A stretch of DNA of 59,586 nucleotides, filler included, from Sluysia triapertura (taxonomy: Eukaryota): NCBI GenBank assembly GCA_046118255.1. It is 5 parts of 5 records of this genome, joined end to end, with 100 filler letters (N's around TTAATTAATTAA, not from the genome) between each part and the next. Parts side by side here need not be neighbours in the genome. Positions count along the whole stretch, not along the records: positions 36,588 to 47,481 come from JBJNIA010191852.1; 4 more parts are not named here. One strand, written 5' to 3'. Every line of letters begins with the position of its first letter. The first letter of the stretch is position 1. The translations under genes and the position numbers were made by a program. The notes beneath the pieces were generated by a model. That model made no database searches, was not told the origin of the DNA, and saw nothing but the letters and a program-made list of their open reading frames with translations. This document shows, piece after piece, positions 1 through 59,586 of this stretch.

Positions 1-61
1 GGTAGAGCAGTCGGACTGCGCAGACGATGGTCCCGGGTTCGATCCCCGGTCAGTCCATTTT
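1..61 (+). tRNA. tRNA-like Pol III element (tRNA pseudogene or tRNA-derived SINE head), 5' end cut off by the window edge
   Basis: GGTAGAGC (D-loop/A-box end), T-arm CCGGG-TTCGATC-CCCGG with a B-box, acceptor-like TCAGTCCA, then a TTTT terminator. The anticodon arm pairs poorly, so the isotype cannot be called. Confidence 0.55.
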
Positions 62-1007
62 ACGAAGTCTAACACTTGGATAAAAGTTGACAATTTTAAA
101 ACGCATTTCTTTTATGTGTAAACAAAGAAAATGAATTTAAACAACGGTTAATTTTTTAAACTTTAAATTTAAAATTATTTATTTAATTAAATAAAACGTT
201 AGAGGTAACAATGATTTTATAGAACCGAATTATTCGATTTTATGTGGTTTCTTATTAAATGAAATCAATAGTTTGAATGAAATTTTAATTTGGATTTTAT
301 TTAGATTTCTATTTAACTGAAAGCTTTAACAACTCACTATAACAAAATTAAAAAATTCAAGGAAAGTTATTAATAAAAATTATGTTATCAAGCAAAAAAA
401 TAATAATGACTATAAAAATTTATATTTTATAAGAATTAATCTCGTTAATCCTATAGGTAAATTATATTAATAAATTAGTTTATTCTATCTATCGATTTAA
501 AAGATATGGATAAATATAAAATAAAATTTTAAGTGTAGTTTATCAAGTAATCCTTAAATGATTACGAAAAACTTATGATGAAAACTAACGGTTATTAATC
601 AGATTGATAATTATCTTCGGTAGGAACTCATCGAATTTACAAAAAACTGTAGAGCTTGTAAAACATTTTTTGTGTTAAGTTGTGAAAATTGTGAAAGCTT
701 ATGTAGTCAAATTATTATGGTCTACACAATTAAAAGAATCGCAATAAAAATTAAATACGAGATTATAAATAGAGTAATAGACGTGAGTGAAATTTAAAAG
801 AAATTTAGAAAAAATCCTTACAATTATGTCAATGAAATATGTTCGGTGGTTAATTTTATTATTTATTTGTATAACCTATACTAATTAGCGTTATCTGATA
901 AAATACATTTCTCTATTTTTAAGTATTACTATTATTATCAATGAAAAAAGTTTTCGAAAAACAAATATTCAGAAATAGAATTATCAATAATATATAATTG
1001 TTATTAG

Positions 1008-1251
1008 ACAAAACAATTCTTTGCTCTATTCATCAGCCAAGTTCTGATGCATTTGCTCTATTTGATGATATTTTATTACTCGGAGAAGGTCATGTCGTGT
1101 ATATGGGATCTGCAAAAGGAGCTACTAACTTTTTTAAGACTTGTGGTATTCCTTGTCCAATAAATTTTAATCCATCAGATCATTTTGTGCATGCAATTGC
1201 TGAACAAAATAATTATGGAGATGGTAAATCTTTACAGAACATGGTTACCAA
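1008..1251 (+). CDS. white: white/scarlet-like ABCG half-transporter, internal exon (H-loop region of the NBD)
   Basis: KTILCSIHQPSSDAFALFDDILLLGEGHVVYMG...CPINFNPSDHFV. Acceptor ttattag|1008 and donor 1251|gtatga. Upstream exons lie outside the window. Confidence 0.9.
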
Positions 1252-1257
1252 GTATGA

Positions 1258-1258
<1 letters not shown>

Positions 1259-1297
<39 letters not shown>

Positions 1298-1316
1298 GTT
1301 GTTGTTGTTGTTGTTA
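1259..1316. repeat. (ATT)n/(GTT)n compound microsatellite at the start of the intron
   Basis: Directly visible; it explains the poly-I/poly-V tail of ORF 998..1378. Confidence 0.95.
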
Positions 1317-2503
1317 TCAGCAATTACACTATTATATACTCTTGTCATATAGCTATTTATAAAAAGCTAAGAAAATAATTAATTAAATTTAAATTTAATT
1401 ATTTAAAATTAATTAAATTTAAAATAATTTCGCCTAAAAGTTGCACAACTAAGACCAAAGCAGTTGAAATTGTTTACGAAAAATATCGCTAAAACATGAA
1501 AATAATTATCTTGAATGCTAATTCAATCTCAGATATATCTCAGATATCTCATAATTAAAATAGCAATGTAAGAAAAAATATGATGATTTATTTAAAGTTT
1601 TTGATTTTTATTCACTTTACATAAAATTTATACTACCTTAATTTAAATTATAATTTTTCGTTCGATAAAGATTGAGGTACAATTACAATTATGAATCCAA
1701 TTTTTATTTTCTTTTAATGCAAAAAGAAAGAATTTTATTACTACTAGAATATAATTATAATTACTTATAATTACAAGTAATAATAGTAATAATAATAATA
1801 ATTAATATATAATTTCAAAATATAATAAAATAATAAAATTAAATAATTTGCTTACTTAAAATAATAAATATTGAAAAATAAATAGTTTTCTGCTAACTAC
1901 GAAATATGAATGTCATTGGACGGAAACTGGTATACAAATAAGTGAAATTTCAATCACATTCACAATACACAATTCAGTCACATTAATAAAGCTTAAGTTT
2001 CACTATCAATCATAATTTTTTAATTTACAAAATTAGTAAGTTTTTAACCCATTGTAGTATTATTTATTTAAATAAATTATGTGCCTGAAATAATTATTTA
2101 AAAGAAATTTCATAATAACAATTTTATTTATTAAATGATGCAAGGTGAAAAGAAAAAAAATAAATTAAAAGTCGAAGCAATCAGGAACACTTAAAATGTT
2201 TTAATTCTAAAATTCAATTGATTTCTATACTATACTAGATTGTTCTTTATATCTCGATTGTATTGTTATACTTGTTGTATATTATACCAATTTTATTGTG
2301 ATATAATATTTAATAGTCACATTCTTATATTATTATAATATTATTATAATAATATGGTTACATAATAGTCATTTTGTTTATTGTTAATTTGTAATTGTTT
2401 GTTTTATAATTACTTCATTAATAAAAGTTACGACTTATTCTTTAATATACCCTAAAAATAGAAAAATCAAAGAAAAAGTTGAAAAAAAATAAGAAATGAA
2501 ACT

Positions 2504-2874
2504 TTATTCAAATCCTGAATTTTCGAAGTCCAACTCACATTCATTGAAGAACCCTACTACATTTTCGAATTCTTTCCAATCCTCAGGTAACTTTTGCCCT
2601 ACTGATGTTACAATTCTTAATGATAATTGATTTCTTTTCGTAAATTCACTTATTTCTAATATTTTTACAAATGTTTTAGCTTCAAGTTTAATAGATAAAA
2701 CAGAAACTTTTATACTTTCTTTTAGTTGATTTAAAACTGAATTTTTTAATTCAGTCTTCCTCCTTGCTCTTTTTGTTATCTCCATCTTCCCAGATTAGCT
2801 TCATTTATCCCATAATGTCAACCTGCTTTATTTCCAATTTTTTTGTTTCTGTATCCCGAGTTTCTTTTAGTCAT
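2504..2874 (-). mobile_element. pogo/Tigger-family transposase relic (Brinker-type DBD + CENP-B HTH)
   Basis: Minus strand reads MTKRNSGY...IGNKAG*HYGINEANLGRWR, then (frameshift) ...FTKRNQLSLRIVTSVGQKLPEDW. This resembles the pogo motifs GNRAAARxFGxxExxVRxWR and FxxRxxLSLRxxTxxxQKLP. Disrupted by a stop and a frameshift. Confidence 0.75.
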
Positions 2875-3785
2875 TATTATGTAATTATTATTATTGCTCA
2901 AGTCGTAACACATGTATTTTGCACAAACTACGGCAACAACAGCATATACGTCGACAATTAAATATACATCTGAGTGAGCTAAATTGTGTGACATATTACT
3001 ATTTGCCATAAGCAAGCCAAGTTGTAAATTTTCTCATCAAGTAAGTTTATTTCTGGACATGTTTGGTAGTTGATCTTGCAAGTAAATTATTGATAAAATT
3101 ATGTTTCATATTAAACATAAGTTAAATAGAATTTAACTTCATTTGGTCGAAGCGAATTCCTATTAATTTTATTCAATATTAAGTGATGTTTAGTTTGAAA
3201 TAGGTGGTACGACTTACGAAACAAGTTGACTTAGTTGTACCGAAGTAAGTTTTTAAAGAATTAGTTTCATTACGTGAGAGTATATAGATTTTTCTAATTT
3301 AGTTATAATACATAACACCAATATTAACAAAGTGTTAGGTAACACATTTAATTTATATTTATTTGATAAATCCTAGGTTTTATACAGTTCTTTTCTTAAG
3401 GGGTACAACTTGAGCAACCTTACCCTACTAGTTAGATAGTTACTTTGAATTTCTTTGATTGAAATTAGAAATTTATTGTTTTTTTGGTTATTGTTATTTG
3501 GTAAAAAATTATTTTTCAATTTTTGTTTGAATCGATAATTTCTTCGAAATGTTATAACAAAGTCATTCATTTGGGTAGGAATAACTTATCAAATTCAAAG
3601 GATACTATTTTGATGCTTATGAAGACATTATCTTGAATTTTAAACATGTTCAGTTACACTTTTTCATGGATTTTTGATATTTTCCTTATTTTATTGCAAT
3701 TTTTATATAATTTTATTTTAAAACCATTGCTTAAGAATGTTTAAAAATTGGGGTATTAATTATAAAATACTGATAATGATATTGA

Positions 3786-3787
3786 TA

Positions 3788-3842
<55 letters not shown>
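3786..3842. repeat. (AAT)n microsatellite
   Basis: About 19 AAT units. Confidence 0.95.
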
Positions 3843-3843
<1 letters not shown>

Positions 3844-3896
3844 TTTTTCATCATCATATCATTTTGAACCTTGATCTCATATGTTTTACGTTGCAG

Positions 3897-3970
3897 ATAT
3901 CAAAAATCCGAGGAATGTAAAAGAATGCATAAATTAATTTCCGAAGTAATTGTAACGGGAATTAATCAAG
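3897..3970 (+). CDS. white: white/ABCG transporter, short linker exon
   Basis: ttgcag|ATATCAAAAATCC...AATCAAG|gt. Phase 2 in and phase 1 out match the flanking exons. Encodes (K)YQKSEECKRMHKLISEVIVTGINQ. Confidence 0.75.
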
Positions 3971-4173
3971 GTTTTTTATGTTGTTATATTTTAAATTTAA
4001 AATAATGTGACAAAAAATTGTTACTGTTTTGATTGGTAGAAACGCTTCTCTAAGAAGTTAATTTGATCAACAATACATTGTGATCATAAATAACAATTAT
4101 TTTAAGATATGACTTATATTTTCAGTATTGACATATTTATATACAATCTATAGTTGTACTAAAATCTAAAATA

Positions 4174-4253
4174 TTAACACATTATGAGCGGGGCGGGTAT
4201 TAGTACCCTTTTTATGTATTGTCACTTAAGAATACCCGCTCATAATGTGTTAA
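4174..4253. mobile_element. Minimal piggyBac-type MITE (72 bp between two TTAA sites)
   Basis: TTAA-CACATTATGAGCGGG(gcggg)TATT ... AATACCCGCTCATAATGTG-TTAA: a 19-bp inverted repeat with TTAA on both sides. Confidence 0.75.
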
Positions 4254-4529
4254 TACGTATAACATTTTGAAAAGTGGACACGAAAGAATTAATTATATAG
4301 ATGCTTTCTATACTTTTCTTCGAACTTTTCATATTATACGTAATCAGAAATATTGCCATGTACTCAAACTCTTTCAAACTAGTAAGACTTTGTACGCAAC
4401 GCAGAATTTTAAAGCTTAGAGAACCATTGAATTGGTTACCGTACTTTTTCAATTGTGTAATTTGTAAGTAACAAAACATTTGTGCATATTGATACTGATT
4501 TAAATATATTATTATATAATTCTATTTAG

Positions 4530-4760
4530 GAGTAAATAATGAAACAACATTGCATTTAAAAAATTACAAAATACAAAAATATCGTGTTGGCTGGTTTCGA
4601 CAAATGAAAGTACTATTGTGGCGTCATTGGATGACCATGGTACGTGATACTAATTTATTTGTAGTAAGATTGGGTCAGGTGACATTTTTATCTATCATGA
4701 TCAGTCTGTTGTACATGCAACAGGAAATTAATACAGCCGCTGGACAGTTTAGTATGAATG
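4530..4760 (+). CDS. white: white/ABCG transporter exon (start of ABC2 membrane domain)
   Basis: YRVGWFRQMKVLLWRHWMTMVRD...VRLGQ motif. Acceptor tatttag|4530 and donor 4760|gtaagt; phases are consistent. Confidence 0.9.
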
Positions 4761-4893
4761 GTAAGTTTAGACTGATTTGTATTGATTTAATTTTCGTGTC
4801 ACAAATTTATGAAAATTAAATAAAAGTAAAAATTAAACCTACTTATTTGACTGTTTTCAGATTACCTACCAGATTTTTATAAATGTTTTAACA

Positions 4894-5127
4894 TATTGGG
4901 TTGGGGCATAAATTCGTGCGATTTTATCTGTTGCAAAGAAAACCCACCAACTTCTTGTTTTAACTGATTTGAGTTATATTATTTATTTAAATCATTTTAG
5001 ACTAATTTTAACTTTCATTATTCTCATTAAAATGGAGTGTCAGATAGATAAAAATGAATATTTCTGACATCTACTCCTTTTCTATTTTAATCAACATTTA
5101 AACGTTGCAGAATATCTCACCGATTAA
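4894..5127 (+). mobile_element. mariner element 5' end (TIR + N-terminus of a dead transposase)
   Basis: TA-TTGGGTTGGGGCATAAA terminal sequence. The ATG at 5032 reads MECQIDKNEYF*HLLLFYFNQ, like the mariner transposase N-terminus (MECQVDKNEHFRHLLLFAFNQG). Confidence 0.8.
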
Positions 5128-5346
5128 GACTGATATATTTGTTTTTTCTAATGATTTAATAAATTCATTTTGCATCGTTTTTATTCTTGATCAGTATGCA
5201 CTTTTTAATAATTGTAAAAAAACCGTACAAACTGATGCACCAACCCAATATTTTAAGACAAAAATTAAAAATAATAATGTTTTCTTTTTATTACAATTTC
5301 GATTTTTGTTTTTGTTGGTGGTAAATTGAAACTTTACTGTAATTAT

Positions 5347-5580
5347 TTAACCACTTAACAGTCGAATTTTTTGAGAAAATGGATTTAAAAATGTCACTTT
5401 TTTATTTTTTTTATTTGACTACATTTATTAATACAATTAATTAATTACAATAAATTTACTCAATAAGTAGTTTTAGTATGATATATTTTGAAACATTCAA
5501 TGCCCGAATGAGACTCGGGATCGTCAGTGTACAAGAAAATGTCACACTCGAGTACAGTTCGAGTAAAACTGTCAAGTTAA
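5347..5580. mobile_element. Probable non-autonomous piggyBac MITE
   Basis: Left end TTAA-CCACTTAACAGT and a degenerate right end ACTGTCAAG-TTAA, with internal short palindromic motifs (cccga...tcggg, ctcgag). Confidence 0.5.
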
Positions 5581-5671
5581 GACTTTAAATAATTTTAAAG
5601 GAAATTTTTCTGATGTTATTTAAAGTTTTTGTACTTTTAAATAACTTTAAGTTGAAAATAAATTTCAAAGT

Positions 5672-6206
5672 TTAACCATTTTAGGACGGGCTGCCCAAAG
5701 ATTATTCGTTAACTAATAGGATTTGTTCAGAGGTCTTTATATCAAATTAAAGAATAATGATAAGAGCTTTCATTTGATACCAAAATATGTTGTATTTTCT
5801 AGAAGGATAAACTTTTTTGCGCGAAAGAAAATGATTAAAAAATTATATAAACAGTCATATGGTAAAAAAACACTTTTATCTGGATCTTTCTCTTTTCAAT
5901 GCACACTGCCTTTATAAGATACGAAAGGCACGTAAATATTTCACTTATGGACTTCAAGAAAGAATTAATTGGAAAAGTTTGAGAGGAAGACTATCATCTG
6001 AAAATCATTTTAGGTTGAGTGATAGACATTTCCCATCATTCATTTCTGTATCTGATCTTACCAAAAAAATCTTCAAAAAGTTTGTTTATTGTATGCAGTG
6101 TAAGAAGAAGACTAAATATATGTGTAATACTTGTAATGTTTCCCGATTGTTTCACTATATATCTCAGGAAAAAAAACTGGTAGATGAAGAAAAATCTTAT
6201 ATCTGA
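5672..6206 (+). mobile_element. piggyBac relic with transposase C-terminal cysteine-rich domain
   Basis: TTAA-CCATTTTAGGACGGG end. ORF 5859..6206 contains RLSDRHFP...CMQCKKKTKYMCNTCNV, the piggyBac CRD signature (RLxGxHFP..CxxC..TxYxCxxCxV). Confidence 0.8.
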
Positions 6207-6766
6207 CACATTTTGATGTCTTGCACAAAAATTGATTTTTAGTAAAAGCTAATCATAAGCATAAATCAAATTTTCCATATTATCACGATAATACATATAA
6301 TTAGAATCATTTACACGATTAGACTGAGAAAAGAAATTGACTGAGTAATAGAATTTAATATTAGGGATTCCGTTAATCTCAGAAAATTATTAAAGAATTA
6401 ATTTGAAGAATTTATTGGCCTTAGTGTAATATTGATAGAAAGCACTATAAGAAGCGCTGTTTTGTACATAACCTACTTAATAGCGATTCGCATAATCATT
6501 TTTATACATTGAATAATTATAATTGGATAATTGGTGCTTTACAGTAAGTACTATAACTAAATTTAGATAAATATTAAAATAATAAAAAATACAATTAAAT
6601 CTACAACAATTATGTATGATTCATTGTTTTTTCACATATTAATATCAATTTTGTTACTAAATATATCTTAGTGTATTAAGCGTTTAAAACTAAATTCTGA
6701 ACTTCAATTTCTACTTTATTATTATTACTATTATTATTGTCATTATTATTATTATTATCATTCTAG

Positions 6767-7494
6767 GAGCGCATTTTCTGGTCACAACAATGATGAGTTT
6801 TAACATATTTTACACAGTACTTAATTCTCTTCCTTCTGAACTACCTGTTTTCTTTCGCGAACATTCAGCTGGCATGTATCGAGTTGATGCATATTTTCTT
6901 TCTCGCAACATCACCGATATTCTGATATTTCTCATTCTTCCAACGATTTTTTCTGTTCTATTTTATAGTTTTGTATATGTAGATCATGTAGTGAGCAAAT
7001 TCTTCGTTCTTTGGAGCGTTACTATCTTAGTATGCTTTTGTTCAGTTTCCATGGGTTATTTTGTTTCCTCAATTGCAATGAATCTTGATCTGGCATTAGC
7101 TTTATCTCCACCAATAATATTTTTATTGATGATGTTTAGTGGGTTTCTAGTTTCTCTGGAAACCATTCCAGTACCTTTGAATTATATTCAATATATTTCG
7201 TGGTTCCGGTATGCATTTGAAATGTTGAGCATTAGTAATTGGTTGGGTTATACGAATATCACATGTATCGAAGAAGATCAAAATTCGGCACCATGTTACA
7301 AATCTGGTGAAGATATGATACGTTCTCTCAATTTAATACCGTCAAAAGATCAATATTTGATTGGATATCTAAGTTTAGTTACCATGATTGTTGTTTTGCG
7401 ATTACTGGCACTTTTTTGTCTATATCTAAGATCACGTGAAACCAAAAAAGTGGTCCTAGATGATGAACTTATCGATACAAACGCAAGTTCTTGA
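6767..7494 (+). CDS. white: white/ABCG transporter, terminal exon (ABC2 membrane domain)
   Basis: Splices to give NGAHFL. Contains ELPVFFREHSAGMYRVDAYFLS, LMMFSGF and YISWFRYAFE plus several TM helices. Acceptor ttctag|6767, stop TGA at 7492-7494. Confidence 0.93.
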
Positions 7495-10400
7495 TATGAT
7501 TTATTTTTTTGAATATATGGTGCCGTTTTATAATACATAATATTGATTGTTTCAATAAATTATTTTCCGGTGTTCTTTAGATTTATCGAAAAGTCTGCAT
7601 GATTTCGAAATATTTTATTTTAATTATAATTGGTTGTTATTATAGTTGCTAGGTTTTCGAATTCTTGCAAAAAAATTAGTCTTTTCGTCTGGATTCACCT
7701 ACAGTTTACGTTTTATATTCTCATGAAAGACGCGTCTATGGAATTTCAATATCTATGCACTGTGTATTTGCTAGATTTCTTTTTAAGGTTAAGCAAACGT
7801 ATACTTAGTAACTTTATCTCCTGTTTAATAAATGATAATTATTATATCTACTCAAACGAAGAAATTTTAGACATATCTATTCACAAACCTTTTACTTTTT
7901 CAATACTAGTCATCTAGGCAAATATCAAATGGTGAATCAAATTTTATCGCATTAGATTTAGTCTAATGTGGAATAAAAATATTTTAGTTATGATTTTGTA
8001 ATTGGCTTAAGCTGGCTTAAAATTTATGCAAAAGTTAAGTGAGATTTTTTTACCATACATAAAACTTATAGGATAAAAACTTACGAATTTCAATTAAATT
8101 TTTTTAGAAATATGTTCGATAGAGCACTAGAACTCTCTGCGAGTGTTCACTAAAATCGAATTACCAAATTACACTTTCGCCAGATAGTTTGATTATATTT
8201 CACCAACTAATTGAATTTAACAAGTATTCGAGAAGGGGAAACGGCGTTAAAGATTTTTGAACAAATGTTTTAATTCTAATTATGTTGTGAATTTGTATGT
8301 TTTAATAGTGATTAAGTCCATCTAAACAAGTGTCATTTCACAATTCATTAAATTATTTTTCATTTTTTTAAACAAATGTTATATTTTCTCACGATTATCA
8401 ATAAATGTTCTTAATTATTAAATATTTTACAAATAATTATTTAGTTTTTTAAAGAAATGTTTCTTCCCATAATTTACTTTAATTTAAATTTAAGATAGAC
8501 AAATCTAATTATTATTATAATTTTGAAACGTTTTTTAATTAATAAATTACATTAAAATGGACCCACTAATTCATGATTCATCGTGTTGAATATTATTGGT
8601 TGTATTATTTTCTTCAAATACTTCAAAATAAGAGTAGTTGTCATTTTTAATTACTTAAAGTATCGAATATATTTCAAAATGTGAACGCGAAGGATTGACA
8701 GCAGACAAATATGTCCGTGTTGTATTATCTTAAATTTGGATTCGGTATTAGTGAAATGGAAAAAAGATTTTGATTAGTTGGAATGAAGATATTAATTTTT
8801 GGATATACTTAGACTGGTGTAGAAGTTTGTATATTCCTGAGTTAAATATTAATGTTTGGAATAAGTTAATTGTATAAACTGAATATTCTCACTTTATTTT
8901 ATGTAAATTTAGTCGTCCCCATGTTGTTACAAGAACATCTATTATGATCTGCTAGCATTTAATCCAAAAATCAACCATAATTTATATACAAAACTATGAT
9001 ATTACAAAATGATAATAATAACAATATTAATTAAAAACAAACAATTAATTTGGGAAACTGAAAAATTATCCCTAAATGTAAAGTAAATACAAAAATATTA
9101 AAAGATTGACTTCGGATTTCAGCTAATCAATTAATAAAGTAAATAATGTTAATAATCTAAATAGAAAACTTTTGATTTTAATTTAAAGAAAATAAATAAA
9201 AATTACTTTAGTTAATTTAGAACATGAATAAATAGATTTTAATGTTAATTATTTTCAACTGCAGAATTGATACAAAAGGTTGAACAAAAAAGACAAAAGA
9301 CTCAATTTTGTCGCTATTTTACGATTCTGGGTTTTACAATTTGGGATTTTTTACGTGACTTTCCATTTAACTCAACTTTGACGTGATCCTGATAGATTGG
9401 TTTTGATCAGAAATAATCCATCGGAGAAAGCTTTCATTGTCGAGAATCAATTCAGTTGTAACATAAAAAATTTTGTAAGTTTTCAAGTGTAGGATTTATC
9501 TAGGTTTTTTAAGACCTTTTTATGGACTTAAACTATTGAATAATAAGAATCTCTAATTTTCATTAGATATAATTTATTTGTAAAGTTCATTAAAAATATT
9601 AGAAATCTTATCTTGTCATTTTTTTGTAACGCTACTTATAATCTTTTATTATTTTATTTGGTCTATAATAAACCTTCGAGACTTCCAGTTTTTATTTCTT
9701 ATATTGCTAAATTGAATTAAAAATGAAACAACTAATAACCATATCAAATAGTAAAGAAATTTAAAGAATTACTGAATAAAAAGGAATAAATAAACTTAAT
9801 AAGAGAGGATGTATTGATTTTAAAATAGGAAAATTATGTTACAATAAAATTTATTACAAGCTAATCGAACCCTGAAACTAATGTTGAGTTCTAACTAATT
9901 TGAGAATTGTGTAACTAACAGTATTGAAATTGGTTAAACAACAGTATTGGTAATTTGTAAATAACAATAATGAAACACACAAACTCACATTGTAAAATAA
10001 CAGTATTGAAACACACTATTTTATTGATTTTCAAAACATTTTGATTTGTGGTAATTTTATCTGTATAAATAGCTATATGTTGTGATAATTTATAATGACA
10101 ATTTATTGATTTATTTTGTATATTCAGAAATAATAATTATTAATTAAAACAATTATTCGGATTTTGATTATTAATTGTTAATATTTGGAATTAAATTAAT
10201 AATTTGGAATCAAAAACTAACGTAAGTAATTCTGATATTTCTGTATATTATTAAACTCTAATATTTCTATTTAAAATATTTTTGTTTTAATTATTAAAAG
10301 TATTTTTTGTTTTAATCTGTCCAAGGTCAGCTAAATAAGTATTTAAGCAACGTAAAAAATGCACAAAACTCGCAACTATTATATTAACTAAAGAAGTGAC

Positions 10401-11409
10401 ACAAATTTTGGAAAATTTTCAGTTGGACAAAAAAAAACTATTGAAACATAACTGTTTTTCAGAAAGGACTTCTTGGCCAGATTTTTCATAGTCTATAAAA
10501 TATTTACGTTAGTTTATTATATTAAGTTTGGATACAGTAAGTATAGATTTTGTAATAAATTTTGAAACTGATAATAGTTTCTCGTAAAATATATTGTTAA
10601 ATTATTATTTAAAAAATTAACTAAAAGTTAATTAGCGCAACTTATCTATTAATATTAATATTAATTAATAGTTATTTAATTTACGAATATATAAATTCTT
10701 TGAGAAATTCTTATTATTAACAACTAACTTTTATAGTTTTAATTTTATAAAATCATTACTATAGTAAAGCTTTATCCAGAATATAAATCTGAAATCGAAA
10801 AATCATTTATTATAAATCTTCTTCATAGGATTTTCGAAAACTATTTCAATTATACAAAATTTAACTGTTATTTTTCAGTTAATAGAATATTTGCATCACT
10901 AAATTAGAATCTACTCCCACTCTTTTATAAATCTTATTAAATTATATTTAAAATACCTCCAGACCTTAATTACAGTTAAGCAAGCACTAAGATATCTTTC
11001 ATAGTCTAGTAAAATCTTTTCAATTGCAAGAAAAACCCAATGGCTAGCCCTAACTGGTAAGCCTAGTACGTTGATGGACTCACGTATAAATTTTACTTTA
11101 TCCTATAAGTTTCTTAAAATTTCCATAACTGAATTATTGAATAAATGGATAATAAGGAAGATTGAAGAGTAAATTTTATTGACAATTAAAAAATGTAAAA
11201 TAAGGATAAAATTATTAAGAAATTACTAGGGTTGTTTGATTAAGAATATAAGACATTATAAGACATCAAAGCGAATTAATCACGTTAATTGAATAATTGT
11301 ACAGTAACGAATAGATAAGTTACGACGAGATTTTATGACAAATTGACACTATATTTATTACGCAAATCTGAATAATTTTAATATTGCGTCATTTTTAGTT
11401 AATTTTTTA

Positions 11410-11710
11410 AACTATTTTAAAGGTAAGTTGATAAGAAACTCCCTTTGCAATTTTTGTTAACAACTATTTTTAAGATAAGTAATTGAGAAACATTCCACGT
11501 AATTTTTGTTGAATATTATATTTAAATTGTATTTGATTTTCAGCTATTTTAAGGAGGATTGATAAGAGACTCCCTACGCAATTTTGTTAAGACTATATTT
11601 GATTTTTAGCTATTTTTAAGATAATTAATTGAGAAACAGTTTGTAATTTTTGTTGTAGATTATATTTCATTTTCACTTATTTTTAAGGTTAACTGAATAG
11701 AAACACTTTA
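11410..11710. repeat. Degenerate tandem repeat, about 5 units of 52-80 bp, alternating A/B variants
   Basis: Core ctatttt(t)aag....ga(t)aaga(a/g)ac...g(c/t)aattt(t)tgtt recurs at ~11412, 11464, 11544, 11610 and 11677. Confidence 0.8.
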
Positions 11711-13012
11711 TCAAAGTATTGAGTATTTTACCTTCAGACATTATTGTCAAGTTTTTAATAGAAAGGTATTATTATCATCATCATTCTTTGTTACATAAAC
11801 CAAAAGTATTTAAATAACAAAATTACTATTAATTTTCTAGACCTTGATATTGTAAGCATTTGTTGCGTCACTCCTGATTGTTTTTTAAATAGATTGTAAT
11901 ATTCTTGATCTTATTATAAGCTATATTGTTATTTTTGTCGTATTGATTCTTTTTAGTTTTATTTAGTGAAATAATAATAAATTATATTTCGATTTGTATT
12001 TAATAGTATATTATTGACTTAGTTTTTATTTTATTTTCAAGAACTTAAATTTAGGGTAATAGTTATTGATATTATAAAAGGAGATTACCGAAAAATTTAT
12101 CTGATATACTGACTATTTAAAATTATTAAGGTTCCTTTAAGCTAATCAAGTTATTATTGAGTCATAATGGCTAGTAATTTTAAAGATGCAACATTATGTT
12201 ATCAAATAAAGAGAAGTTTTCCTTATATGTTCTTGATTTTTATTTTATATGTTCTTGAAATTGTATTGTGCGCTGCAAAAATTTTTTTGTGTATTTATGT
12301 ATTTTTTTGTAGTGTCCTTGAAGTAATTTAAAACAAAACTTTTTGAAATGAAATAATTTAAAACTATTTTAATTAATATTAATAAATTATTTTTATAAAT
12401 TTATTTCTTTAAAAAGAATTATTTTCCATAAATATTATCAATTATTAAAACATAGAACAGTAATTTTTCCAAAAATCGAAAATATTATCAATTGTTATCA
12501 ATAATGAAACATAATAATGATGTATATTAATATTAAATCAATTATAACACGTTATTCACATTACAATGTCCAATAACTACTTATAATCATAAATATGTCA
12601 TTATCACATAAATACAAAAACGATATCACAATATAGTAAAATAATAATACTATGCATCATTACATATTTTAAAATATATTAATTTATTGCGAAATTATTG
12701 ATGACTTTTATTATATAAATTTTATATCTAAAATAAATCTTTAGGTAATTAATTAAAGTATAATTTCTGATAATTTTAATTTAATTATCATTTTTTCTAA
12801 TTTGTATTTTATTATGAAATTTAAATATTAAATTCTTATAATATTTTTATTATTAATATCTATTATTATCTAGAAATAATACTTTTAAAAATGCATAATT
12901 AAAATTGTTGATTATTACACATATTACTAACTATATTTTATTTAATATTTTAGATTAAATGTTAAATATGAAACTGTAAATTAATATGGAATTATTCAAC
13001 ATATTTAATTTA

Positions 13013-13112
13013 NNNNNNNNNNNNNNNNNNNNNNNNNNNNNNNNNNNNNNNNNNNNTTAATTAATTAANNNNNNNNNNNNNNNNNNNNNNNNNNNNNNNN
13101 NNNNNNNNNNNN
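13013..13112. other. Assembly spacer N44-TTAATTAATTAA-N44
   Basis: Exactly 100 bp; a stop-in-all-six-frames linker, identical at four places. Confidence 0.97.
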
Positions 13113-13735
13113 TTAATGCATGAATGTTATGAATTGTTTGAGCTGATTGTGGAAATTTGTTATGTTAGAGATGGTTGAGGTATAAATTGATTTATTGGTG
13201 TATATAAGCTAGTGAGGTGTTGAGATTGTTAAATGTTGTTCTATGATGTTTGTGATGGTGTAATTGTGAAATAAAAGTATGACCGTTGGGAAAATTGTAT
13301 TTTAATGAAATTAGATTTATAATTATTAGGTTTAAATTTAAGTTATAAATGTTGAGCACTACAATTACTATTACTATCACTTGATTTTTTGTTATCTTTT
13401 ATTACATTGTATGCGAGCAATGTACTGTTAACACTAAAACTAAATTTTCATTGATTTCAAAAGTACAATAATTTTAGATTTTTTAACTACAATTTAGGCA
13501 ATGTAAAGAATTATTATAATAATGCGCAAATTGCAATTCTGAATTTTAGAAATGAACTTCATTATAGTTTAACTTATAAGTGACGTTATTTACCAAATGA
13601 AAATATTTTCATTTTTATACTTTTAGGTTACATTGAACTGTGTATTTTAAGATAATGTATATTGAAATAAAAATAATCGAATTTTTAATTAATTTCAAAT
13701 TTCTCCACTTTTCTAAAATTAAATTTTCTTTTTAG

Positions 13736-14120
13736 AGCGACGTGCTGCAGTTGTATGATGATGCTCCTAGTGTTTCTTATCCAAATATTACCCACATTTC
13801 TGTAAATCCCAATGTAACTGGTTCTGGGTTCGCAGCAGTTGTTTTTGATAATGGGATAGTGCATTTGATGCATTTTTGTGATTTAGAATTATCTTCATTG
13901 ATGAGGGATATTAGTATTTTGAGTATGGAATCTGAAGAACAAAATACTACTGTCATGCCACCAGTATTACCAATGCGAGATAAGAAGACAAGACGAATTA
14001 TTTGTCGTCTTGATGATGACAGTTCACTAGATAATTGTATAATCACTCCAACAAATAATAATAGTTCGATAATGTCATCATCTTCAATGAATAAAACTAC
14101 TCACGTAGTTGGTGTTAGTG
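13736..14120 (+). CDS. Unidentified protein, internal exon (beta-propeller/WD40-like stretch followed by a low-complexity region)
   Basis: Acceptor tttttag|13736. Reads SDVLQLYDDAPSVSYPNITHISVNPNVTGSGFAAVVFDNGIVHLMHF. Donor 14120|gtatga (phase 1) fits the acceptor at 15481. Confidence 0.7.
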
Positions 14121-14477
14121 GTATGATGCAAACAAGTTAGATCATTGATTTAGTTGTCTTGTGAAGTTTAATTAACATCTTTGGAAGTAAACTTTAATTT
14201 TCAATCCATATATGAGTACAAATGAAAAAATGATTTTTATATTTATAAGAATAAAATTTTTAAATATAATACAACGTTAAATGATAAAAATTTTAAATAA
14301 TAATCTTAAGATATATTAATTAAAATTCTATAACCTAAAAGAAACAGCTTTAAAGATGTATTAGTTTTTTCAGGAAAAAGCATAAAATCCAAAAATTAAG
14401 AAATATATCGAAAAATGCATTTAAGTTAAGAAAATGAGAATCAAAAATAGAATAATAAGAATATGATATGAAACTAG

Positions 14478-14710
14478 TCACGCTTAATTCGTGTGGAGGG
14501 ATAGCTTAGATCAATCGAAGCATTGCAAGAATGAAAAAAATATGATTTTAGTAAAATAGGAATGAATAATGTGTACTATTTAGCACCAGCAAATGCAACC
14601 TAATACATAAATTCTGAATGGTAGCATATAAATAAGTAATATGGGCAAATCAATATTGTAGAAAAAATTAACTAATATGTAGAAAATATTGACCATATTA
14701 TTACAAAAAT
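14478..14710 (+). mobile_element. Possible R4/Dong-like non-LTR retrotransposon relic (intronic)
   Basis: SRLIRVEG*LRSIE (cf. RLYxxRxEGGRGLxSIE) and QYCRK..VENIDHIIT (cf. the CRLC..ETIDHI zinc knuckle), in the expected order but heavily deleted. Confidence 0.4.
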
Positions 14711-15480
14711 TATTTATATGATAATGACTACAGAAAGAAATTGAAAAATCATAGAAAAATTATTAGAATAGAATTCAAAAAATTAGTGATCATAATATGA
14801 TGTTATTACTCATATAAAATGTGGTTTTCGGCTGATATGTTAATAAATTGTAATAACAAAACCGACATTTTTCCAGCGATTAATTTTCAACATCTTCGGG
14901 CAATTTTAAACTTTGCTCCAGTTTTCCTTGAGTAATATTGATTGATTATTTGCTGGTTATTGGTGATAGTTAATTCATTCCGAGTACTATTTGATAAACA
15001 TTGACATTGTATTGATTATTAGGCACGATGGCTAAACTTTATAAAATTATTACATCAAATTTAGTGTGGTCCATTTTTATGATATATCGATGTATTGTAT
15101 TTAAATTTTGATTCAGTGTACCTCAATGAATTAGTGCTTGATTTGTTATTTGAGTGTAAAAATTGAAAACTTTAGTTTAATTAATTAAAATTTGCACTTC
15201 TATCTTTACTGCTTTAATATAGGGACTAATCATAAGATAACTGATATGATAAAAATTATCTGATATAATTTTAGAGCTATACGTTTACAATAATTTGAGT
15301 TATAAAGTAAAATATGGAATTTTTAATATTATTCAAGTAAAAAAGTTATGTAAATTTATCTTTCACGTACGTCGTACTTCAATAATAAATATAATACTAA
15401 ATTTAAAATATTTTGTATTTTTAAATCATTAATAAGTTTTATAATGTCAATTTTTTATTGACAATTATTGTTATGAACAG

Positions 15481-15936
15481 ATTACCTAGGAGATAGTCTT
15501 AAACGTCCATCTAGTCGCCGTTTAGAACTTGATGAAATGGAACAGTTTGATAAGATGATGGAAGCAGATAGAGTAGAGCGAGAACGTGAAGCTGCAGCAG
15601 CACTCTATCCATTGCAGCATCTAGAATCAGCATCTGGTACTAACACATCTGGAACTACTGGTGGTCCTGTCGGTAGTACCGGTAGTAATAGTTCTGTTCG
15701 TATCAATCATCATCATCAACAGCAGCAGTTATATCAACAACAAAATGTAGCTCGTAGTGGGGTTCTTAATCGCAATTTGAATACAAAACCATTGTACTAT
15801 AATGGTAATACTACAGGAACAGGTAATGCACCTGGAGGTAGTGGTGATGATGATCTTAATATTGACTATTACGTAACAGATCAGCAAACGGGTCAGCAAC
15901 AAAAATTGATTAAATTACAGCCTACTATTACAACAG
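15481..15936 (+). CDS. Same gene, low-complexity (Q/H/G/T/N-rich) exon
   Basis: gaacag|ATTACC...ACAACAG|gttaaa; open frame (D)YLGDSLKRPSSRRLELDEMEQFDK...; phase 1 at both ends. Confidence 0.8.
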
Positions 15937-16837
15937 GTTAAATTTTTTTAATATAAATGTTAAAAAGAAAAAATGAAATCAATATAATATAAAAACGGTA
16001 AACACATTAATATATTAACTTTTAATTAAAACATTGTTTTTGGAATATTTTATCGGGTACTTATTATATTCAACTTTACAGATTTGTAGTTTGATACTTT
16101 TATGACTTTGTTCTTACACTGAATTAAATAAAGGTAGAAGGTAATCTATTAAGATTAAATTAAGGACAGAAGCTGGTCTTTTGTGGAAATTATGCGGACA
16201 AAGTATAATCCTCAAAACATTTAATTGAAGAAAAAGCTTCAATATCTATATGCAATAGAGAAACCTTTTTAGTGGTACTGTATGTTATGAAACACGAATT
16301 ATGATGCATTTTTATGAAACATTGAACTGAACTAAAACTGTAAATCTCACTGTCTTTATATACTAAACTTTTGCCATTATGAGTTATTTGTTCTCACAAT
16401 TTGAAATGTTTTATGTAAGATAGAGTTATCTATAGTTGTATTGACTAAGAGAGAGGCAATGTTAAATGAAAGTATTGATTGTGAATTTTATTATAAAGTG
16501 CTTGTCAAACTTGCCTTTATAGTTGATGCCGTTATTAAATAAAAAAATCGGTGGCAAACAAATGGAAAGTAAAGTAAAATGTCTTTCTTAGTGATGTTCA
16601 GCTGTAATTTGTAAAACTATTTTTTGTAAATTTAATATCTTTAATAATTAGATTATGTATCTACAAAGTACACATGCTCTTCGTAATCAAAGATAGTTCT
16701 GACTTTTGCATTTCACCAAAAAATATAAAATTCTAAAACTTTCCATAATAGACAAAGGTTTAATATTTAATGCTTTAAAAGAAATTTTTGTTTATTAATT
16801 TTAAATATTGTAACATTTACATTACTTTCTTTAACAG

Positions 16838-17155
16838 GAGTTCCTCGTACTTATATTCAGCAGCAGCAACAACGACCAGCAATAATTGTACGACAAGGAC
16901 ATCAAGTGCATTATCCTCAAATACCATGCCCATCAATTCGCATTATCAAATATCCAACTGTTCCCGGAAGTAATGTAGTTTCTGATGGATCCAATCAGGA
17001 TCGTTCATCAATAATTAATGCAAATACCAATGTACCTATTTCTACAAGTGCTTCTACTACATCTATTAAACAACCTATTATCATTAAATCAAGTACTTCA
17101 AAATCAATTATGAGCCAAAAGAATAATCCTATCAAAATTATCTCTCAATCTAGTG
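16838..17155 (+). CDS. Same gene, Q/S/T/I-rich exon
   Basis: ttaacag|GAGTTCC...TCTAGTG|gtaaat; (G)VPRTYIQQQQQRPAIIVRQ...; phase 1 at both ends. Confidence 0.8.
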
Positions 17156-17194
17156 GTAAATTTTGGTAAATTATTTAATTATTTTTTTACATAG

Positions 17195-17568
17195 GTAGTA
17201 GTGGAGTGCAATATCGACAGCCTACAATTGTATATACATCACGACCAACTAATAATCCCGTTGTGCGGCAAATAATCAATCCTAATTCATCCGGAAGTGG
17301 TGGTGGAGCTGTTACTACAATTACCACAACTAATTCGGCTAACACTAGACATAATATAACTGGTGGAGTTGTTAGTACTCATAATGTAACAGCTTCTCAT
17401 GTAATTCAAGCAAATGTTGATGAAGAAGGTATTCATGAAGAAGTGGTGGTAGACAATCAGCATCATCACCCACATCATGGAGATCATGGCATTAATATGG
17501 ATGATGGTGGACTAGATATGAATACAGTAGAAGTTACTACGATGGAAGATACTTCAAATTCAGGATAA
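17195..17568 (+). CDS. Same gene, terminal exon (T/G/H-rich, acidic C-terminus)
   Basis: tttacatag|GTAGTAGTGGAGTG, in frame with ORF 17206..17568; stop TAA. Confidence 0.8.
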
Positions 17569-18385
17569 ATGAAATTATAAAAGAGGATATCATATTTATA
17601 AAAAGGTGTCATGATAATTTCTTTTCAAAACTATTTTATACTTTGATACATAAAATAGAATATTTGCATAAAAATTGCATTTTTTGAATTTAGATTACTA
17701 TTTTATTTTAAAGACACATTTATGATACCATTACTCAAAATTAAATGAAAGCCTTTAGCTGTTATAAAATCATTATATATAACATATCATTGAAATCTTT
17801 TTACATTTATGCATCTTAAAATAATTTATCTTGACTTAATTTTTAATCTTTAATATTTAAGGTAATTTCGTAGTAATACACCGTCATTTAAAACAATGTT
17901 CTGCTAGAATGTGTTTAATTTTTAATTTGATTATTTTGGAAATTATATATTCAAAATAATTTAATTTCTGTGTTAAGTGAGATGCGTAATTTTAATATTT
18001 AAATTGCAATTATTCGCATGTTCTGAAACCTTTTTAGCAGAATTTGAGTCCCCAAAAGAGACATTGTTAATTATTAGGTCAAAATCAACATTTTAATATG
18101 ATACATAAAACAATGCAGTATTTTCCAAAAATTATTGAAGTCTTGAGTATATCGAAAGTAGTTATTTAATAACAGATACGTTATTTTTATTTATTCAAAT
18201 TGAATTTAATTTTAGAATTTGGTGTTTATTAAAAAGTAAAATTTGTGAAGAGAAAATTTTCGCTTACATAAGACTGATTTAAGATTTGATTTTATAATAC
18301 TTATACTTTAATAGAGTTATTAAATATTCATGGATATCTAAATGGTGTATTACGTTGTATAGCTGTAGCCACATAAACACATTAC

Positions 18386-18418
<33 letters not shown>

Positions 18419-19288
18419 ATATTGTCATGTTTATAAGTATTTTGTTATTTTGTTAATACATTTAAATTATAAATCGAAAATGTGTTAATGTAATTAATTT
18501 AAGGAAATTGAGAAAATAATTTAGTGTTAGATATACTAAACTTTGTTAATCGTTCATATTTATTTTCGAAACAATCTTGTTAAGTTTTTACAATTGAGGG
18601 AATTAATTTTTTATTAGAAATAAATTACATGGCTATCGCATTAAGTAACCATCTTAATGAAAATGCATTTTTATAATAATAATAATGTTCTAATGCAATA
18701 TTTTAAAAAATTTTGTATAGAAGTTAACATTAGAAAAATTTTTTAATGGTTATCGTATAAACTTTTTAAAATGTGTGATTGGGAGGTAAATACGTGAGCC
18801 ATGTTGGGCTAATGAGGATACTGCAACAGATTTCGCGATTGAGGTGGAATTTTAATGACCAGTGGTTGGGTGTAACAAAAATGTCTGCTACATTTTATGC
18901 TTGCCTGAATTTATATTGTGGCTATAAAATAAATGTTATCAATTATGCAAACAATTTCCAAAAACGAACTTATAGAATGAGTTTAACTTAATTTTGGACT
19001 CGCTTGTAGTAAATAAATGTTTTGAACTTGTATTTTGCCTGGGTAAACTATAATGAATCTTACATCTACTAAGATTTAGGACTGAAATTTGATTAATTTA
19101 AAATATTTATGTTTATTAAAATTATCATTTCTCCCGAAAAAAATACGGATTAGTTTTATATATATGCGTTATGTTGCTATCATAAGCCTCTAAAATTTTG
19201 TAAAATCTAAAATCATTTAAAAGTTCTTTAAAATTGCTTAGCAAGAGATTTTTCTAAAGAGAATAAAAGCCTCTAGAATGTTATAGAG

Positions 19289-19953
19289 CAGGGATGGCGA
19301 ATCTTTTTTGATGTACGTGCTACAAAATCAAAAAATTCTTTTTTAAATAGTTAACATGCCACGATAAAATGTTAGCGTGGTGAAACTAAACGTAAGTATA
19401 ATTAAATAAACAAATAAAAGCAATTCTTATTTAAACAATTTTTTTATTAATCAATGTTTTTACAAAAAGCAATATGTTAGAAACAAAAACAATTGTGATT
19501 TTTGTACACAAGATGATAAAGATTTAATATCTGGTTCATATCTAGTTAATTTCAACACTACGCATGCAGAGCTCGACTAATCCGTCAAAGACGACGGTTT
19601 ACTAAAAATGACTAATGTAGTCTGTCGTCTGATTCGAGCGCTGCGATGGCAACAACATGCAATAACATTAAAAGATGAAACTGGATACGCAAAAAATTTA
19701 TCTAATGCGCATCTTTATATACTTCGAGAGAATTCATGCGATATTTTAATAATAAAATGTATAATTTGAAGGTTCTAGTTAACATACTAAAATAAGTATT
19801 CAGTACTACAAATTTATATCATAAATTATTAATTAAGTATAGATTAATAATTTTTAATTCATTTCTATCAAAAAAGATAACTTATTAAAAAAAATAATTC
19901 TTTTTGTGCGTGCCATCAAAACTTTCAAACGTGCCATAGGTTCACCATCCCTA
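19289..19953 (-). mobile_element. Non-autonomous hAT (Charlie/Buster/SPIN-type) DNA transposon
   Basis: TIRs CAGGGATGGCGAA / TTCACCATCCCTA and a degenerate 8-bp TSD (ttatagag / gtatagac). Internal minus-strand peptide LTD*SSSACVVLKLTRYEPDIKSL resembles the hAT dimerisation-domain C-terminus. Confidence 0.85.
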
Positions 19954-22900
19954 GTATAGACTGAATGGAAATAAAATCAAAAATTTATGCTCTTTCCAAT
20001 TCTGTAGACATCAAATATCGTGTTTAACAGAGTTATATATTATGAATGACATTATTTTGTTTAAGCATTAATATTCTTAAAATTAATTTTAAAATCAGAG
20101 ACTATGAATTCCCCCGTTTTTGGCCTATGAGATAATTTAGTGTTGACAAATGCAACACGCAAACAATTCGCAATCAAGTTGAATATGTTTGTCGAATATG
20201 TAAAAAATTGATTTAAACATGATATTTTACATTTATAAGTGGCATTTGGTGAAATTAAAATGTGCCAATAGCATTCTAGATTTAAAAAATCTCTGTTACA
20301 GAAGAAGAATGTAAAATGCAACGTAGATGCAAAATTACAGCCTATTAATTGTTTAGTACATTAATCGCCAAAATCTGATAAATCGATTATGTCTATAGAC
20401 AGTGAAACTAATTATATTTTTGATCATACTATTGAATTTGTAGAATCAGTAAAATAAAAGATTTAGTAAGAATAGAATTATCTGACAAAAGTTTAATTAT
20501 TCTAGTTGAAATTTCTTATTCATGCTTTTATGATTTCGTTAAATTTTTTTTTAAAAATCATATCGAATTATCAGAATCTAACTTTTTTAACGTATCAGTG
20601 GTAAGATAATAGTAACACAGTTCTAAATGTAGAAACATGTGCATCTTACGTAATTCAAATGAACTCTTTAATGTCTCAGGACAAATAATAAGAAAATAAG
20701 TTAGTGTTAGTCATTGTCTTATTCTTTTTTCGTATTGTAATAAAAATTTGTTTTATTTAGGGTTAGCTGCTCTACAAATAGGCGCTGCACTTTGTAGCCA
20801 TTTAAATTAAAAGTAAAGTGTTAAAAGTTAATTTTAACTTTTTATTGTAATGGCCTTAAGCTGATAACTGAACTTTTAAAATGTATTAAAGTAACATTGC
20901 CATTATATTTAATTAAGTTTAAATTTAGAGATAATTTCTACTAAAGGCAAGAAATAATACTTTAAATTAAATAATCCAAAAAACCTAAAAACTGTAACTG
21001 TGTTAAGTTTTGCTCTTGGCTTCAAACCTCGGTCAATTATGTTTATGAAATTTGGGTCCCTGATGAAGTTCGTTTTTTGGAAATTATTTCGAATTTTTAT
21101 GAGAATGGGGAACAGAAATGTCAACTATTTAAAAATACAATACACATAAGACAATATTAACATTACTGAGGAGACATCAATGAATTAATCTATGATATAT
21201 TAACCATTCTCATTTTTGTGATTTATATATTCTAACTTAATACATTAACTGCCAAATCTTTTTTGAATCTTTGATGGAAAAGGTATTCATGTGCTTGATG
21301 AAATCATTTAAAATAACAAAAGACTATGTAAGATATATTTGTTTATGTATGGTATTTAATTATAGTATAAAAACCAAACCAAAAATATCATGCTTCAATT
21401 ATGATAATTTTTTTGATTTTCAAATTTTGGAAATAAACAAAACAATATTCATTGATATTTACAAAGTGACGATAAAATTCCAAAATGCTCAAAATGGTTA
21501 ATATATTTGTTTATTTTCAAAAATTAATTTTTATAATAAATTTAACAATTTTTGTATCATTGTATTTAGATTCATTTTGACTGGGATCTTCATCGCTTAA
21601 TATCGTCTCAGTTTGTCATTCCTACACGAGATACTGTATCTTATGTTAATTATGAGAAAGTTATTTCGTTTATAGGTGCTATTGCTAAAAGTAATCATAC
21701 AAAACTTGACAAAAGGTATGCTTAAATTTATATTTGGTCAACATTTCTTAATTATTAAATACTTTCATTTATTTTTCTGCATAAATTTCTCCTTTTTATT
21801 TTTCATTAATTTCTGACTTGCTGGTATACTTCGTCGTGAACTTATGCATGCAAAGGACGTCTTCTGGTGAATCAGAAAAATACCGACTAACTCGACATAT
21901 AAAACCTCTAGGAAGAAACAATACAAATTGTTGCCTACAAATACAAACATCATACTTATGACACCCACTCTCTGGCACAAATATGCTAAATACGTATTTT
22001 TACGTGACCCGCGCTCCAGTGACAGACTGTGCAAAACGTGTAAAAGTAGATTTATTGATATTATTTTGTTGATACTAATTTTCCATAAACATATGATCAT
22101 CATATTCTATTTAGTTTCCCAATTATAGGGCCATTTTCATGGCTAACAGTCAATTTCATTCTGTATTGTAACCTAGAACATACAATTTACTCAAGTATAT
22201 CCATACAGGTGTTCGTTTTATCAGCACTTTTTTCCTTCTTCATAGTTGAATTCCAATAATTGTTTTCTTTTTTTGAAGTATTTTTCCAGTTTTCAGATAT
22301 TTTAAGCTTTTCTTCGTAATTATTTCAAAATCAATACTAAATTATTTATTACAAAATAAATTTTATTATTCCCAATGATATCTTTATACAAAGTCTTATT
22401 CTTCTTACTTATGAAGCATTTGAATTTTGCTACAGTACATTCATATATTTTTATTCCAAGCATTACATAATGCCTGAAACTACATTTGAAACTTCCAACA
22501 TAAACTTAAAATACTGTCTTAACTTTGAAACTATCCAATATCAAAAGCACAATTGGTTTTTTAGTTTCGTAAATGTTTACAAACTAATGTTACGCAAAGA
22601 TCCAATTATGGAAATAGTTACACAAATTTCTGCAAATTCATTATGAAGATCATAGTGAAATGATATAATAATTTGATTTGTTGTTTGAAATAATGTAAAA
22701 TTAATACAGTAAAACAAATATCAGATAACAGTGATGATGTATGAGATATTTATATGTAACTAAATTATTAATTTCCCTTTATTTCAATTCAGTAACGATC
22801 AACCGCTTGACTCCGCCGCTGTTAACAATGACTACAATTATGGTTACAATTTGCAGACAAAACCTCACTATTATTACGAGACTGACAGCAGCAACAATGA

Positions 22901-24348
22901 AGATTTTGTTGATGAAAGGTTAAAATTGTTTCTCATAAAAACTATTGTACAGGAAATAGGTTTTCCTATTTTTTGAAACAATAAATTTGCATTTGATGAA
23001 TAATTGTCGACAAAATTGTTGCTTTTAATTTTAATTTTATATCAAAATGAATACTTAAAATATGTGTTATGTGGTATAAATTTCAACTATTGTGTTTATT
23101 GACTTTTTAATAACTTAATATTAACAGCTCCACTAAACAATTCTTTTAACATTGCTTTTTGAGTTAATAAAAAAAATTTAATAAAAATATCAATCAAATG
23201 ATTTTTATTTATTTATTACAACGATCATGACTGAACATAAACTTGGAAATGTTTGACATTTTGAAGTGCTTATCAATTTTGTTTCAAATATACTTTGATT
23301 TCTTAGATGATATATTATATGATTATTAGATGATATATATAATACCCAACAGAAAATAAGTAACATAAGTAATATATTAATTTATATAGTGTACTCAAAA
23401 GTGCTTATAATTGTGTCATTGTAGCCGTTTCTGTTAAAAATCTGAACAAAAAGGCAGTTTTGATACATCAAACTTAATTTATTAATGATCAAATGCATAC
23501 AATACATCAAAATGAAAATTATCAATAAAATTATCCCTACATATGTCATTTGAATAGAACATATGTACAAAACATAGATATTCATGGTTACCATGATTGC
23601 ACCTAGAAACCCAACTCTGATTTTAAAGAAATTTTCAAAAACTTTCCCGTGGATATACCTAATAATTTCCCAAACTTCACGGCGATTGGATCTATTGATT
23701 ACAGAGAGATTGTAATATTTTAACGATTTCAATTTATATTTATGTGGTGATTTATTTATTATTTAATTTTAATTTTTATATATTTAACGTGGTTTAAGTA
23801 ATAGTTTTTATTTTGACTATTATTATTAAATTATTATTTATTTTAATTATTTTATTTTGTTTAAATATTATTATACATTTTATTTGTTAGCTTTTATTAT
23901 TATAATATTAATTATCATTTTATTTGAATATTGTGAAAAAATAAGTCTAAAAATAGAATGCCTAAAAATATCTTTTAGGCGTCATAATCTAATTGGTCGA
24001 GAACTATAAATAGATTAAGCGAAATGTGGTAAACAACACAGTAACAATTTTTATGATTTTAATTTTTAATCAAGAAGATTAATATTATTTTAATTCTGGA
24101 AATTTTTGAAAGGAGATCTTTTGAAAGAGAAACTTATAAAACTAATCGTTAGTTTTTCATTTTTGAGATCGAATTTAATTATTATATAAGACATCTACTC
24201 AAATTAAAGTTAAAATTTTGTAAATTTTTATACTATGTAAATTTATTTCTAAAGTTATTGCAACACATTTTAATTATTGAAATTAATATTAATAAAACGA
24301 ATCTTTTAATAATATTTTATTAAAATTAACACTATAATATCTTGTATA

Positions 24349-24800
24349 GATACCTTATAAAAGTCGTAATTTAGCAATATCAAATTTCTGTAACAAACAT
24401 TAAGTATAAAATTAATTGAAGCAACACTGTTAAATAATATTTTACGATATTATATTTTACAATTCATGGACACCTTATAAAAGTCATAATTCTGTAAATT
24501 TGTGTAAGATTAATTATAAAATTAACAATTGATACTTAATATTTTGAATTTTTGAATCATTTTTGTATTTTTAATAAACCATTAAAGTTTTATTATTTTG
24601 TCGGACAATTTTTGATTCAGAATTTTTCTATCTTGTAATATCGTTTGATTTTATAATCAATTGTACTATTAAGCAACATTTACTTTATAGTTCTTTTAAT
24701 ATCATTGCATTTTATTGTAATCAATTATACTGTTAATTTATTAACATTTACATCATAGTTCTTTTAATGTCGTTTGATTTTATTATAAATTAAATGTACA
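24349..24800. repeat. Two small direct-repeat sets (120-bp period x2; ~60-69-bp period x3)
   Basis: ga(t/c)accttataaaagtc(g/a)taatt at 24349 and 24469; taat(a/g)tc(g/a)tt...tttat...aat units at 24636, 24696 and 24765. Confidence 0.7.
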
Positions 24801-25056
24801 ATCAATATTTGTCTTGTGGTTAATAAAGGTATTTTAAAAGTTATTTGTTATTATAATAATAATAATTATTATTATTGTACCTAAATAAGAAGATATAAAA
24901 AAACCTTTTAATCCAAAGTGAATAAGAGAGAGACTCATAAAATCAATTTGACTTCCAATTATCTTTATACTCATTTTCACGCTGCAAATCTATGTGCTGG
25001 TCATTTAGTGAGTAAGTCCATTATCATAGAGAATTCACGAGCAAAAAGATAAACTA

Positions 25057-25156
25057 NNNNNNNNNNNNNNNNNNNNNNNNNNNNNNNNNNNNNNNNNNNN
25101 TTAATTAATTAANNNNNNNNNNNNNNNNNNNNNNNNNNNNNNNNNNNNNNNNNNNN
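25057..25156. other. Assembly spacer N44-TTAATTAATTAA-N44
   Basis: Identical 100-bp linker, followed by (AAT)n. Confidence 0.97.

Positions 25157-25215
<59 letters not shown>
25157..25215. repeat. (AAT)n microsatellite at the contig start
   Basis: Directly visible. Confidence 0.95.
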
Positions 25216-27897
25216 CAATAAAACATCAATTAAAGCTAGACGAATTAATAATTAATTTTCTTATAGAAAATTGTTTTAAATCCCGAGCAGAAAAATTTAA
25301 TATGGAAAATCTGATTATTTTTTTATATTTTTTGGTATATTTTTGATTATAATTCCAAAAATATAAAAACATTTTTCTTCCGCATAAGTACTAAATAAAA
25401 ATAGTTTATATGAAATAGTGAATTTACTTTCCGCATAGAAAGATTTCTTGGTTTACTATGAAGTATAATTAGAAAAAATAGATAAAATTTTAATACAACA
25501 AAATTAAGAAGGATTAACAGCATTAAAAAATTAATGGTTTACGGAAAAATGTGAATACAGAAGTTGTGCTTAAGAAAAAAATTAATAAATATATTAATGA
25601 GCATAATATTTAAATTAAATATACAAGAAACTTAACCCACTTAACCTATTCAAGGTCATATGTTTAGACACCTTTAATTTTATGTGATTTGAAATGAAAA
25701 GCTTACAATAGTACACTGAAATAGTATGATTTGAAATCACCTAGATTTAATGGGACGAATTGTAAATGAGATAATTTTACTCAAAACCCATTTAACAATA
25801 ATTGAATTATTTAAAATAATCAATAAACAAAAAAGGAAAAGTTCATACTAATAATATGATTTCATATTTATCTAAAGATTTGACGTCTAGGGCAAAAATG
25901 GCTTTCAAAAGCTTCGTCTGAATAAAATAAATTCTAATTTGTTAATAACTGTGAAATAAAATACAATAAAAATTTATCCATTTTTAGACACAATTAAGTT
26001 ATACATTCATTAAAACATTTTATTAACACAAAGTAAAATAACATAAACCATTTCATTCAATAATTTGCAAGCGCAAAACCATTTTAGAAATCAAAGATAC
26101 AAATGTGTAATTCTTAAATATTAATAACAATAATAACAACAACAATAATAATAATAATAATAATAAAAATAAAATACGATTATAGATGAATTTAGTGGAA
26201 ATTAGTGATAAAGATATTATCAGCAATAAGGTATACACACATATGCACAACACTGAGATAGACAAAAAAGAGAGACAATGCAAATCTTGCAACAACGATA
26301 ATATGCATTATTATTATTATTAGGACTGTGTTTATGTTCTGCATGCATTGAGTAGGAATTGATATGTTGTAGTTCATTTAATAACTTGTTTATGTAAGAT
26401 GTGTTGATTTGTGTTGGCGTTTGCTTGTGATTGTTATGAATTGATCTGGAATTACCTACAAGTATAATCACACGAAAATTAAAATTGAAAATGAGTTTTT
26501 AAGTCACAAGATACAGATACATTGATTTATTTCAATGATTTAGCTTTTGAATAAAATTAGATTTATGCAATTAAAATCGCATTTGCAGATGAAAAACTTA
26601 TTTATTTAAAATTATTTCTATGCGGATAATAATAACAATAATAATAAAGGAATTTAACGGCACAGGATAGACATGAACCAAGATAGATACTCTTAGATGA
26701 TACTATAAGATAAATATTAAGTAACTTTACTTTCCGTAAACCTGGTTTGATAATTTACTCGTGTACGCATAGTTCGCATTTTATTATAGATTGGTTAGAG
26801 TATTACATTAAATTTGGATTTGGTGTTAATTAATTGGTACATTTTATTTGAATTAGATAGTTCTGATTTGTTAACATATCATTTGGTTTATTGGATTAGA
26901 TTATTAATTTGTATTTGGTGTTAATTAATTGGATTTTTAAAAGGGAAGGTAGTATTATACATTATATTATATTGTCTTAAAAAACTGAAATTATAAAATA
27001 CTAAAATTTAAAAATGCAATGGTTTAATTATAACAATTAGACTTTTTACAAGATATGTACAAACAAATTAGATTATAATTAGATATTAAAACGAAATAAT
27101 TTAGATTATAAATAAAATGTTAACAGCTTTTCGGCGCATATAAATAGTTACGTAAATAACTCCAAAACAGATACGAAAATAATTTTTTGCGAACTAAACG
27201 TTTTGGCGATTATTACTGTAATTAGTTTCGAGAAATCTTTCCTGCATCATTTAATCAATCTGTCCAGATGAAAATCGAATATAAACACTTGTAATTATTA
27301 ATTATCAACTGACATATCCATTTTGTGCGACTCTCGATGTGATCAATCTTTTTCAGCTGAAAATTTTTAAAAATAACATTCGTAAAGTTTTATTGATATG
27401 TTTTAATCTTACTTAAGTCAGACAATATTTTTACTTACATTATCTTCTGTTAAACCAGTGATAAATTACTAAATTTGATTTAATGATTGATAGTGATAAA
27501 CTTCTTTTTTTACTTATTACTCTTTTTTATTACTTATATTACTTATTTTTTAAATATTACTCATATTTTAATTATTGATGAAAATGAAAATATTATGTCA
27601 AATAGAAATTGATAAACCATAATATACAAAACTGCAAATACTATCTTGTCAATTACTTGAAGCTAAATTAGTGTAAATAGAAGTAAGTTTTTATCTATTT
27701 AATCATCCATGGAATATTTCCACACACTGCTCCTGAATTAATTTTGTGGTACGATAATTTAGAATACAAAGAAATGAATAGCAAAGTTCTCAAATAATTA
27801 CTAAAAAAATTAAAGAAAAAATGTAAATTAATTAATTATGTATTTTATATCTGAATTTTTATTTATTAAAAACATGTTATTATAAGCTAAGTTTAAA

Positions 27898-28429
27898 ATG
27901 GATTTAAACAATAATGCAATCTACCAAATTGTTTGCCAAAGTGGTAATGGAAAAACACTTTATGTAAAGTACTACAAAGTAATAAGTTTAAAAATAACTT
28001 TAATAAAATATATTAACATGAAAGTGGGTATGGAAAAACAGGATTAACTCAAACCGAATTTTTTAAATTAGAAAATACTAAATCTTTGAAGAAAATTTGT
28101 CAAGCAGATTACAAAAACATGATGTCATCGTTATTGATGACTTATACCAAGAAGCTAATAAACAAGATGATCTTAATAATTTATTCTCTATAATAGCTAG
28201 ACATATAAATGTGATTCTAATTTTGTTTTATCAAGGTGGTAATCATACTCGAAATTTTAATAATTTAATAACATTTAATAATCATAGAGATCAAATTGTA
28301 ACAGATTATATAGCATGACAAGCATTTCCGCATGTTATTTTTAATTAATGCTTTTCATAAACATATCCCGATGAAATGCGTATATATACTAATATTTTTA
28401 ATCATAAAAATATCACTTATTATAAATAA
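27898..28429 (+). mobile_element. Maverick/Polinton (adintovirus-like) packaging ATPase, pseudogenised
   Basis: MDLNNNAIYQIVCQSGNGKT (degenerate Walker A), VIVIDDL (Walker B), LFSIIARHINV, FNNHRDQIV...A*QAFP and YPDEMRIYTNIF. The motif order matches Maverick A32/FtsK-like ATPases. Frameshifts and stops are present. Confidence 0.78.
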
Positions 28430-31400
28430 TGTACTAAAATTAAGATGTATTTAAACATAATAAAGTCAAAGATGTTAAACAAATAATTTCAACTATGTTG
28501 CAACAAAATAAAAGACGAAATTAGAATGTAGTTTACCATACTTATTGCATTAATAAAATCACAAAAATCTCGCATAAAAGATTTTTAAAATCATTTCCTT
28601 CATCTGTAATTGATATATTGATACAAATAATTTACAAGCGCAGTACTAGTTTAACTAAAAAATGGCAGAGATGCCAGTGAAACATTTTGTGATGCTATAA
28701 ATTTAAGTAATGCATCCGTACATTTTGAATTTAGACAATGTTGCAGCTGCCAGGATTTTATGAAATTGTAGAATCTCGTCTGTTTTATTTAAAACTTTAC
28801 AAGTAGTGTAATATCTTTGTTACTTATGAATTTCATTCAAACAATATACTTTTGAAACCTTCTTGATACGAATTAAAATCGCTTTTCATAATAATCGTTA
28901 CTACGAAAATGTACGTCATAAGTGAATATTTTTCTTATTATTTTCTTTATTAACTGTACTTGATTTAAATTTTATAAATATTTCCAATTATTTACAATAT
29001 TTAATCTTAAACTTAAAAAGAAGTCGTTATTAATATTTAATAATTTAATTTCAATTTGAATTAATTTCAAGTTTCGGTTAAGATTTATTTCAATCTCAAA
29101 GTTGAATATTGTTACTGGGGAGAGTTTATTTCACCTCCCATCCCCTACTTAAATTGCATTGAATTTTAAGTTATTTTACAATTATACTTTATTATAAAAT
29201 TCTTTTTTTATACAAATTAATCTTTAAAATTACATTAATTATGAGATAATAATTAATAAATAACCCAAGCAAAATAAATAACTTCATAAATTCTACGATA
29301 AAAATTGTAAGTAAGATATGTAAAACTCACTAAAAAGTATACTTAAACGATTTGATCTACTCTGTTTACATTTACCTTGCAACTACATACATTCTTTTTG
29401 AGTACAAGAATGCAATAAAATTGTTCGGTAGTCGCACTGGAATGCTTAATTGACTCTTCTCTGACATTTATTATTTGATTTAACATGAAAATTTTCAAAA
29501 TAATCGACACTGAAAAATATCTGTACATCGAAATCAATTTTTATATTATCGGTAAAATTGATATTAATCTCAAATCTTTTCCCATTAAGATAATAATTCG
29601 ATATTCACAACGGTTCAGAAGCTAAATAAATCTTTCCATTCATATATATACTAATAAACAAATATATCACTTTATGAAACACAAAACAATAGTGCAATTC
29701 AAGTTACATTTTACAATTTTACATATTACACCTTTAATATCACCTCATAATATACCAAAAATAAATTCGTAGTCTAAAAAAGGTCATAGTTCCAATAAGA
29801 ACATATGGACCAACAACAATCATACAAATACCCAATCAAATCATTATGCAAGTAATAAATCAAATGCATACTTTAATTACTCCGAACAATCAAAAAAGTA
29901 GATCATTATTTATCAAAAAATAATTGAAAACTTTAAAATTAATCAGAATCAGTACTACACCATTCTCACCACAAATATGCGATCTTACTCAGCATTTAGA
30001 AAACTAGCATAAAAGACAAATATCATTGTAAAATCTTCGTTCCAATCATAAATTTCAATTTACATTGACCTTTTATATTCCATGTCAATTAAACAGTTAA
30101 TCTCTCTAACTACGATAAGATTTTCACCCCAAATTCACTAAATAATAGCAGTAAAGTAGAATCATCAAAAAAGAGTTTGCAATACAGTTACTTCAATAAC
30201 TTCATTAAGGGTCAAACTTCATTCAAAATTTTTACAAGTATTAATTTACAACGTTGTTCTTCAAACTCTTTTAATTGCAGACAATACATTAATATTCAAA
30301 ATAATCTCATGGATAATCGATATGATTATCCATAACCATCTGTTGATCCTCAAGCATCTCATCGAAATACCTTCCAAATTCTACCTAAGTTTTAATCATA
30401 TTTCTAACAGCTAAATATATTCTCTATAAAGACCATTCAAAGAATAAACAAAATCAAGAATCAGAAATCAAGATCAAGAATAGCATATCCAAATTCAAAG
30501 AACCAACTAGAAATACATAAATATAAATATAAATATCCAGTTATATCAGTTCCTGTAACATTTATGTATAATTACTGTAAAAAATATGTAAAATTTCATG
30601 TAAGATCGTGTAGAATTAAAGATATAATATATTCCAAAAAGTAGAATTAAATAATTAAATTCTAGAAACATTAAAAGCTTTATATACTAAGATTATTGGT
30701 GTTATTATTATAAAAGTTCAAGATATTTTAAATAAGAACATTTAATAAAGTTAAAAATTAATTTAATAAAAAAATGCTAATATTACACTATTATTTTATG
30801 GTTAAATAAAAATTTCTTCCAGGCCTCTATTAATTAATATGAATTGCCGTATTGATTTAAGATTGGCTAAAAAGATTTCTCATAAAAAAATTATTAATGA
30901 CTAAAAAAAGTTATAATTATTATAACTTGGTTTAAAATTTGTCACATAAAAATATATAACTGAAGGTTAATATTTATCTGTTGGTAATTTGAACTTGTTC
31001 AATTAAGCGAGTATAATATTTAATTTTTATGAAATTCGAATTAAATAAAACACCAAAATCCAATTGCGTTTACAATTTTGTGGACTGCTTATTTATTTTA
31101 TTTTATTTTACTTCTTTTTTAAGTTTATTAGTGTAGCGGACAATTGGGAAATAAGATTCGACCTTATAAAATATTATTTAAAAATTTCTGCATTTCCATT
31201 TCTTACATCAGAGACGAGTAAGACTCAAACCTCTAGAATAAACTTATGTTAAGTTTTTAACTATTTTGAAAATAAAAGAAGCATAAAATCAAATTTACTC
31301 AGATAAGCAAAAAACTAATTTTTACAAATAAATGTTAATGAAATTACAAATTATTTTACATTGAAATATTCAGTGTAATTTTCCACTCTTTCTATGCACA

Positions 31401-34400
31401 TATTACCACTTCTGTCACAAGATCCCAAGACATTGCGTAATTTATCATCAGCATGCTTTAAATCAGAACTCTTACTAGAAACCAATTACAAAATCGAAAA
31501 ATAATTGACAAACGTCTTATTATTATCATTAGCTAAGTATTAAAAAGTTTGCGCAAATAATGCAAAGAGACTATTTGATGATTTATAAATGTGTGATTAC
31601 GATTAAAGGTTTTATTGAATATTTTGAATTGTAAGGTGATTTTGTTTCATTAGTGAATAGTCCTCTTGTATTTTGCAATTTGATTTTAGATATCACATTT
31701 ATATCTGTTTACGAATTTGTTGAATGCAAACAAGTAATGTAACATATGAATTTTATTTTGTGAAACGGTATTATTTGATGATCTGATCATAATCAAATTA
31801 TAATAATTGTGAATTACAAAGGTTAAAATTAGAAGTTTTCTTAATTGTGGGATAATTTTTTAAATAAATTTAAACGTTATAAGTTGGGCCACCGCAAAGC
31901 AGTATTGGTATTCATTAAAAACAAAACTGATTTAGGTACAGTTTTACAATAAAGATGTGAAAAAGTACTAGAATAAAATGGTATTAATCATTATCAAAAT
32001 TTATATTACTAAAGTTTGTAAGTAAACTTCAATAATTGTAGTCATCAAAAGTATGTCACGTTCAATTTACAATAGTAAGTAGTACATTATTGATAAAAAT
32101 TAACTAAACAAAGGTGTTACTAGCTTACTAACGAATTTTAGATATTTTCTTTTATTGGATGCTGAATACTATATACTTATTCATAAAAGAAGACATGACT
32201 CATTATTTATCAAAGTTTATGGTAATTATTAATTTATAAAATGTCGATTTAAATCAAGAATTACACATTAGTATAACAATAAATACTATAAGTATTAGAT
32301 ATCAAGATTTAAAAATAAATAAAACATCCATATAATGTAAAATATTTGTATGCATAAAACAAGGATTAGTTAATTATAACATTTATATAAACCACGGATT
32401 ACGAAATTGTACGAAAAATGTTGCCATAAAAACTATAACCATTTTACATACAAATTGGCATGAAATTTCTGATTTTATCAATGTTAACACGAACACTGCT
32501 ACGATCAATGTTTCTCTTAAAAAGAGTGTTAATTATTCAGTTTTTTGTTTTTTCTTCAATTAATTTTTGTCTTCATTATTTCTTTAAAGAGTTAATTGAC
32601 CCCTTAAAATATGTACCATCCGTTTCACCAGGCTTTAAGCTGGCTTCAAATTATTTTAAAAAACATAAGAAAAAGGTTGAGTATAAACATAAAATAAAAC
32701 CCAGATTTAGAAATAAGAGTAAACAAAATAACATTCTATTATTATCGCATCCCTCAAATGAGCAATGAAATTACAGTTTTCATAACTTGTCTATGATATA
32801 TTTATCAGGACCATAAATCACCACCAACCTTTTACGTTTTAATTTTTTACATTTCTTTATACAAATTATCATTTCTTTTCTTTTTTAATTTAATATCTCA
32901 TTTAAATCATCTTATATCTTACATTTATATCATCTCGTGTATTTGAATCAATATACTAGCCTAACTGATCGTTCCTTGTCCATAAGACTTACTTCTCCTT
33001 TATTGAAATTTATAGTGTTTTTTCATCAATATGATCGTGATTTTGATAATATCTACTATAAAAATAAGGACCCTAAGAAAAATATGCTGACATTTGAATA
33101 TGAAATTGTTGAAAAAAATAATTCAGTCTATTTCCTTAGTTCCAGCAGTTTCAATCAAGCAGATTTTACTATTGATTGCCTAGAAGATAAAAATAAATAT
33201 TATAAATAAGTTTATAAAAATTAGCGATCTAAAGCACGCTGAAGTTATTCTCAAAAGTAAGCACAGACTATCAAAACATTTGTGTTCATTCTGTTGTGGG
33301 TAGTTCATGTTATAAATCAGTATTAAGTTTTTGTTGAATGCACTAGTAAAAGATGAAAATCTTTGTTAGGGCCCTCGATAAGGATGGTGACGGATTTTAA
33401 CTTTTCTTAACATTACTGACACAGCATTAAACGAAGATACCTTTACTGATGATAACTTATGTATTTTATATTCAATATTATCAATTTTGAAATGATTTTG
33501 TTGATAAAAGCCATAGACTTCGTGTTAGCAATTACAAAATATTTGAATGAATTCACTTTTAAAGATTTTGAATTCCCCATGACTATATTTAATATCTAAA
33601 TTTGAACAACTAAATAAATTAAATATAATATAATGTTTTTAAATATGTTACTGATGAATATAATAAGGATGATATTTTTAAAAATCCATTTAAAACTTTC
33701 CATTATATAGCAGTCAAGTCTTAAATTTCGTAATGTCAACATAAAAAACTTTTTAAGGTGTAAGCAGTATTTTCAAGAATTTAAAACAGATATTTCATTT
33801 AATAATCATATTAAGTTAAGTAGTAAAAATTTTGATGGAGATAACACTGCATTTTTACGCAGATTTTGAATATAATTTGACAATATCATCAAATACAAGA
33901 ACCATTAGCTGCATGTTTATTATTACTAGGTACAAAAACGAAATACTATGGTCTGGTATAAATGTCTTAAGTTTTTTAAATAAGATCTAAGAACTTGTTC
34001 AGAATAGAGTTATGACTTATTACCAAGATCAAAAAATGAATTTAACCAGTTACAATTTCAGTTTAATCATGTTCTTTGTGCAAAAAAACCAGCAACAAAA
34101 TTATTAAAGATCATGAACATTTTAGATGCATCTTGCAACAAATGTAATTTAAGTAGAAAAATTCGTCCGACTATACCCGTAGTATTGTAGTGGCCCTTCC
34201 CATAATTTAAATTTTATACCCTACACTTTCACAAAACAAAAATATGAAAAAGTAAAAACGTCGCAGCAAATTTTATCATTTGTCAAATAAATAACTTATT
34301 CCAATTATATCAATAACCATTCGTTATAACTAAAACCTAAAATAACTTACCTTTTACGTATAAAAAATTAACATTCTCACTTATTCAGTTTAAAAGTGTT

Positions 34401-36423
34401 TTATCTTATCAATCATTGAATTGAACTTTTTACTATAATTTTATTTTTATGAGAAAATAATTTTATTCTGATGTAAAAAATAATTAAAATATTTAATATT
34501 GTCAGTAAAATATAGTCAATAAATGAAAAATTTACAACATGGCGTTAACCTTACGTCGGCAAGCAGATGCAATATATACTAGTTTGATAGTTGAAAGCTT
34601 TAATCAACGAGTCATTTATGTTAGTAACATTTCGGAATAAGCAATTGTTGCTTCAACTCAAGAAGTGCCAACGAATATATTTTTGCACAACATAAATATA
34701 TACTTTATAAGACGCCGAATGGCTCTCAAGCCTGTAGAATACCAAGTTAAGACATTAATGAGTGGTCAATCATTTTGTAAAAATGTCGTCTCGATTCAAC
34801 AAGAATCTGAATTATTAACTACAGTTGATTTTTCTTTAAAATTAAGGAAACAGTTTGTAAATGTGAATGTTCAGCTAAATTTGAGTCAAATGTAAAGCAT
34901 CATTCTGAATTTAAAGATTTTATCCAATCGACTAAAATTGCATTTGTGTATGCTAAAGATGATCCATCAATGTGAAATTTAGTCCGGAGTAGAATAAAGA
35001 TTCTCCAGCTGAAATTAAACCTGAGAATCCCAAAAGCTTTCTAATTAGACAAATTATACTACACATAATATATATGTATAACTGGATAAAATTTGATGCT
35101 AATAAATTAGTTGATTCAATTTGTCAATATACTAAAAATAAAAAAACCCTTTGTACCACACTTTATCGTGACTATGGTATTTTCTTTGATGCAAACACAA
35201 ATTACTACAACACATTCCTTTTCATCATCAGTATGTTCATTAGAAATTTTTAATATTAGTTTGAAATACAATTCTTCACCCTCTAATGATGAAATGTTTA
35301 AAAACATACATACATATCTTTTGTCAGATATCTCTTTGCCTTCCACTTAAATTTTGTTATTTATGTGGTAGTTATAAGTAATACATTAATTGTTTGGTAT
35401 TTTAATTTTATCAATTTGTGTTTAATTAATCTGAGAGCCCTTAAGGCTATTAAGTTAAAAAGAATAATTTTGAATAAGTTTTTATATAAAAATAAATTAT
35501 TTTGTATTAAATTTTTATACTAAAGAATTTAAATTTTCTTTTCTTGATAGTTTAAATGAATTTTTCGATGATTACGGAATAAAATTGAATTCCACAATGT
35601 AAAATTAATAATGAAACTTTACTTTAAGTTTACATCGTATACATTATATAATCAAGCATTTTTCCATGTCACTTTTCGCTATAATCATCCTTCACGCACA
35701 TTTTTTGCAATCACTCTGTACAGTAAATACAACTCTTTACGTTGTATATACAACCAAGTCGACAAACATCACCTATATCGCATTAATGTTGCATTAAACG
35801 ATCATTCATTCTTTAATTCAACTTCGTTCTTAATTAAAATTCAAACCAATATTAATATTTCTCGACCACCAACAACAAACAAAATTTAAGCCAATTTTCT
35901 AATTCAACCAACAAAGACATTTATATCCAAAAAAGTAAATACTTTTGGGAATACAATTTCACTGTATTTCATCATAAATTAAAATATACATTGAGTGAAT
36001 TAATAAATTGGGAAATAATTAGGAAATAAGTTCAAAAAATTTTCAAGTCTTATATACTTAATCATTAAATAATTTTCAATTAAATTTATAAATAGTATTC
36101 AATTTTTATCATGAAATTGTTTTCGAAAATCCATTTTATCAAATATAATGAATGAATGCTATTTCCATTTTGAAAGTCAGTATCAAAACTTAAAAGATTT
36201 TAAATCTTAATTCAATCTTCAAAAGTAGATGAGACTATAATTCGTAAAATAAAAATAATTTTATTTTGTCATTGATTCCCAATTTTTAAGTATGTACGGT
36301 GCATTTTCATCAGTACTACTATAATTTCTATTATATTAAATATAATTATTAAATATTATAATTATTAGATTATTAATTAAATTATTACACTAATTATAAT
36401 TGGTAGCATTATCATTGCATTGG

Positions 36424-36426
36424 TTA

Positions 36427-36463
<37 letters not shown>

Positions 36464-36587
36464 TCTTATTATTATTATTATTATTATNNNNNNNNNNNNN
36501 NNNNNNNNNNNNNNNNNNNNNNNNNNNNNNNTTAATTAATTAANNNNNNNNNNNNNNNNNNNNNNNNNNNNNNNNNNNNNNNNNNNN

Positions 36588-36640
<53 letters not shown>
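36424..36640. repeat. (ATT/AAT)n microsatellites flanking an assembly spacer
   Basis: Directly visible on both sides of the spacer at 36488-36587. Confidence 0.9.
36488..36587. other. Assembly spacer N44-TTAATTAATTAA-N44
   Basis: Identical 100-bp linker. Confidence 0.97.
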
Positions 36641-36643
<3 letters not shown>

Positions 36644-38076
36644 TTAATATAAAAAATTAACAAAATAAGTACGTAATAAAAAAGAACAAGTTTAACTCTT
36701 ATTTTAATTTTAGAAAGAAGTAGCTCCACTACACAAAAGCAAACACCTTATTAGCGCATTATCACAAATTTAATAATTGTTACATTTATTCACTTTGAGA
36801 GTTTACTGGATTTTAAAGTTTTGTTTTCTATTTTAACAAGACGTCGTTGTGTGTATTTAAGTATGAATGATGTTTCTAAATTTTCGATATTAGTTATTCG
36901 TAAAAATAATCGTGTACTTTCATTGTTACTTTAATTTACATCCTTAAATTCATTAAAAGTTTCCAATAAAAGATTACAAATAGATTTAAAATGTCGAATC
37001 AGTTGAGGAGCACTCGTCAAATGATTTAATCCTTTCGTGGTCTAGGTGACTACAAGGCATTATTAATAATTTTAGATGGAGTAGGGTAGGTTAATGGTGA
37101 CGTCGAATAACTGCACCATGATATAATTATTGGAATGCTCAAAACTGAAGGTTCTAGATAAATTAATGGAATATCTGGCACAAAACAATGTATTTAAGTC
37201 CAAACAAATTTTGTACATGTTATAAATCGAATTTTGTATATATTCTTGAGGTGACTTGTCTATTAACACATTTATTTTGGACTTAAGTTATTCTATGGTA
37301 ATTTGGCTAGTCATATATGCTTATCTATCTAATAATGTTTTGCATAAAAAATCATAACCATCTTCAATGGCTTTACTAACGTTTCCTATATAAAATTTGC
37401 TATTATTCAGTCCTAAATTATTTATAATCTTATAGTTACAATTTTTACTAAATTTAGAACCGGCTTAAATCCTGTCAGAACGTATCTATTTGATTTTAGA
37501 GGGATGATTAAATTAAAATAATTATAAAGTGAAACAAAAAAACAGAAATTTCAATTTCATAAAAAAGAACACAAAAATAATTTAACATTAGTCAAAAAAT
37601 TCTGATTTTGATTTCCGAATTTAAATTAGATACCATAAAATTTGAGGAAATTAACACAGACGGTAATTTTGTTATATCATGTTTCATTGCCATATGAAGC
37701 ACTTTTGTATATTTAACTAATTTTTCTTCGATTAATACTTTTGGAATTAGTGGTCGTTTATTCTTTCTATGATGTTTAATGGCATCGCCTCTTTCTTATT
37801 TCCTTTTATAAATTTTAAATTTGTTTTCATCTATTTTTATTTTTTATTAAGATTAAGAATTAGTTTGTTGACATTTTTATCAAAATTACTATTTAAAATT
37901 ATTATTATTATTTAATTATTTTGATTTTACATTTAATTAATGTTTATTTATAACAGGACTATAAAATAATAACAAAAATAATAATTAGTAATGACAATAA
38001 TAATATTAACGCCATGACACTAAAAATCTTAATAATGTCCTACATACTTTTGTAAGTTAATAATTGTTTGTAAAAA

Positions 38077-38356
38077 TGTAGTTACATTATATTTCAAAAT
38101 TTCAATTCCACGCATAAACAATTACTCTCTAACTTGTTGACAATATACAATAATCTGTAAATAATCTATACGACAATTTACACTTTCATCTATTCTTTCT
38201 ATTTCCAATTCTGTCGCATTTAATAATAACATTTATGAGAAAGAATGATAGTATAAAGTACATAATAAATATGGATAAAACTGTACTGGTCCGAGATCTA
38301 GTCATTAATCGTATTATTCTATCTAAATCTATCGCAATTATATAATTCCGTCTACA
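38077..38356 (+). repeat. Candidate 5' LTR (280 bp)
   Basis: Inverted termini TGTAG...CTACA, with internal TATA-like and AATAAA motifs, upstream of gag/pol remnants. No matching 3' LTR or clear PBS was seen. Confidence 0.3.
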
Positions 38357-40263
38357 ACTTTAAGAGTAATTAAATATACAAAACAAAATGAAATAAGCAA
38401 GCTGTAGTTAAAGTCATTACGATGAACACATCTTGAGATTATCTGTACTGGATTTATTCTAACTGGTATTGCGTTGACTCGGGAAATAATTGACAATTTT
38501 CTTCCATTAATATTAAGTGTAGATTCAATTTGTAACTTCTAATTTTTTAACTTCAGTAATTAAATGATAATCTTGAAAAGTATTCAGATATTCATATAAA
38601 CTAGCAAATATAAATGGCCTAACTCAGCAAAAAAATTAGCTTATCAATGGAAGAACAATAAATAAAATTTTAAAAGATTGTTGAAATACTTCTTCGTAAG
38701 CATAAAATTGTTAGGTAAGATGATTAAAATTTTAAATTGACAAAAAATTATTGGTTTTACATATATAATCAGATAACAGTAAATATTATTCACATAAACC
38801 GAATAATAACAATATTAATAGCAAATAATAAAAATAAATATAACGATAAATAAACAATACACAAAATGAATAATAAGTACGAGAGAATAACAAGATAATA
38901 AAGGAAGAATAAAATAACACAATGTAGTAATTTACTTATGTTATTTGGTAACAAGAACTAATTATTGATTGAGATTATACCCGACGCTTAATATGCTCTT
39001 TGTAATAATATTATTGGCTATATTTGGTATAAATGGAACAAACTGAATAAAAACCAGAAATTGTTATAAAATTTTCTTTGCTTGATAATGAGGATTGTCC
39101 AGAATCGAAAACTAATCGAATCAGAGTGAAGGATACTAAAATTCTGAATGTGTATGAAGAAGGAAATTTGGTGACAACGTTAGTAAGTGAGTGTACAATA
39201 CAACTAAAAGAGCTGTGGGGCAATATGGTACTGCGAACACTACAGCTATTCATCAGTGATTGAACTTCAAATGTATTAAAAATATTTAATATATTACTTA
39301 ATAATTGTAGAGGCGTGTATGAACCAGTTGCATAAACTTATATAAATGTGATAAACTTAGAATAAGAAATAACGAAAAAATAATTTATAATATTCAAACT
39401 GACGGTAACGTACGATTTCGAGAAATATGGGAAAATGATCTATAGAATACGAAAGTAAATTTTATCATAACGCCGTTGCAAAGAAATTTGTAGTAAGTTT
39501 TTAAATGAATGTTTTGACATTGGAAAACATGTTGTGACATGGGAAAATCTAAGAATTAAAGAAATTCCAATGTCCACTAAAAGTTAATTTAGTATCTGGA
39601 TTTGCATATCAAGATAATGATGAGATTCCGATAGAATAAATAAATATAAGACAAATAAATTAAGAAAACTGAGACTTTAAAAAGAGAAAAAGATGAATGA
39701 AATTGAAACTCCAACATTTTAATGGCCAATTATCAAACGACTTGATAATATGATGTGACAGAGAGACCATGGAAACTAATTACCAGGGCATTTATCTGTC
39801 AGAACAACTAATACAACACGCTAAAAGGGGAGTTGACAAATATAAAATTAAACACATACTTTAATAGTAAAAGACTTTTACTATCCTTGGAAAAATATAT
39901 CAAATTATGGTAGCTCGAAACAGCTAATTAAATAAAGAGATGTTACGTACCAAGTTGTCTGTATAAATTACCAATCCTGATTTAGTAGTACCATTTAGTA
40001 ACACCATTAGAAGAAGTTCTCTACAAATATAGTGTAAAAAGGTAGAGGTGCAGATAAGGCTAGAAAGGAATGTGCTATATGGTAAGTTTCAAACATACGT
40101 GAAACCAGCAACGCGTGTAATATTTCCAGGCAACAAAATGAAACCCAAACCAATGCATTGTTTAAGTGTAATGACTCAAGAATAAAGAACTGAGGACAAT
40201 CTGTGGATATTCCTACCACATAGAAGTCAGGTTAAGAAACCCGAAGTGATAGACTTAACAGAT

Positions 40264-41060
40264 TTGAAAGGTGATCCAGCAACTTTTCACGATGTACGAA
40301 TTCCGTGTTATCAGGATGTAAATATGTTATATTATATATTGATGATATAATAATTTTTTCAAAAGATTTAGAAACCCATGTGAAGGATATTGACAACATC
40401 TTAAATAGGCTAAAGGTGGCTAGACTAAAAATAAAACCTTTCATGTGTTTGGACAGAAAAACAAGTTGAATTTTTAGGGCAAATAATATCATTAATATCA
40501 CATAATGTATTAAGTCGATTCATAGAAATTTCGAAAAAGTAATTAAATTTAAACAGCCTAGTAATATAAAAAAGGTTCAATGTTTCTTGGTACTCGTAAA
40601 TTATTATAGAAGGTTCATAAATAATTTAGCAAAAATTGAAAAAAAATAAGGAAACTAATCAAAAAAGATATTTAGTTCAAATGGACAGGCAACTGCATTT
40701 GCGCAATTAAAAGAAAGACTGACTACGGATTGCCGGATGTTAATAAAACTTTTATATTAATCGCAGATGCAAGTAATTATGTCATTGGAGCAATATTAGG
40801 ACAAAAAGACGGTAATAAGCTCGAAACAGTTAAAGCTTATAACCTAGACTATCCTACTATAGAAATAGAATGTTTGGCTATCTTTATGCTTGTAAATTGT
40901 TTAGAAACTCTTTGGTCAAAAAGTTTACCGATGCATACCGATCGTAAACCTTTAACTTATTTGCATAATCACAGGTTTGAAGTAAGTAGATTAAGTAAAT
41001 AGTTTAGAATTCGATGTGGAAATTATTTACAAACATGGTAATCAAAACAATGAAGCTCAC
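40264..41060 (+). pseudogene. Gypsy pol: reverse transcriptase + RNase H remnant
   Basis: LKGDPATF/RCTNSVLSGCKYVILYIDDIIIFSKDLETHVKDIDNILNRLKVARLKIKP; VQCFLVLVNYYRRFI; PDVNKTFILIADASNYVIGAILGQ; YPTIEIECLAI; HTDRKPL. Confidence 0.92.
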
Positions 41061-41260
41061 AAATCTAGATAGTAAAAGGAATATAAATTTCATGCTAGTT
41101 GTGATAATCTCGAGTAAAATAGGAAATAAAGGATAAAAACTCTTCTATATTAGATGTCATGACAAAGGGCACAATAAACGAACACAAATTAAAAGATTTA
41201 CTTTTACCGATGAAGGCAGAAACTTATCTGCAAGCAAGACATTGTCAAAATTAATATTAT

Positions 41261-41880
41261 TTGGAATTCACGGAAAATGTCATCAAAAATGGTTTAAAGA
41301 CTAAATATGCAGGATTAAAAACAAAAGTGCTATTAAAACCCATGTTTATACCATTATCAATCATGGAACTCGTGCACATTATGGACATAATGGGTTCACT
41401 TCAGAAAAAAATTAGCGAAAATAAATACATTGTTGTGCTTGTGGATTACTTAACCAAGTGTCCTGAGGCGCATCTGGTAGCACAAGTCTTAGTGGAAAAG
41501 AATATCTACAGATGCGGTACTCACAGATCAGGGCACGAATTTTACAAGTGGAATAATCAAATCTGTTGAAAAGATTTTTGATATCTTAAAAATTTATACT
41601 TCACCGTGCCATCCCCAAACTAACGGACCAGTTGAAATATTCAATAAGACACTAACAAAAACGTTAATGATAAACAAAATGTTAATGATATGTTAATTAT
41701 AAACTAAATGATTGGGATTTATACACTGCCGAAGTTCTATTCATCCAGCAACCAATTTTAGACCATTTTACTAATATGCGGCAGAAACTCAAATAAGCCT
41801 GTTGATTTGGACTGGATACCACCAACATCTCAATGTTTAGAGGTGCCAAAATATGTAAAATTTATGCGAGAAACTTTACA
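41261..41880 (+). pseudogene. Gypsy pol: integrase (rve) remnant
   Basis: DIMGSL...NKYIVVLVDYLTKCPEA; frameshifted TDQGTNFTS...YTSPCHPQTNGPVEIFNKTL. Confidence 0.9.
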
Positions 41881-42060
41881 AAAAGATGGAATCGAGAAGG
41901 TTTACAGATAAAATGCTCTCAAGAAAATACTCATCAACCTGTTCATTAAAAATCCAAATAATAAACGCTGACATGCGAATTACCACCAAAATAAATTAAA
42001 AATTGATAAAACGATTTTAAAATTTAAGCCAAAAAGCAAGACCGTGATAAACCACTTTCG

Positions 42061-42330
42061 ATCCATTCATATATTTCAAACCTATATCTAAACGGCGGAT
42101 GGATTAAAGCTGACGTCGAAACTGGTGCCACAAAGTGAGGTGGGAAATAGTTTACAGTGACAATCGAACTCCAGTAGATATTAACGGAATATTATTATGT
42201 TTTATAACAATTTATAAGCGTATAAAAGCACATAAGAGTATATATAATTTTATGGGCTAGTAGCCTATTTGAATATATAATAGGAATGGATGTCATCGAA
42301 GAACTTTATGACATGGTAATTCATAGAAAA
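42061..42330 (+). pseudogene. Retropepsin-like aspartic protease remnant located downstream of integrase
   Basis: LYLNGGWIKADVETGAT (cf. INGxxxxALVDTGAT), flap-like SDNRTPVDINGILLCFITI, and FEYIIGMDVIEEL (cf. ILGMDFL), with correct order and spacing. Confidence 0.7.
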
Positions 42331-43093
42331 TACTGTTTTGTAAAACTAACGCAATGATCACATATGATAGTATCGCAAATTATTGTCAACATATTGGTGA
42401 GGAATTAACTTTGTTATTAACACCAATTCCAGATTTAGCCCTGCAATTTTCTGAATCCGTAACACAACTTACCAAATTCAGTAGTTTCACTGCCAGAATT
42501 ACCTTATTTTCAATTTCCCGATCTAAGTCATTTTTTCAATCAGTAGTATCATCTGAAGAAACCTCGGATTCGTGTGGGATAAGTTTTAATGCTTGTAACT
42601 ATCATAAATAAGAACAGAAAAAATAAAGGACATTCTTTTCGGATGAAGAATATTATTACACTCATAAAAGTTGCAGAACATTAGCAAGAATTTAAAATAT
42701 GAATGTAGCTACGAATAATGGAAAGGAAAAATCATGATTACTAATTTTTATAATCACTACTGGAAAATAGTATACTTTTGGAAAAAGTTAATCTTAAGAA
42801 ACATTTTGGAGGTATGTTGTATTTATCTAAATCCATTAATAATTTGTAAACCACACCATATTGACCATATACCGCGCTGTCTGAATTATGCGTAAGATCT
42901 ATGTTAATAGGATTTACTCTAGATAATGCGACAAATACAAATAGAAACTTCATAGAAAACACCACAAAATGCATCAAAAAAACATTGACAAGATAACTAG
43001 TAAGATAACTCGTATAAGCCACTCCATAAGAAATATTTCAAGAAAAATTCGCTAATTTATGACAATGTACAATCCACTTATAAATTATTTATA

Positions 43094-44310
43094 ATGTTAT
43101 TATCATTCACCATTTTATACGTCCGTTGGACTAAGTTTTATTTACTCAATTTCGGTAAAAACCTTAGAATGCACAAAAATAATGGAAATCTATACATGTG
43201 GCGAACCACCACCGCCAATCTATGAATGCCAACCGAAAACCACGGCCCACTGATATATGGCAGTTTCAAGTGACAAATTTAAGTTCCACTCTGATTGTTT
43301 ATGTTTGTATGTCACGTATTTCTAACACGCACGCATTATTAACAAAAGCATATGTAGAAAACCCTATGGCAAAGAATTTTCAACCTCATTTAGCAACAGA
43401 AACTGGTCAGATTCAAACTTTCGAAGAAATGAAATCAACTTGTATAAAATGTTGCATAATGAATTGGTGTCAAATGAATCCCATATTAGTAATTATGTTT
43501 TTTATTGGATAATAGTTTGTAGTAATCTTTTCGAGCATAAGATGTTTCATATTCGAATTCGAATACGAACCGAAACATCATTCAAAATTCATGTTAGTGC
43601 AAAATCATAAGATTCGAACTAAACCCTTTGCCTTTTATTAGTTCTACACAGCCATCGAATGTCCAGTGTTGATTTATAGATGTGCTTGAGATATTATTCA
43701 GATAAATAATCCTCTAAAAGATAATGCTGCTATTGTGGCATACTCATTATGGATTCATAAATCCTATTTCAAATATATGATTACACCAAATATACGATAC
43801 AGTATTAAGTAGAATAGAAGCACATGATACGGATGATTTTTGGTTAAATATGATTTAAGAATGTAGTGTTTCAACCACGCACTATAATCCCATTGTCGTT
43901 CTCATACATAAATTCACACAACTCATAATTCTACATATTACTACTTCAACTCACGCAATATAAAATCCTACACTAAAATATATTTAAATTATTAACCGTT
44001 AAATTTACCAGCAATTATATTACATCACATGAACGTCACACATTATTAATTCATTGTACTCGGCATAATTCATAAATTATAAAACTTCAGGTCACAAAAT
44101 CTTGTAACAAAAGCAAATTAATTTGATAAATTATAGTAACCAAATACGTAATATTTTGCTTGTGTTGCATCAGTCCTCATCATCGCCATTATCAGTTATC
44201 TTTTTATTTATTTATGTATCAATTTCAAGTACGAAACAACAGACTCCGGGCTCAATGTGTTAAATGAACATCTTTTTCGTAAAATTACCTATTTTCTCAA
44301 AAATTGTTTT
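43094..44310 (+). pseudogene. env-like (membrane glycoprotein) ORF remnant
   Basis: Hydrophobic N-terminus MLLSFTILYV; Cys-rich segment ECTKIMEIYTCGEPPPPIYECQP...HSDCLC...INKSICRKP with NxS/T sequons; C-terminal TM-like YFACVASVLIIAIISYLFIYLCI (44152-44220). Confidence 0.5.
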
Positions 44311-47300
44311 TTTATTAAAAATAAGTTTTAATTGAAATTTACCTATTAATTAAAAATTATATAAATTAATTAAAAATTATTAATTAATTAAAATTTTGTT
44401 TTAATGTGTCATCATTTCCGCAATAATTTCTTTTATTAGTATTATAATTATAATTTTATTTTTAATTTTAATTTTATAATTATATTTTATATTTCAATTT
44501 ATATTTTTATACACATTCTAAAAAATACTATGTAATGAATTTCTGCAATTTTCTAAAAAATATATTCGTATTACTGCTCAGATGATGTACATTCACGATA
44601 AAAGTTATTGAGACTTTAATTTCAAATATTATGAGTTTTCTTATGCAAATGTTAAACAGATTCCAAATAGATTACAACATTCTTAGAGTTGAAGCAATTC
44701 TCAAAATTAACGTTATAAGAGATCAAACATTTCTTCGAATTAACGTTGACAGAGATGAAATATTTCTCTGCGATTATGTTTTTAGAGACGAAACTTCTCA
44801 CAATGGAATCCGTAAAGGGTTCTACACTAATTCAAAATATTTTTAGAAATATTAGTAATTTTGAAAATTGTTCTCAACCAGTTCGACTAATGTTTGTAAA
44901 ACTGTTCATTACATTTGTTAAACGTTAAATAATCATGTTATACGCAGCAAATTGTTTAATTTGTAAGATGACTTAAGACATTGTGCTAATTTAAAATATT
45001 ACTATGAACGTTCTCAAAGTGTATTACTTACTGAATTTCCTTGTTTCTTTTTTCGAAAGATTCAGATAAAGAGCTATAGATTAAAATGTTTAAAGTAAGT
45101 TGCACATTTAATGACTATTGTGAGTCGTCCGTCTTTAAACAATAAAACACAAAGACTACTTAAAATTTTAAATTTGAATTCTCGCGAATTAAACGTTAAA
45201 AGAGTACATGCTTATGAAGTCTTGTGCTGTGGTTTTTCTAGCACTTAACCTACGGCAAATTATTTTTTAGCAGGTTTCGTTGGCACTCCTATAACTAACA
45301 AGTTAAAGATTACTTTAAAATAATGTCTCTGCTAAATAAATTAACTTAGGAGGGTCTTCATCTACTAAATAAACTTAATAATTTAATAATCAATTAACAC
45401 AAAAAATTAAATTATTTATTAGACAAAATCTACAAAAAAGTTATTAAATTCAGAGATTAGAGTATAGAAATAAAAATAAACAAATATTATTAAAGATTAA
45501 AGCTCCGAGAGCATTTAATCTAATTTTAATCAAACTTTACGTTGAGTTTACCCCTCATATATCGGGGACTTATAAAACTTTATAAATTAAATGATAATTT
45601 AAGTATATTTTGCGATTTTAACTTCAAAAGTTAAAATCCAACCTTACAAATATATAAATTACCAAATTCCAAAATCGCTATCCAAATTCCAGTATTATCG
45701 CGATCAGTTTGAAGGCATTAAAATCCAAAAAGGTGACTGATGAAAATAACTAATATGGCGACTATTAACTACGATTGATTGATACAAGATGGCTGATTAA
45801 ATACAAATGGCGATTTTCATTGTATGATTCCAGTTTATATACTAGTCATCATCCAATGAAAATCGATGGAATGTTCTAAAATATTCTACATTTTAGAAGC
45901 TTCTAATCTATTTTCAGAAGCTTATTTTCTATTTTCGAAATTTTATTTTCTTTTTTGGAAAATAAATTTCTTTTTTGGAAAATAATTGTTTTTTGAGTAA
46001 TTTTACAAATTAATAATTGATTTTCAAGTATTCTATATGTTTTTAATTAATTTTTTATAATTCTAAATATTTTAAATTAATTTTAAGTTATTATTTTATC
46101 ATTTTTAAATCATTTTAGAGGGTCGTGATTGCAACCTAACATAAGTTAAGCATCACTTTTCAAATAAAAGTGTATGTATTATTATTTCCTTGTATTAAAA
46201 ATTAAATAAATTCATTAAGTGTTTTATTCAAAAAACTAACTTACAAAATGATTTTAATGTAGGGTTTTTCTGTATTAAGCGATTTATATCCTTAAAGAAG
46301 ATGTTTCTGCAAAATTTTTACAAAAATTCTGCAATTATAAATGCTTGTTTCGTCTATATTGTTCTGATGGTTTTTCCTAACTCAACGATGAATTTACCTT
46401 TATTTACGCTAACAATATTGATCATGATTTTTCTTAATTAATGTGTTAATTAACTTTATCTTTAAGTATGTTGTGTTATATATAAGCTTATAATTTCTTA
46501 TACTAACAATTATAGTGTTTATCTTATGGGTTCGCCTGTAATTTGTGATTTATATCTCTGTGGAAGACATAATTGTAGGATTTCGTCAGTTAACAACGAA
46601 AAGATTCCCTAATCTTTGCTATGTAATAAAATTTTCCTTACTAATAGCTAGTAAGTCTTTCACAACACTTACAGTTTATTTTACTGTTAAGCTTTTATAA
46701 ATAATGTTTAACGAAATTTAAAATTATCTCTAGATTTCGCGTTTTGGGAGGACTTAAAACTCTTTAAAGTTATTCAAACTTATTAAACTTTTAAAGTTTA
46801 ACCAATTAACAATTAAAATAGGCTTAATGTCTTTAAAAACAAGAATTAACTTTAAAGACATATAAACGACGAAATTTTAGTTTTTTTATTTAATAATATA
46901 AGAATCAAAAACATAAAAATAACATACATGATTGTTTGTATAAAAGCAGAAATTATATTATCTTGTAACATTAGAATTGCCAAACATTTTTGACAGTTTT
47001 GTTTGGTAATTAAATTTGAAAACATTGTTAAAATCTCCTTTCAAACCAATTATTCAGTAAATATTTTCATAAACTTTTTAATATTGATTTTTTTAAGGTA
47101 AGTTATTAAATAATATTAATTTTTATAATTTATTTTCATTTTATAATTTCAGGTGATATCATTTATAGAAATAATAATAGTTTTAATAGTAGTACTAGTA
47201 GTAGTGATAGTAGTATTTTTAGTAGTAATTACAATAGTAGTAGTAATAATAATAACCATATATTTTTAATTAAATTTTGTTTACTGATTATTTTAAGCAA

Positions 47301-47424
47301 CTAAAATCTAAATAAAAATTAAATGTAAAATAAACAAAAATAATAAAAATATTTTTAATAATAATGATAATAATAATAAGTATAATAATAGTCATTATAT
47401 TATTATCATATCAAGATCATTAAT

Positions 47425-47427
<3 letters not shown>

Positions 47428-47461
<34 letters not shown>
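47428..47461. repeat. (TA)n microsatellite near the contig end
   Basis: Directly visible. Confidence 0.95.
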
Positions 47462-47464
<3 letters not shown>

Positions 47465-47481
47465 CACTACCCTTATTATTA

Positions 47482-47581
47482 NNNNNNNNNNNNNNNNNNN
47501 NNNNNNNNNNNNNNNNNNNNNNNNNTTAATTAATTAANNNNNNNNNNNNNNNNNNNNNNNNNNNNNNNNNNNNNNNNNNNN
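47482..47581. other. Assembly spacer N44-TTAATTAATTAA-N44
   Basis: Identical 100-bp linker. Confidence 0.97.
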
Positions 47582-48332
47582 CAAGTTTGGTATAAAGCGT
47601 ATATACTAAGCGAACTGACCCTACAGATAATTTGTTAGGAATAAGGAAAACACTAACATTAATATGCGATAACAGTTGCCATTCCTTAGTTTTAAATTGA
47701 TTACATGCATTTAATTTTTGGAGACATTGTACTTTCGCTGCACCGTCTTTGGTTTATTTATTTGTGTAACTCTACATTAAAAGTTAATTGTAATTAAAGT
47801 TAATTTTACAATATTAATTGTATTTACAGGTTACTGTTAATTGTAATTAAATCCGAAAAAATATTTGAGATATTTAATTTATATTTATTTAGATGCATTT
47901 TAGTTTAAATCTTATTTTAATTTTCTGAATTGTGCGGTTAAAATTATAAGTGTTAATTTAAATTATTGGAAATGCGGAACAATTATAAAAAGAATAACTC
48001 TTAATTTAACAAATCAAAAATTGTTAATTATTTGAATACTGTGTTATTTTTATGCTTCACGTTATAAAATAAAAATAATTCAAATAAAATTTATACTAAC
48101 ATTATGGTATAATTTGCTAAATCATAATTAAAATATTTTAACAGTTACTTAATATCATTGGTAGGAGTTACTATGTTTTCACATTTATACATTTTTAATT
48201 AAATATATGCACTTTTTAATTCATATCTTCACTTTTTTCTAACTTTCAGCGCACAAAACCAGGCTGCCTCTTAAAAAAACTAAGAACTAAGGTTGTAAAA
48301 ATAAAAATTCAAATGTTATCGATATTGTATAC

Positions 48333-48359
48333 GGGTCTTATACACCCTGAAATACGGTA
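48333..48359 (-). mobile_element. Solo pogo/Tc2-type terminal inverted repeat
   Basis: Reverse complement TA-CCGTATTTCAGGGTGTATAAGACC resembles the TA-CCGTATTT..CG..TATAAG ends of pogo/Tc2 elements. The partner end was not found. Confidence 0.45.
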
Positions 48360-48623
48360 ATTGATGTAAAATTTTATAATAATATTTATAATTAAAAAAT
48401 ATATTTCTTCCTGTTGTTTTTATTTGCTAAAAATATTGTTCGCAAATTTGAAGTTTTATTATTTAAATGTTAATTGCTATATTTATCATATCTTTTATAT
48501 AACTTTTGAAATTTAGATTTAATTTTTTAAGAAGATATTAATAAATGTTTTATAAATTTTTATATAAATAATTTTTAATATTTTGTATAATTTATATTTG
48601 AATTTCATTTTAATACATGTGAA

Positions 48624-49235
48624 ATGTTCGTTTTGTCAATATTAACTTATTTATGGTACGGGTTAGCTCTTTTATTGATTGTATTATGTCTTTCGTTTGG
48701 ATTGTATTACTTAGCAGAAATAGTTGAAGAATATACAGTTGCTACTGGAAGAATAATAAAATATCTAATTATTTTCGAGTTTGCTTTAAATTTTGCATTT
48801 TTATTTTTGAACGAAATATCCATTTATTTAATTCTCATTTCTTTCGTAACTAATGGATTTTACTCGATTATGCTTAAAACATATCCTACTTTTTATTACA
48901 CTTCATTCTCATTTATCGGAAGTTGTATTTGTTGTATATTATATCATTACGTTGCCTTTAGGTGTATAGTAATAAATTTGCCTGGTTATGAACATATTGA
49001 TTTTGTCAGTATACTGACCTATTTTACATTTTGCATTTGGCTGATACCTTTTATGTTTATATTGAGTTTATCTGCAAATGATTATTTATTACCTCAAACA
49101 GTATCTAAAAGTAGAAAAGAAATAAATATGTTTGATGACAGTTTCGGAGTAATGAGGAAAAAAAGAAAAAACTTTTTAGGTATAATGAAATTTATAAAAG
49201 AAATTATATTTGGCAAAAGTATTCGGACTTTTTAA
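48624..49235 (+). CDS. TEX261: TEX261 / Svp26-family ER-Golgi transmembrane cargo adaptor, single exon
   Basis: GLYYLAEIVEEYTVATGRIIKYLI and CIWLIPFMFILSLSANDYLLP signatures; intact 203-aa multi-TM ORF from ATG to TAA. Confidence 0.93.
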   Translation: MFVLSILTYLWYGLALLLIVLCLSFGLYYLAEIVEEYTVATGRIIKYLIIFEFALNFAFLFLNEISIYLILISFVTNGFYSIMLKTYPTFYYTSFSFIGSCICCILYHYVAFRCIVINLPGYEHIDFVSILTYFTFCIWLIPFMFILSLSANDYLLPQTVSKSRKEINMFDDSFGVMRKKRKNFLGIMKFIKEIIFGKSIRTF

Positions 49236-52200
49236 TGTTTAATATATGTTTCATAGTTTTTTAATTTATATTTATCGCATTAATTAAAACGCAACTAATC
49301 ACATTTGTGAAGTTTTACAAATTAAAATTACAAGTTTTTTATTGTGTAATAATTACATATTGGTGATTATACCTAATCAAGTACTGTAATTATATTAATA
49401 TTTAGACAGAATGAATTATTCCGATTTTATAGAAGTAGTTATATTCCCTATTATATATTAAAAATTAAAATGTATGTAGCATAATTACGTGCTATGAATT
49501 AATTTACTTATAATGTATTATAAACTATGTAATCAATATAAAATAAACGGTAGATGAATAATAGTTACATACCTACTATAGTCCCAATAATACAATAATT
49601 TGAAAAGTAATTGTATTTTGAAATGTTGTAATCCATATGAGTTGTATTATATTAAGTATTTCAACTTTAAGTAAAGCTAATAACTCTAATTACCTGATAC
49701 TTTAAATGTTAAGTATAATAATGTTTTACTTGTCTTAATTTTCATCTTTATAACCTGATTAATCGATTTATAATTAGCTAAGAATCATAATAAGTATAGC
49801 TATATTAATAAAGTTTTAGTATCGCTAAAGGTATCAATAGTAATAGATATAGTCACAAGATTTTAATTAAATGCTTTAAAGTATTATTTAACCTAATGTA
49901 ATTAAAGATACTCCTGGAAATGATAAGATTGCGGAAACCTTTGTATAGTACAATAACCTAGCTTCTTATCACTGAATTCTATATAGATTATTATTATGTC
50001 TCAATGAGATATTCATCTTCCTTCCCAATTTTTGTATTATTTCTAAAAGATATTCAGGACTTCCGTAATGTAAGCATTTGTAAATTATTGTCATGATTTT
50101 AAATTCTATGCTTGCTTTTATTGGCAACCAATATTTTGTTTGTTGTTTTTCTTTTATATTTGTTTTTATTCATATATTTTTTATAATTCCTCTCCCTTTA
50201 TCACTATTATTATTCTTATTATTTCTGCTACTTTTACTTACATGTTTCATTATATTGTTCAAGACTTTTCAAGAGAGATCATTCATTACAACACTTCTAA
50301 ACATAAAGAACATTAGTAAAAATTATGATTTTACCAAAAAGAATTCTAACGCTATCGAAATTCAATTTATAGCTATAAAAATAATGCATCATCTTATTCT
50401 CTAGTAATAATTTAAATTTCTTTGCTAATATGGATTCTTACTTTAGATATACTTTATAAAATTCGTATATGCTTGTAATACACTCTTAACTTTTATTAAT
50501 ATGAACTCTTAGTTTTGGGTAAAAATTAACTTTCTTTACTTGTATAAATTCTTATAATTTAAACTCTTTAATAATAATAATATTTGGATTTAACTGGTAG
50601 TAAAATGCAAAGTCTAAGATTTTGAATATAAAAATTGTTACTCTTTCGCTAAACTCAAGAATTTTTTATGTACCATCTATATCTTTTAATTAACTTCTTA
50701 AATTTTAAGTGTTATATTAATTAATTAAACAAATTGTCTGGAGGTTTGAATTAGTTGTTCAGGATAGAAGTGCTTAAAAATTATAATTCTCTATAATTTA
50801 TTTGTTCATATTCATGTATATGTGTGAAAAGATTTTACTTTTATTTCTAAACTTATTAGATTCAACTTATAAAGTTATATATAATAAGTCACAAAATAAT
50901 ATTATACAAAAAATTGAATTTATCTATACAATAATATTATTCTAAAATTGAATACTATATAGAAAATTAAAATATTATTAATATTATCATTTCTTCGGCT
51001 AAAATTGAATATAATATAATTTTATATTATTATTGTTTTACATGTAATTTTGTCTAATTCTTAGTTTAAGTTAATTTTGATCGAAAATAATATTATTTAT
51101 TTTTAATTACTTAATAATTCTCTTCAATCTAAAATTAATATAATTTTAACTTACATATTACAGTATTCTAAATCATGTTTTAAGATAATTCTAATCGGAT
51201 TTTATGCTCTTAAAGTTTGATTTCATATTGCTCTTATTGATTCTTAATTTAAGATACTTTCTCAACTGTAATAGTAAGGTTTAATATTTATAAATTGTAG
51301 TTTCATATTATATTTATTGAATCTCACTTTAAAATAATTATCCATACACTCTCATCATATTAAATTGTGCACTTCTCTGTTTAGCTATTTTATTAATTGG
51401 AATAAGAGCAGTTATATTTACTGCAATTTTTTCATTATTTATAATACCTATTAGTTCGTTGTTATCTCCTGCTAACTCCATATTTCGAAGGTATGTATCG
51501 GACGTTACATACAATTATCTAAAGCGTAAACACTTAATTCATAATATAAAATGTGATAAAAAGTTTCTTATTTATAATGTGTTCTACTCAATTTTTCAAC
51601 ATTTGCTAATTTCAGAATCTTTTATAATAATTTTAAAAACAATGGACTCATTATTATAAAGCTAGATTCGTTTTATTCTGAACTATTTATTTATTTTTTT
51701 GTTGTTTTTGAAGGTTATAAGAATTTATATTCTGTTATTTACGTTTTATACAAAGAATAACCTCCTTTATTTACATGATCACTATTCGTTTTTGTCTAAC
51801 ATAATTGTACTGTGTAGTATCCTTGAATTGTTTATTGTACTTCATTTTTTATCGCTTCATGTTTCAAATTTTATTGGCAATAATAGTTTCATATTATGCT
51901 ATAAGCAATATATTCTGTAAAATGTCACTTTTAATCTTATACGCATTTGGATATCAGTATGGTGTAACACGTTTTAGACTCGGTTTATTACGATTTATTT
52001 TAAACATTTTTATTGTTTAATATAATATTCGTCATTTTGAATTTTTTTACTTTGTTAAAATTTATAAGTTATTTTTACAGCCTTAAACCGCCATTCAACC
52101 TTTCAAGTAATATGTCAGAATTTTGTTTAAAGTTAAAAAATTCAATGTCAAAAAATAGACAAAAAATTTTATTTCATTTCCAAAAAAATTCATGATTTAA

Positions 52201-59586: not shown

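What the first reader, a model, noticed from the sequence alone, without database searches (positions are those of the whole stretch)
38077..44310. Retrovirus-like Gypsy element with non-canonical order RT-RH-IN-protease-env
Seen: pol motifs in Gypsy order, then a retropepsin remnant after integrase, then a Cys-rich ORF with a hydrophobic N-terminus and a C-terminal TM segment, all on the + strand within one contig. Known: canonical Ty3/Gypsy is gag-PR-RT-RH-IN, and env capture has occurred several times in invertebrate LTR elements. Inference: this is a decayed copy of an env-bearing, possibly once infectious Metaviridae lineage with a protease-env module after integrase. It is the best candidate here for an undescribed system.
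Basis: partly seen in the sequence, partly recalled or inferred. Interest (0 to 1): 0.75.

Follow-up and report, generated by a model that had tools for sequence, protein, structure and literature searches.

The report
Scrambled envelope-bearing Gypsy retroelement remnants
This is a dead, frameshifted patch of retrovirus-like jumping DNA in an animal genome, holding half a reverse transcriptase, an integrase, a protease remnant and a broken herpes-gB-type envelope gene in front of them (likely with a piece of a second one behind), and it is likely a patchwork of two or more elements of an already described kind rather than one element with a new gene order.

Summary
Partly confirmed, re-interpreted. 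RT (C-terminal half only), RNase H and integrase are real, and a retropepsin remnant does follow integrase at 42079-42339 (best two-motif score in the window, 0 of 300 shuffles). A second, different gB-type N-terminal fragment likely lies at 43706-43986. No LTR pair. Env-before-pol Gypsy elements with gB-type env are published for flatworms, nematodes and bryozoans (PMC13524379), and the upstream env resembles the planarian type. Best reading: a decayed mosaic of at least two such elements. A native integrase-protease-env order is not excluded (about 13%), because no other copy could be examined.

The parts
38077..38980 (+). Unassigned upstream stretch; possibly decayed leader/gag of element A. 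No LTR partner.
   Evidence: Capsid C-terminal-domain profile at 38150-38448: z 2.4, 3 of 200 shuffles, 6 of 120 tiles (weak); whole capsid, zinc knuckle and IN C-terminus not detected; no LTR pair.
38984..40251 (+). G1: decayed gB-type (chuvirus-like, class III) envelope glycoprotein gene, signal-peptide-like start, truncated at about position 454 of 663 of the profile
   Evidence: Profile 1-454 end-to-end: 8.7 vs shuffles -128.6 +- 13.8 (0 of 60), other tiles 0 of 84; Pfam PF24664 E 0.0044; three hhalign pieces colinear; four conserved Cys in register; middle part 113-274 alone not significant (30 of 100).
40252..40263 (+). Junction: G1 joined in frame to the middle of RT; env C-terminus, protease and RT N-terminal half are missing here
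   Evidence: G score peaks at 40251, RT score peaks when the profile starts at position 150 = 40264; G 455-610 not found after the junction or at 43700-44300.
40264..41057 (+). RT C-terminal half, connection and RNase H (Ty3/gypsy type), frameshifted
   Evidence: Pfam RVT_1, RT_RNaseH; profile score 426, 10 frame segments; z 27.7.
41381..42088 (+). Integrase core and C-terminal region up to about the GPY/F motif; HHCC zinc finger not detectable
   Evidence: Score 275 over 41381-41925; extension to 42088 z 2.4, 2 of 60; last 45 residues and HHCC region at background.
42079..42339 (+). Retropepsin (aspartic protease) remnant directly after integrase; catalytic position altered, four stops
   Evidence: Two-motif test best in window, 0 of 300; whole-domain z 3.2; no Pfam/PDB hit.
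42327..43610 (+). X: about 430 codons of former coding sequence of unknown identity, with an isoleucine heptad (42984-43049)
   Evidence: ORFs of 94, 73, 109, 94 aa, 0 of 500 shuffles; only 7-position Ile heptad in the window, partly made by a 12-bp tandem duplication at 42990-43014. No match to RT N-half, F-type env, capsid, Pfam, 1.84 billion representatives, ESM atlas; AlphaFold single-sequence models pLDDT 39 and 47.
43706..43986 (+). G2: likely N-terminal fragment (about 110 residues) of a second gB-type glycoprotein, unlike G1 in DNA
   Evidence: Profile 55-112: z 4.7, 0 of 200 shuffles, 0 of 119 tiles; two conserved Cys in register; positions 1-60 and 100-210 not significant; found post hoc among 23 block tests; G1 vs G2 DNA score 35 vs 37.7 +- 5.9; hhalign on single frames not significant.
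44158..44220 (+). The GC-raised block ends at about 44300.
   Evidence: Rank 34 in the window; GC 25-30% up to 44300, then 6-11%.

Best explanation
The locus holds dead, frameshifted remnants of a gB-type envelope gene, half an RT, RNase H, integrase and a protease, and is likely a mosaic of at least two envelope-bearing Ty3/gypsy elements of the env-before-pol type described from flatworms. Element A (likely gag - env - pol) is 38984-42088: a deletion likely removed the env C-terminus, the protease and the RT N-terminal half and fused env in frame to mid-RT. Protease - X - G2 (42079-43986) is likely a piece of a second, divergent element brought next to A's integrase by nested or adjacent insertion plus deletion. 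When intact, such an element would make a capsid, cut its polyprotein with the protease, copy its RNA with RT/RNase H, integrate with IN, and its trimeric class III fusogen would let particles enter neighbouring (e.g. germline) cells; these steps are inferred from the families and none is possible in this copy. Shown: domain identities and order, the env-RT junction, absence of an LTR pair. Inferred: element boundaries, two source elements, history of deletions, infectivity.
For: G1 lies directly upstream of pol on the same strand and in frame with RT. PMC13524379 (sections 5 and 14) reports GAG-ENV-POL Ty3/gypsy elements with gB-type env in Nematoda, Bryozoa and Platyhelminthes. By eye, G1's N-terminus fits the six Schmidtea mediterranea env rows of that paper's supplement better than insect or nematode rows; a short motif written from those rows occurs once in the window (39150), in 0 of 100 whole-window shuffles and in 0 of 120 ant-type G proteins, and a relaxed form hits only G1 and G2 (shuffle mean 0.09) (written after seeing G1, so not an independent test). 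One junction is proven, so the locus is rearranged. G1 and G2 share no DNA similarity, as expected of two families. No LTR pair. RT does not follow the protease. None of 43 relatives with enough sequence after IN reached the window's protease score (best 32.2, a non-protease ORF).
Against: No gag is demonstrable before G1. No boundary or target duplication was found between IN and the protease, which begins almost exactly where IN similarity fades. X is unassigned, and protease - X - env is not the order of any element I saw, so element B needs either an unusual order or a further junction. G2 is a post hoc, moderate signal. The relatives examined are distant (40-60% identity in short pieces) and come largely from soil metagenomes, so they say little about this family's own order. 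The host phylum was not determined.
Confidence: 0.6

Rival explanations
1. Native non-canonical order: the protease is a genuine C-terminal domain of pol (RT-RH-IN-PR), or a native PR-X-env cassette follows integrase.
For: The protease starts within about 10-20 nt of the GPY/F-like end of IN, same strand, no spacer or repeat between; base composition is uniform from 39000 to 44300; no protease before RT; X and G2 follow without a visible break.
Against: The stretch where a canonical protease would lie is deleted, so its absence says nothing; the last ~45 IN residues are not detected, as a junction would give; no relative with this order; a single element would carry two unlike env genes; no paper found.
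Confidence: 0.13
2. G1 does not belong to the pol next to it: it is the 3' env of an ordinary gag-pol-env element, and the locus is three or more unrelated fragments in a transposon heap.
For: Intact gag-pol-env Gypsy elements with this env family exist (L001: gag, PR-RT-RH-IN, G; also PMC13524379). No gag shown before G1.
Against: No IN C-terminus upstream of G1 (z 0.8); G1 fits the planarian env-before-pol type and not the ant type; the junction is in frame (one chance in three by luck).
Confidence: 0.15
3. The family order is gag-PR-X-env-RT-RH-IN (env captured between protease and RT); the locus is the 3' part of one element followed by the middle of a relative.
For: Explains protease - X - G2 as one piece and env directly before RT with only a short deletion; needs the fewest junctions.
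Against: No protease and no X-like sequence upstream of G1. The nematode elements are recalled (Sacco et al. 2022, not read) to have gag-env-pro-pol.
Confidence: 0.07
4. Assembly chimera of repeat copies.
For: Draft assembly in short pieces; repeat DNA; read support could not be examined.
Against: The copy is old and heavily frameshifted, so it should assemble as unique sequence; no N inside 36588-47481.
Confidence: 0.05

Closest known systems
GAG-ENV-POL Ty3/gypsy 'errantiviruses' with HSV/gB-type env of Platyhelminthes (e.g. Schmidtea mediterranea errantivirus 1-6; Chary and Hayashi, PMC13524379)
   Same: gB-type env immediately upstream of Gypsy pol; N-terminal env motif and Cys spacing alike (by eye; motif count).
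   Different: Here env is truncated, gag and LTRs are not demonstrable, RT is half missing, and a protease, an unknown ORF and a second env fragment follow integrase.
Hymenopteran gag-pol-env Gypsy elements with chuvirus-like glycoprotein (L001; PF24664) and Anakin BEL/Pao elements
   Same: Same env family (Pfam PF24664; profile match).
   Different: Their env follows integrase; about 19% identity to G1; 104 of 120 carry a different N-terminal motif.
F-type errantiviruses (Drosophila gypsy/ZAM kind; L123, L142; PF12259)
   Different: No F-type env signal in 42330-44300.
Nematode ERVs of Sacco et al. 2022 (seen only as cited in PMC13524379; gag-env-pro-pol order recalled)
   Same: Env before pol in a metavirus.
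   Different: Nematode env rows in the supplement lack G1's motif (by eye).

Membership tests
Ty3/gypsy (Metaviridae) | RT-RNase H-integrase order, gypsy-type RT and RH | tested here: met
   pieces match gypsy relatives better than caulimovirus loci.
Ty3/gypsy (Metaviridae) | Protease before RT | tested here: inconclusive
   Absent, but that stretch is deleted together with the RT N-half.
Ty3/gypsy (Metaviridae) | Paired LTRs, PBS, PPT, target duplication | tested here: not met
   No LTR pair, no convincing PBS or PPT; expected of an old fragment.
Ty3/gypsy (Metaviridae) | gag with capsid and zinc knuckle | tested here: inconclusive
   Weak capsid-CTD signal before G1; nothing significant in X.
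Ty3/gypsy (Metaviridae) | Placement in an RT phylogeny | not tested
   RT survives as ~50-residue frame pieces; only pairwise identities were taken.
gB-type env errantivirus, GAG-ENV-POL form | gB/chuvirus-like glycoprotein | tested here: met
gB-type env errantivirus, GAG-ENV-POL form | env directly upstream of pol in one element | tested here: inconclusive
   Adjacent and in frame, but across a deletion junction.
gB-type env errantivirus, GAG-ENV-POL form | Complete ectodomain with C-terminal TM; multicopy intact element | not testable with these tools
   C-terminal third missing here; no host genome held.
F-type errantivirus | Baculovirus-F-like env with furin site after integrase | tested here: not met
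   Profile of 18 baculovirus F and 2 insect env: 46.9 vs 40.2 +- 3.7 (max 50.6 of 40); end-to-end z 1.0-1.2.
Troyka | No env; CG..CG termini | tested here: not met
   PMC12440569 states no Troyka encodes env; env remnants are present here.

The most novel reading that the evidence does not exclude
A lineage of env-before-pol Gypsy elements in which the protease has moved to the C-terminus of pol, behind integrase (gag - gB env - RT - RH - IN - PR), or which carries a second protease plus an unknown coiled-coil protein and a second gB-type envelope after integrase.
Probability: 0.13. Interest if true: 0.65.

Novelty: new member of a known kind. Interest (0 to 1): 0.3.

Why it matters
As read here it is a fossil: it shows that planarian-type gB-env Gypsy elements of at least two families once lived in this AT-rich animal genome, which may extend their host range if the host is outside the taxa of PMC13524379. 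If the protease really sits behind integrase in the family, it would be a pol domain order I found no report of (searches) and would ask how a C-terminal protease matures an env-containing polyprotein.

Tried and rejected
No host genome is held, so no other copy could be collected. One public run holds 0.93 of the stretch's words and may be the source data; read or contig depth was not obtained. Homology searches with window pieces found nothing: 1.84 billion representatives with one frame of 42001-44301, word searches, viral contigs ([wrong frame, my error], 113), ESM atlas, PDB. By eye I took X in turn for a C-type lectin, an F-type env, the missing RT N-half and a gag capsid; lectin got no Pfam hit and the other three failed profile tests; a six-residue identity with one gag (E 0.002) is post hoc. 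Local alignment to the narrow ant-G profile was not significant; the block scan put the N-terminal block first of 394 tiles and the end-to-end test was decisive. Of 92 window pieces scanned with Pfam two overlapping ones hit PF24664; a coiled-coil hit at E 0.0024 shows that such an E-value alone is not enough. AlphaFold models were too poor to search. Earlier-findings look-ups were empty.
Full report
Setting. The window is AT-rich animal DNA in pieces joined by N linkers; the finding lies in the piece 36588-47481. Host genes nearby are an ABCG transporter exon and an Erv26-family ORF. No genome is held. A block of raised GC (about 0.28-0.37 against 0.23) runs from about 39000 to 44300.

Pol. 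Pfam finds RVT_1 (profile 130-186 only), RNase H and a weak integrase piece. I fetched 120 metagenome loci with a shared integrase motif and viral-collection loci and built profiles for frameshift-aware alignment. RT-RH aligns at 40264-41057 starting at profile position 150, just after the PFG motif, so the N-terminal half of RT is missing; IN aligns at 41381-41925, weakly to 42088. Ten and seven frame segments show an old, dead copy. No other RT or IN lies in the window.

Protease. With blocks from 19 relatives' proteases, the pair at 42118/42283 is the best in the window (44.5 vs 25.6; 0 of 300 shuffles) and the whole domain scores z 3.2. Intact proteases score 74-151 (18 of 19) and one non-protease ORF reached 32, so this is a real but worn remnant. 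There is none before RT.

What follows the protease. 42327-43610 was coding (0 of 500 shuffles) and holds the window's only isoleucine heptad, partly due to a 12-bp duplication. It is not Cys-rich and matched neither RT N-half, F-type env, capsid nor any database. Of 23 profile blocks tested on this region one stood out: the N-terminus of a gB-type glycoprotein at 43706-43986 (z 3.7; z 4.7 for positions 55-112, 0 of 200 and 0 of 119). Positions 1-60 and 100-210 do not match, and single-frame hhalign is not significant, so G2 is likely, not certain.

The missed envelope. 39841-40290 hits PF24664 (E 0.0044). L001, an intact gag-pol-G Gypsy circle, gave 120 relatives; a profile from 59 of them, aligned end to end over positions 1-454, scores 8.7 at 38940-40300 against -128.6 +- 13.8 for 60 shuffles, and none of 84 other tiles reaches it. 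Local tests were weak and the middle third alone is not significant. Four conserved cysteines are in register. Similarity stops at 40251 and RT starts at 40264 in the same frame; the env C-terminus is found nowhere. G1 and G2 are unalike in DNA. No LTR pair.

Literature. Chary and Hayashi, PMC13524379: I read the abstract and outline, passages, part 1 of 2 of sections 5 and 6, section 14, rows of supplementary files 2 and 7 and parts 1, 5, 6, 7 of 114 of file 3; figures and the other parts were not seen and may show protease position or further env groups. It reports F-type and gB-type env in Gypsy elements across animals and GAG-ENV-POL order in nematodes, bryozoans and flatworms, and says other orders were not searched. 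G1's N-terminus resembles the six Schmidtea rows by eye; a motif written from them hits G1 alone, a relaxed form G1 and G2 (post hoc). PMC10084718 (passages) found such glycoproteins mostly beside fragmentary Gypsy copies. PMC12440569 (parts 1-3 of 5) excludes Troyka. Sacco et al. 2022 was not read. Searches for a protease after integrase gave nothing (listings only for 25, 61, 67, 100, 107).

Verdict. The simplest account is a decayed mosaic: element A, env then pol, with an internal deletion, and beside it protease - X - second env from another element. The life cycle (capsid, proteolysis, reverse transcription, integration, cell entry by a class III fusogen) is inferred from the families. 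The protease abutting integrase without a visible break keeps a native non-canonical order open at about 13%; only other copies can settle it. Novelty: new member of a known kind. Interest 0.3.

Noticed in passing
L001 1-9150: Intact, apparently circular Gypsy element with gag, PR-RT-RH-IN and a chuvirus-like glycoprotein after integrase; fits the hymenopteran gB-type errantiviruses of PMC13524379.
   Followed up: partly
L123 1-8383; L142: Gypsy elements with Baculo_F env (E 5e-39) after integrase.
   Followed up: partly
L007, L010, L012, L017, L020, L022, L024, L027, L038, L046, L052, L059, L063, L066, L080 (about 700-1800 nt after the integrase motif): A small ORF of 150-310 aa directly after integrase, alike by eye in about 15 of the 20 ORFs printed; two tested have no Pfam family. 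A recurrent accessory ORF of these largely soil-metagenome Gypsy elements.
   Followed up: partly
window 998-7494 (+): Multi-exon ABCG (white-like) transporter gene; its introns hold short ORFs that look like decayed DNA transposons (2504-2794 minus; Cys-rich 5835-6206), by recall only.
   Followed up: partly
window 48624-49235 (+): Single-exon Erv26/TEX261-family ORF (Pfam E 1e-37).
   Followed up: partly
window 28082-28318 (+): 78-aa ORF that recalls a Polinton/Maverick packaging ATPase (Walker B-like stretch); recalled resemblance, not tested.
   Followed up: no
window 44705-44767: 33-bp tandem repeat inside an 86-aa ORF just beyond the element; possibly another repeat family.
   Followed up: no
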